Virus record (IMG/VR): IMGVR_UViG_3300017978_000263 | Location: 1-37,355 of that record | Reading direction: 5' to 3' (one strand) | DNA length: 37,355 bases | From: a virus | Shown: in pieces, positions 1 to 37,355 of the stretch | Layout of the letters: each line of letters opens with the position of its first letter | How positions within the stretch are numbered: position 1 is the first letter of the stretch | Program-made: the position numbers and the translations under genes | The notes under the pieces: model-generated | What the model was told of the DNA's origin: nothing | Database searches by the model: none | What the model saw: only the letters and a program-made list of their open reading frames with translations

Positions 1-58
1 CTACGACAAACTATCTGCTGTCACGGAAACACACCCATTAGACTTTCGTCGTGGACAG
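1..58. repeat. Terminal overlap copy 1 (identical to 37298-37355); circular closure of the contig
   Basis: Bases 1-58 (ctacgacaaactatctgctgtcacggaaacacacccattagactttcgtcgtggacag) recur exactly at 37298-37355. The repeat lies inside an ORF. Confidence 0.95.
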
Positions 59-142
59 CTGGATATTTTGAACTGGTTATATGGCCTGAAAGGGTCATAC
101 GAGAAGGCGTGGGATGACATCCAAGCTGAAGGAGATCAGTAA
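1..142 (+). CDS. 3' part of a wrap-around ORF (86 aa in total) that starts at 37179; hypothetical protein
   Basis: The frame entering from 37179-37355 continues through the overlap (base 1 is a third codon position) to TAA at 140-142. Joined product: MDKDLYAPRELERFYEDAFSMMSTQGWKDLMEDIERVKNNYDKLSAVTETHPLDFRRGQLDILNWLYGLKGSYEKAWDDIQAEGDQ. The stop abuts the next start at 144. Confidence 0.6.
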   Translation, partial: YDKLSAVTETHPLDFRRGQLDILNWLYGLKGSYEKAWDDIQAEGDQ

Positions 143-143
143 T

Positions 144-377
144 ATGGCTCTCCGGATGTTTGAATTCTTCTGTGCTAACTCACACCGCACTGAAGCTTTA
201 GTTGATCCAGATACTCAGCACCTACTTTGTAGGGAATGCGGAGCTGAAGCAACGAAGGTCATCAGTGCACCAACCATGAAGTTAGAAGGCTGGACAGGCT
301 CTTTCCCTTCAGCTTATGACGCATGGGATCGAAAGCGAGCTGAGAAGTTAGCAATCGAAAGAAAGCAAAACGCTTAA
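144..377 (+). CDS. Small zinc-ribbon-like protein (77 aa)
   Basis: ATG at 144 is preceded by GAAGGAGA (128-135). The track start at 114 lies inside the previous gene. FFCANSH...LLCRECG (C-x3-H / C-x2-C) resembles FmdB-type zinc ribbons (from memory, not searched). Confidence 0.6.
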   Translation: MALRMFEFFCANSHRTEALVDPDTQHLLCRECGAEATKVISAPTMKLEGWTGSFPSAYDAWDRKRAEKLAIERKQNA

Positions 378-399
378 CGGCAATTTGCGACTTAAAGCA

Positions 400-434
400 G
401 AACTCATAAGTACTTCGTTACCGAGTTCATTTTA
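400..434 (+). terminator. Weak hairpin / possible terminator after the zinc-ribbon gene
   Basis: gaactc (400-405) pairs with gagttc (423-428) across a 17-nt loop, followed by ATTTTAAATT. The stem is short and the loop long. Confidence 0.2.
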
Positions 435-488
435 AATTATCTCCTAGAACCACCTTATTTTATTAGTAGTGGCAGGAAAGAGGGCAAT

Positions 489-1262
489 ATGTTAATTGAT
501 GAAGAAGAGACGCTAGGTAAGTTTGACCAAGTAGAAGATACTGACAATACAGAGCAAGTTGTTACAGCGGAACCTCCCAAGGAACCTGAAGTCAAGATCC
601 CTGAGAAATATCAGGGTAAATCTGTAGACGACATTATCCGTATGCACCAAGAGGCTGAGAAGCTCATTGGTAAACAAGCTCAAGAAGTAGGGGAAGTACG
701 CAAACTTGCTGATGACCTTATTAAGCAGAACCTCCAATCAACAAATAAACCTGTTGTAGAAGAGCCTGAAGTGGACTTCTTTGAAGATCCTCAGAAAGCA
801 ATTCGCAATACTGTTAACAATCATCCTGATGTCATGGCAGCTAAACAAGCTGCTCAAGAGTTCAAGAAGATGCAGATTCAACAGAAGCTATCGCAAAAGC
901 ATCCAGACTTCACTGAAGTTGTTCAAGATGCAGGCTTTGCTGAGTGGGTGAAACAATCACCTATTCGTATGGGCCTTTACGCTAAAGCTGATGGTGAGTT
1001 TGACTTTGACAGTGCTGATGAATTGTTGTCTACCTATAAACAGTTAAAGACTGTTCAAACTAAGCAAGTCGCTGCCGCAGATAATATGGCGCGTCAGAAT
1101 AGTTTGAAAGCTGCAAGTGTTGACGTAGGTGGCACTGGTGAATCATCTAAGAAAGTTTACAGGCGCACCGACCTTATTCGGCTGAAGATGACTGATCCTG
1201 ATCGTTACGAAGCACTCCAACCAGAGATCATGCTTGCGTACAGTGAAGGTCGCATCAAGTAA
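489..1262 (+). CDS. Putative scaffolding protein (257 aa)
   Basis: Acidic, Lys/Glu/Gln-rich, predicted helical protein immediately upstream of the major capsid gene. RBS-like AGAGGG lies before the ATG. The call rests on position and composition. Confidence 0.55.
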   Translation: MLIDEEETLGKFDQVEDTDNTEQVVTAEPPKEPEVKIPEKYQGKSVDDIIRMHQEAEKLIGKQAQEVGEVRKLADDLIKQNLQSTNKPVVEEPEVDFFEDPQKAIRNTVNNHPDVMAAKQAAQEFKKMQIQQKLSQKHPDFTEVVQDAGFAEWVKQSPIRMGLYAKADGEFDFDSADELLSTYKQLKTVQTKQVAAADNMARQNSLKAASVDVGGTGESSKKVYRRTDLIRLKMTDPDRYEALQPEIMLAYSEGRIK

Positions 1263-1298
1263 TAATCTATATTTAATTCTATTTAAGGATACTTTAAA

Positions 1299-2231
1299 AT
1301 GGCACTCGGTACATCACACGTAACCACCACTACAGCAGCTAACTTTATTCCAGAAATCTGGAGTGATGAAATTGTTGCTGCTTATAAGAAGAACCTCGTT
1401 GCTGCGAACCTCATCAAAAAGATGTCGTTCAAAGGCAAAAAAGGTGATACAGTTCACATCCCTAGCCCAACACGTGGCTCAGCTTCTGCTAAGGCTGCTT
1501 CGACTCAAGTTACATTGATCGCTGCTACCGAAGGCGTTGTGGACATCTCGATCAACAAGCACTATGAATATAGCCGCATGATCGAAGACATCGTCGAAGC
1601 TCAAGCTCTGTCTAGCCTGCGTCAGTTCTACACTGAAGATGCTGGTTACGCATTGGCTAAGCAAGTGGACACTGACTTGATTAAGTTGGGTCGTTTGTCT
1701 CAAGGCGGTACAGGCGCTCGTTACACTGGCGCTTTCATCGGCTCTGATGGCACTACTGCTTACAACTACAGCACCGACAACCAAGCTGCTCTGACTGATG
1801 CTGCTATCCGTCGTTCTATCCAACGCTTGGATGACTCTGACGTTCCTATGGACGGTCGTTTCTTCATCGTTCCTCCAGCAAGCCGTAACACTTTGATGGG
1901 TTTGGCTCGTTTCACTGAACAAGCTTTCGTTGGCGAACAAGGTGGTTCTAACACCATCCGTAACGGCGAAATCGGTGACGTGTATGGCGTTAAAGTGTAT
2001 GTGTCTACTAACTGTGACACTGCTAACGATGCTGAAGACGGTTCAGGTACAGCTCAAGCTGCCCGTATCGCTCTGATGGGTCATAAAGACGCTTTTGTGT
2101 TGGTTGAGCAAGTTGGCATCCGTTCACAAACTCAGTACAAACAAGAATACCTCGGTACTCTGTTCACTGCTGATACATTGTACGGTGTTGGCGAGTTGCG
2201 TGACTACTCTAGCGTGGCTTTGGCTGTCTAA
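1299..2231 (+). CDS. Major capsid protein (310 aa, HK97-fold type inferred)
   Basis: It follows the scaffold gene. The N-terminus TTTAANFIPEIWSDEIV... is typical of phage major capsid proteins. It is followed by a strong intrinsic terminator, as expected for the most highly expressed late gene. Confidence 0.8.
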   Translation: MALGTSHVTTTTAANFIPEIWSDEIVAAYKKNLVAANLIKKMSFKGKKGDTVHIPSPTRGSASAKAASTQVTLIAATEGVVDISINKHYEYSRMIEDIVEAQALSSLRQFYTEDAGYALAKQVDTDLIKLGRLSQGGTGARYTGAFIGSDGTTAYNYSTDNQAALTDAAIRRSIQRLDDSDVPMDGRFFIVPPASRNTLMGLARFTEQAFVGEQGGSNTIRNGEIGDVYGVKVYVSTNCDTANDAEDGSGTAQAARIALMGHKDAFVLVEQVGIRSQTQYKQEYLGTLFTADTLYGVGELRDYSSVALAV

Positions 2232-2243
2232 TTGAGCTTTAAG

Positions 2244-2275
2244 GACTCCCTCTCACAAGGAGGGGGTCTTTGATG
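2244..2275 (+). terminator. Rho-independent terminator after the capsid gene
   Basis: gactccctc (2244-2252) pairs with gagggggtc (2260-2268) with one G-U pair, loop tcacaag, then TTTGATGTTTATTT. Confidence 0.7.
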
Positions 2276-2306
2276 TTTATTTAATTAATCAATTAGGAGA
2301 ATATAA

Positions 2307-2630
2307 ATGGCTGCTGCTACCGCTGTCTCGGTTCGTCAAGGTAATGACCAATTCCGTGGCTTGTTTGCTGACACTTGGTCAGTTTCATGTACTTTGAACG
2401 TAGGTTCATTGGCTGATGCTGCTGGTGAGACAGAAACTATTGCTGTCCCCGGTGTTGCCCTTGGTGACGTTGTGTTGGGTTTCTCGTTTGGTGTAGATAA
2501 AGCTGGTGTGGTTTGCCACGCTTACGTGTCTGCTGCTGACGTTGTGACTTTGCGCGTTCAAAACGAATCTGGTTCTACTGTTGACTTGGCTTCTACTACT
2601 GTTAAAGTGGTTGTTGCTCGTCCAGTTTAA
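2307..2630 (+). CDS. Small beta-rich virion protein (107 aa), possible capsid decoration protein
   Basis: RBS AGGAGA lies before the ATG. It sits between two terminators directly after the capsid gene. Composition is Val/Ala/Gly/Ser/Thr-rich. The function is inferred from position only. Confidence 0.55.
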   Translation: MAAATAVSVRQGNDQFRGLFADTWSVSCTLNVGSLADAAGETETIAVPGVALGDVVLGFSFGVDKAGVVCHAYVSAADVVTLRVQNESGSTVDLASTTVKVVVARPV

Positions 2631-2640
2631 TCAACTAAGG

Positions 2641-2667
2641 AGGCTTCTTAAACGAAGCTTCTTTTTT
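2641..2667 (+). terminator. Rho-independent terminator
   Basis: aggcttc (2641-2647) pairs with gaagctt (2654-2660), loop ttaaac, followed by CTTTTTT. Confidence 0.6.
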
Positions 2668-2710
2668 AAATAGCTTATCTTTGAGTTATTCAGAAAGGAA
2701 CCTTACACAT

Positions 2711-2908
2711 ATGGCAGTCACATTTCGTTATCTCCTAAACGGCAATACCGTTACTTTCACTCAACAAGTAGACATTGACTCCATGAAGGGTCACCCTGAG
2801 TACATTCAGGTGGGTGTTGACCTTGATACCCCCATTGAAACAACTAAGAAACCAACAGCGGGCCGTCCAGCTAAAAGCAAGGTGGAATTAACAGCTGAGG
2901 TGGCGTAA
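2711..2908 (+). CDS. Hypothetical protein (65 aa)
   Basis: The track ORF starts at TTG 2681. ATG 2711, preceded by AAAGGAA, is the more likely start (MAVTFRYLLNGNTV...). The stop overlaps the next ATG (TAATG). Confidence 0.55.
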   Translation: MAVTFRYLLNGNTVTFTQQVDIDSMKGHPEYIQVGVDLDTPIETTKKPTAGRPAKSKVELTAEVA

Positions 2909-3111
2909 TGGATGAGGTTTCAGCGCGTGAGTTTGGTAAGTTAGAGGCACAGGTAGAGTCCTTACAGGGCGAAGTGTCAGACTTACGTAAGGATGTTAAG
3001 TGCCTTCTAGAGCTTGCTAACAAGTCTAAAGGTGGTTTCTGGATGGGTATGACTATTGCCTCCTTAGTTGGTGGCGGTATTACATTCTTCATTGATAGAG
3101 TATTTAAATAA
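2908..3111 (+). CDS. Small coiled-coil protein with C-terminal transmembrane segment (67 aa)
   Basis: The N-terminal heptad-like stretch EFGKLEAQVESLQGEVSDLRKDVKCLLEL is followed by the hydrophobic GFWMGMTIASLVGGGITFFI. Confidence 0.6.
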   Translation: MDEVSAREFGKLEAQVESLQGEVSDLRKDVKCLLELANKSKGGFWMGMTIASLVGGGITFFIDRVFK

Positions 3112-3123
3112 GAGGTAACGCAG

Positions 3124-3312
3124 ATGGCTACTAAGAAACAGAATGCTAAGGTCGGTAAGGTTATGAAAGAGTACAAAGAAGGTACTTTGCATAGCGGTAA
3201 AGGTGGTCCTGTCGTTAAGTCTCGTGACCAAGCAGTTGCTATTGCTATGTCTGAAGCTAAGATGCCCCAACGTGGTGCACGTACAGCTAAGAACAAGGCT
3301 AAGAAGAAGTAA
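3124..3312 (+). CDS. Small basic protein (62 aa), DUF6496-like
   Basis: KEYKEGTLHSGKGGPVVKSRDQAVAIAMSEA matches my recollection of the DUF6496 pattern (K-E-x-K-x-G-T-L-x-S-G ... S-R-x-Q-A-x-A-I-A-x-S-E-A). The tail is Lys-rich. Confidence 0.55.
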   Translation: MATKKQNAKVGKVMKEYKEGTLHSGKGGPVVKSRDQAVAIAMSEAKMPQRGARTAKNKAKKK

Positions 3313-3653
3313 TGGGTCGTTTAATCTCTGTAGGTAAGAACCTAGTAGCCAATACGGAGACAGTTGTTTACACTGTTCCAGCAGGGTATTACGCTATTTG
3401 GAACCTAATGTACGCTCACAATGCTACAGGAACTAATAAGTACCTCACAGCAGATTGGTACGATGTAAGCTCTGGTGTTCATGTAAATATATTAGATGAG
3501 TATAACTTTACCTCTAAGACCTATTTTCAGTTCTCAGGTAACGGATCAGGTGTAGTTATGGAAGCTGGCGATCAAGTACACATGACTTCAGAGGCAGGCT
3601 CAACTTTTGGTGTGATCTGTACATTCGAGCTGTTTAAGAAAGATGGTGTTTAA
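3312..3653 (+). CDS. Hypothetical virion-module protein (113 aa)
   Basis: TAATG coupling to the upstream gene. It lies in the structural block. I recognised no motif. Confidence 0.6.
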   Translation: MGRLISVGKNLVANTETVVYTVPAGYYAIWNLMYAHNATGTNKYLTADWYDVSSGVHVNILDEYNFTSKTYFQFSGNGSGVVMEAGDQVHMTSEAGSTFGVICTFELFKKDGV

Positions 3654-3655
3654 TA

Positions 3656-4306
3656 ATGGCTACATATTTAGATTTAGTTAACGATGTGCTTATCAGGTTA
3701 CGTGAGCCTGAAGTGGCTAACGTGTCAGATACTACTTATTCCAAGTTGATCGGTAAGTTTGTCAATGATGCTAAGCGTCAAGTTGAGAATGCTTACGATT
3801 GGAATGACATCTCTGAGACATTCACTATCACTACCTCAGCTAGTACGTATCAATACCCACTGACATCAGTCAATAGTCGTTACAAGATCCTCCAAGTGAT
3901 CGACAACACTAAGAACATTGAGTTGACCCCTTGTACTGTAGGTTGGTTTAATCGTCAGATCACTCAAGATAACCCTACTAACAACGACCCTTATATGTAC
4001 GTTGTTGATGGTGTTAATGCTTCACGTAAGCCTTATCTGAACTTCTGGCCTATCCCATCAGGTACAAACAGTATCAATGTGTACTTGGTTAACCCTCAGA
4101 GCGACCTGACAGCTGATACTGATGTTCTTTACGTTCCTTCTGACCCTGTTGTCTTAGGTGCGTTTGCTCGTGCCTTGGTTGAACGAGGTGAAGACGGTGG
4201 TTTAAATAGCTCAGAAGCTTACGGCTTGTATAAGTCCTCCTTGTCAGATCAGATTGCCTTGGAGTCTTCACGTAACGTAGACGGTGCTAACTGGAGTCCA
4301 GTGTAA
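3656..4306 (+). CDS. Putative head-tail adaptor / tail tubular protein A (T7 gp11-like, 216 aa)
   Basis: The N-terminus YLDLVNDVLIRLREPEVANVSD...AKRQVENAYDWN parallels the T7 gp11 N-terminus ([20 protein letters not shown]...NRQIQSRGWTFN) as I recall it. Size and position also fit. Confidence 0.5.
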   Translation: MATYLDLVNDVLIRLREPEVANVSDTTYSKLIGKFVNDAKRQVENAYDWNDISETFTITTSASTYQYPLTSVNSRYKILQVIDNTKNIELTPCTVGWFNRQITQDNPTNNDPYMYVVDGVNASRKPYLNFWPIPSGTNSINVYLVNPQSDLTADTDVLYVPSDPVVLGAFARALVERGEDGGLNSSEAYGLYKSSLSDQIALESSRNVDGANWSPV

Positions 4307-5838
4307 TGGGTCAGCAGACACAAGCGTTTGCCATAGCTGCTCCGGGCTTCTACGGCCTGAATAAGCAGGATAGTAGCCTTGACTTGTCTACTAACTACGC
4401 TCTCACAGCAACCAATGCAGTTATCGACAAGTTCGGTCGTATTGGTGCTCGTAAGGGCTGGGTAAAAGTTAACTCCTCAGCTGTAACAGGTGATGTTAAG
4501 ACCATTGGGGAATTGATCTCCAATAGCGGTGCTTCTTACATCCTCTGTGCAGCAGGGGCTAAGTTATTCAAATTAGATGGTAGCTCACTGACTGAGCTGA
4601 CCTACGGTGGTGGCGGTACAGCCCCAACGATTACAGATGCTAACTGGCAGATTGCAACGCTGAACGGTATTGCTTATTTTTATCAGCGTGGTTATGATCC
4701 TTTAATATTCGATCCTGCCGTTAGCTCTACTACATTCCGACGAGTCTCTGAGAAGTCAGGTGCTCTAGGTACACCTCAACAAGGTAACTGTGTTATCAGT
4801 GCTTACGGTCGTGTATGGAGTGCTGATACATCTACCGATAAGAACACTGTAGCCTTCAGTGACCTTCAATCCGGTCATGTCTGGACTACAGGTACTTCAG
4901 GTACTTTGGATGTCTCAGAAGTATGGCCTGCTGGTGCTGATGAGATCACAGCTTTAGGGGCTTTCAACAACTTCCTTATCATCTTTGGTCGTCGTCAGAT
5001 CCTTATTTACTCAGGTGCTTCTGACCCTACAGCAATGACGTTGAATGACGCTATTGTGGGATATGGTTGTATTGCTCGTGACTCAGTAGCTAATACAGGT
5101 ACTGACTTACTGTTCTTGTCTGATAGCGGTGTACGTTCTCTGCTTCGTACTATCCAAGAGAAGTCTAACCCATTACGTGACGCATCTAAGAATGTACGTG
5201 ATGATTTGATGACGTATCTCAATAGTGAGACAGTTGCTAATATTAAGGCTGTGTACTCAGGCATTGAAGCTTTCTATCTCTTGAACCTTCCTTTTGCCGG
5301 TGTAACTTATTGCTTTGATACCCGCCAAGCTCTTCAAGATGGATCAGCTCGTGTAACTCTGTGGAACAATATCAGCCCTACAGCTATGTTCGCAGCTAAG
5401 AACCGTACCTTGTACTTGGGTAAGACAGGTTATTTGGCTACATACTCTGGGTATAACGACAATACTTCTACTTACCGTTTTGAGTACTACACAACGTATG
5501 TCGACTTAGGAAGTCCTACAATTACGTCTATCTTGAAGCGTATTCAAGTTACCTGTATTGGCGGCTCAGGTTTAGACTTGGTAATGAAGTGGGATTTTGA
5601 TTATCTCGCTGCTTATCGCTCAGAGACTAGAACAATTCAAGACCAAAGTATCGCTGAGTTTGGTGTCGGTGAGTATGGGTTATCTCAGTATTCCTCTGGC
5701 ATTGTCTTGGATATTCTCACCGCTCAGGCTTCAGGCGCTGGTAAAGTAGTTCAACTAGGCTTTGAAGCTGAAATAAATGGTACACAATTATCAATACAAA
5801 AGGTTGACATTTTAGCAAAACAAGGTAAAATTGTTTAA
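4306..5838 (+). CDS. Putative tail nozzle / tail tubular protein B analogue (510 aa)
   Basis: TAATG-coupled to the adaptor candidate. It is a large beta-rich protein. The call rests on gene order only. Confidence 0.4.
   Translation: MGQQTQAFAIAAPGFYGLNKQDSSLDLSTNYALTATNAVIDKFGRIGARKGWVKVNSSAVTGDVKTIGELISNSGASYILCAAGAKLFKLDGSSLTELTYGGGGTAPTITDANWQIATLNGIAYFYQRGYDPLIFDPAVSSTTFRRVSEKSGALGTPQQGNCVISAYGRVWSADTSTDKNTVAFSDLQSGHVWTTGTSGTLDVSEVWPAGADEITALGAFNNFLIIFGRRQILIYSGASDPTAMTLNDAIVGYGCIARDSVANTGTDLLFLSDSGVRSLLRTIQEKSNPLRDASKNVRDDLMTYLNSETVANIKAVYSGIEAFYLLNLPFAGVTYCFDTRQALQDGSARVTLWNNISPTAMFAAKNRTLYLGKTGYLATYSGYNDNTSTYRFEYYTTYVDLGSPTITSILKRIQVTCIGGSGLDLVMKWDFDYLAAYRSETRTIQDQSIAEFGVGEYGLSQYSSGIVLDILTAQASGAGKVVQLGFEAEINGTQLSIQKVDILAKQGKIV
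5804..5831 (+). promoter_or_regulatory. Candidate internal sigma70-type promoter upstream of the tail-fibre gene
   Basis: TTGACA (5804-5809), 16-nt spacer, TAAAAT (5826-5831), inside the 3' end of the preceding ORF. Confidence 0.3.
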
Positions 5839-5854
5839 TAGGAAATAATGAAAT

Positions 5855-6589
5855 ATGAGTAACTACACTAAAAGTACAGACTTCGCTAGTAAGGATACCC
5901 TCCCTTCTGGTGACTCAGCTAAGATTGTACGAGGCACTGAGATTGACGCTGAGTTTGAGGCTTTAGAGACAGCTGTTAACTCCAAGTATGACTCTGCTTC
6001 CACTATCGCTGTAGCTAACGGTGGTACAGGTGCTACTACAGCCGCTGGTGCTCGTACTAACCTTGGTTTAGGGACTGCTGCTACTGGTAATATCGGTACT
6101 GACGTACAAGCCTACGATGCTGATTTAGACAGTTGGGCAGGGAAAACAGCCCCTAGCGGGACGGTTGTGGGTACTACAGACACGCAAACATTGTCAAATA
6201 AGACAATTAGTGGTGATCTCAATATGACAAGCGGCTCAAAATATAAAGTATCAGGTGTGACCACCAATGCTTTGGCTTGGGTGAACTTTAACGGCACTGG
6301 TACAGTGGCTATCCGCTCAAGCTACAACGTATCAAGCATTACGGATAACGGAACTGGTGACTATACGGTTAACTTTACGACTGCGCTTGCTGATGCTAAT
6401 TACGCAATGGCTGGTTCAATAAGAAATACTCAAACATACGCACAGATTCAAGTTGGAGCCCCTGTAATTGCTCAATCAACTGCGCCCACAACAACAGCGT
6501 TAAGGGTGACAACTCCAACAATCGGAGATGGTAATACTCGAGCAAATATAGACTCTGACTATGTTTCGGTCACAATCTTTGGCAACTAA
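5855..6589 (+). CDS. Tail fibre protein (244 aa)
   Basis: The N-terminal segment ...IAVANGGTGATTAAGARTNLGLG... is a motif I recognise from many phage tail fibre N-terminal domains. The C-terminal part is Thr/Gly/Asn/Ser-rich. Confidence 0.6.
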   Translation: MSNYTKSTDFASKDTLPSGDSAKIVRGTEIDAEFEALETAVNSKYDSASTIAVANGGTGATTAAGARTNLGLGTAATGNIGTDVQAYDADLDSWAGKTAPSGTVVGTTDTQTLSNKTISGDLNMTSGSKYKVSGVTTNALAWVNFNGTGTVAIRSSYNVSSITDNGTGDYTVNFTTALADANYAMAGSIRNTQTYAQIQVGAPVIAQSTAPTTTALRVTTPTIGDGNTRANIDSDYVSVTIFGN

Positions 6590-6601
6590 AAAGAAATAAT
6601 C

Positions 6602-7012
6602 ATGGCACAAGTAATCATCTTCTCAAACAGCAACGGCGGCGTGAGCGTCTGCATCCCTACTGGCGAGATGCCAATTGAGGCTGTCAAAGCCAAGGACACC
6701 CCATCCACTTCAATCATCGTTCAAGATTCCGAGCTGCCACAAGCAGACAACGACTTCTTCAACGCATGGGAGCTGGCTGATGGCGTGGTCACGGTCAATC
6801 TTGACAAGGCCAAGGAAATCACTAAAGCCCGTCTACGTGCTGAACGTGAGCCTTTGTTGGCTGCACAGGATGTCTTGTTCCAACGCGCTCAAGAATCTAA
6901 CGCCGATACAACTACTATTATAGCTGAAAAAACCCGCTTACGCGACATTACTAATTTAGTGAATACTTGTGTATCCACTGACGAGTTACGTAATTTAAAA
7001 GCTTCTCTTTAA
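6602..7012 (+). CDS. Hypothetical protein (136 aa), possibly fibre-associated
   Basis: It lies directly after the fibre gene. The C-terminal helical part (KAKEITKARLRAEREPLL...) faintly resembles DUF4376-type fibre-assembly domains (weak recollection). Confidence 0.5.
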   Translation: MAQVIIFSNSNGGVSVCIPTGEMPIEAVKAKDTPSTSIIVQDSELPQADNDFFNAWELADGVVTVNLDKAKEITKARLRAEREPLLAAQDVLFQRAQESNADTTTIIAEKTRLRDITNLVNTCVSTDELRNLKASL

Positions 7013-7312
7013 ATGAAAACTCCTGTAGTATTACGTACTAATTACGTTATGTATTTAGAACTATGGGATAATCATCTTTGGTTCCACACCGATATTTATA
7101 AGTGGACCTCAGACGTAAAGAGACAGTATAAGCTAGACCTAGAGAAACTAGAGTCCTTAGTTAGTGTCCCTCTCATAGCTTTAATATCTGAGGATAACTT
7201 AAAGTTAAAGAAGTTCGCTGAGAGTTTTAATTGGAAAGAAGTAAAACAGATTATGTTAAACAACGGTACACAGGCTTTTATCTACGCTTCTCAGCGTAAC
7301 CAAGGAGAATAA
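7013..7312 (+). CDS. Hypothetical protein (99 aa) encoded by an AT-rich insert
   Basis: The ATG abuts the upstream stop (TAAATG). G+C is about 36% by hand count over 7021-7310, against about 48% just downstream. Confidence 0.55.
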   Translation: MKTPVVLRTNYVMYLELWDNHLWFHTDIYKWTSDVKRQYKLDLEKLESLVSVPLIALISEDNLKLKKFAESFNWKEVKQIMLNNGTQAFIYASQRNQGE

Positions 7313-7313
7313 T

Positions 7314-8690
7314 ATGGGCGGCGCAGTAAGTGGTTTGATTAGCAGTGTTGGGAACTTAGGTCAAGGGGCTATTGATGCTGTAGGTGATCTCGGTGCTGGC
7401 ATTGATAGAACAGTTCGTGACACTCTTCCCGGTGGTTGGACCACAGCTGCTTTGATCGCTGCTGGAGCTTACTACGCTCCTGAGATTGGGGCTTGGGTTA
7501 ATTCAGCAGGGGCTCCAGTGGCTACTACCTCAGAGGTGGTTGCTGCTGACTCAGCTGCTGGTGTAGTAGGTTCCACAGGCACAGGCATGACAGCTAGTGG
7601 AGGTGGCTTAGGACTCACAGCTGGTAATACCGCTAACTTAGGTGCAATGGGTGGAGCACAAGGCGTTACAGGTCTTAGTACAGCAGGTACAACTATAGGT
7701 TCTACAGGTGGAGCTTTATCCGCTGGTGGATTAGGAGCAGGGTTAGGTCTTTCTTCAGCCGCAACAGGCGCTGGAGCATACGGAACAGGAGCTGGAATGG
7801 CGGGTTTGACATCATCTCAATTAGGTAACCTTGGTTTGATCCAAGGAGGCTTAGGCTTAGCAGGTGGATTACTTCAAGGTAGTCAAACACAAGATGCTCT
7901 GAACAACTTATCAGGTCAGCAGGCTTCTCTAGCTAATCAGACTCTGAACATGGGTAAGTTCACCCCTGTGGGGACTACTACTCGTTTCGGTACTTCTAGC
8001 TTCACCGTTGATCCTGTTACTGGTGGACTCAAGGCTAACTATTCTCTGTCCCCTGAAGCACAGGCTTATCAGACAGGTCTAAGTGGTTTAGGTACACAAG
8101 GTCTTCAAGCTGGTCAATCACTGATGAACCTCGGTCAGAGCTACATTGGAGAGTCTGCTGATGCTGTACGTCAGCGTTACATGGACCAACAGAATGCTTT
8201 GGTGGCTGGCTCTAACGAGCAAACCTTAGCTGGTATCCGTAATAACTTGTTCCAGACAGGTCGTGGTGGGTTGGCTACAGGAGCTACTACAGCTGGTGGC
8301 ATGGCTGCTACTAACCCTGAGATGGCTGCTTACTATAACTCACTGGCTAATCAACAACGTCAGATCGCAGCAGGTGCAGACACAGCAGCTCAGAACCAAG
8401 TTACCTTTGGTCAAGGTTTACTTAACTCTGCTAGTTCTCCATTCAGCAATGTCTTCAATACTCAGAAGTCTGTTGAAGCTGCTGGACAACAACCTCTTGA
8501 GTTGTCTACTAATCTCGCTAATACTGTATCTACTCGTGGTGCTGCTGTTGGGGCTAATTATGCCGCAGCTATGAATCCTAGTCTGACAAGCCAGTATAAT
8601 GCAGCTAACTATAATCCACTTGCTACAGGGCTTCAAGGAGCTGCTTCTAATCCTTTAGTGGGTTATGGCTTGATGCAGGCTTGGGGTTAA
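7314..8690 (+). CDS. Gly/Ala/Thr/Ser-rich low-complexity virion protein (458 aa), internal/ejection protein candidate
   Basis: Long runs such as GGLGLTAGNTANLGAMGGAQGVTGLSTAGTTIGSTGGALSAGGLGAGLGL. It lies between the tail genes and the large internal-protein candidates, as T7 gp13-16 do. Confidence 0.55.
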   Translation: MGGAVSGLISSVGNLGQGAIDAVGDLGAGIDRTVRDTLPGGWTTAALIAAGAYYAPEIGAWVNSAGAPVATTSEVVAADSAAGVVGSTGTGMTASGGGLGLTAGNTANLGAMGGAQGVTGLSTAGTTIGSTGGALSAGGLGAGLGLSSAATGAGAYGTGAGMAGLTSSQLGNLGLIQGGLGLAGGLLQGSQTQDALNNLSGQQASLANQTLNMGKFTPVGTTTRFGTSSFTVDPVTGGLKANYSLSPEAQAYQTGLSGLGTQGLQAGQSLMNLGQSYIGESADAVRQRYMDQQNALVAGSNEQTLAGIRNNLFQTGRGGLATGATTAGGMAATNPEMAAYYNSLANQQRQIAAGADTAAQNQVTFGQGLLNSASSPFSNVFNTQKSVEAAGQQPLELSTNLANTVSTRGAAVGANYAAAMNPSLTSQYNAANYNPLATGLQGAASNPLVGYGLMQAWG

Positions 8691-8713
8691 TCTTATAATT
8701 AAGGAAGATAATA

Positions 8714-9700
8714 ATGGCAACAGATAGTGTATTAGGTCTATTTGCAGACCCTTATCAGATCATGCAGCAACAGTCAGCAGCTACGGATCAACGAGCAGCT
8801 CAGTTTGCTCAAATGGACCCTATGCAGCGAGCACAGTACGGTATCTACGGAGGGGCTTCTCGTATTGCTGGAGGCATCGCAGGTGCTATGGGTGCTCAAG
8901 ACCCAGCTCTTCAACAACAAGCAGCTATTCAAAGTGTGCTTAAAGGTGTAGACCAAACAGATGCAACAGCTCTTCGGGGAGCAGCTCAGAAGCTAGCTGA
9001 TCTCGGGTTCTTACAACCAGCAAATGCTTTAGCTCAACAATCAGTAGCCATTCAAGCCAAGATTGATGAGAAGCAAGCAGCTCGTGAACAAGCTCTTACA
9101 TTAGGTCGTGAGAAGATTCAAAGTGCTGAGCAGCTGGCTGCTGAACGTAATGCTATCCAAGTTCAGATCGCTCAGTTAAACGCTTCTTTGCGTAACGCTA
9201 ATAGCGATGTACAACGTCAGTTGATTGAACAACGTATCGAAGACTTAAAGACTAAAGCCACTGAGAAGCAACAAACACTTGAGTCTCAAGCCCAAGGCCG
9301 TGTAGCAGCTTTTGATAGTGCTTTAGATACGCTTGATTTGTTGTCTAAACATAAAGGCAAAAAAGATGTTGTAGGTGCTCTATCTGGCGGCGTGTTATCA
9401 GCTATTCCCGGCACTGATGCAGCTGGTTTTGCTACTCAGCTTGAGACATTTAAAGCTCAGACTTTTATTCCAATGGTGTCTGCTCTTAAAGGAATGGGTG
9501 CTCTGTCAGATGCTGAAGGTAAGAAACTTACAGCCGCTGTTGGTGCTTTAGACCCTAAGATGAAACTCTCTGAATTTAATGACGCTATTACTAAAATTAA
9601 AGCTGACTTAGAAGCCGCTCGTCAACGTGCTTCTACATTGCCGGGCATGAATACAAAACCTTCAAACGATAACGATCCATTAGGAATCCGTAAAAAATGA
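8714..9700 (+). CDS. Gln/Ala-rich coiled-coil virion protein (328 aa), internal protein candidate
   Basis: Extended helical, coiled-coil-like sequence (AIQAKIDEKQAAREQALTLGREKIQSAEQLAAERNAIQVQIAQL...). The call rests on position. Confidence 0.55.
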   Translation: MATDSVLGLFADPYQIMQQQSAATDQRAAQFAQMDPMQRAQYGIYGGASRIAGGIAGAMGAQDPALQQQAAIQSVLKGVDQTDATALRGAAQKLADLGFLQPANALAQQSVAIQAKIDEKQAAREQALTLGREKIQSAEQLAAERNAIQVQIAQLNASLRNANSDVQRQLIEQRIEDLKTKATEKQQTLESQAQGRVAAFDSALDTLDLLSKHKGKKDVVGALSGGVLSAIPGTDAAGFATQLETFKAQTFIPMVSALKGMGALSDAEGKKLTAAVGALDPKMKLSEFNDAITKIKADLEAARQRASTLPGMNTKPSNDNDPLGIRKK

Positions 9701-11832
9701 CAACAATCGCAGACATCCGAAAACAGTATCCTCAGTACTCTGACATTTCTGATGCTCAGTTGGCTGACTCATTTCATTCCAAGTTCTATTCAGATATCCC
9801 TAAAGAAGAGTTTTATAAATCTATTAACTTCTCTTCTGAGCCTGTACGAGGTCGCCCTACAATGGCTAACGACCCTCGTATTATTAAAGACACAGAATCT
9901 CGCCCCTCCAATAAAGGGATGTTTGAAAAAGTAGGAGACTTCCTTTCTACTCCTGCTGGTATAGTCACTCCTGAACAGCTAGGAGGATCTACTGCTGGTC
10001 GTGTTGCTCAAGGTGTGTTGGACCCTTTGTTGGGTATTGGTCAACTAGCTTCTAAAGCTTTTGGTAATGACACAGTATCTCAGCGTATGCAACAGAATGA
10101 GTTACGTTATCAACAAGCCCGTCAAGAGTCAGGCAGCGAAGGCACTGATGTCGCCCGTATTGTCGGTAACGTAGCTTCTCCTGTTAACTACGTTGCTCCA
10201 GCAGCCACTACAGGTGGTTTGATGCGTTCTGCTGCCACAGGCGCTACCTTAGCTGCTACTCAGCCTGTGTACGGTACTGATTTCTGGTCTGAGAAAGGCA
10301 CTCAAGCTGCTGTAGGTGCTATCTTAGGCCCATTGGCTGAATATGGTGTTAAGGGTGCAGGTAAGCTCTTAGACAGTTTTAAAGGTCTGTCCGAGTCAGG
10401 TCGAGCACAAGCTCTGCAAGATTGGTTGTTGAAGACTTCTGGTAAAGACAAAGATGTAATTATCAAGGCTTTACAGGAAGCTAAATCTATTGTACCCGGC
10501 AGTCAACCAACTGCTATGGAAGCTTTGGCGGCAGTTCCTGAAGGCGCTCCTCTAGCGGCTGCTCAGCAAGCTATTAGCCGTGAAGGTGTAGCTGCTCCTA
10601 TTGCGTTGACACGACAGGCTGAACAAGAAGCCGCTCGTCAGGCTCAATTAGCCACTATTGCAGGGACTCCTGAGCAACGAGCCGCCGTTGAAGCTGCTAG
10701 AACAGCTACAGGCGAGACTCGTGAAGCTGCTTTAGGCATGGCTGACACTGTAAAACAAGCTTTCGACGACATTACAACTAATGTTATGGGTCAAGCTAAC
10801 CGTATCGTAGGCGCTCGTGGTAGCTCTATGGTTACAGGTGAGGGGATCCCTGTCACTAACTTGACTGATCTTGCTAAAGAGACAACTAAAAACCTTCAAA
10901 AGTATCAACGTGTATCTCTGGCTGACAATGGTTTCTTTCCGTTAGAAGTTAAATCTGTTACACAGCAAATTGACACAGCTATTGAAGGCACGTCTTCTGA
11001 TTTGTCTAAAGCAGTCTTGAAGCTCGCTAAGGATAAAATATTGTCTAAAGCAGATGAGAATGGTTTTATTAGTAGTCGTGATTTGTATGACAACGTGCGT
11101 AAGACACTTAACCAAGACATTGAAGCCTTCCTTACTCAAGCAGGCCGTCCTGCCCAAGGAGGTATCCCACAACAAGCAGCTAAATCAGCTGGAGCTGTTA
11201 AGTCTTTTATTGACGCGTCATTGAATAAATCTTCTGGTGGGCTTTGGAAGCAATATATTGATGACTTTGCTGGTCACAGTCAAAAGCTAGATCGTATGGC
11301 TATCGGTGAGGCTTTGGAAAAGAAACTTGGCGCCCCTCTTGATAATAAAGAACGTGCTGCTGCGTTTGCTCAAGCTGTGCAGGAAGCTGGAGGGTTGATT
11401 AAACGTGCTACAGGTCAGCCACGCTACTCACAAGTTTCTGAAGTACTTACAGCAGAGGAAACTGGGGCTGTTAACCGTGTCTTAGCTGATTTAACTCGTT
11501 TGGAAAAAGGCAAGACTATGGCAGGTAGTGTTAAAGCTCCTGACTATGCTCCTAAAGCTCCGTTGGAAGGTACTAGCTTGCTCAGCCGCGCCTACACTGT
11601 TGCTAAAGAAGTCATGCAGGCTTTGTCTCGCGGTAACAAAGAAGAGTTTGAAAAGAAATTCATTCAGCTCGCTATGGACCCTCAAGCAATGGCTGCTTTC
11701 ATGCAAGCTGGTCCTATAACTACTCAACGTAAGCTAGTTGAAGCCATGAATAAACGTCTTAGCCCTGAAGGTCAACGTATTCTTATTCAGTCAGCTACTG
11801 TCGGGGAACCTGCACGTACAGTAGGTGAGTAA
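9697..11832 (+). CDS. Large internal virion / ejection protein candidate (711 aa)
   Basis: ATGA overlap with the upstream gene. It is the largest ORF in the structural arm. I saw no lysozyme or transglycosylase motif. The call rests on size and gene order. Confidence 0.5.
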   Translation: MTTIADIRKQYPQYSDISDAQLADSFHSKFYSDIPKEEFYKSINFSSEPVRGRPTMANDPRIIKDTESRPSNKGMFEKVGDFLSTPAGIVTPEQLGGSTAGRVAQGVLDPLLGIGQLASKAFGNDTVSQRMQQNELRYQQARQESGSEGTDVARIVGNVASPVNYVAPAATTGGLMRSAATGATLAATQPVYGTDFWSEKGTQAAVGAILGPLAEYGVKGAGKLLDSFKGLSESGRAQALQDWLLKTSGKDKDVIIKALQEAKSIVPGSQPTAMEALAAVPEGAPLAAAQQAISREGVAAPIALTRQAEQEAARQAQLATIAGTPEQRAAVEAARTATGETREAALGMADTVKQAFDDITTNVMGQANRIVGARGSSMVTGEGIPVTNLTDLAKETTKNLQKYQRVSLADNGFFPLEVKSVTQQIDTAIEGTSSDLSKAVLKLAKDKILSKADENGFISSRDLYDNVRKTLNQDIEAFLTQAGRPAQGGIPQQAAKSAGAVKSFIDASLNKSSGGLWKQYIDDFAGHSQKLDRMAIGEALEKKLGAPLDNKERAAAFAQAVQEAGGLIKRATGQPRYSQVSEVLTAEETGAVNRVLADLTRLEKGKTMAGSVKAPDYAPKAPLEGTSLLSRAYTVAKEVMQALSRGNKEEFEKKFIQLAMDPQAMAAFMQAGPITTQRKLVEAMNKRLSPEGQRILIQSATVGEPARTVGE

Positions 11833-12599
11833 TGCCTCTCTTAATCCTTGCTGGTGCTCTCAAGGCTGTTGAGGCTATCCAGCAGGGATGTGAGCTTTAT
11901 AAAGAGTATAAGGGTACTGTCATTAAAGCTAAGAAGACCTTTGATGAAGTCAAAGGGATAGCAACTGAGGTAACTCAGGTAAGTACAGGTATATGGGGAT
12001 TCATTCAGAGTCTATTCACCTCAAAATCTGAGGCGATTAAGCCACCTAATCAACGCACAAGTGCTGACCGCATAGAGGTTTCTAATGATACTAAGGTTGA
12101 AGTTAAGGAAAAGAAGGCTGAGAAAGCTCCTCCGCTAGAGTACGATGAACAAGGTATCAAGAATGAGCTAATCAAGAACTTGAAGGTATTCTTCAAAGCA
12201 ATGATAGCCATTCAACATAAGATAGAGACACAACAGCTACGTATTGATACTGAGTTCATTGAACCTGATGAGTTACTAGATGTCTCCTTGGACTTAGTTA
12301 TAGCTAAGAAGGAGATGGAGAAGGCTCAGAAGGAGATCAGAGAGGTAATGATCTATCAGAGTCCTCCTGAGCTAGGTGCTCTCTACACCGATGTTATTGA
12401 GATGTTTGGAATAGTACAGGAGAAACAAGAAGTAACTCACTTGTTAGCTATTAAGCGTAGGAAAGAGGAAGTCCTTCGGAAACATAGGCTAGTTAATAAG
12501 ATACGTAAACGGATAGCATTGGTCATAGTAATGGCTATATTGGTACTGGAAATATGGGGACTAACAGCAGCGATTCTTCTAGCGAGACACTCTACGTAA
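11832..12599 (+). CDS. Coiled-coil protein with C-terminal transmembrane anchor (255 aa)
   Basis: TAATG coupling. The central segment is Lys/Glu-rich and helical. The C-terminus IALVIVMAILVLEIWGLTAAILLA is hydrophobic. Confidence 0.55.
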   Translation: MPLLILAGALKAVEAIQQGCELYKEYKGTVIKAKKTFDEVKGIATEVTQVSTGIWGFIQSLFTSKSEAIKPPNQRTSADRIEVSNDTKVEVKEKKAEKAPPLEYDEQGIKNELIKNLKVFFKAMIAIQHKIETQQLRIDTEFIEPDELLDVSLDLVIAKKEMEKAQKEIREVMIYQSPPELGALYTDVIEMFGIVQEKQEVTHLLAIKRRKEEVLRKHRLVNKIRKRIALVIVMAILVLEIWGLTAAILLARHST

Positions 12600-12699
12600 G
12601 CTTCCTTGTGTTGCTTACTTTATTGTTCTTCATCATCTTACCGTTTGAACTCTATCTATATATTATCGTAAAGGACGCTGTAGAGGCGTGTAGACCAAA

Positions 12700-13152
12700 A
12701 TGAATGAACTAATGAACTTACTCAAAGGGGCTGCACCTGCACTAGCTACAGCTGTGATGGGTCCAATGGGCGGTATGGCTATGAACGCTATCGCTGCTAA
12801 GTTGGGCGTAGAAGCTACCCCTAGCGCAGTTACTCAAGCTCTTAAAGACAATCCTGACTTAGCTGCTAAGCTCAAAGAGATTGACTGTAAAGAGTACGAG
12901 ATTGAACAAACAAACCTGACGGAGCGTATGAAGGCTGATATGGCCTCTGACTCTTGGTTGTCTAAGAACATCCGTCCTATGGTGCTTATATTCCTTCTGG
13001 TGGCCTACAGTGGCTTCGCTATCGCCTCTATTTTCAACTATGAGACTAGAGGTGCTTATGTGGAACTCTTAGGTCAGTGGGGAATGCTCGTGATGTCTTT
13101 CTACTTCGGTGGTAGGACAATGGAAAAACTAGCTGATAAGGTAAAGAAGTAA
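12700..13152 (+). CDS. Putative holin (150 aa; GTA-type 3-TM holin-like)
   Basis: The N-terminus has hydrophobic Gly/Ala/Met-rich stretches. The motif ...DMASDSWLSKNIRPMVLIFLLVAYSGFAIASIF... and a further TM (LLGQWGMLVMSFYFGG) resemble the PF11351-type holin as I recall it. It sits two genes upstream of the endolysin. Confidence 0.5.
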   Translation: MNELMNLLKGAAPALATAVMGPMGGMAMNAIAAKLGVEATPSAVTQALKDNPDLAAKLKEIDCKEYEIEQTNLTERMKADMASDSWLSKNIRPMVLIFLLVAYSGFAIASIFNYETRGAYVELLGQWGMLVMSFYFGGRTMEKLADKVKK

Positions 13153-13153
13153 T

Positions 13154-13438
13154 ATGAAAGAACTAATTCAACAGTGGATTAATAAACCACCTCTAACAGA
13201 ACAAGAGATCGAGATCCGTACGTGGGCTTTTGTCGTTCGTTCTATCACCGCTATGGTAATGATTATTGCCTTCGGTGTCCTGTGGCTCATCGGCTTTGAA
13301 GAGCAGACAGGTGACTTAGCTCCTATCGACGCTGTGTTCCTTGAGATCCTCAAAGCTATTGCCTTCATGGGCGTTGGTGCTATGGGTGCTATCTCAGGTC
13401 GTAAAAGCTCACCAGCCCCTACTAAAGAAGGAGAATAA
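13154..13438 (+). CDS. Small two-TM membrane protein (94 aa), lysis-cassette member
   Basis: TM candidates are WAFVVRSITAMVMIIAFGVLWLIGF and VFLEILKAIAFMGVGAMGAI. It lies between the holin candidate and the endolysin. Confidence 0.55.
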   Translation: MKELIQQWINKPPLTEQEIEIRTWAFVVRSITAMVMIIAFGVLWLIGFEEQTGDLAPIDAVFLEILKAIAFMGVGAMGAISGRKSSPAPTKEGE

Positions 13439-13440
13439 TC

Positions 13441-13893
13441 ATGCAATTAAGCGAGCACTTTTCACTTGAAGAAGCTACTTACAGTGAGACAGCTGTACGT
13501 CAAGGTATTGACAATCAACCCTCTGCTACTCAGCTTGAGAACATGAAGGTTGCAGCTCAGAAGCTAGAGCAGCTACGTGCTGTTACTGGCCCTCTGAAGA
13601 TCAACTCTTGGTTGCGTCTACCAGCCGTTAACGTGGCTGTTGGAGGCTCTAAAGTATCTTCTCACATGGATGGCTGGGCTATTGACGTATCTAGCTCTAA
13701 ACTGACTCCTCTCCAACTATGCCAAGAAGTACAGAAGGCAGGTATTAAGTTCGATCAGATGATCCATGAATTCGGTCGTTGGATGCACATCTCCTTTGCG
13801 CCGGAAATGAGACAACAAGAGCTAACTATCTACCGTCCTGAGAACAAGTATAAAGCTGGTATTCTGACTGAAGAGGAATACAAGAAAGCTTAA
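13441..13893 (+). CDS. Endolysin, peptidase M15 (zinc D-Ala-D-Ala / L-Ala-D-Glu peptidase fold)
   Basis: H-x6-D zinc-ligand motif in SSHMDGWAIDV, plus a later His (IHEFGRWMHISF). The N-terminal EHFSLEEATYSETA is typical of the M15A family. It is the last gene of the late arm. Confidence 0.75.
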   Translation: MQLSEHFSLEEATYSETAVRQGIDNQPSATQLENMKVAAQKLEQLRAVTGPLKINSWLRLPAVNVAVGGSKVSSHMDGWAIDVSSSKLTPLQLCQEVQKAGIKFDQMIHEFGRWMHISFAPEMRQQELTIYRPENKYKAGILTEEEYKKA

Positions 13894-13914
13894 ACCCTAA
13901 GCTTAGATACAAAG

Positions 13915-13945
13915 AAGCCCACCTTTTGAGTGGGCTTTTCTGTTT
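13915..13945. terminator. Bidirectional rho-independent terminator at the convergence of the two arms
   Basis: aagcccac (13915-13922) pairs with gtgggctt (13930-13937), loop cttttga. It is followed by TTCTGTTT on the plus strand and CTTCTTTGT on the minus strand. Confidence 0.75.
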
Positions 13946-14093
13946 ACGCAGTAAACTGCTTTAAAGGTGAAGGTACTCGCTGCATCCGTCAGTATTGCTC
14001 GTAATCTGAGTGTCGAACAAGAAAGATTTAACTTTTAATCCTCAGCGCCCCGCAGGTTAAATCCGCGACAGCATCCGCTTTCCCTTCAAAACT

Positions 14094-14246
14094 CTAGAAG
14101 AATAGTATTGCTATGTTAAAGAATCCTAAGTGGATGAGGATAGCTTGACAGAACTCATACTCATCTTCATCAGTCTCTACTATGGCCTCATCTGTGTGGA
14201 TAATACCTAGTACAAGACCTCCTGACCAGTTAAAATCAATAATCAT
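14094..14246 (-). CDS. Small hypothetical protein (50 aa), last gene of the leftward arm
   Basis: Not in the track (<60 aa). ATG 14246 overlaps the upstream stop (ATGA) and is preceded by AAGGA. Translation: MIIDFNWSGGLVLGIIHTDEAIVETDEDEYEFCQAILIHLGFFNIAILFF, stop TAG at 14094-14096. Confidence 0.45.
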   Translation of the reverse strand: MIIDFNWSGGLVLGIIHTDEAIVETDEDEYEFCQAILIHLGFFNIAILFF

Positions 14247-14437
14247 TCTTTATCCTTATATCGTGGTTGAGTGTCTAGTTCAATGTTTAGAAACTCTTCC
14301 AAAATATCTATACGCTTATTTGTTTTTGCTATATCTCCACGAATGGTTCTAACAATACTTTCAAGCTCAAAGATACTTCGTTTAAGTTCCCTATTCAAAG
14401 AGTTTTGAAAAGCGTTATCTTGCTGACTGCTTACCAT
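14243..14437 (-). CDS. Hypothetical coiled-coil protein (64 aa)
   Basis: 7-nt overlap with the upstream glutaredoxin-like gene. The sequence is helical and charged. Confidence 0.55.
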   Translation of the reverse strand: MVSSQQDNAFQNSLNRELKRSIFELESIVRTIRGDIAKTNKRIDILEEFLNIELDTQPRYKDKE

Positions 14438-14622
14438 GTTTCATCCTTTGAGTAAATCATGTGGGGTACAGAACGTACCGTCGGGAACTGCTCCTTAAAG
14501 GCTTCAATGGCCATATCCTTGCCGAGTTCGATCTCCACGAACTCTACGCCTTCGGCTTTAAGTTCACTCTTTAATTTAACACAGCCCGGACAGTTGGGTT
14601 TAGAGTATACGATTGTTTTCAT
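14431..14622 (-). CDS. Glutaredoxin/NrdH-like thioredoxin-fold redoxin (63 aa)
   Basis: MKTIVYSKPNCPGCVKLKSEL... has a C-x-x-C active site after beta1 in a roughly 60-80 aa protein. It lies directly downstream of the ribonucleotide reductase gene. Confidence 0.75.
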   Translation of the reverse strand: MKTIVYSKPNCPGCVKLKSELKAEGVEFVEIELGKDMAIEAFKEQFPTVRSVPHMIYSKDETW

Positions 14623-14627
14623 AACAG

Positions 14628-14639
14628 CCCCCGAAGGGG
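14628..14639 (-). promoter_or_regulatory. CCCC-UUCG-GGGG tetraloop hairpin between the RNR and redoxin genes
   Basis: The minus-strand RNA reads ...ACCCCUUCGGGGGCUGUUAUG. The hairpin ends 5 nt before the redoxin ATG and contains the only G-rich SD-like stretch. Confidence 0.4.
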
Positions 14640-14659
14640 TATCCTTTCATTTCTTCTTA

Positions 14660-16573
14660 TTAGCGGATAGGGCAAGCACCAGTCGAACATTCAGCATCGT
14701 CAAGACCAATATTAGCCTCGTCAATAGCCGTGATAGTGCGTGTATTGGCAACCAGCTCATTGTACTGCTCCTCAGTGATCTCTTCCAGCGGAGCTTGCTT
14801 GAAGCCGTGCTCTGAGTGTAACAGGAAAGACAAGGACTTGTGGTTTGTCTTGTAGTTCTTCTTGAGATACTTCTTGATCTCAGGCAGCTCTTCAGGACGA
14901 TAGTACACAGTACAAGACACAGAGTTATCGCTCCATACTTCCTGCAACCACTTAACTGTTTCCAGCTGAGAGATAGCTGTCATGTCCTTAGCCAACACAG
15001 CGTGATCTGGGTGACGGAATGGGAAGCTCACAACCACTGTCGAACGGTCTTCAGTACCGTCAAAGTTTTGCTGATATTCCACATGGTAGCCGTGATCCTT
15101 ACAGACTTGAACCAACGAGTGATTAGAGCTGATACGGATACGACGAATCATGAATCGAGCATAAGCAGGATGACAGCCGGGAGTAACACCGGGCAACAAA
15201 GACAAAGTACCTGAAGGCTTGACAGTGGTCAGCTTGATGGAACGATTAAAACCATATTGTTGACTGTAAGCATCATCGAAAGCACGAATCTTACCGTATG
15301 TCTCACTCAGCCATGACTTCTGTTCTTCAGTGGACTGCAAGACACCTGTGATACCAATACCCATTCGCATGTTCTCGTGAACGATAGCCTCTGTGACCTT
15401 TTGGTGACACTGGAGCGCCAACGAGTGCTTATTGATACGGTACAGCAGAGTACAAACATCAAGAAGCTCTTCTTTGCTAGAGATATTAGGTAGGAACACT
15501 TCTGCAAGGCAACAAGTTTCACCGTCAGCCAAAGACTGTTCAGCACACGGATTATAACCCTGCACTTTGGGATCTGGATACTGAGTTTCACCCAATCGTC
15601 CGATCTTACGTGAGAGCTTGAGGTTGATAAGACCGTAAGGTTCGCCCTTGCCTTCATAACCATCCCAGAAGAAGTCGTGCAGATCTCCAATATCGTGACA
15701 CACGACTGAGTTGTTGGACATGGCTCTCCATGACGGGATATTGCCCAAGTCCCATCGCTTAGCAAGTAGATATTCCACATCGTCTGCATCTCCAATAGCA
15801 ATCTGAGCACTTCGACGCACGTTACCTGCAACGACAACAGCACCGATAATGTTCATAATGTCCAAACAGTCAACAGGACGTAGTTGCTTACCTGCACGTT
15901 TCTCCAAGATCTTGCTGATGTTCTCAATACCCCACACCAAATCCTCTGGACCTGAAGCAGTACCACCAAAGCCTTTGATAGGAGCGCCTTTAGAGCGAAT
16001 CAGCTGTGTCGAGTAGCTGAAAGTTTGCTTACCTGAGCTGTGAGCCAAGAATGCAGCCTTGAGCGTCTTACCCAAGAGAGCAACCCATCCTTCACGGCTG
16101 TCAGGAACAATAAAATCAGCCCCACTATCGTTACTACGAACAGGACACTTAAAATCAAGATTAACTGGAGGAAGTTTATTAACATTTTCTTTCTGAATGT
16201 TGTAGCCAACGCCTGAGCCAAGCATCAACATATCCATAGCCCAAGTGAAAGGCTCCACAGGCTTATCGACTGTACGGAAAGCACAGTTTTGAAGGCTGGA
16301 AAGGCCTAACTTGTCAACTGTATCTGTACCTAATTGCCACCAGAAACGACCTGCTACAGAGCCTTTAAGACCCAAGAGATAGTCACGTAGGCGTTGTTCT
16401 TCATCCTTAGAGAAGCCACATTTGAGCTGCTCATCACAGGCTTTAATGACACGCTCTACGGTGTCAGGAAACTCTTCTGTAGGGCTATTGATATCGTTCT
16501 CATCCAAGCGACGAGCATAGGTACGCTTGTATGTCAAATAGCCTACTGAAGACCAAGGTGTCAAAGTTGTCAT
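14660..16573 (-). CDS. nrdJ: Ribonucleotide reductase, single-chain class II (B12-dependent)-like, 637 aa
   Basis: Active-site NPCAEQSL, RRSAQIAIGD, TVKPSGTLSLL, and a C-terminal Cys pair CSTGACPIR. No nrdB-type small subunit is present in the genome. The track start is GTG 16609. ATG 16573 (MTTLTPW...) lies downstream of the promoter at 16612-16640 and is preferred. Confidence 0.8.
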   Translation of the reverse strand: MTTLTPWSSVGYLTYKRTYARRLDENDINSPTEEFPDTVERVIKACDEQLKCGFSKDEEQRLRDYLLGLKGSVAGRFWWQLGTDTVDKLGLSSLQNCAFRTVDKPVEPFTWAMDMLMLGSGVGYNIQKENVNKLPPVNLDFKCPVRSNDSGADFIVPDSREGWVALLGKTLKAAFLAHSSGKQTFSYSTQLIRSKGAPIKGFGGTASGPEDLVWGIENISKILEKRAGKQLRPVDCLDIMNIIGAVVVAGNVRRSAQIAIGDADDVEYLLAKRWDLGNIPSWRAMSNNSVVCHDIGDLHDFFWDGYEGKGEPYGLINLKLSRKIGRLGETQYPDPKVQGYNPCAEQSLADGETCCLAEVFLPNISSKEELLDVCTLLYRINKHSLALQCHQKVTEAIVHENMRMGIGITGVLQSTEEQKSWLSETYGKIRAFDDAYSQQYGFNRSIKLTTVKPSGTLSLLPGVTPGCHPAYARFMIRRIRISSNHSLVQVCKDHGYHVEYQQNFDGTEDRSTVVVSFPFRHPDHAVLAKDMTAISQLETVKWLQEVWSDNSVSCTVYYRPEELPEIKKYLKKNYKTNHKSLSFLLHSEHGFKQAPLEEITEEQYNELVANTRTITAIDEANIGLDDAECSTGACPIR

Positions 16574-16611
16574 AATTTCTTTCTGATGTTGTTGTTTTTC
16601 AAAGGGCACGT

Positions 16612-16640
16612 ATTTTAGTACGATTCGATCATTTTGTCAA
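16612..16640 (-). promoter_or_regulatory. Near-consensus sigma70-type promoter driving the RNR operon
   Basis: The minus strand reads TTGACA (16640-16635), 17-nt spacer, TAAAAT (16617-16612). It shares the TTGACAAA extension with the three plus-strand promoters and overlaps the stop of the upstream gene. Confidence 0.55.
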
Positions 16641-17010
16641 GATACCAACGAGCTTTTTCGAGGTCTTCTTTACCATTCTTGTCTACAAAACGCATTAAGT
16701 ACTGCATAAGTTGTACATAATCTGATGAAAACAAGGGAGAGTATTGCAAAGGGGTGTTCTCACACAGTTTCTCCGAATCAGTCCACTTACTCACTAGTTT
16801 CTCGATTACGTCACGTACTTCAATACCCTGCCCCTCAAAGCCACGTTCCTTGACTTCCATCTCATCAAAGAGCATATAATGCTTTGGTTTACTAATTACA
16901 TTGTAAAAGTCTCCAGCTAATGTGCCGTTTAAGCCTTGCGTAAATCGTTGTTCATCAGGGATGTTCAATGCTGCCATATATTCCTCAATTTCCTTTACTG
17001 TTGGTTTCAT
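16615..17010 (-). CDS. DUF3310-like protein (131 aa)
   Basis: KPKHY...GIEVRDVIEKL...QLMQYLMRFVDKNGKEDLEKARWYLDKMIE matches my recollection of the DUF3310 (SaV-like) pattern. The chosen start ATG 17010 lies 1 nt after the upstream stop (TAAcATG). The track start 17070 would overlap the upstream gene by 59 nt. Confidence 0.5.
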   Translation of the reverse strand: MKPTVKEIEEYMAALNIPDEQRFTQGLNGTLAGDFYNVISKPKHYMLFDEMEVKERGFEGQGIEVRDVIEKLVSKWTDSEKLCENTPLQYSPLFSSDYVQLMQYLMRFVDKNGKEDLEKARWYLDKMIESY

Positions 17011-17011
17011 G

Positions 17012-17770
17012 TTATGAGTACTTTCGTTGTAGATATTCGATTGATAAGAACATCTCGTCAAAGTGGCCATCTTCTACTTCATTCATGACAAGTAAGCCTC
17101 GCCAGTGACGATTGCTTAGTTGGTCCATATAGTCTTCATCATGAAGATAGTAACTACCAGCCACAATAGCACAGATAGGCTTTCCATCAGCACGTTTACC
17201 GTAGGCGATCTGCTTCCCTTGTTGGTGACCAGCAACACATGACATATGTAACTTGCTGATAATAGCGGCAGGAGAAGCAGCAGGTCTTCCCATCGCACCA
17301 ACAGGCCAGTAATGACTAAACCCAACACCATTGATAAAAACAGGGTGTAAGAACTCATGTACTTCCCAATCTTTCAAGTCAAGGTCATCATAGGTAAGTA
17401 GTCCTTCCAGCATAGGATTGTTGTTAACAGCCCTAGTCAGTCGGTTCTCATGGTTACCCTTCAAGAAGACCATCCGAGGCTTGTAAGGCTTATGCTTACC
17501 CTTCTTCTGGGTATCTTGAAGCTCTTTGAGAGGCTTTAAGAGCACTTCCATGCCCTTATTGCCAGCCTCTACGTCAGCTAGGTAGCGCTTACCTTCAAAG
17601 TACTTGCTACCAGCCTTGTCGTGACTACTGAGACTAGGGAAGTCCCAATGATCTCCTAAGTGAACTACCACATCAGGGCGGTACTCACAGATAGCTTTAC
17701 CAGCCCAAGTCAGATGGTCTTGTGGAGCATCAGGTTTGCACTGAGTATCTGGTACACATAGGATTCTCAT
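17012..17770 (-). CDS. Calcineurin-like metallophosphoesterase (252 aa)
   Basis: GDHWD (GDxxD) and GNHE motifs in the canonical order and spacing, with His-rich downstream motifs. Confidence 0.75.
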   Translation of the reverse strand: MRILCVPDTQCKPDAPQDHLTWAGKAICEYRPDVVVHLGDHWDFPSLSSHDKAGSKYFEGKRYLADVEAGNKGMEVLLKPLKELQDTQKKGKHKPYKPRMVFLKGNHENRLTRAVNNNPMLEGLLTYDDLDLKDWEVHEFLHPVFINGVGFSHYWPVGAMGRPAASPAAIISKLHMSCVAGHQQGKQIAYGKRADGKPICAIVAGSYYLHDEDYMDQLSNRHWRGLLVMNEVEDGHFDEMFLSIEYLQRKYS

Positions 17771-18282
17771 TTGAACATAGCCTCACGTTGTGTGTTGTCT
17801 CCCCAACCGCCTGACAAATAAAGCTCAGGGAAGGCTAAGAGGATCTGCTGTAGACGTTCATCATTCAAGCAACGACCATAGCCGGACAAATCAGACTGGT
17901 TCAAAGGGAAGTTAACTGAGTAGTACACTTGCTCTTTGATGTTGTAGCCGTAGTGAGCTTCCATCGCATCTAAGACGGTATCTAGGACTTCCATCCAAGT
18001 ACCCTCATGAGGCTCAACAAAGACTGTGTGGATAGGCTCTACTTTCTCACCGTGTTCATTGATCCAAGCAGGTGTGTACATCTCAAAAGCCCAATAGCCA
18101 TCTTCGTATAGCGTAGGATCTTCTTCTACGAATGCTACAGGCTTAGTCAGCAATGTGTTCAGCTTCTCAATCTGTTCAGTGAAGAACATCTTAGTCTTTT
18201 CAAACATGGTTGTTTCCTTTGGTTCAGTTGGTTTGATTATCAAATGAAAGTACTGGTCAAGCGTTATCGCGTTAAGTGTCAT
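17767..18282 (-). CDS. Hypothetical protein (171 aa; alternative start at 18207)
   Basis: ATG 18282 is preceded by GGAGAA. The internal ATG 18207 is preceded by AAGGAAA. ATGA overlap with the downstream phosphoesterase gene. Confidence 0.55.
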   Translation of the reverse strand: MTLNAITLDQYFHLIIKPTEPKETTMFEKTKMFFTEQIEKLNTLLTKPVAFVEEDPTLYEDGYWAFEMYTPAWINEHGEKVEPIHTVFVEPHEGTWMEVLDTVLDAMEAHYGYNIKEQVYYSVNFPLNQSDLSGYGRCLNDERLQQILLAFPELYLSGGWGDNTQREAMFK

Positions 18283-18478
18283 TAAATTCTCCGTCTACTG
18301 GATGATACACCACCCATTGTGTCTCAAAGATTCCGTTACCGTAGTCCTTGAGTACTTTAGATGTCTGTATCATTCTACACCCTAATCTAGGATGATCAGT
18401 TACGTAGACCTTATAACACCCGTCAGTCCAATCAGGATGGAAAGGAGGAGGTTTATAGTGAACTACTAGCTTGCTCAT
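18272..18478 (-). CDS. Hypothetical protein (68 aa)
   Basis: ORF with a 26-nt overlap with the thyX 3' end. No motif recognised. Confidence 0.5.
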   Translation of the reverse strand: MSKLVVHYKPPPFHPDWTDGCYKVYVTDHPRLGCRMIQTSKVLKDYGNGIFETQWVVYHPVDGEFNDT

Positions 18479-19121
18479 TAAGCAGCTCCTCCGCCTGCAT
18501 CAGGCTTTTAATTGAAGGGAACTCAGCGAAGATAATATCACGACACTGGTTAGCTACGTCACGGTGTTCCTTCTGTGTTGCGGAATCACAACGGATGTCA
18601 ATGTAGTGTAACCAGCTACGCAGAGTACCGTTCATGTACATCCTAGAGACAGTTAAGCCTTCAGGTAGCAACACACGAGCACACTCTTTAGCGATACCCT
18701 TCTCCAAGGCACTTGAGTACAGGAACTTAGCTTCAGTGACTATCCTACGCTGAGCACCTTCAAACCAGTTCTGAATGCTGATGTCATCAGTGTACAGGCT
18801 GTTCTGACGGTTCTTAGTGTCTTGTAGTCGAGCTTGAGAGTCCTGAATGAACCCCTCAGAGACTGCGTAACGCTGTGAGAACTCTTGGAAGGAGAAGCTA
18901 CGGTGACGTAAGATCTGACGAGCTATATCACGTGTAGTTTCAATCTCCATACAGACGTTAACCATCTCAAATGGGGACCAGTGCTTGTTCTTAATAAGGT
19001 ACTTTAGTAATTTGGTCGCAGACGCACTGGAGTTCTGATTTGCCGGATTTGACACACGGGCCATATACGCAATCTTCTGTTCCGCTTCCGGTGTTACCCA
19101 CACTAACTTCACTTGGCTCAT
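18453..19121 (-). CDS. thyX: Flavin-dependent thymidylate synthase ThyX (222 aa)
   Basis: ThyX signature RHRSFSFQEFSQRY. ATG 19121 is preceded by GAGGAAGG. The track start 19139 is a TTG. Confidence 0.85.
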   Translation of the reverse strand: MSQVKLVWVTPEAEQKIAYMARVSNPANQNSSASATKLLKYLIKNKHWSPFEMVNVCMEIETTRDIARQILRHRSFSFQEFSQRYAVSEGFIQDSQARLQDTKNRQNSLYTDDISIQNWFEGAQRRIVTEAKFLYSSALEKGIAKECARVLLPEGLTVSRMYMNGTLRSWLHYIDIRCDSATQKEHRDVANQCRDIIFAEFPSIKSLMQAEELLNEQASSSL

Positions 19122-19260
19122 GTTGCTTACCTTCCTCAATTCCTCGTTTTAACATCTCAATGAAAGCAAAGCGGAATAGTTGTGACTGTTCTTCATTGCT
19201 CATTTTCACATGGTAGTCTGCACTACCGTCTTCATTCTCACGAATCAATTCTACGTCCAT
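18991..19260 (-). CDS. Hypothetical protein (89 aa) whose 3' end overlaps thyX by 131 nt
   Basis: ATG 19260 is preceded by a strong RBS (GAAGGAG). The first roughly 45 aa (MDVELIRENEDGSADYHVKMSNEEQSQLFRFAFIEMLKRGIEEGK) look protein-like. The remainder runs out of frame over thyX and looks atypical. Confidence 0.4.
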   Translation of the reverse strand: MDVELIRENEDGSADYHVKMSNEEQSQLFRFAFIEMLKRGIEEGKQHEPSEVSVGNTGSGTEDCVYGPCVKSGKSELQCVCDQITKVPY

Positions 19261-19687
19261 CGTGAACACTCCTTCGTCGTTCGTTAATCCAATGTTCAGG
19301 GATTGTCTTATCAGCGTACTCAAAACCGTTCTTAACACACCACTGAGCATACGTTGTACGTGATCCCTTGTTCAGCTTCTGTGAGCTGTTGGAGAAGACA
19401 AATCTAATGTCCAAGTGTGGTTGTTGTCTCTTGATGAGAATGTGTTTCTTACGGTCTGCTATGAGAAAGCGTCCCTTAGTCTCTACGATGATTCCGTTAT
19501 CTAGCACAAAGTCAGGAGTATATTGATGTTCACTCGCTGGCTTGATGTACTTGATCTTCATCTCTTCGTAGGTGAAAGGAACACCTGCTGAAGTAAGGGC
19601 TTTAGCGACATCTTCTTCAAGACCGCTACGCCACCCATGCTTCAAAGCATTAGCTCTCTTTGAGCTTGTTGTCTTACGAGTTACCAT
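19238..19687 (-). CDS. T7-type endonuclease I (Holliday junction resolvase, gp3-like)
   Basis: QYTPDFVLDNGIIVETKGRF...DRKKHILIKRQQPHLDIRFVFSNS closely parallels T7 gp3 (YTPDFLLPNGIFVETKG...DRKKHLLIREQHPELDIRIVFSSS) as I recall it. Confidence 0.85.
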   Translation of the reverse strand: MVTRKTTSSKRANALKHGWRSGLEEDVAKALTSAGVPFTYEEMKIKYIKPASEHQYTPDFVLDNGIIVETKGRFLIADRKKHILIKRQQPHLDIRFVFSNSSQKLNKGSRTTYAQWCVKNGFEYADKTIPEHWINERRRSVHDGRRIDS

Positions 19688-19971
19688 TACAACTTGGTTC
19701 TTTCATACTGATGTAACAAAGCACCGAAGGCATCAACGAATACCTCATCGTGCTGTGTATGCCCCATAGCGAACATGATTGCATGAACTAGCTCATGAGC
19801 GAATGTCTGTTCAGTGAAGGTCTTGTTCATACCTGAGCGAATACAGATGGTGAAAGTAGCACAATCACACTTACCGTACTCACTCAAGTCTTCAACAAAC
19901 TTTACGGTCCAGAGTCCACCAACGAGGTAGAAACTAGTGGGCACTTTTGGTTGGGTTCTCTTCGTAGCCAT
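19687..19971 (-). CDS. Small HExxH metallopeptidase-like protein (94 aa; SprT/ImmA-like minimal fold)
   Basis: FAHELVHAIMFAMGH contains HExxH plus a downstream His. The preceding GKCDCATFTICIRSG resembles the beta-strand region upstream of HExxH in SprT/ImmA-type proteins. There is no clear RBS. The 5' end overlaps the exonuclease gene by 70 nt. Confidence 0.5.
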   Translation of the reverse strand: MATKRTQPKVPTSFYLVGGLWTVKFVEDLSEYGKCDCATFTICIRSGMNKTFTEQTFAHELVHAIMFAMGHTQHDEVFVDAFGALLHQYERTKL

Positions 19972-20624
19972 AGAAGGTTTAAGTTTTCATCGACACGAAG
20001 TTGATTACCATCGTAAGCTTTGAGACAAGCGTCATAGTATTCCCTTTCAGTTTTACAATCCTGTAGTAGCTTCGCAGCCTTCACAGGTCCAATGCCTTTC
20101 AAGCCAATGATGTTGTCAGTACGATCCCCTGTGAGCACCTGTGTGAATAAGTTACGAAGACCCATCTCCTCAGTAACGTAGTATTCCTCATGCTTCACGA
20201 AGTTGTAATGCCAACCTGCAACTTGATCTAGGTCTTTGTCAATGGAGACAATCCATCCACCCGTCTTAGTAGCCTCAGTAGCCACTGCATCGTCTGCTTC
20301 TGAACCCTCTACCAGTTCTGCACCAAGGCGCTGGAGATGGGTACGAATAGCCTGATAATGCACTGGCCTCTTAGCATCCTTGCGGTTACCTTTGTAAGGC
20401 TCGGTGACTGCTATCTCATTCCTGAAGTTTGTCTTCCCTGTAATGTAAGCTTTGTAGTCATCACACTTCAGGTCATCGAAGACAATCTCATGGACTAACT
20501 GAGTCACACGAGCCAAACAGATAGCCTCATCAACGTCATCACTAGCGAAACCTACTCGGTAGCAGATAATGTCAGCGTCGATGATGGCTAACTTAGGACG
20601 CATATCCTTACTTGAATTTGTCAT
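19902..20624 (-). CDS. 5'-3' exonuclease / flap endonuclease (T7 gp6-like role, 240 aa)
   Basis: PIN-like N-terminus with acidic clusters (AIIDADIICYR, EADD, SIDKDLDQ) and an H3TH motif (GDRTDNIIGLKGIGPVKAAKLL). Confidence 0.8.
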   Translation of the reverse strand: MTNSSKDMRPKLAIIDADIICYRVGFASDDVDEAICLARVTQLVHEIVFDDLKCDDYKAYITGKTNFRNEIAVTEPYKGNRKDAKRPVHYQAIRTHLQRLGAELVEGSEADDAVATEATKTGGWIVSIDKDLDQVAGWHYNFVKHEEYYVTEEMGLRNLFTQVLTGDRTDNIIGLKGIGPVKAAKLLQDCKTEREYYDACLKAYDGNQLRVDENLNLLWLRREPNQKCPLVSTSLVDSGP

Positions 20625-20775
20625 TCAAAGAAGAGATAAAACCAGCTGCGGCTTCCCAAGAATTAAAAACATATTGGTATTGATGTGATAGGTTAAAACA
20701 AGCGTCTGTACCGCCCTTAACTGTAACAACAAACCCGTTCTCTACTTGAGAAATATGTAAATCAATGGTTTTCAT
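20608..20775 (-). CDS. Hypothetical protein (55 aa)
   Basis: The preferred start is ATG 20775 (MKTIDLHISQVENGF...), downstream of the preceding stop at 20786. The track start 20835 would overlap the upstream ORF. Confidence 0.45.
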   Translation of the reverse strand: MKTIDLHISQVENGFVVTVKGGTDACFNLSHQYQYVFNSWEAAAGFISSLNDKFK

Positions 20776-20785
20776 AGTACGTGCC

Positions 20786-20968
20786 TTACTTTTGAGGGTC
20801 TGCGGCATCTTGCACGTTCTTGACGAGGTGCTCAACAGCCGTAGCTGTATAAGGTTGATCCTTGTCGTTAATTGAACCCCCTAGCGTCACCACGTCAGCA
20901 GCAATAGCTACAGGGATTTCAACGACAGATACAGCGGCTTTAACTACTGAGTTTAAGATGCTAAACAT
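20786..20968 (-). CDS. Hypothetical protein (60 aa)
   Basis: TAATG-type coupling to the SSB-like gene (which ends at 20968). The N-terminus is hydrophobic. Confidence 0.45.
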   Translation of the reverse strand: MFSILNSVVKAAVSVVEIPVAIAADVVTLGGSINDKDQPYTATAVEHLVKNVQDAADPQK

Positions 20969-21393
20969 TACAGAGCCTCATCACCAGTAGCAGCTTCAGA
21001 CGCATCCGCTGGCACGTAAGTCTTCACTTCAGTGACCATAACAGTCTTGATCGAAGGAGCATTACCGTGCTTAGCTGACATACGGTGTGTGTATGAGCCA
21101 ACGATAGCTACGCACTTAGAGCCGTTACCGAGAGCTTCGATAGCAACTTCTTTGAGATTATCATCTGTAGGCTTGAACAAGTACTTGCTCTTAGCGACAA
21201 TGAAGTTACCCATAGCATCCTTGTGCTTGACTTTGATACCCAAGCCTGTGAGCTTAGCTGCATCGTCATCGCTGATGTTACCGATGGTGCATTCATACTT
21301 GTCGTTGTCTGTGTTGAATGCTGTGTTGAATTCAGCCATCCACTTAGTCCAAAACAACTCACCGCTAATCTTCACTGGTTTCAAATCTGACAT
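20968..21393 (-). CDS. Putative single-stranded DNA-binding protein (141 aa)
   Basis: RBS AAAGGA. It lies in the replication block. It has a beta-rich OB-like sequence and an acidic C-terminal tail (DASEAATGDEAL), as in T7 gp2.5-type SSBs. The call is by analogy only. Confidence 0.45.
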   Translation of the reverse strand: MSDLKPVKISGELFWTKWMAEFNTAFNTDNDKYECTIGNISDDDAAKLTGLGIKVKHKDAMGNFIVAKSKYLFKPTDDNLKEVAIEALGNGSKCVAIVGSYTHRMSAKHGNAPSIKTVMVTEVKTYVPADASEAATGDEAL

Positions 21394-21507
21394 GGTTTCT
21401 TTTCCTTTTAAGGATTGGGCTTTCGCCTTGTTGATAAAAATGCTTGTCTCTCCAAGCTGTCACTGATTGTCTCACAAGAAGAACCCCATAGCAGTCAAGG
21501 CCATCTT

Positions 21508-21693
21508 TCATTGCAAGTAGCTTCCCTCTTTACGAGAGAGAGCCTCTGCTTCATCCTCAATGTAATCAAGGGCTGCTGAGAGCACCCAGTATACATCAAG
21601 GATATCTAGATCCTCACTGTGCAATAGCATGAATGATTCATCGCTAATGTTCAGCATGATCTGAGATTTCAATTTATCGTTCTTATCGATCAT
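21508..21693 (-). CDS. Hypothetical acidic protein (61 aa)
   Basis: ORF with an 11-nt overlap with the HNH gene 3' end. Confidence 0.45.
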   Translation of the reverse strand: MIDKNDKLKSQIMLNISDESFMLLHSEDLDILDVYWVLSAALDYIEDEAEALSRKEGSYLQ

Positions 21694-22102
21694 TTTCGGC
21701 TTTCTGTAGGTAGTTTAACACTTTTTGAATGCTCTCTATGTTATCACCTAACTGTCCTAGTGACCTATTACAACCACGACATAACACGCCTCGAAACTTC
21801 ATTGTATCATGACAGTGATCGTAACACAGTTCTTCAGTCTTCCCACAGATTTGACAATTAGAACTTGTAGCCATTAGCCGCTTGTAGGTATCTCCGTCAA
21901 CTCCATACCGCTTTTGTGTTTGATGGTCCGTTTTCCAATCTTTCTTTTTAGGCTGCTTATCGTTACGACGGACAGCACATTCGTTGCATAGGTTACGCCT
22001 ACCATACTTGCTTTGAGCGTCCTTAACAAACATAGTTAAAACAAAAGAAGTCGTCCCACAATCTTTACACGTTCTAGTGGGTGTCTCGCCATGACTTGCC
22101 AT
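21683..22102 (-). CDS. HNH endonuclease, endonuclease VII family (139 aa)
   Basis: CQICGKTEELCYDHCHDTMKFRGVLCRGCNRSLG matches the Endonuclease_7 / HNH pattern (C-x2-C...DH-x-H...G-x-LC-x2-CN). RBS AGGAGA lies 8 nt upstream of ATG 22102. The gene sits immediately after the DNA polymerase. Confidence 0.8.
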   Translation of the reverse strand: MASHGETPTRTCKDCGTTSFVLTMFVKDAQSKYGRRNLCNECAVRRNDKQPKKKDWKTDHQTQKRYGVDGDTYKRLMATSSNCQICGKTEELCYDHCHDTMKFRGVLCRGCNRSLGQLGDNIESIQKVLNYLQKAENDR

Positions 22103-23849
22103 ACTTGTACTCTCCTGTTAACGGACAACGTAAGTTATAAAACTCACCTGCTTCTCGAATCGAATCAACACCCGCCTTGCCTGTGATGTCAGCAAACTCA
22201 GGTGAAGTCTCCCATTGTAGCTCATCGTGGACATTAACAACTAACTTTACAGGCCATTTATTTGCCTTAATTTTAGAGTCAAAGATCACGAGAGCCTTCT
22301 TCATCACGATTGCACCTGCCCCTTGAAGTAAGCTATTGAGTGCCGCGTGTTCACTACGAACCCAAATCTTACGACCATCAAGCCCCGGTACATAGCCCTT
22401 GGACGCATATACGGATACTTTATCACGTAGACGCTTGAGTGCGGGAGTCCCTTTAAGAAAGGAATCGATGAGCTTTTGTCCAGCCGCACTATTACCACCG
22501 ACAATCGAGCCAATCTTCGCTGGCCCTGCCCCATATAGAAAGGCGTAGATGAACGTCTTCGCTTGGTCGCGTGTTTGTAAGCTGGCTGCTTTCTGGTTAA
22601 CCGTGTGCACATCCGTTCCGTCCTTAGAGCTTCCTTCGGTGACTGTCTTGACATACTTATCATCCTTCATGTAATGAGCCAACATACGTAGCTCTAATCC
22701 ACTAGCATCACATCCAACTAGGACGTTACCTTCCTCAACTGTCCAGCACTGACGACATTCAGGACCATAAGGTGAGCCTGAGTTAGGGATCTGTGCCATG
22801 TTAGGCTTCATGTGAGTCATACGGCCTGTTACAGCTCCATTGGTGATGACTCTACCGTGAACCCTTCCGTCTTCTCCTACGACCTCTAACCACGACTCAA
22901 TCTGAGCTATACGCTTACCGAGCATCATGTACTCAGCAATCATACCCGCTATGGGGTACTTCAAACCCATCAACGTACTCTCATCCACGATAGCTTGCCC
23001 TTGAGGGTAGTTAGCTGTAGGCTCAGTGAACTTCTTAGGTTTCCACCCAAGTCCAATGAGCTTCTCAGCTATCTGCTGTCTAGAGGCAGGATTGAACACT
23101 ACCAGTTCAGGCTTCAGTACCTTACCTGTCTTCTCAGAGATACGCTCAACCTCATATGGAGGATACTCTTCCTGCATCCTGTCATTGATGGCGCTCATCT
23201 TCCCCTTGAGTTCAGCTAGTAAACAAGTAGCGTGAATGGTATCTAGTTTGAATCCATTCTTCTCTTGCTTGTTGATGATCTGTGCAACCTTATGCTCCAG
23301 CTCCAAACATTCTTTGTTTAACTGATCTTTTTTGAGAGGAAACAAATCTTTGTTGTACTTGCAATAGAAAGATTCTAGTTCTTTTTCTACGTGATGGAAG
23401 ACCCTAACCAACACATCAACGTCCCGCTTGCAATAATGCTCAAGCAAAGCCATGTGAGGATTGTCATAACATTCTCCTTTGTGTTCTTGTCTACGATTGT
23501 TTAACCATTCCCAAACACGTTCGTATTCAATCTTCGCCAGCTTCAGTGTCTCGCCCCAACTTGCTAGACTGTGTCCTTTTTCTTTTGTTGGTTCGAGCAA
23601 GCGACTTACCACCAGAGGATCGTAAACCCTCTTCGGGCCAATCGTCATCCCCCAAACCTTGTTCAAAACTGGGAAGTCGAACGAGAGACCGTTGTACGCG
23701 ACTAACTGTGAGGCCTTTTCTAAGTAGGCCGTTAGTCCACTTGGACTGTTCCATACGATTGTTTCTCCTGTGTCAATGTCCTGCGTAACAGCGAGATGAA
23801 TGACATCATGTGCCATGTTTGTCTCGATGTCGATAGCAATACGTTTCAT
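22074..23849 (-). CDS. Family A DNA polymerase with 3'-5' exonuclease domain (591 aa)
   Basis: Exo I AIDIETN. Pol motif A CDASGLELRMLA, motif B RDQAKTFIYAFLYGAG, motif C VNVHDELQWE. Confidence 0.9.
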   Translation of the reverse strand: MKRIAIDIETNMAHDVIHLAVTQDIDTGETIVWNSPSGLTAYLEKASQLVAYNGLSFDFPVLNKVWGMTIGPKRVYDPLVVSRLLEPTKEKGHSLASWGETLKLAKIEYERVWEWLNNRRQEHKGECYDNPHMALLEHYCKRDVDVLVRVFHHVEKELESFYCKYNKDLFPLKKDQLNKECLELEHKVAQIINKQEKNGFKLDTIHATCLLAELKGKMSAINDRMQEEYPPYEVERISEKTGKVLKPELVVFNPASRQQIAEKLIGLGWKPKKFTEPTANYPQGQAIVDESTLMGLKYPIAGMIAEYMMLGKRIAQIESWLEVVGEDGRVHGRVITNGAVTGRMTHMKPNMAQIPNSGSPYGPECRQCWTVEEGNVLVGCDASGLELRMLAHYMKDDKYVKTVTEGSSKDGTDVHTVNQKAASLQTRDQAKTFIYAFLYGAGPAKIGSIVGGNSAAGQKLIDSFLKGTPALKRLRDKVSVYASKGYVPGLDGRKIWVRSEHAALNSLLQGAGAIVMKKALVIFDSKIKANKWPVKLVVNVHDELQWETSPEFADITGKAGVDSIREAGEFYNLRCPLTGEYKYGKSWRDTH

Positions 23850-23995
23850 TATTTTAGATTCCAGAATAAACCAACCTGTGCAATAGCGTATCCTAACCAG
23901 ATAGCCATGTTTGAGTACTCGCCTTTGAGTCCTTGTAGCGTACCAACTATAGCATAGCCGATACCTGTGCTACCTACGATAATCATTTCAATCAT
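23849..23995 (-). CDS. Small two-TM membrane protein (48 aa)
   Basis: Not in the track. ATG 23995 overlaps the upstream stop (ATGA) and is preceded by GAGGTGA. The TAA stop overlaps the polymerase ATG (TAATG). Translation: MIEMIIVGSTGIGYAIVGTLQGLKGEYSNMAIWLGYAIAQVGLFWNLK. Confidence 0.5.
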   Translation of the reverse strand: MIEMIIVGSTGIGYAIVGTLQGLKGEYSNMAIWLGYAIAQVGLFWNLK

Positions 23996-24246
23996 GCTTC
24001 ACCTCTTGCTCGGATTGCAATCCCGCATAACTTGGCTTCCCACATCCATTGTCCCTTGTCCTCATTCTTTTTCTGTTCCACATCACAAATCTCAGCACAA
24101 GCCTTACGCTCTTTAGCTGCTACTATTCGGGCAAATTCATGTAATCCCCAGAGACCAACAATGCTTGCCATACCATCAGCAAAGCCTGCCTCTTTGCACA
24201 TAGCAACAATTTCTTCTGGTCTCCAAATAATTTCCTTTTGTGTCAT
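23992..24246 (-). CDS. Hypothetical protein (84 aa)
   Basis: ATGA overlap with the primase-helicase stop. No motif recognised. Confidence 0.55.
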   Translation of the reverse strand: MTQKEIIWRPEEIVAMCKEAGFADGMASIVGLWGLHEFARIVAAKERKACAEICDVEQKKNEDKGQWMWEAKLCGIAIRARGEA

Positions 24247-25856
24247 AGTTCCTCCATCGTGACTTCAACCATTCGTCCAGTGTTCATGTCGTACATCAAC
24301 GAGCAAGCTGGTCCTGTCAGGCCATTGTAGCGGTTCTTAGCCACTGCTACCTTAGTAGTGTGACGTACTTCAGGGTCATCGCTCATGGAGTTACGTTCCA
24401 AGGTAATGACAGCATCAGACAGCTGAGCGATAGCACCAGAGCCACGTAGCTGAGATAAGGATACTGCTGAACCATCTTCATGTCCTTTGTCAGTGCTAGG
24501 TCGTTTCAAGTGAGATACGCAGATCAAGGTAATACCTGTCTCTTGTACCAATGTACGTAGGCGTGTCATCAAGACATCAATAGACTTGCGCTCATCATTC
24601 CCATCCATACCAGAGACAACGAGACTAATGTGATCCAAGAACACAATACGACAATCACAAGCACGGGCCATGTATCGAATGCGATTAAGCACGTTGTCAA
24701 TAGCAAGGGAGCCGAAATGGTCAAACAAGAAAACACGATTAGTACCGAGAGTAGCATCGAAGGCCTCCTTCAATTCTTGTTCTGATACAGGTGTGTCGGG
24801 TAAGTGCAGCTTTTTGTTTGCGTGTAAGGACATGATGCTTCTAGCAGTTTTTCGTACTGACTCTTCCAGAAACATTCCTCCGACATTCCACTTGGTAGTT
24901 TCGAGGATTCGATACAGAATTTCTCTAAGGAATTGACTTTTGCCAAGGCCGCTGCCAGCTGTGACTGTGATGAGTTCAGCCGATCTAAGACCATAGAGTA
25001 GCTCATTAAGTCCTTTGAAGGGATAGAAGGCTTCTGCGATTGGTTCAGGTGCAGATACGCTGTCCCAAAGTGTTGAGGCTTGGATGATCCCATCGGGTAC
25101 GTAACTCTCAGCTCTCCACCACTGGTTAACGTATTCAGCTCCTCGTCCGTTAATGAGGTAATCACAGGCATCTTTGCACTCCTTCAAATGTTTAACAATC
25201 TTAACCTTATTCCCGAACAGTTCAGCTACATCCTTAGCTGCCTTCTGTCCAACTTCATCGGCATCGAAGCAGATAACGATAGTCTCGAAGCTATCTAAGT
25301 ACTCATACTGAGCCTTGCAGTCTTTAACAGCCGCTGAAGCCCCATTACGGATGCTCACAGTAGGCCATTTACTGCCTGTCATCTGATACGAAGCCAATGC
25401 GTCTAGCTCACCTTCAACGATGGTGATGTACTTCCCTTGTTTCTGAAACAGATTCTGCCCGAAAAGTGTCGCTTTCTGAAAGTTACCGGCGATGGAGAAC
25501 GTCTTGTTCTCTACAGATCGAATCTTTTCAGCTACTTTAGCACCTGTTTCATCATAATAAGGGTAGTAGTGTTTACCGTCAGCTTGTGTAACACCAAAGT
25601 ATTCACACGTATCACGTGAGATACCTCGATCTACGATAGCCTTAACTTCCCCTTGTGTCTTCATCTGAAATACCTTTGTTGTTTGTTGTTTATACGCAAC
25701 AGGCTCATCTCCTGAGCCATTGACGTAGGTGTTACAGGCAAAGCAGTATTGGTGTCCATCATCGTAGAGGCTGTTAGCATCGCTAGAGCCACACTGAGGG
25801 TTAGAACACTCTACGTGCTTGATGAACTTACTTGCTACTTTTAGAGGTTGCATCAT
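24243..25856 (-). CDS. Bifunctional DNA primase-helicase (T7 gp4-like, 537 aa)
   Basis: N-terminal Cys4 zinc finger (CSNPQCGSSD...CFACN), TOPRIM (IVEGELDALA...CFDADEVG), Walker A GSGLGKS, Walker B-like IVFLDHIS. Confidence 0.9.
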   Translation of the reverse strand: MMQPLKVASKFIKHVECSNPQCGSSDANSLYDDGHQYCFACNTYVNGSGDEPVAYKQQTTKVFQMKTQGEVKAIVDRGISRDTCEYFGVTQADGKHYYPYYDETGAKVAEKIRSVENKTFSIAGNFQKATLFGQNLFQKQGKYITIVEGELDALASYQMTGSKWPTVSIRNGASAAVKDCKAQYEYLDSFETIVICFDADEVGQKAAKDVAELFGNKVKIVKHLKECKDACDYLINGRGAEYVNQWWRAESYVPDGIIQASTLWDSVSAPEPIAEAFYPFKGLNELLYGLRSAELITVTAGSGLGKSQFLREILYRILETTKWNVGGMFLEESVRKTARSIMSLHANKKLHLPDTPVSEQELKEAFDATLGTNRVFLFDHFGSLAIDNVLNRIRYMARACDCRIVFLDHISLVVSGMDGNDERKSIDVLMTRLRTLVQETGITLICVSHLKRPSTDKGHEDGSAVSLSQLRGSGAIAQLSDAVITLERNSMSDDPEVRHTTKVAVAKNRYNGLTGPACSLMYDMNTGRMVEVTMEEL

Positions 25857-26046
25857 TCAATCCTTTACAGAAGTCAATGTCCATCTCAAAGACCTGTAGC
25901 TTCAATAGCTTCTTCTTCTGATGGTACACCTCACGCTTACGAGCATTAGCCCTGTCCATAGTCTCTCGTTTGAATACCCTACGATTGATAGGCTCGTACT
26001 GATAAGGCCAACACTCTTTGATGTGTACAGATTTAATTGTTGTCAT
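25828..26046 (-). CDS. Hypothetical basic protein (72 aa)
   Basis: The preferred start is ATG 26046 (MTTIKSVHIKECWPY...), preceded by GAGGA. It overlaps the primase-helicase start by 29 nt. Confidence 0.45.
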   Translation of the reverse strand: MTTIKSVHIKECWPYQYEPINRRVFKRETMDRANARKREVYHQKKKLLKLQVFEMDIDFCKGLNDATSKSSK

Positions 26047-26314
26047 AGTCATCCTCAGGGAAGTCAAAGTCATCACAATCACGCTCTACTGGTGCTTCAC
26101 CTGTGCCGTGACAGAAGCCACAGCGAGAGCCGTCATACATACCCTCACCTGAGCCGCTACAGTGATGGCAGATCTCGTAGCCATCGTCATCATGTTCATG
26201 TTCATTCATCATAGGTGTATCCTTCTTTCCAAAGATTAGATCCCAATTATCTCGGACCTTACTTGCGTCTTCCTTACGCCTTCCTGATCCTTTACCACCA
26301 TCTCCATGACTCAT
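26033..26314 (-). CDS. Small DnaJ-type zinc-finger protein (93 aa)
   Basis: Two C-x2-C-x-G-x-G repeats (CHHCSGSG and CGFCHGTG) flanked by very acidic segments. Start ATG 26314 is in ATGA overlap with the upstream stop. Confidence 0.6.
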   Translation of the reverse strand: MSHGDGGKGSGRRKEDASKVRDNWDLIFGKKDTPMMNEHEHDDDGYEICHHCSGSGEGMYDGSRCGFCHGTGEAPVERDCDDFDFPEDDYDNN

Positions 26315-26541
26315 AGCTTGACATCCTCCCACTGGCTAAGGTCTTGAATGATGTCTGCTAGAACGCTCTCAGAGAGGCCTTTGTACGCTTGGTAGCCTTG
26401 GGTACTAGCCTTCAAAGATTCGAGCATTAAACAAGCATCTAAGCCTTTTAAAGCACACTTGTACGCAAAGACCTGCTCAGGTTTAGACAAATCATAGGAC
26501 AATGTTGCCGTTCCTGCTTGTTTCTTGTTTTTAAAATTCAT
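26311..26541 (-). CDS. Hypothetical protein (76 aa)
   Basis: ORF in the early block. Its start is in ATGA overlap with the micro-ORF upstream. Confidence 0.55.
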   Translation of the reverse strand: MNFKNKKQAGTATLSYDLSKPEQVFAYKCALKGLDACLMLESLKASTQGYQAYKGLSESVLADIIQDLSQWEDVKL

Positions 26542-26594
26542 TTGAGTGATACCTTTATCAAAGTTAATACAAATACGAATAGAGACACAATCAT
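26538..26594 (-). CDS. Possible 18-aa hydrophobic micro-ORF, coupled at both ends
   Basis: ATG 26594 overlaps the stop of the 55-aa ORF (ATGA), and its TGA overlaps the next ATG (ATGA). Peptide: MIVSLFVFVLTLIKVSLK. It may only be a coupling spacer. Confidence 0.2.
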   Translation of the reverse strand: MIVSLFVFVLTLIKVSLK

Positions 26595-26758
26595 TTTGTA
26601 ACCTCTTGCATTCTTGTCGTTATGTCCATCAACACTTTTAATTGACCGTAAACAACCATTAATTCTACGACATCATTAATCGTGTGAACGTAATGTGCTT
26701 CCTCTTGGTCTTCTTGTTGTTCCATCATGTCAATGGCTAAAGCCTTCATTTTTCCCAT
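26591..26758 (-). CDS. Hypothetical acidic protein (55 aa)
   Basis: Not in the track. ATG 26758 is preceded by AAAGGGG. Translation: MGKMKALAIDMMEQQEDQEEAHYVHTINDVVELMVVYGQLKVLMDITTRMQEVTK. Confidence 0.45.
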   Translation of the reverse strand: MGKMKALAIDMMEQQEDQEEAHYVHTINDVVELMVVYGQLKVLMDITTRMQEVTK

Positions 26759-26776
26759 GTTGTACCCCTTTTACTT

Positions 26777-26819
26777 TTAAGACTACTACTTAGTATGACT
26801 TTATTAAGTAGTATCTTAA
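26777..26819. repeat. 15/16-bp AT-rich inverted repeat separated by 12 nt
   Basis: ttaagactactactta (26777-26792) and taagtagtatcttaa (26805-26819) are reverse complements apart from one indel. It lies in the intergenic space between two early genes. Confidence 0.7.
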
Positions 26820-26842
26820 ATAGTGTATTTACATTAAAGATC

Positions 26843-27103
26843 TTAAACATCATAGTCCTCTATAGAGTCTACTACATAGCTATATAGTGCATCAATGTCC
26901 TCTAGGGAATCCCCTGTGTCCATATCGTCATCTATGGTGTCTAAGTCCTGCTCAGTGATTAAGTCTTTACGATCAATGACTGATACAAAAGGTTTAATAT
27001 CTTCGAAACAAGTCTTACAAAGGTCGATAAACTTGAACGTATGCGCGTCTTTTCTAGTCGCCTCATAGTCGGTCAATAGTTTGTCACAAGCTGTACAGTG
27101 CAT
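26843..27103 (-). CDS. Zinc-ribbon protein with extremely acidic C-terminal tail (86 aa)
   Basis: CTAC...CKTC (two C-x2-C pairs), then DLITEQDLDTIDDDMDTGDSLEDIDALYSYVVDSIEDYDV. Confidence 0.6.
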   Translation of the reverse strand: MHCTACDKLLTDYEATRKDAHTFKFIDLCKTCFEDIKPFVSVIDRKDLITEQDLDTIDDDMDTGDSLEDIDALYSYVVDSIEDYDV

Positions 27104-27347
27104 TTTAAGTCCTTAGGTAGGCGCAGGTATTACCCTACTGGTTTTAGAGCCTTCTAGCCCACTTAGAAGCCCTTAGAAGGGTGCTTCAGGTGTCTTATCT
27201 CGTTGTTGTTTATTGTATTCTCTCACTTGCTCAGGTGTCCACGGCTTAGGTGGGCATTCAGAAGGGAAAGGCCATGTATAGTGTTGTATTTTCACCACAA
27301 GTCATGCTCCGTGATTAGATCAATGGCGAATAGAATGATAATCATTG

Positions 27348-27596
27348 TCATAATGCCTTACTTTCACCAAAAATTGTAGGAAAAGCCTCTAATGGGTGTT
27401 TACCACCAAAATAAGTGTCTTGAAGTAAGGTAGACGTTACCATAGAGTCCTTAAAGTCAGCATAGACCTTATCATCTTCCCATAGGCGCAACATATGCTC
27501 TTTATTCCATGCGTCATAGCGGTTACAGATAAAGTCAGCATAGGCACAGTCTAGATCACCCTTGTCAAACTTAGTTTCAAATTCTGATTCTGTCAT
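27348..27596 (-). CDS. Hypothetical protein (82 aa)
   Basis: ORF in the early block, starting 3 nt after the upstream stop. Confidence 0.55.
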   Translation of the reverse strand: MTESEFETKFDKGDLDCAYADFICNRYDAWNKEHMLRLWEDDKVYADFKDSMVTSTLLQDTYFGGKHPLEAFPTIFGESKAL

Positions 27597-27599
27597 AGT

Positions 27600-27833
27600 T
27601 CAATACCCATTGTTTTGTTTACAGATAGCCTCAATAGCCCCTGCAAAGTCATAATTGTCGCTATGTTTGAGACAATCGTCAATTTGACCCTTTGTTATCT
27701 CTACCCATGGCTTCCCTGCTGTGCTTGTAAAGTAGATTTCTCCACAGTCGGTACACTTTTTAGCCCCTTCAATGCCGATATAAGTCCAGTCCCAGTCATC
27801 AGAGCCACATTTAGGGCATTTATAGTCAATCAT
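27600..27833 (-). CDS. Zinc-ribbon protein (77 aa)
   Basis: CPKCGSDDWDW...CTDCGEIY (two C-x2-C pairs). ATGA overlap with the upstream gene. Confidence 0.6.
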   Translation of the reverse strand: MIDYKCPKCGSDDWDWTYIGIEGAKKCTDCGEIYFTSTAGKPWVEITKGQIDDCLKHSDNYDFAGAIEAICKQNNGY

Positions 27834-28081
27834 AAGTCCACTCCCAAATCATAGGCGATATTGTCCAAAGTATCCCCGAAGTTATCCCATTCACGGTAGA
27901 AGTCTAGATCATCCGTGGCAGCTAGCTTACTGAGCACTGGTGAGTATTTTTTCATTATCTTTTTAGCTTCATTGAGCAAATATAGCAGTTCATCCCGTGT
28001 GGAGACTAATTCGTCGCATAGCGGGTTACCTTCAGCCCATAAGCGGCGCTCAAGGCTTATAAAATCGTTATTGCTTAGCAT
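27830..28081 (-). CDS. Hypothetical protein (83 aa)
   Basis: ORF in the early block, closely packed with its neighbours. Confidence 0.55.
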   Translation of the reverse strand: MLSNNDFISLERRLWAEGNPLCDELVSTRDELLYLLNEAKKIMKKYSPVLSKLAATDDLDFYREWDNFGDTLDNIAYDLGVDL

Positions 28082-28083
28082 GG

Positions 28084-28272
28084 TTACATTCCTTCAGGGT
28101 ATTTGGTTAGACAGATTTGAGCCACTCCGTTCTCTCTCACGGTATGACGCTCATAGTGGATTACACCATCATAGGCAATAAACTCACTCTCATTAACCTC
28201 TGTGATTGGATCAGGGTCGTCTGCGTGATCTAACTCTAAATCATAGACAAAGTATCGTACTGTGTGTTGCAT
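28084..28272 (-). CDS. Hypothetical acidic protein (62 aa)
   Basis: RBS AAGGGGA lies before ATG 28272. The protein is rich in Asp/Glu. Confidence 0.5.
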   Translation of the reverse strand: MQHTVRYFVYDLELDHADDPDPITEVNESEFIAYDGVIHYERHTVRENGVAQICLTKYPEGM

Positions 28273-28298
28273 GGTTGATCCCCTTTACGGCTTACGCC

Positions 28299-28625
28299 TT
28301 AGAATTGAACGTATACAAAAGCACCCGATGAAGTGACACCCACGACAGAGGTGTTATCTTCAAGGTAAGCCTCCACAGCCTCTATTTTTCCCCGTGAGGT
28401 CAAACCAGCAATAGAGATGTCGTAGTCGCTGGCGATCTGTTCAATGTCAGACTCTGCGAACTCACAGCAGACACCCACAACGTCTAATTCGACATCAGAG
28501 CCGCAGTCATTGAGGTAGTCGAAGATTAAGCCAAGAGCCTCATAGCTGAACTGGTCAGCACGACCGCATCTGTGGAATTGGTCACGGAATTGAGAAGCGG
28601 TGTCGATTGTTTGAATGATAGCCAT
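28299..28625 (-). CDS. Strongly acidic early protein (108 aa)
   Basis: About 19 Asp/Glu against 5 Lys/Arg by hand count. RBS AAGGA in CAAGGATCGAATCACCATG. Confidence 0.6.
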   Translation of the reverse strand: MAIIQTIDTASQFRDQFHRCGRADQFSYEALGLIFDYLNDCGSDVELDVVGVCCEFAESDIEQIASDYDISIAGLTSRGKIEAVEAYLEDNTSVVGVTSSGAFVYVQF

Positions 28626-28655
28626 GGTGATTCGATCCTTGAATAGTTAATGAAC

Positions 28656-28670
28656 GGTAGACTGTCTACC
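28656..28670. repeat. Perfect 7-1-7 palindrome GGTAGAC-T-GTCTACC in an early intergenic region
   Basis: Read directly at 28656-28670. It is flanked by a direct repeat of GAAGCCTC at 28676-28683 and 28687-28694. Confidence 0.7.
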
Positions 28671-28710
28671 CCATAGAAGCCTCATGGAAGCCTCTACAGG
28701 TTAGATTCTA

Positions 28711-28998
28711 TTACTTCCACACGGTAGGTACAGTTGTAACAACTAATTTATCAGACAGCTTACCGATATAGCAAGTGCCTACATTAGAGAAGATACAGCA
28801 ATAAACCCTGCGCCACTTACCGTTGTATTTCACCATATTAGCAGTTGCTATACGCTTGCCATAGCCCGTGGCTGTCTGCATCAGTCCTAATTTATGACAT
28901 TGTAGATTGACTGTCTTATGCTCTACAGGTATAGGCTCATTATAAGACCACACACCGTTATCTTGAATAGTATAGGTTTGAATTGCATAGTTTGACAT
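28711..28998 (-). CDS. Hypothetical protein (95 aa)
   Basis: The preferred start is ATG 28998 (MSNYAIQTYTIQDNG...), preceded by CTAAGGATCAAGATC. The longer track ORF (to 29064) would overlap the upstream gene. Confidence 0.5.
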   Translation of the reverse strand: MSNYAIQTYTIQDNGVWSYNEPIPVEHKTVNLQCHKLGLMQTATGYGKRIATANMVKYNGKWRRVYCCIFSNVGTCYIGKLSDKLVVTTVPTVWK

Positions 28999-29035
28999 GA
29001 TCTTGATCCTTAGATAGTTAATTGATGATGAGTGA

Positions 29036-29254
29036 TTAATGAGACCAAAGCCCATTAACAACAAAATATTCTACGTCAAACGCTGACGACAGATTACCTG
29101 TGACAGGTTGGTTATCTGCTCCTAAGACCTGCCAACCTTTTATTGTGTTCTTAATGGTGAACTGCTTACCACTAGGTGCGATAACAACGCATCCATCAGC
29201 GACATGGCCCTTCATTGATGTGAAGTCTTTAGATTTTACTGTTTGATTTGACAT
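29036..29254 (-). CDS. Hypothetical protein (72 aa)
   Basis: The preferred start is ATG 29254 (MSNQTVKSKDFTSMKGH...), preceded by the same TTAAGGATCAAGATC module. Confidence 0.5.
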   Translation of the reverse strand: MSNQTVKSKDFTSMKGHVADGCVVIAPSGKQFTIKNTIKGWQVLGADNQPVTGNLSSAFDVEYFVVNGLWSH

Positions 29255-29400
29255 GATCTTGATCCTTAAGAAGTTACAAGGTTGAAGTTTAGAGGGTGAG
29301 CCACACCACCACGATAGCGAGGGTGTAGAGCCAGTATAGAACAGTTTGTACGGCACTATGTGCCTTAGCGATAGAGTTTTGCATGGTGCTGTTTCCTTGA

Positions 29401-29595
29401 TTAGATTAGATCGACTGTGATGCCTGAGTCATCAGACGTAATTGCAATAGTACCTGCCTTGGCTAAAGTGTTCAGAATGCCTATCAATTCGACTGTGGTG
29501 ACGTTCAATTGTTCTTCTACCCACACCCATACACTGAACAATGAACAGGGCGCTGAGGCTTCGATATGGTATTGAATGGCTGATAAGTTTGTCAT
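29401..29595 (-). CDS. Hypothetical protein (64 aa)
   Basis: ATG 29595 is preceded by GGAG. It is preferred over the overlapping 114-aa ORF 29432-29776. Confidence 0.45.
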   Translation of the reverse strand: MTNLSAIQYHIEASAPCSLFSVWVWVEEQLNVTTVELIGILNTLAKAGTIAITSDDSGITVDLI

Positions 29596-29612
29596 GGTGG
29601 ATGCTCCAGTAA

Positions 29613-29628
29613 AGACCCCGAAGGGTCT
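29613..29628 (-). promoter_or_regulatory. AGACCC-UUCG-GGGUCU tetraloop hairpin after the first early gene
   Basis: The minus-strand RNA reads CAGACCCUUCGGGGUCUUUACUGG: a 6-bp GC-rich stem, a UUCG loop and a short U-run. It lies between 29634 (stop) and 29595 (next start). Confidence 0.5.
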
Positions 29629-29633
29629 GTGGT

Positions 29634-29858
29634 TTATTGGGTGATGAGGTGAACGAGACGATCAGCCGCTTCGAGGCGCGTGGTGCGGTCTGTGGACTGC
29701 ATGAGATCAGCACAGAGACGCATCTCACGGATGATCTGAGCGATGTAGCGAGCGTTCGCTCCGTCGGTGGTTTCACGGCTCCACATGGTGTGCGCTACGG
29801 CCTCCAGTTTGTCCATGGTCTGCTCGATTGAGCGGAGTTCTTGTGATGTGAATGTCAT
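29634..29858 (-). CDS. First early gene, hypothetical protein (74 aa), GC-rich
   Basis: The preferred start is ATG 29858 (MTFTSQELRSIEQ...), preceded by CTAAGGATCAGATC. G+C is about 59% by hand count over 29641-29820, against about 42% at 29401-29460. Confidence 0.5.
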   Translation of the reverse strand: MTFTSQELRSIEQTMDKLEAVAHTMWSRETTDGANARYIAQIIREMRLCADLMQSTDRTTRLEAADRLVHLITQ

Positions 29859-29927
29859 GATCTGATCCTTAGTTGATGACATGGCGTTGTTGCCATGCTA
29901 GAGACTATGCACAGAGTATGCCAGCTT

Positions 29928-29938
29928 GAACCTTACAA
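29928..29938 (-). repeat. Inverted satellite copy of the 9-mer array unit (TTGTAAGGTTC on the minus strand)
   Basis: The plus strand gaaccttacaa (29928-29938) is the reverse complement of ttgtaaggttc, which is identical to the last 11 nt of the array (30230-30240). Confidence 0.7.
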
Positions 29939-29961
29939 GTACTTTGTAGGATATGCTCAGG

Positions 29962-30053
29962 TTATCCACAGTCAGACATGGCTCTGTTACTGGGTTTGTA
30001 TATAGTTATCCACAAGCTGATAAGATATCCACAGCTTACAATGGTTATCCACA
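29962..30053 (+). promoter_or_regulatory. Cluster of four same-orientation DnaA boxes (candidate replication origin / DnaA-responsive control region)
   Basis: TTATCCACA at 29962-29970, 30006-30014 and 30045-30053 (perfect), and ATATCCACA at 30025-30033 (8/9). All are on the plus strand. They match the consensus TTATCCACA of bacterial DnaA boxes. Confidence 0.6.
30033..30042 (-). repeat. Second inverted satellite copy of the 9-mer unit (ATTGTAAGCT on the minus strand), between DnaA boxes 3 and 4
   Basis: The plus strand agcttacaat (30033-30042) is the reverse complement of attgtaagct, which occurs in the array at the unit 5/6 boundary. Confidence 0.6.
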
Positions 30054-30176
30054 GGTAGCACTAGACTGGTGCATTTATGTCTCATGTTGGTGCATGAGGT
30101 TGCTATGATGCACTGAATAGGTGCTTAGGCCTGGCGTGCTTGGGTGTACGTAATAGGTGCTACATTGCCCCTCACG

Positions 30177-30239
30177 TGTAAGCTTTGTAAGTATTGTAAG
30201 GAATGTAAGACTTGTAAGTATTGTAAGCTTTGTAAGGTT
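30177..30239. repeat. Tandem array of seven 9-bp units TGTAAGnnn (iteron-like)
   Basis: tgtaagctt tgtaagtat tgtaaggaa tgtaagact tgtaagtat tgtaagctt tgtaaggtt, with no gaps. Units 1 and 6 are identical, as are units 2 and 5. Confidence 0.95.
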
Positions 30240-30337
30240 CGTTACTGACTCGATAGTCATTAGTGATGGGGGGAGGGGGTAGGGCTTTGGTGTTACTTTT
30301 GTGGGAGCCTCTAAAGCATACAAAAAAGTCAATGGAG

Positions 30338-30434
30338 GAATAGATAAGTAGAGACTAAAAAGCTAATGAAATCAATAAACTTAACATAATAATTAGGGAC
30401 AGGTCTGAATAGATACGTAATGTAGACTAGAAAG
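30338..30434. repeat. Imperfect direct repeat pair in the AT-rich part of the hub
   Basis: gaatagataagta-gagactaaaaag (30338-30362) and gaatagatacgtaatgtagactagaaag (30407-30434). Confidence 0.6.
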
Positions 30435-30493
30435 TGGACACAGGAGCCTGCCATAGGGTCTCATGAGAGGGCTATGATGTGGACACAAGAGCC
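30434..30493. repeat. 15-bp direct repeat GTGGACACA(G/A)GAGCC x2, 45 bp apart, flanking the palindrome TCTCATGAGA
   Basis: Copies at 30434-30448 and 30479-30493, with the palindrome at 30459-30468. The second copy, TGTGGACAC, is a 7/9 match to the reverse DnaA box TGTGGATAA. Confidence 0.65.
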
Positions 30494-30551
30494 CTATGCA
30501 GATAGTGTTGTCACGTAGGAGACATCTATGTAAATAAATATCAAATAAAGC

Positions 30552-30579
30552 TTGACAAATGAGAAAAGAGGTATACAAT
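30552..30579 (+). promoter_or_regulatory. Sigma70-type promoter P1 for the rightward (terminase/late) arm
   Basis: TTGACA (30552-30557), 16-nt spacer, TACAAT (30574-30579). It shares the gcTTGACAAA context with P2. Confidence 0.6.
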
Positions 30580-30782
30580 ACTCTATGAAGGTAATCCTTC
30601 CAAGAACTCAAATGAAGACTTTGTAGACAAGCTGCTTAGTTAAATACAAGAAGTTCTTTATGAGTAGTCATTACTGACCTTAGTTTCATTGAAGATGAAC
30701 ACAAGAGGTTGTATAAGTAAGTAACTACTTCATTTAGATTCTTGCTTTAATGTTAAATGTCTTAGTATCTCTAGAGTACTCA

Positions 30783-30816
30783 TAGTAGTGGGTATCCCTA
30801 TTGTTACCCCTTACTA
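30783..30816 (+). promoter_or_regulatory. 12-bp imperfect hairpin in the 5' leader, about 30 nt upstream of the small terminase start
   Basis: tagtagtgggta (30783-30794) pairs with taccccttacta (30805-30816), with one mismatch and one G-U. The loop is 10 nt. Confidence 0.4.
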
Positions 30817-30845
30817 TTAATAGTCTATCTCCTTAAAGGACAAAG

Positions 30846-31259
30846 ATGACAACCCCAGAAGAGCCAGTTAAACGTAAGGCAGGAAGACCCAAGAAGGGTG
30901 AGATAGTAGCCAAGAAGAAAGGCCATAGAGAGTTACGTGGTCGTCCAGCAGGGGACAAAGCTATCATGGATGAGTACAAAGCTAGGATGCTTAACTCACC
31001 TAAGTCAGCTAGGGTCTTAGAGGCTATCTTCGATGCTGCCTTAGATCCTGAACATAAGGCTCAGTCAGCAGCATGGAAGCTTATAGTGGACAGGATCGTA
31101 CCTGTGTCTTCATTTGAACAAGTTAAACAAGGCGGTGGTACTCCTGCTATTAGCATTAACATTACAGGGCTTACTCAAGCTAGTACTGTTATTGAGCAAG
31201 ATGATGTCTCGTACGACAGCACGTCTTATGACATCTCGGATGTAGAGGCTAAGGAATGA
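30846..31259 (+). CDS. Putative small terminase subunit (137 aa)
   Basis: The basic N-terminus has AT-hook-like GRPKKG and RGRPAG. ATGA overlap with the large terminase gene. The call rests on position and DNA-binding character. Confidence 0.5.
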   Translation: MTTPEEPVKRKAGRPKKGEIVAKKKGHRELRGRPAGDKAIMDEYKARMLNSPKSARVLEAIFDAALDPEHKAQSAAWKLIVDRIVPVSSFEQVKQGGGTPAISINITGLTQASTVIEQDDVSYDSTSYDISDVEAKE

Positions 31260-32530
31260 CCTCATTGAACTTTGAGCTACTGAAGTGGCAACAAGAGGTC
31301 TTCAAGGACACCCATCGCTTTAAAGTGGTTGCAGCAGGTCGTCGCTGTGGTAAGTCTAGGCTCTCCGCAGTGACCCTGCTCATTGAAGCTCTGAACTGTC
31401 CTGAAGGGTCAGCTGTGATGTACATAGCTCCTACCCTCGGACAAGCTAGAACTATTATGTGGGACTTACTGAATGACTTAGGTAGACAAGTCATCAAGTC
31501 CTCCCATGTAAATAACTTGGAGATTACTCTTGTCAATGGAAGAAAGATCCTTGTTCGAGGGGCTGATAATCCCGATTCTCTTCGTGGTGTCTCTCTTACT
31601 TATGTCGTTCTAGACGAGTGTGCCTTTATTAAGGAAGACGTATGGCAGAAGATCATCCGAGCTTCCTTGTCAGATAAGAAGGGTAGAGCCTTGTTCATTT
31701 CCACTCCTAGTGGACGTAACTGGTTCTACGAGGTCTTCAAGCTAGGACAGGCAGAGGATGAGAGTCCCCAAGGGGACGTAGAGTGGCAGTCATGGCACTT
31801 CACCACTAGAGATAACGAGACTATCGATCCTAAAGAGATTGATGCTGCTGAACGTACTCTAAGCTCCTTTGCCTTCAAACAGGAATACTTGTCTTCCTTC
31901 GATAACGCTGGACAAGAGGTATTCAAAGAGGAATGGTTAAAGACCTCAGAGGAGCCTCAGTACGGTGAGTACGTAGTAGCCATTGACTTAGCTGGCTTCG
32001 AGGAAGTAGGTAAGAACCCCGGTGCTGCTAAGTCTAGACTTGATGAATCAGCTATAGCCATTGTCAAGATAGAAGACAACGGTAACTGGTGGGTCAAGGA
32101 GATCATAGCTGGTAGATGGGATATTAAGGCTACAGCAGCTAAGATCCTTAACGTAGTACGTGAGTATAAGCCTATCTCTGTTGGCATCGAGAAGGGTGCT
32201 TTAAAGAACGCTGTAAGCCCTTACCTCAATGACTTGATGAGGAAGAACAACGTCTACTGTCACATCTCAGACCTGACACACGGTAACAGGAAGAAGCAAG
32301 ACAGGGTTGTCTGGTCTTTACAAGGACGTTTAGAGCATGGTCGTATCTCCTTCAACGAGGAAGAGGATTGGAAGGAAACCTTCGATCAGATCATGATGTT
32401 CCCTACAGCAGGGGTTCATGATGATAGGGTTGATGCTCTGTCTTACATTGACCAGTTAGCTGTCACTAGCTACCAACAAGATTACGAAGAAGATGATTGG
32501 GAACCTCTTGACTCAGTGTCAGGATTTTAA
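31256..32530 (+). CDS. terL: Large terminase subunit (424 aa)
   Basis: Walker A AAGRRCGKS, Walker B VVLDECAF, and a C-terminal nuclease-type acidic motif (GVHDDRVDALSY). Confidence 0.85.
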   Translation: MTSLNFELLKWQQEVFKDTHRFKVVAAGRRCGKSRLSAVTLLIEALNCPEGSAVMYIAPTLGQARTIMWDLLNDLGRQVIKSSHVNNLEITLVNGRKILVRGADNPDSLRGVSLTYVVLDECAFIKEDVWQKIIRASLSDKKGRALFISTPSGRNWFYEVFKLGQAEDESPQGDVEWQSWHFTTRDNETIDPKEIDAAERTLSSFAFKQEYLSSFDNAGQEVFKEEWLKTSEEPQYGEYVVAIDLAGFEEVGKNPGAAKSRLDESAIAIVKIEDNGNWWVKEIIAGRWDIKATAAKILNVVREYKPISVGIEKGALKNAVSPYLNDLMRKNNVYCHISDLTHGNRKKQDRVVWSLQGRLEHGRISFNEEEDWKETFDQIMMFPTAGVHDDRVDALSYIDQLAVTSYQQDYEEDDWEPLDSVSGF

Positions 32531-32545
32531 TATCTAAGGATTTAT

Positions 32546-33043
32546 ATGTCGGATTGGATTAACCAGTACCTTCAATTTAAAGAAACACCGTGGTCGCCTA
32601 CAGTGTTGCCTGAAGCTGAAGAACAGAAGTTTAAAGATTGGTTGCAGAACACTCAGATCTTTAAAGCTACTAAGCAAGACATTGCAGCTGAGAACGGCAT
32701 TCCTGCTGATAAGTTAGACAATCAGCGTCTCATTGAGATGATGCTTAAAAACTCTGATTACGACTATCGTGGAGCCTTTAAGGACAACATGAAGGAGAGT
32801 ATCAGCAAGGAAGACAACAGGCCACACATGCTGTCTTCTACTAGCACAGGTCAAATGTTGAAGGATCCTTCCCATCCGACTGCGTGGAAAGAGTTCTTCA
32901 TGCGTCAGTACAAGGTCGATCCTGACACTATTGGCCTACATGACTTTGAGACTGCTAAAGGGTGGCAAGACCAGATTAACAATAATCAGCCTCAACCAGC
33001 TAATGTCTTTTACAAGGATCCTTTAGGCTTTACTATTAAATAA
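32546..33043 (+). CDS. Hypothetical protein (165 aa)
   Basis: ORF between the terminase and portal genes. No motif recognised. Confidence 0.55.
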   Translation: MSDWINQYLQFKETPWSPTVLPEAEEQKFKDWLQNTQIFKATKQDIAAENGIPADKLDNQRLIEMMLKNSDYDYRGAFKDNMKESISKEDNRPHMLSSTSTGQMLKDPSHPTAWKEFFMRQYKVDPDTIGLHDFETAKGWQDQINNNQPQPANVFYKDPLGFTIK

Positions 33044-33046
33044 AGC

Positions 33047-33075
33047 TTGACAAAGTAATTAAAAAGATGTATAGT
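33047..33075 (+). promoter_or_regulatory. Sigma70-type promoter P2 upstream of the portal gene
   Basis: TTGACA (33047-33052), 17-nt spacer, TATAGT (33070-33075). The 14-nt cTTGACAAAGTAAT is identical to that in P3. Confidence 0.6.
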
Positions 33076-33107
33076 GCGTTTAACTAATTAGAGAAAACCT
33101 AATACTT

Positions 33108-35159
33108 ATGGCAGAAAATATGGATAACAACGAAGGTACGAAGTGGGAAGAGCCCACAGAGTCCGACAAAGAACTCACGAGCTTCGTTGTTGAGCATTGT
33201 GACCGTTGGCGTGATTACCGTGATACTAACTTCCTAGACGCGTGGGAAGAGTATGAGCGTATCTTCCGTGGTCAGTGGGCCGCTAACGATAAGACTCGTG
33301 AATCTGAGCGCTCTAAGCTAGTCTCCCCTGCTACACAGCAGGCTGTTGAGACTCGTCACGCTGAGATCATGGAAGCTATCTTCGGTCAAGGCGACTACTT
33401 TGACATTGAGGATAACCTCCAAGATGTGAACGGTAACGACATTGACGTAGAGCTTCTCAAGGCTCAGTTGATGGAGGACTTCTCCAAAGACAAGATCCGT
33501 AAGAGTATCGACCAGATTGAGCTGATGGCTGAGATCTACGGTACAGGTATCGGTGAGATCGTTGTTAAGGATGAGACTGAGTACAAACCGGCTACACAGC
33601 CTATCCCCGGCGTACAAGGTCAAGCTGCCATTGGTGTCTCTGAGACTAAGCGTACAGCCGTTAAGATCGTCCCTGTCAACCCTAAGAACTTCTTGTTTGA
33701 CCCTAACGGTACATCCATTGAAGAGTGTATGGGTGTTGCCATTGAGAAGTACGTATCCATGCACAAGGTTGTCAAGGGTATGGAAGACGGTATCTACCGT
33801 AAGGTCAACATTGGTCCTATGTACGATGAGGATAGCTTGGAAGCTACCCAAGAGTCCACTCAGTTCAAAGATGACAAGGTTAAGCTCCTGACGTACTACG
33901 GCCTAGTGCCTCGTGAGTACCTCATGCAGCTTGAGAACAACGAAGCTGAAGTGGTTGACTTGTTCCCTGAAGACTCAGTTGCTGATGACTACGCTGACTT
34001 GGTTGAGGCAATCATCGTTATCGGTAATGACTCGATGCTCCTGAAGGCTGAAGAGAACCCTTACATGATGAAGGATCGTCCTGTTGTCTTGTATCAAGAT
34101 GACACTGTTCCTAATCGTTTGTTGGGTCGAGGTACGGTTGAGAAGGCCTACAATATGCAAAAGGCAGTGGACGCTCAGATCCGTAGCCATTTGGATTCCT
34201 TGGCCCTTACAAGCGCTCCTATGATCGCTATGGACGCTACGCGTCTCCCTCGTGGTGCTAAGTTTGAAGTGAAGCCCGGCAAGGCTATCTTGACCAACGG
34301 TGCTCCACAGGAGATCTTGTTCCCGTTTACCTTCGGTCAGACAGGCACTAACAACCTAGCTACCTCTAAAGAGTTCGAGCGTATGCTCTTACAGGCTACA
34401 GGTACTCTAGACTCTCAAGGTATGGTGTCTTCTGTGTCTCGTGACGCTGGTCAAGGCGGTATTTCGATGGCTGTTGCCTCGATCATCAAGAAGTACAAAC
34501 GTACTCTGACTAACTTCCAAGAAGATTTCCTGATGCCTTTCATCAAGAAGGCTGCTTTCCGTTATATGCAGTTCGATCCTGAGCGTTATCCCTCAGTTGA
34601 CATGAACTTCACAGCTACAGCTACCTTGGGCATTATGGCTCGTGAGTACGAACAACAGCAGTTCATTGCTCTGTTGCAGACTCTTGGCCCTAATACTCCT
34701 GTGTTGCCTATCATCTTGAAGGGCATCATCCAAAATAGCTCATTGAGCAACCGTGGTGAACTGATGGTTGAGCTGGAGAAGATGTCACAACCTAATCCTG
34801 AAGCTCAGCAGATGCAACAGCAACAGGCTCAGTTGGAGATGCAAGCTATGCAGGCTCAGATCGCAGTGAATACTACCCAAGCTAAACGCAACGAAGCTGA
34901 AGCCATGAGCACTATGGTTGACGCTCAGTTGAAGCCTAAGGAAGTTGAAGCTAAGATTATCTCAGCTACCACTCAAAACTTACCAAATAATGATGCTTTA
35001 GCTTCACAAGAGTTTGAGAAACGTGTTAAAATTGCTGACTTGATGTTGAAAGAGAAAGACATTGAGAATAAGTTGAAGGTTGTGGAGATGCAGACTGCTG
35101 CTAAACACGCTTCTAAGCAAAATGACAGTGATTTCCTCAAAAAGATTATCGGTGAATGA
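33108..35159 (+). CDS. Portal protein (683 aa) with Gln-rich C-terminal helical extension
   Basis: Size and position downstream of terL. The C-terminal segment of about 130 aa is Gln/Ala/Glu-rich and helical (PEAQQMQQQQAQLEMQAMQAQIAVNTTQAKRNEAEAM...), reminiscent of the P22 portal barrel. No search was possible. Confidence 0.7.
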   Translation: MAENMDNNEGTKWEEPTESDKELTSFVVEHCDRWRDYRDTNFLDAWEEYERIFRGQWAANDKTRESERSKLVSPATQQAVETRHAEIMEAIFGQGDYFDIEDNLQDVNGNDIDVELLKAQLMEDFSKDKIRKSIDQIELMAEIYGTGIGEIVVKDETEYKPATQPIPGVQGQAAIGVSETKRTAVKIVPVNPKNFLFDPNGTSIEECMGVAIEKYVSMHKVVKGMEDGIYRKVNIGPMYDEDSLEATQESTQFKDDKVKLLTYYGLVPREYLMQLENNEAEVVDLFPEDSVADDYADLVEAIIVIGNDSMLLKAEENPYMMKDRPVVLYQDDTVPNRLLGRGTVEKAYNMQKAVDAQIRSHLDSLALTSAPMIAMDATRLPRGAKFEVKPGKAILTNGAPQEILFPFTFGQTGTNNLATSKEFERMLLQATGTLDSQGMVSSVSRDAGQGGISMAVASIIKKYKRTLTNFQEDFLMPFIKKAAFRYMQFDPERYPSVDMNFTATATLGIMAREYEQQQFIALLQTLGPNTPVLPIILKGIIQNSSLSNRGELMVELEKMSQPNPEAQQMQQQQAQLEMQAMQAQIAVNTTQAKRNEAEAMSTMVDAQLKPKEVEAKIISATTQNLPNNDALASQEFEKRVKIADLMLKEKDIENKLKVVEMQTAAKHASKQNDSDFLKKIIGE

Positions 35160-36784
35160 TGAGATTTAAAGAAGTAGCTCTCTCCAATGCCTCTCCTGAG
35201 GCTAAAATTGCAGGTTTAGCTGTATTGTTGGACAAGGAGCTGCTTCGTCTCTCAGAAGTAGTCTTAAACACTAAGAAGCTACAGGGTCCACAGGGCGAAC
35301 AAGGCTTACAAGGCCCTAAAGGTGAGCAAGGTGACCGTGGTTTCGATGGAACTAACGGAAAAGATGGCTCTAACGGTAAAGACGGTAAGGACGGGGAAGA
35401 AGGTAAGCAAGGCGTAGGCGTACAAGACGCTAAGATTGACTTCGATGGCTCCTTAGTCATCACTTTGACTGATGGTACTGAGATCAACGCTGGTGATGTA
35501 GTCCCTATGGACACAGCTGAGAAGATCAGAGTCATCGGTAACGGTGGCGGTACTTCTCAGTACGTTTTAGACGCTATTGAGGCTATCAATGCAGTTATTG
35601 AGACGTATGGCACTATAGCTACTCAAGATGCTGACGCTGTAGCTATCACTGGTGGTGCTATTGATGGTACGACAGTAGGGGCTACTACGGCTACTACAGG
35701 TAAATTCACTACTTTGATCGGTGGTGCAGATCAAGTTAACTACGGTCAGCTTACAGGTGGGGCTACAACTAAGGCTGTTGAGTTCAAGTCTCTAGGCTCA
35801 GACACCAACGTAGCTTTAGCACTTCGTACCCAAGGCACAGGAGCCATTGACCTAGCTGCTGGTAGCCGAGGAGTGAACATTTCCAATGGTGGGGCTGTTA
35901 CTGCTATTACTAGGACTGCTGGTGGTACAGGCTACGCTACGGCTCCAACGGTTGCTATCACAGCGCCAACGACTGCTGGTGGCGTTCAAGCTACTGCTAC
36001 TGTGGCTGTCTCTGCTGGCGCAATCACGACATTCACCATCACCAACGCAGGTTCAGGCTACGTAGAACAACCAACAGTGACCTTCTCAGGTGGTGGTGGC
36101 TCTGGTGCTGCTGCTTATGCTACTGTGGGGTCTGGTACGGCAATAAAGAGTCTTGGTTCTACTTTTAACGTATACGTGGACAATTCTTTTGGAAGAGCGT
36201 TTAGTTTCTACAACAGTGGTGGCACAACAGATTCGTATTGGTCGGCAGCATCTGGTAGTTCTGCTCCGTTCTTGTACGCGCAAGGTGCTACAAACACAAC
36301 AGGTCGTATCACATCAAACGGCACTGGTAGCATTTCTATCTACACAAACGGCGGTACTAACCAGCAATTTAACGTAGCCCACACAGCCTCTGCTGTGAAC
36401 TACGTACAGGTTACTGGGGCGGCTACTGGTTCTGGGCCAGCAATTACTTGGACAGGTTCAGATGCAAACGTAACGGCTCAATTTATTACGAAAGGTACAG
36501 GGTCATTAAGTTTTTATAGCAATGCTGGTGCAAACCGACAAGTTCGTATTGATGGCTCAAACGCTGCTGTTAACTATCTTGATTTATACGGTTCTGTTGC
36601 AAGTTCTGCTCCTTCTGTCCGTGTAAATGGCTCAGACACAAACATTGACCTAACCCTGACACCAAAGGGAACAGGTAACGTCAGGTTTGGTACTTACACA
36701 GCATCTATGGCTTTGACAGTTCAAGGCTACATCGAAATTAAGGACAGTGGTGGCACTGTTCGCAAACTAGCGGTTATCGCTTAA
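35156..36784 (+). CDS. Collagen-repeat fibre protein (542 aa)
   Basis: 15 uninterrupted G-X-Y triplets (GPQGEQGLQGPKGEQGDRGFDGTNGKDGSNGKDGKDGEEGKQGVG, nt 35285-35419) are followed by a Gly/Thr/Ala/Ser-rich beta-type region. The start overlaps the portal stop (ATGATGA). Confidence 0.7.
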   Translation: MMRFKEVALSNASPEAKIAGLAVLLDKELLRLSEVVLNTKKLQGPQGEQGLQGPKGEQGDRGFDGTNGKDGSNGKDGKDGEEGKQGVGVQDAKIDFDGSLVITLTDGTEINAGDVVPMDTAEKIRVIGNGGGTSQYVLDAIEAINAVIETYGTIATQDADAVAITGGAIDGTTVGATTATTGKFTTLIGGADQVNYGQLTGGATTKAVEFKSLGSDTNVALALRTQGTGAIDLAAGSRGVNISNGGAVTAITRTAGGTGYATAPTVAITAPTTAGGVQATATVAVSAGAITTFTITNAGSGYVEQPTVTFSGGGGSGAAAYATVGSGTAIKSLGSTFNVYVDNSFGRAFSFYNSGGTTDSYWSAASGSSAPFLYAQGATNTTGRITSNGTGSISIYTNGGTNQQFNVAHTASAVNYVQVTGAATGSGPAITWTGSDANVTAQFITKGTGSLSFYSNAGANRQVRIDGSNAAVNYLDLYGSVASSAPSVRVNGSDTNIDLTLTPKGTGNVRFGTYTASMALTVQGYIEIKDSGGTVRKLAVIA

Positions 36785-36816
36785 CTTAACTTAACTTTAA
36801 TGGAGAACCACGTTAA

Positions 36817-37086
36817 ATGGCCCTAATCAAATCAGTAGACACAGACTTCGGTATTCCAGCTACGTATTGGAACATCGGAGCAGTACAGGAAGACTTCAAA
36901 GGTCAAGGCACTGAAGTTACCTTCTACGGCTACGCATCTCAAGAAGCACGTGAAGCAGGTAAACAACCTCTTTCAGCAGGTAAGGTACAGATCTCTGGTG
37001 ACGAGTACGTTGCTGGTGCTGACCGTCAAGCTTTGTACGCAATCATTAAGCTTAAGCCTGAGTTTGAAGATGCTACTGACGCATAA
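36817..37086 (+). CDS. Hypothetical protein (89 aa)
   Basis: RBS GGAGAA lies before the ATG. It follows the fibre gene. No motif recognised. Confidence 0.55.
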   Translation: MALIKSVDTDFGIPATYWNIGAVQEDFKGQGTEVTFYGYASQEAREAGKQPLSAGKVQISGDEYVAGADRQALYAIIKLKPEFEDATDA

Positions 37087-37120
37087 TCAATATATTTTAC
37101 ATTAAGTACTCATAAAGTAC

Positions 37121-37149
37121 TTGACAAAGTAATAAAAGTAGTATACATT
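37121..37149 (+). promoter_or_regulatory. Sigma70-type promoter P3 upstream of the head-gene block
   Basis: TTGACA (37121-37126), 17-nt spacer, TACATT (37144-37149). It is preceded by two AGTACT palindromes 11 bp apart. Confidence 0.5.
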
Positions 37150-37178
37150 ACACTATTATTAACTATTAGGTTCTCCGA

Positions 37179-37355
37179 ATGGACAAAGACCTATACGCTC
37201 CAAGGGAGCTAGAACGATTTTACGAGGATGCCTTCTCAATGATGTCCACTCAAGGGTGGAAGGATCTGATGGAAGACATCGAGCGTGTAAAGAATAACTA
37301 CGACAAACTATCTGCTGTCACGGAAACACACCCATTAGACTTTCGTCGTGGACAG
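37179..37355 (+). CDS. 5' part of the wrap-around ORF that ends at 142
   Basis: The ATG 37179 frame stays open to the window end and continues at base 59 after removal of the 58-bp overlap. Confidence 0.6.
   Translation, partial: MDKDLYAPRELERFYEDAFSMMSTQGWKDLMEDIERVKNNYDKLSAVTETHPLDFRRGQ
37298..37355. repeat. Terminal overlap copy 2 (identical to 1-58)
   Basis: Exact 58-bp identity with the window start. Confidence 0.95.

Follow-up and report, generated by a model that had tools for sequence, protein, structure and literature searches.

DnaA boxes, the sites of the host initiator DnaA, are known from the origins of plasmids and prophages and from phage lambda. In P1 oriR, RK2 oriV and pSC101 such boxes assist a separate system of initiator and iterons, and in lambda DnaA affects the promoter pR, whose transcription is needed for the initiation of replication. 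In classical sigma-54 promoters, the stretch between the core promoter and the enhancer is occupied by IHF. To our knowledge, DnaA boxes are not a hallmark of any lytic phage group that carries its own T7-type replisome, and for lytic phages the open-access literature that we found held only predictions made with Ori-Finder-style software. The control hubs of the phages described here combine DnaA boxes with sigma-54-type early promoters and NtrC-like enhancers.

The stretch analysed was the IMG/VR record IMGVR_UViG_3300017978_000263, positions 1 to 37,355, which is called the window throughout. Its termini overlap by 58 bp, so that the window closes on itself and represents a complete genome of about 37.3 kb. 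The genes are arranged in two divergent arms, and the meeting point of the arms is referred to as the hub. The contents of the arms are as follows:

14.1-29.9 kb, leftward arm: small early ORFs, gp4-type primase-helicase, PolA, endonuclease VII, 5'-3' exonuclease, T7-type endonuclease I, ThyX and ribonucleotide reductase
Start of the rightward arm: probable small terminase (TerS), TerL and portal
Rightward arm, across the junction: T7 Gp10A-like capsid protein, SU10-type adaptor and tail proteins

The primase-helicase matched phrog_239 (E = 1e-191) and, along with PolA, endonuclease I, the exonuclease and the Gp10A-like capsid protein, it makes up a T7-type replisome and capsid. A single-subunit phage RNA polymerase had no match in Pfam or PHROGs (the longest ORF has at most 711 aa), and when the tested ORFs were scanned against Pfam and PHROGs, no integrase, Rep-type initiator or enhancer-binding ATPase (bEBP) was found. 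Given this replisome and capsid and the lack of an RNA polymerase and an integrase, the phage is probably a virulent podovirus which is not T7-like in gene order or transcription. An earlier note on this DNA had described a T7-like lytic phage with its own gp4-type primase-helicase, PolA and exonuclease; these enzymes are all present together with endonuclease I, and the likeness to T7 extends to replisome and capsid but not to an RNA polymerase or to the layout in two divergent arms. Several of the small early ORFs are without annotation. No relatives at the DNA level were found among cultured phages, and at the protein level the relatives are distant, with identities of at most 38% for TerL, about 25% for the portal and about 50% for the primase-helicase. 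An exact-protein look-up of TerL gave no match. MW202701, a distant relative with annotation, shares the divergent layout and has no boxes.

The elements of the hub and its borders, from left to right, are:

29634-29882, minus strand: first leftward (early) ORF, 82 aa, no family match, ATG at 29882
29908-29923, minus strand: sigma-54-type early promoter TGGCAT-ACTCT-GTGCA (TGGCATACTCTGTGCA), GG-N10-GC, just upstream of the first early gene
29932-29938, minus strand: inverted TTGTAAG, abutting the -24 element of the sigma-54-type promoter
29962-29970, plus strand: DnaA box 1, perfect TTATCCACA, least conserved of the four and degenerate (7-8/9) in the five closest hubs
30006-30014, plus strand: DnaA box 2, perfect TTATCCACA, perfect in 6/6 class-A hubs
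30025-30033, plus strand: DnaA box 3, ATATCCACA, 8/9 with the mismatch at position 1
30035-30041, minus strand: inverted TTGTAAG between boxes 3 and 4, with GCTTAC invariant in class-A hubs
30045-30053, plus strand: DnaA box 4, perfect TTATCCACA, 3 bp from dyad 1
30057-30161, no strand assigned: enhancer-like zone with NtrC-type dyads, consensus TGCACY-N5-GGTGCW
30057-30073: dyad 1, one mismatch to this consensus
30089-30094: half-site GGTGCA within the enhancer-like zone
30109-30125: dyad 2, no mismatch, the only perfect TGCACYN5GGTGCW in the window
30145-30161: dyad 3, two mismatches to TGCACY-N5-GGTGCW
30177-30240, plus strand: TGTAAG array of seven units with a 9-bp period, in a variable "array slot"
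30268-30328, plus strand: G-run element, G-run GGGGGGAGGGGG followed by a conserved element ending ACAAAAAAG
30335-30400, no strand assigned: AT-rich tract of lowest stability in the hub, in which one 40-bp window ranks as the fifth least stable in the genome
30552-30579, plus strand: sigma-70 promoter, near-consensus TTGACA-16-TACAAT, directed towards the terminase and structural genes

The first leftward ORF has an alternative start at 29868 after an AAGGA ribosome-binding site. The array slot is filled in other members of the family by DnaA-box arrays, sigma-54 promoter arrays or other repeats. The G-run element is conserved across the family (TerL identities of 50-100%), and a sigma-70 promoter comparable to that at 30552-30579 is present upstream of TerS in distant relatives.

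Set against the 9-mer TTATCCACA and the pattern TTWTNCACA, the cluster consists of three perfect boxes and one 8/9 box (box 3, the equivalent of which in the relative L046 is TTATGCACA), with start-to-start spacings of 44, 19 and 20 bp, and every testable sequence feature of a DnaA-box cluster was found in it. Perfect boxes number four in the whole 37.4-kb window, three of them inside 92 bp, against 0.35 expected from dinucleotide-preserving shuffles of the window (n=100), none of which reached four. The coordinates, sequences, single strand and spacings agree exactly with the earlier note, and so does its statement that the clustering cannot be chance, for which it had proposed a scan against shuffled controls; the scan confirmed the excess. 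The boxes had been placed 80-170 bp upstream of the first early gene, and the measured distance from the ATG at 29882 is 80-171 bp. Inverted copies of the neighbouring iteron unit had also been reported among the boxes and were located as the TTGTAAG sites at 29932 and 30035; this motif occurs 15 times in the window and seven times in the hub, with five copies in the plus-strand array and two inverted.

To follow the boxes through the phage family, 278 related stretches were collected from IMG/VR on the basis of TerL. About half of the hubs in the clade of the window carry two to five boxes and about half carry none, the latter including L001, whose TerL is 100% identical to that of the window. 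A scan of the whole of IMG/VR for two perfect boxes 8-14 bp apart returned at least 120 loci, and among the matches listed 28 of the first 120 encode TerL/TerS related to those of the window at 50-75% TerL identity, so that the family makes up a hugely disproportionate share of the viral contigs with paired boxes. All 28 loci have their boxes in the interval from TerS to the early genes, where they often form arrays of 6-13, mostly perfect, the largest being those of L167 (13 boxes), L155 (12), L094 (11) and L143 (10). The L094 clade was then sampled by TerL alone (at least 600 stretches), and in the 49 hubs with enough upstream sequence, nine had 7-11 boxes, six had two or three and 34 had none or one. 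Arrays nearly always end 8-30 bp from a G-run (GGGGGAGGG), which is followed by about 40 bp ending in CACAAAA(A/T)AG, AT-rich DNA, a near-consensus sigma-70 promoter and TerS, and members differ in how the boxes are oriented to the G-run and AT tract. The family control hub appears to recruit host DnaA repeatedly, and some arrays match in density those sought in bacterial genomes. When early ORF clusters were compared with the presence of boxes no co-variation was obtained, the one weak signal (p = 0.008, uncorrected) being one of about 45 tests and confounded by phylogeny. Box arrays with an 11-bp period were found in bacterial genomes of many phyla and in one small plasmid, and no member of the phage family was present among the bacterial contigs with such arrays; as so many phyla matched, the arrays were uninformative for inferring the host. 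The class-A module had no match in 185,579 species genomes, and capture of a host oriC fragment was discarded as its source. The family comprises hundreds of contigs, with no cultured member in the collections searched.

The sites are very probably genuine DnaA-type boxes under selection, conserved or re-invented in the relatives, and we hold it highly likely, from their sequence and pattern of variation, that the four boxes of the window bind host DnaA. With the hub taken as the 450 bp to the left of the conserved G-rich element (30263-30327 in the window), perfect boxes in relatives occur at 2.07/kb in hubs against 0.016/kb elsewhere (32 in 15.5 kb and 6 in 384 kb, respectively), a difference of about 130 times. 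Among the 27 imperfect (8/9) hub boxes the mismatch is at position 5 in 13 and at position 1 in eight, and in none is it at positions 2, 3, 7 or 9, whereas chance 8/9 matches outside hubs have mismatches at all positions, mostly 2, 3, 6, 7 and 8. The hub profile is that tolerated by DnaA (TTWTNCACA; R2-type TTATACACA), which is a strong argument for DnaA as the selective agent. Co-oriented neighbouring boxes show spacing peaks at 11-12, 19-23, 30-34 and 43-44 bp, which correspond to helical phasing. It is very improbable that the sites belong instead to a phage-encoded DNA-binding protein whose sites resemble DnaA boxes, or that the cluster arose by chance. For a phage protein it can be said that the flanks of the boxes are partly conserved too (aG-box-GGtt) and that in class-A hubs the sequence separating the boxes does not vary either. 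Yet the 9-mer is identical to the DnaA consensus, its tolerated variants are those of DnaA (position 5; the R2 type), and it recurs in at least four unrelated arrangements and both orientations, including clades with TerL only 50% identical and with different early genes, while no early ORF co-varies with it. Chance is excluded by the density in hubs and by the shuffles.

The first early gene is preceded by a motif of the sigma-54 type, with which the published consensus (-24 GG, -12 GC; TGGCAC-N5-TTGCW; PMC8743547) agrees. The pattern TGGCAYN6TGCW has a single match in the window, at 29908-29923 on the minus strand, and transcription from it would start near 29897. The motif is found in the same slot and on the same strand, with varied spacers, in 20 of 33 related hubs without mismatch and in one more with one mismatch, so that the sequence features of a sigma-54 promoter come together with a placement ahead of the regulated gene that is conserved in position and strand. 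Its density in the L094 clade is 2.14/kb in hubs against 0.019/kb outside (113x), some hubs carrying nine such motifs. More distant relatives have a sigma-70 promoter, TTGACA-16-TAnnnT, in this slot, which identifies the slot as that of the early promoter. A weak leftward sigma-70 promoter candidate proposed earlier, CTGACT-16-TATCCT at 29975-29948, is present in the sequence, but it scored below the scan threshold and relatives do not conserve its -35 part, the sigma-54-type element being found instead.

The putative NtrC-like dyads lie at about -160 to -265 from the predicted start, and the boxes fill about -65 to -156, between the sigma-54 core promoter and the putative enhancer. NtrC sites have the published consensus TGCACCAnnnTGGTGCA. 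Within the hub of the six class-A phages, conservation is highest from box 2 through dyad 2 and extends to the spacers, and box 1 is perfect in the window only. In 10 distinct hubs the gap between a DnaA box and the homologous dyad is exactly 3 bp, with the box on the plus strand in six and on the minus strand in four. As the distance is kept and the orientation is not, this arrangement points to a local interaction of DnaA with whatever binds the dyad. The dyads could alternatively be operators or iterons of a phage protein and not sites of the NtrC type.

On these motifs, their conservation and their geometry, a DnaA-gated early enhancer-promoter switch is the best-supported mechanism for the window, although we put it forward tentatively. 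The boxes would be part of an enhancer-promoter unit that drives the early leftward genes, in which the order upstream from a start at about 29897 would be the sigma-54-type core, a TTGTAAG site, DnaA boxes 1-4 and three to four NtrC-type dyads. Boxes 2-4 are about two helical turns apart (19-20 bp) and, judged from the spacing, DnaA would sit on about the same face of the helix at each of them, taking the stretch that belongs to IHF in classical sigma-54 promoters, with box 4 almost touching dyad 1. A phased DnaA oligomer may bend or stiffen the DNA between enhancer and promoter, and DnaA may compete or cooperate with the activator at dyad 1, so that the sign of its effect could be activation or repression. 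In that case the DnaA status of the host, in addition to a sigma-54 activator, would govern the onset of the phage programme. Early transcription may also feed the initiation of replication, as does DnaA-stimulated pR for oriλ, since loading of a T7-type replisome requires DNA that has been opened or transcribed.

The switch is favoured by the observations that no unstable DNA adjoins the boxes and that the ORFs scanned gave no match to a phage RNA polymerase, an initiator or an enhancer-binding protein, and the possibility of DnaA-gated early transcription, named in the earlier note as an alternative, fits the local anatomy well, with boxes between a sigma-54-type promoter and NtrC-like dyads. 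IHF-assisted sigma-54 promoters of the glnHp2 and nifH type with NtrC/NifA enhancers are similar in having a -24/-12 core, dyads 100-250 bp upstream that the dyads of the window match in consensus, and the site of an architectural protein in between; they differ in that the window has DnaA boxes and no IHF site, that the operon is the early operon of a lytic phage and that dependence on an activator is predicted. The lambda pR/ori-lambda region also has host DnaA sites in a phage control region close to an early promoter, but pR is of the sigma-70 class and lambda encodes an initiator (O) and a helicase loader (P) of its own, whereas here the promoter is of the sigma-54 type, the replisome is of the T7 type and no initiator was seen. 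A non-exhaustive search of open-access papers yielded no report of a sigma-54 promoter on which DnaA acts, and no natural sigma-54-dependent phage early promoter was found in the open-access literature. Against a promoter-specific role, the arrays of 6-13 boxes adjoin the G-run at a long distance from a sigma-54 promoter or in hubs without one, and in L234 the boxes lie downstream of the sigma-54 promoter; with these other positions in the family, a strictly promoter-specific role is insufficient. The arrays phased at 11 bp moreover look like platforms for DnaA oligomerisation more than like bending sites.

The main rival to the switch, possible but in our judgement doubtful, is an auxiliary origin element like those of plasmids, in which DnaA on the boxes would help to open the G-run/AT-rich region for a self-loading gp4-type helicase-primase and for PolA. 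Such an element would suit a phage that has no RNA polymerase or recognisable initiator and yet a T7-type replisome in need of opened DNA. The hub is the point at which the arms diverge and the minimum of cumulative GC skew; however, the skew switch coincides with the switch in transcription direction, which explains it equally well and leaves it uninformative on an origin. The order of boxes, repeat arrays, G/C-rich block and AT-rich tract is the same as in P1 oriR, RK2 oriV and pSC101, where the boxes are likewise auxiliary and tolerant of position, and the direct repeats, boxes and AT-rich region of an iteron origin are all present, but the period of the TGTAAG repeats is 9 bp against iterons of about 20 bp, no Rep gene was found next to them among the scanned ORFs, and the setting is a lytic podovirus with its own replisome. 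The AT-rich tract at 30335-30400 is the only candidate unwinding element of the hub. In oriC-type origins the boxes are flanked directly by such an element, whereas box 4 is 290 bp away from it, with the TGTAAG array (in the slot beside the G-run) and the G-run between, and the box zone itself has 40-44% GC and the average composition and duplex stability of the genome. The oriC and P1 oriR architecture proposed in the earlier note fails on this distance and on the Pfam and PHROG scans, which found no Rep-type initiator gene. At the level of the family several features speak for an origin: the arrays of 6-13 mostly perfect boxes are phased at 11 bp and stand 8-30 bp from the G-run, followed by AT-rich DNA, many bacterial genomes and one small plasmid also have consensus boxes arranged at 11 bp, the 2-bp gap of this arrangement is that of the low-affinity DnaA sites of E. 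coli oriC, and the box arrays share their slot with other iteron-like arrays of sister phages, as in the exchange of modules at origins. The likeness to the basal unwinding system of bacterial oriC thus lies in consensus boxes in helical phase and in 11-bp arrays beside G-rich and AT-rich DNA; unlike in oriC, no unwinding element adjoins the boxes of the window, no DnaA-trio periodicity was seen on inspection of its sequence, box orientation to the G-run and AT tract is not conserved in the family, and nearly all boxes are of consensus strength as against the mixture of strong and weak boxes in oriC-type origins. Boxes are also absent from L001, from about half of the clade of the window and from about 70% of the L094 clade, and no early gene co-varies with their presence. 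Comparison of the hubs of relatives, for which the earlier note had proposed an alignment, showed the boxes to be kept in class A and to recur in distant clades, but not to be kept in L001, and as relatives with identical TerL do without them, they are not the indispensable core of an origin.

This free presence and absence among near-identical phages is what would be expected of an accessory takeover trait, and the boxes may act as a DnaA sponge, the hundreds to thousands of consensus boxes on amplified genomes titrating DnaA and blocking initiation in the host, though we consider this unlikely. Almost all boxes are of the highest-affinity type, their number ranges from 0 to 13 per genome and their orientation and exact position are free. 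High-affinity boxes outside an origin are also found in E. coli datA and in the DnaA-box clusters of Bacillus subtilis, but these are chromosomal and regulate the initiation of the cell itself, whereas the present boxes are phage-borne, and no record of a DnaA sink carried by a phage was present in the literature found. Where a hub has no box array, it often has three to nine sigma-54 motifs, some on alternating strands, which could be read as decoys for a second host factor. It is similarly improbable, but conceivable, that the hub arrays in general are interchangeable decoy cassettes of up to 13 DnaA boxes or up to nine sites for sigma-54 holoenzyme; if so, DnaA or sigma-54 RNA polymerase would be sequestered and host initiation or the sigma-54 regulons shut down, a host takeover by DNA rather than by protein. 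A pure sink, however, has no need of the strong positional preferences observed (arrays abutting the G-run, a box 3 bp from a dyad in 10 hubs), and the phage of the window has only four boxes. T7 endonuclease I and exonuclease degrade host DNA, and as the phage encodes enzymes of this type, control of host initiation would be less useful to it. The hub is the only sizeable non-coding region, and clustering of the boxes there is neither for nor against a sink.

If the switch is confirmed, a virulent phage would couple the onset of its programme, or else its replication, to two sensors of the host, which would be replication status through DnaA and nutrient status through the sigma-54 activator. 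The hub would offer a synthesisable element of 300 bp for studying the interplay of DnaA with an enhancer, DnaA-assisted loading of a gp4-type helicase or DnaA titration, and hubs with DnaA boxes define a large uncultured phage family.

When the hub was scanned for Rfam families and tRNAs, only a sub-threshold M-box match was obtained, which was taken as chance, and no RNA pairs were predicted in the G-run element across 23 diverse sequences. Contigs ending at the G-run had been considered as genome termini, but the distance from TerL at which near-full-length relatives begin is not constant, and the two ends of the window join; the contig ends at the G-run are better explained as assembly breaks at the junction of conserved and variable sequence or at the poly-G run.

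Features around the DnaA boxes in the non-coding control region (hub) between the divergent arms, and further sites elsewhere in the genome, were located as follows:

14195-14203, minus strand: a perfect DnaA box, the genome's sole one besides those of the hub, in the convergence zone of the arms on the far side from the hub
26750-26900: intergenic tract of very high AT content (26% GC) on the upstream side of the primase-helicase gene
27212-27241, minus strand: sigma-70-like promoter TGGACA-18-TACAAT, with the preceding tract downstream of it
29908-29923, minus strand: sigma-54-type early promoter, by match to TGGCAY-N6-TGCW
30057-30161: three NtrC-type dyads (TGCACY-N5-GGTGCW) and one half-site, by motif match
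30177-30240: seven TGTAAG units, repeated at the unusual period of 9 bp; 29932 and 30035 mark inverted copies
30246-30259: perfect palindrome TGACT-CGAT-AGTCA, just left of the G-run
30268-30328: G-run (GGGGGGAGGGGG) and a further 40 bp or so with ACAAAAAAG at the end
30435-30448 and 30480-30493: TGGACACARGAGCC, present twice at an interval of 45 bp in the stretch that separates the hub's AT-rich tract from the sigma-70 promoter
30552-30579, plus strand: near-consensus sigma-70 promoter TTGACA-16-TACAAT, with the small terminase gene about 270 bp downstream

The sigma-54-type early promoter was also found among the hubs of the related phage loci L001-L080 and L202-L281, the motif being matched without mismatch in 20 of 33 close hubs and with one mismatch in a further hub. 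In the L094 clade, a group of related phages sampled by large terminase (TerL), the density of the motif in hubs was 113 times that outside hubs, and individual hubs (L259-L266) had as many as nine copies, with the strand alternating. The number of copies per hub tends to be low where DnaA arrays are large (Spearman -0.30, p = 0.04, with no phylogenetic correction). The scan of the phage ORFs detected no gene for an enhancer-binding ATPase. The NtrC-type dyads were kept in many relatives; in the corresponding region, L057, L058 and L080 have TGT-N10-ACA-type dyads, and L054 and L076 have GATAC-N8-GTATC dyads. Dyad 4 overlaps a conserved TGcTACATT, which could be an extended -10 promoter directed rightward. 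Distant relatives carry a consensus sigma-70 promoter similar to that upstream of the terminase. The arrangement is odd in that the strongest sigma-70 promoter serves the structural genes while the early genes use the sigma-54-type promoter.

The G-run element was conserved in all clades, at TerL identities of 50-100%, and no RNA structure was predicted in it. The G-run may be akin to R-loop-forming primer sites, of which mitochondrial CSB II is an example. The element also contains the GGAGCC motif of the repeats at 30435-30493, and several relatives, among them L014, L016 and L022, retain the adjacent palindrome in the form TGACT-N4-AGTCA. A number of IMG/VR contigs terminate no more than 40 bp from this element, and these ends are taken to be assembly breaks. 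The slot holding the TGTAAG units was mosaic among relatives. Both inverted TTGTAAG copies, one near the promoter and the other between boxes 3 and 4, are perfect, and such copies were retained at 5/6 sites in phages with the TGTAAG array versus 1/6 in phages without it.

Outside the hub, the perfect box at the point of convergence may be a chance occurrence, as 0.35 perfect boxes are expected genome-wide. The AT-rich tract near the primase-helicase gene includes the 40-bp window that ranks third in the genome for low stability. Together with the promoter at 27212-27241 it may form an origin of the T7 style, which combines a promoter with an AT-rich tract. The first 58 bp of the window (1-58) recur unchanged as its last 58 bp (37298-37355), so the assembly closes into a circle, giving a genome of 37,297 bp. 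In bacteria, triple DnaA-box arrays at 11-bp spacing occurred in more than 120 genome contigs of many phyla, and the 3.8-kb plasmid pSOE2 of Candidatus Pantoea edessiphila (L326) carries four runs of three perfect boxes at this spacing.

Follow-up and report, generated by a model that had tools for sequence, protein, structure and literature searches.

Within the window, by which we mean the whole 37,355-nucleotide stretch of viral DNA that was analysed, seven consecutive TGTAAGnnn units form an array that we tentatively interpret as an accessory cis element of variable copy number, in which an amplified TGTAAG motif would offer cooperative docking sites to a putative sequence-specific DNA-binding protein. 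The candidate binder most likely comes from the host or else is a protein that all members of the phage family share. This retains, as the best reading of our data, the general idea of a cooperative protein-binding array that had been put forward in an earlier sequence-only reading of the same DNA. Comparison with relatives shows in addition that the array is both dispensable and modular.

The window was assembled as a complete circle whose ends overlap by 58 bp, and the array lies in a non-coding hub of 963 bp (29883-30845). To the left of this hub all genes run leftward, starting with small ORFs annotated without a function, followed by replication genes that encode a T7-like primase-helicase, DNA polymerase, exonuclease, endonucleases I and VII, ThyX and ribonucleotide reductase. 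To the right, the genes run rightward: a 137-aa ORF that occupies the terS position is followed by the genes for the large terminase, the portal and structural proteins. With PHROGs and Pfam we recognised no gene for an RNA polymerase, an integrase or a replication initiator in the window. Satellite 1 is the leftmost of these elements of the hub; the DnaA boxes follow, the third and fourth of which flank satellite 2, and next come GGTGC(A/T) repeats, the anchor AATAGGTGCTACATTGCCCCTCACG and the array. Beyond the array lie a palindrome, a G6AG5 run, a conserved block, an AT-rich tract, three GTGGACACARGAGCC-type repeats and a sigma-70 promoter. The features are as follows.

29634-29882, minus strand: first leftward (early) ORF, 82 aa
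29928-29938, minus strand: inverted satellite 1, GAACCTTACAA, 11/11 complementary to 30230-30240
29962-30053, plus strand: four DnaA boxes in the same orientation (starts 29962, 30006, 30025 and 30045; the box at 30025 has 1 mismatch)
30033-30042, minus strand: inverted satellite 2, AGCTTACAAT, an inverted copy of ATTGTAAGCT, between DnaA boxes 3 and 4
30058-30161, plus strand: about six GGTGC(A/T)-type repeats including the palindrome GCACTAGACTGGTGC; ATAGGTGCT-type copies are kept in most relatives
30152-30176, plus strand: left anchor of the variable slot, the last ATAGGTGCT-type repeat, conserved beside very different slot contents
30177-30239, plus strand: TGTAAGnnn array, seven gapless 9-bp units (direct reading, TRF and repeat comparison)
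30242-30263, no strand assigned: palindromic cassette TTACTGAC-tcgat-AGTCATTAG, directly after the array; arms conserved and centre variable in relatives, operator-like
30268-30279, plus strand: G6AG5 run, right anchor of the slot and mosaic breakpoint
30293-30328, plus strand: non-coding block with the highest conservation in the family, TTACTTTTGTGGGAGCCTCTAAAGCATACAAAAAAG; no variation in TTGTGGGAGCCT or ACAAAA over 51 sequences
30320-30409, no strand assigned: AT-rich tract by base composition (GC 27-28%), a possible unwinding element
30552-30579, plus strand: predicted near-consensus sigma-70 promoter, TTGACA-16-TACAAT, facing the terS-position gene
30846-31259, plus strand: terS-position ORF, 137 aa, with a basic N-terminus and two GRP motifs; TerS by position only
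31256-32530, plus strand: large terminase (profile match)

The array starts 123 bp to the right of the last DnaA box, the boxes being 123-215 bp to its left, and it lies 607 bp upstream of the terS-position ORF. The palindromic cassette has a second, partial copy at 30665-30677. The homology of many relatives begins at 30262-30266, by the G6AG5 run, which is itself nearly invariant in the 51 sequences. In the TTACTTTTGTGGGAGCCTCTAAAGCATACAAAAAAG block we detected neither RNA covariation nor a conserved structure. Sigma-54 and NtrC-like readings of the conserved blocks, made by eye, were abandoned because they are not conserved in relatives. The 137-aa ORF received no family assignment from Pfam or PHROGs, a PDB profile search was also empty, and its AlphaFold model was poor (pLDDT 57). 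Likewise, Pfam and PHROGs, which may miss remote homologues, returned no DNA-binding or initiator family for the terS-position ORF and 20 early ORFs. The view of the hub as origin-like or regulatory, with DnaA boxes and an AT-rich tract but without a recognisable initiator, was borne out. The two inverted satellites reported for it are real matches of 11 and 10 nt. The array had been placed among the DnaA boxes; this is accurate for satellite 2, but the array itself lies beside them.

Within the array, TGTAAG starts on the plus strand at 30177, 30186, 30195, 30204, 30213, 30222 and 30231, with a step of exactly 9 bp, and the triplets are, in order, CTT, TAT, GAA, ACT, TAT, CTT and GTT. All of this agrees with the initial description. 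A tandem-repeat finder check, suggested in the sequence-only reading, recovered the array with two periods, as TRF called 30177-30236 with period 9 (6.7 copies, score 64) and made a second call with period 27 (2.2 copies, score 85). The array is non-coding, and we found no self-complementarity within it. A genome-wide enrichment of TGTAAG had also been proposed as a check. The window holds 36 sites, versus 28.5 +/- 4.9 expected, and nine of these 36 lie inside 29932-30236 (312 bp). The motif is therefore clustered in the hub, but the count over the window gave no enrichment outside this stretch.

To compare the array with its counterparts we used 278 TerL and 350 primase relatives in IMG/VR. 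Arrays were collected by an exact scan for at least four TGTAAGnnn units and from the loci of relatives, and a metagenome scan was added. The same type of array was present in 13 related IMG/VR loci and 1 further metagenome locus. Four loci have 4 units, three have 5, three have 6, four (including the window) have 7 and one has 8. Array lengths differ by whole units only, and no degenerate in-phase units flank the family arrays. The hexamer showed no variant in any of the 80 units of 14 family arrays. The triplets of these arrays fall into six types (CTT 27, TAT 21, ACT 12, GTT 11, GAA 8 and GAT 1), or seven with locus L534, which adds AAA. By a hand calculation, the at least seven substitutions among the seven unit types all lie in three of the nine positions (p ~ (1/3)^7 = 5e-4). 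Synonymous switches of TGT or AAG were absent from the 80 units. The lack of any hexamer change, together with the lack of synonymous change, points to selection on the hexamer and its 9-bp phase at the DNA level and not on a peptide. Comparing unit number and hexamer conservation in relatives, as had been suggested, thus gave support for a sequence constraint. The arrays are found with TerS-position proteins only 62-82% identical to that of the window, with different left modules and with different right neighbours.

The order of the triplets is a different matter. In the window, unit 1 equals unit 6 and unit 2 equals unit 5, units 3 and 4 are unlike each other and unit 7 is unpaired, which had been described as a mirror order. 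Most arrays open with CTT and close with GTT, and their inner order varies. The order of the window was found again in L049 and L067 only, with a partial match in L050, while the arrays of L007 and L033 have periods of 27 and 36 bp, respectively. Since the inner order differs between arrays and L007 and L033 are periodic, the mirror order is not a conserved feature; it is a side effect of blocks being duplicated and deleted. Nor would such an order mean anything structurally, because all hexamers have the same orientation.

We determined how unusual such arrays are by scanning 2.9 M viral contigs for TGTAAG and for two control hexamers of the same composition. Arrays with a 9-bp period were found at 67 loci for TGTAAG versus 68 and at least 120 loci for the controls. 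As the controls give as many or more, we rejected the notion of TGTAAG arrays as something globally special among viruses. Bacterial genomes contain more than 120 TGTAAG arrays, mostly perfect 9-mer satellites that are unrelated to the case of the window. When we considered only non-coding arrays with an invariant hexamer and heterogeneous spacers, TGTAAG gave 16 loci (13 of them in this family) versus 1 and 2 for the controls. The bare 9-bp array pattern is ordinary, and the non-coding type with heterogeneous spacers is rare.

The slot that the array occupies is hypervariable and is bounded by the left anchor and the G-run. The array is present in 9 of 44 distinct slots (~20%) and missing from ~80%, which implies that any function it has would be dispensable or replaceable. 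One relative, L087, is 82% identical to the window over 29289-30780, yet carries a different cassette and no array. In another, L068, the TerS-position protein and TerL are 100% identical to those of the window; it has no array, and its homology starts only at 30264-30308. With ~80% of the distinct slots, including these two, lacking it, the array is not the conserved core of a module. Absence from close relatives had been named beforehand as evidence against the proposal; this absence speaks against an essential role of the array but not against a functional one. The array-minus slots draw on a limited vocabulary. It includes 22-bp repeats that each contain a perfect reverse DnaA box (cTGTGGATAActtgtgagtaac), a TGAC-N6-GTCA palindrome with conserved arms and a free centre, palindromes of the GTAAGyayACTTAC type, TTGTATACAA, GAGAATGATTCTC, six copies of AATGTTTCACG, and others. 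GTAAG, GTGAG and AGTAA are enriched 6-7 fold in the 35 array-minus slots. The array, for its part, is paired with varied right-hand neighbours in relatives. Contig ends gave no precise position for genome termini, as they are scattered within +/-300 nt of the slot, a pattern that fits assembly breaks at a hypervariable site.

TGTAAG also recurs in a second phage family, of the L020/L040 type, which has at least 600 TerL relatives. At the loci that were compared first, BLASTP detected no similarity between the flanking proteins of this family and the window, and homology between the TerS-position proteins of the two families was rejected (hhalign probability 0.9%). Both families share at least one ORF beside the terminase genes (36% identity), and they co-occur in the same samples. 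The hub of the second family nevertheless has the layout of that in the window: it precedes terS, terL and portal, and contains DnaA-like 9-mers, GTTAGT..ACTAAC palindromes, the G-run GGGGGAGGGGTAGGGCC, an AT-rich tract and TGTAAG. In the region upstream of the terS-position gene the motif is enriched (2.05 per 1.3 kb versus 0.36 per kb across the loci) and strand-biased. It is mostly arranged in pairs 10-11 bp apart or in a 29-bp composite, and its favoured site lies 24 nt 5' of the G-run. This family rarely has long 9-bp arrays (7 units in L020 and 5 in L040), and arrays of at least three units were found in none of 62 relatives. In the unrelated loci L020, L040 and L051, TGTAAG arrays or pairs of the same orientation lie just upstream of or beside terS/terL.

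This recurrence at the hub of a second family suggests that TGTAAG is probably a genuine recognition motif. Its reader would then be common to both lineages, with a host protein as the simplest candidate, and the array of the window would be a lineage-specific amplification of the motif. A much wider proposal, which we regard as doubtful, is that TGTAAG, a G5-7(A)G4-5 run, GTTAGT..ACTAAC-type palindromes and DnaA or DnaA-like boxes make up the shared layout of a host-factor-dependent origin/packaging hub in at least two very abundant, protein-unrelated and uncultured lineages. Replisomes that have no initiator (T7-like in the window) would in that case be started by host DnaA together with a second host protein that reads TGTAAG, and the slot cassettes would serve as exchangeable tuning or titration modules.

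We searched for a binder in the neighbourhood of the array. No protein co-varied with it among the ORFs within 9 kb to the left, nor did the terS-position ORF. Although a 77-aa zinc-ribbon ORF came closest, the array-minus L087 and L068 have it as well. The earlier suggestion of an early zinc-ribbon protein or another neighbour as the binder therefore found no backing, since none of them tracks the presence of the array. No linked RHH gene was seen either, the neighbouring small ORFs having no DNA-binding assignment from Pfam or PHROG, by which remote homologues could be missed. A megablast of the region against 50,697 phage records returned no match, and tblastn with TerL and primase found no cultured relatives above 50% identity (the best primase match was below 50%, and the TerL matches below 40%). 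Our literature search on TGTAAG repeats and 9-bp pac repeats gave nothing relevant.

Several other explanations could account for an array in this location. The array and the satellites might be iterons of a DnaA-assisted origin, bound by a phage initiator and central to replication control. The window has four DnaA boxes to the left of the array, the AT-rich tract (GC 27%) 80-170 bp to its right, a cumulative GC-skew minimum near 29 kb, and a T7-like replisome without an RNA polymerase or initiator gene, and cassettes with DnaA boxes fill the same slot in other relatives. The skew switch, however, coincides with the switch in gene orientation, so GC skew alone is no marker of an origin here. 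Moreover, the forward DnaA boxes and both CTTACA satellites form a single module, and across relatives this module and the array assort independently. The two occur together in the window, L073, L057 and L067, but the module is kept without the array in L079, L087, L110, L278 and L294, and the array is present with neither boxes nor satellites in L001, L014/L285, L029, L042 and L049. These five loci each way assign the satellites to the DnaA-box module, with which they travel, and not to the array as its parts, as had been assumed. Considering also that gapless 9-bp units are unlike 17-22 bp iterons, and that we found no adjacent co-varying Rep or initiator within 9 kb, we judge this explanation quite unlikely. 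A packaging site, either pac or cosB/cosQ-like, in which a small terminase ring binds the repeats with one unit per subunit and the DNA wrapped around it, strikes us as distinctly unlikely. Its appeal lies in the position of the array, ~600 bp upstream of the terS-position gene and terL, in the like-oriented arrays and pairs beside terS/terL in L020, L040 and L051, and in TerL matches to phrog_2 in three of three cases and also to phrog_5902 in two of three. TerS rings are 8-11-mers, which 4-8 units of 9 bp would suit. Against this, the array does not co-vary with the TerS allele: the TerS-position protein is 100% identical to that of the window in L068 and 93-95% identical in L087 and L115, all of them array-minus, whereas the array-plus loci have the more distant proteins of 62-82% identity. 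The TerS-position proteins of the two families lack detectable homology, the 137-aa ORF is a TerS by position only, and the G-run with the TTGTGGGAGCCT block, which travels with terS, is a better candidate for pac or cos.

The remaining alternatives differ in what they would make of the invariant hexamer. If the array were a neutral minisatellite, a product of slippage during replication or of unequal recombination within a hypervariable spacer, its copy number would be expected to vary, as observed (4-8 units). Neutrality would also agree with the 27- and 36-bp higher periodicities, which indicate block duplications, with the majority of relatives doing without an array, and with the abundance of 9-bp arrays of arbitrary hexamers in viral and bacterial DNA. 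We nonetheless consider it unlikely, because the hexamer is constant over 80 units with the spacer diversified into 6-7 types, the array has sharp edges and persists on diverged backgrounds, heterogeneous-spacer non-coding arrays are rare for the control hexamers, and TGTAAG occupies a fixed position in the second family. Alternatively, the motif could act at the RNA level, with UGUAAG or CUUACA as part of an RNA (leader, non-coding or primer) that spans the slot and either terminates at the G-run or hybridises close to it. In the left anchor, 10 bp before the array, TGcTACATT looks like an extended -10 element, and transcription from a possible leftward promoter near 30580-30603 would cover the whole hub. 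The G6AG5 run, in turn, resembles elements that form R-loop or G-quadruplex primers. Only a minority of relatives, however, have T as the final base of the putative -10, which makes a promoter at the left anchor a weak proposal. There was also no Rfam match, the conserved block has no structure or covariation, the array has no self-complementarity, and the slot palindromes have conserved arms around variable centres, in the manner of protein operators; together this makes an action through RNA very improbable. Lastly, the array could encode a cysteine-rich micro-peptide, (Cys-Lys-X)7, in an ORF at 30144-30248. The frame is open through the array on both strands, and CKx frames are open in L020, L040 and L031. 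Yet this ORF has a GTG start and no ribosome-binding site, 80 units show no synonymous TGT/AAG variation, unrelated sequence replaces the slot in relatives without conservation of the ORF, and a 10-nt unit breaks the frame in L051. We regard the peptide as effectively refuted by the missing synonymous change and ORF conservation, and thus as hardly credible.

For an accessory array that docks a DNA-binding protein, the reading that we prefer, we infer protein binding, its geometry and its regulatory effect along the following lines. The array sits in a recombination-prone cassette slot of a hub that joins origin-like features with the start of the packaging/late operon. Bound proteins would follow each other at ~51 degrees per 9-bp unit on a left-handed spiral, the helix arithmetic of the sequence-only reading (~-51 degrees per unit) being right. 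Seven units span 63 bp, or six helical turns, over which this spiral would complete one turn. A bound array may coat or stiffen the stretch and in this way tune origin firing, early/late transcription or the initiation of packaging by the G-run, although none of these three processes would require the array. In favour of docking are the constant hexamer, the persistence of arrays on diverged backgrounds, the operator-like sites among the other slot contents, the recurrence of TGTAAG in the second family, and the lack of an RNA family match or of conserved RNA structure nearby. A point against a docking array is its 9-bp spacing, versus the 10-11 bp that dominates in the second family. Because of this mismatch, the array could also be a slippage product that binds poorly.

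The geometry of the array has parallels in known systems. Contiguous repeats bound by RHH proteins include the pSM19035 omega heptads (7 bp, 7-10 copies) and the MetJ met-boxes (8 bp, 2-5 copies), where cooperative binding sets the proteins on a spiral around straight DNA. Like these sites, the array is gapless, has a unit shorter than a helical turn, varies in copy number and is located in a control region. It differs from them in its 9-bp unit with a 6-bp invariant core and a free triplet, in having all units in one direction, in the lack of an RHH or cognate gene found near it, and in being optional in the family; of the features typical of the RHH type, only the repeat geometry is present. 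Iteron origins (lambda ori/O, P1 oriR/RepA, R6K and pSC101) have helix-phased repeats of 17-22 bp linked to a co-evolving Rep gene. The array shares with them direct, non-coding repeats beside DnaA boxes and an AT-rich tract, but not the unit length or a detectable Rep gene, and across relatives it assorts independently of the DnaA boxes. In P1 pac hexamers, P2 Cox boxes and boxes of the OmpR/PhoB family (such as CpxR GTAAA-N5-GTAAA), copies of a 5-9 bp motif are read cooperatively, and the 10-11 bp TGTAAG pairs of the second family resemble the boxes of winged-helix response regulators. To our knowledge, the P1 pac, Cox and OmpR/PhoB-type sites are about one turn apart or irregular, and none is a gapless 9-bp array; nor is such a protein encoded near the array of the window.

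Two further comparisons concern the entire hub. In T7, short repeats of the CCTAAAG type with C5/G5 runs lie next to the terminal repeat and concatemer junction, irregularly spaced at the physical genome ends. The window likewise has non-coding short repeats and G/C runs by the packaging/early-promoter end, a T7-type replisome, and CTAAAG in its conserved block; unlike the T7 repeats at physical ends, its array is regular, and the contig ends are scattered. The closest resemblance is to the injection-stop-signal region of T5, a large untranslated region with repeats, inverted repeats, palindromes and ordered DnaA boxes, which was compared to oriC and for which another purpose was proposed (Davison, bioRxiv 10.1101/866236). 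The hub of the window has the same combination of repeats, palindromes and ordered DnaA boxes. The T5 region, however, lies in the long terminal repeat and has a structure conserved across T5-like phages, whereas the window has a combinatorial hypervariable slot in a 37-kb, podovirus-sized genome.

The 137-aa ORF has 2191 homologues and terL has 278 IMG/VR relatives, from which it follows that this phage lineage is abundant; no member has been cultured. The answers on how its replication starts and how the early genes give way to the late ones must lie in the non-coding hub. What the comparison of relatives shows is a hub built from exchangeable short cis-modules between two invariant anchors, with a TGTAAG array that bears the clear signature of sequence-specific selection. 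If its binder were found, the array would give access to the way in which these phages use host factors, and would provide a natural example of a protein array on sites phased at 9 bp. Taken alone, the array is optional and does not amount to a core mechanism. Of greater interest is the layout of exchangeable cis-modules that is common to two abundant lineages of uncultured phages.

The strongest conservation among the family's non-coding elements was found within the hub, the 963-bp non-coding region between the leftward early genes and the rightward terS-position, terL and portal genes, at a G6AG5 run followed by TTACTTTTGTGGGAGCCTCTAAAGCATACAAAAAAG. The features considered here, in window coordinates, are as follows.

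30058-30161: about six GGTGC(A/T) repeats, with the palindrome GCACTAGACTGGTGC among them
30242-30263: palindrome TTACTGAC-N5-AGTCATTAG, core TGAC-N6-GTCA
30268-30328: G6AG5 run and TTACTTTTGTGGGAGCCTCTAAAGCATACAAAAAAG, the top-conserved element
30434-30493 and 30696-30707: three direct repeats of (G)TGGACACARGAG(CC), with the AT-rich tract on their left and the terS-position gene on their right
30552-30579: near-consensus sigma-70 promoter, TTGACA-16-TACAAT, 267 bp ahead of the terS-position ORF
30665-30677: partial second copy of the TGAC-N6-GTCA palindrome, downstream of the late promoter
32546-33043: 165-aa ORF, after terL

TTGTGGGAGCCT was without variation across 51 sequences with a mean column identity of 58%, and a mosaic breakpoint coincides with the G-run element, which is a candidate for a pac/cos site or an origin core. 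Its G-run (30268-30279) is reminiscent of primer elements of the R-loop or G-quadruplex kind, for example mitochondrial CSBII, and the placement of the three (G)TGGACACARGAG(CC) repeats is similar to that of cosB R sites. Among the GGTGC(A/T) repeats, ATAGGTGCT-type copies are kept in nearly all relatives, and it may be these that form the hub's genuinely conserved set of repeated sites. The arms of the TGAC-N6-GTCA palindrome were constant and its centre variable in more than 15 relatives, as would be expected of an operator.

In many relatives (L082, L103, L112, L122, L300 and others) the slot, i.e. the hypervariable stretch of the hub to the left of the G-run, holds a 22-bp unit, cTGTGGATAActtgtgagtaac, in two to four copies, and every copy contains a perfect DnaA box in reverse orientation; DnaA boxes thus recur within the family, but with differing places and orientations. 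Separately, perfect 9-mer satellites of TGTAAGGTT and TATAAGGTT occurred in many dispersed copies within single Ignavibacteria and Bacteroidota genomes (loci L145-L264), for example in metabat2.211 and Danxiaibacter flavus.

No leftward early promoter as strong as the sigma-70 promoter was found. The 137-aa terS-position protein (30846-31259, + strand) has a basic N-terminus with two AT-hook-like GRP motifs; it gave no match in Pfam, PHROG or PDB, and every one of its 2191 metagenome homologues is unannotated. Two neighbouring leftward ORFs (28711-29356) share a duplicated 5' segment (..LRIKIMSN..) and had no homologues in about 80 related loci. The window ends in a 58-bp terminal overlap (1-58 = 37298-37355), which shows that the assembly, about 37.3 kb in length, is circularly closed; about 1 kb across the junction (36785-488) lacks long ORFs.

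The hub layout is common to the window and a second abundant phage family (L543-L622, L020, L040) with unrelated flanking proteins. There the hub lies 0.4-1.2 kb upstream of terL and carries DnaA-like 9-mers, some in tandem at 9 bp (e.g. TTGCCCACA three times), together with GTTAGT..ACTAAC palindromes, TGTAAG pairs, a GGGGGAGGGGTAGGGCC run and an AT-rich tract. In this otherwise unrelated family, the ORF at 2062-2496 of L589 also adjoins terL, and it shares 36% identity and the motif PTAWKE[FY]FMRQ with the window's 165-aa ORF. This similarity is evidence of gene exchange between the window's lineage and the second family.
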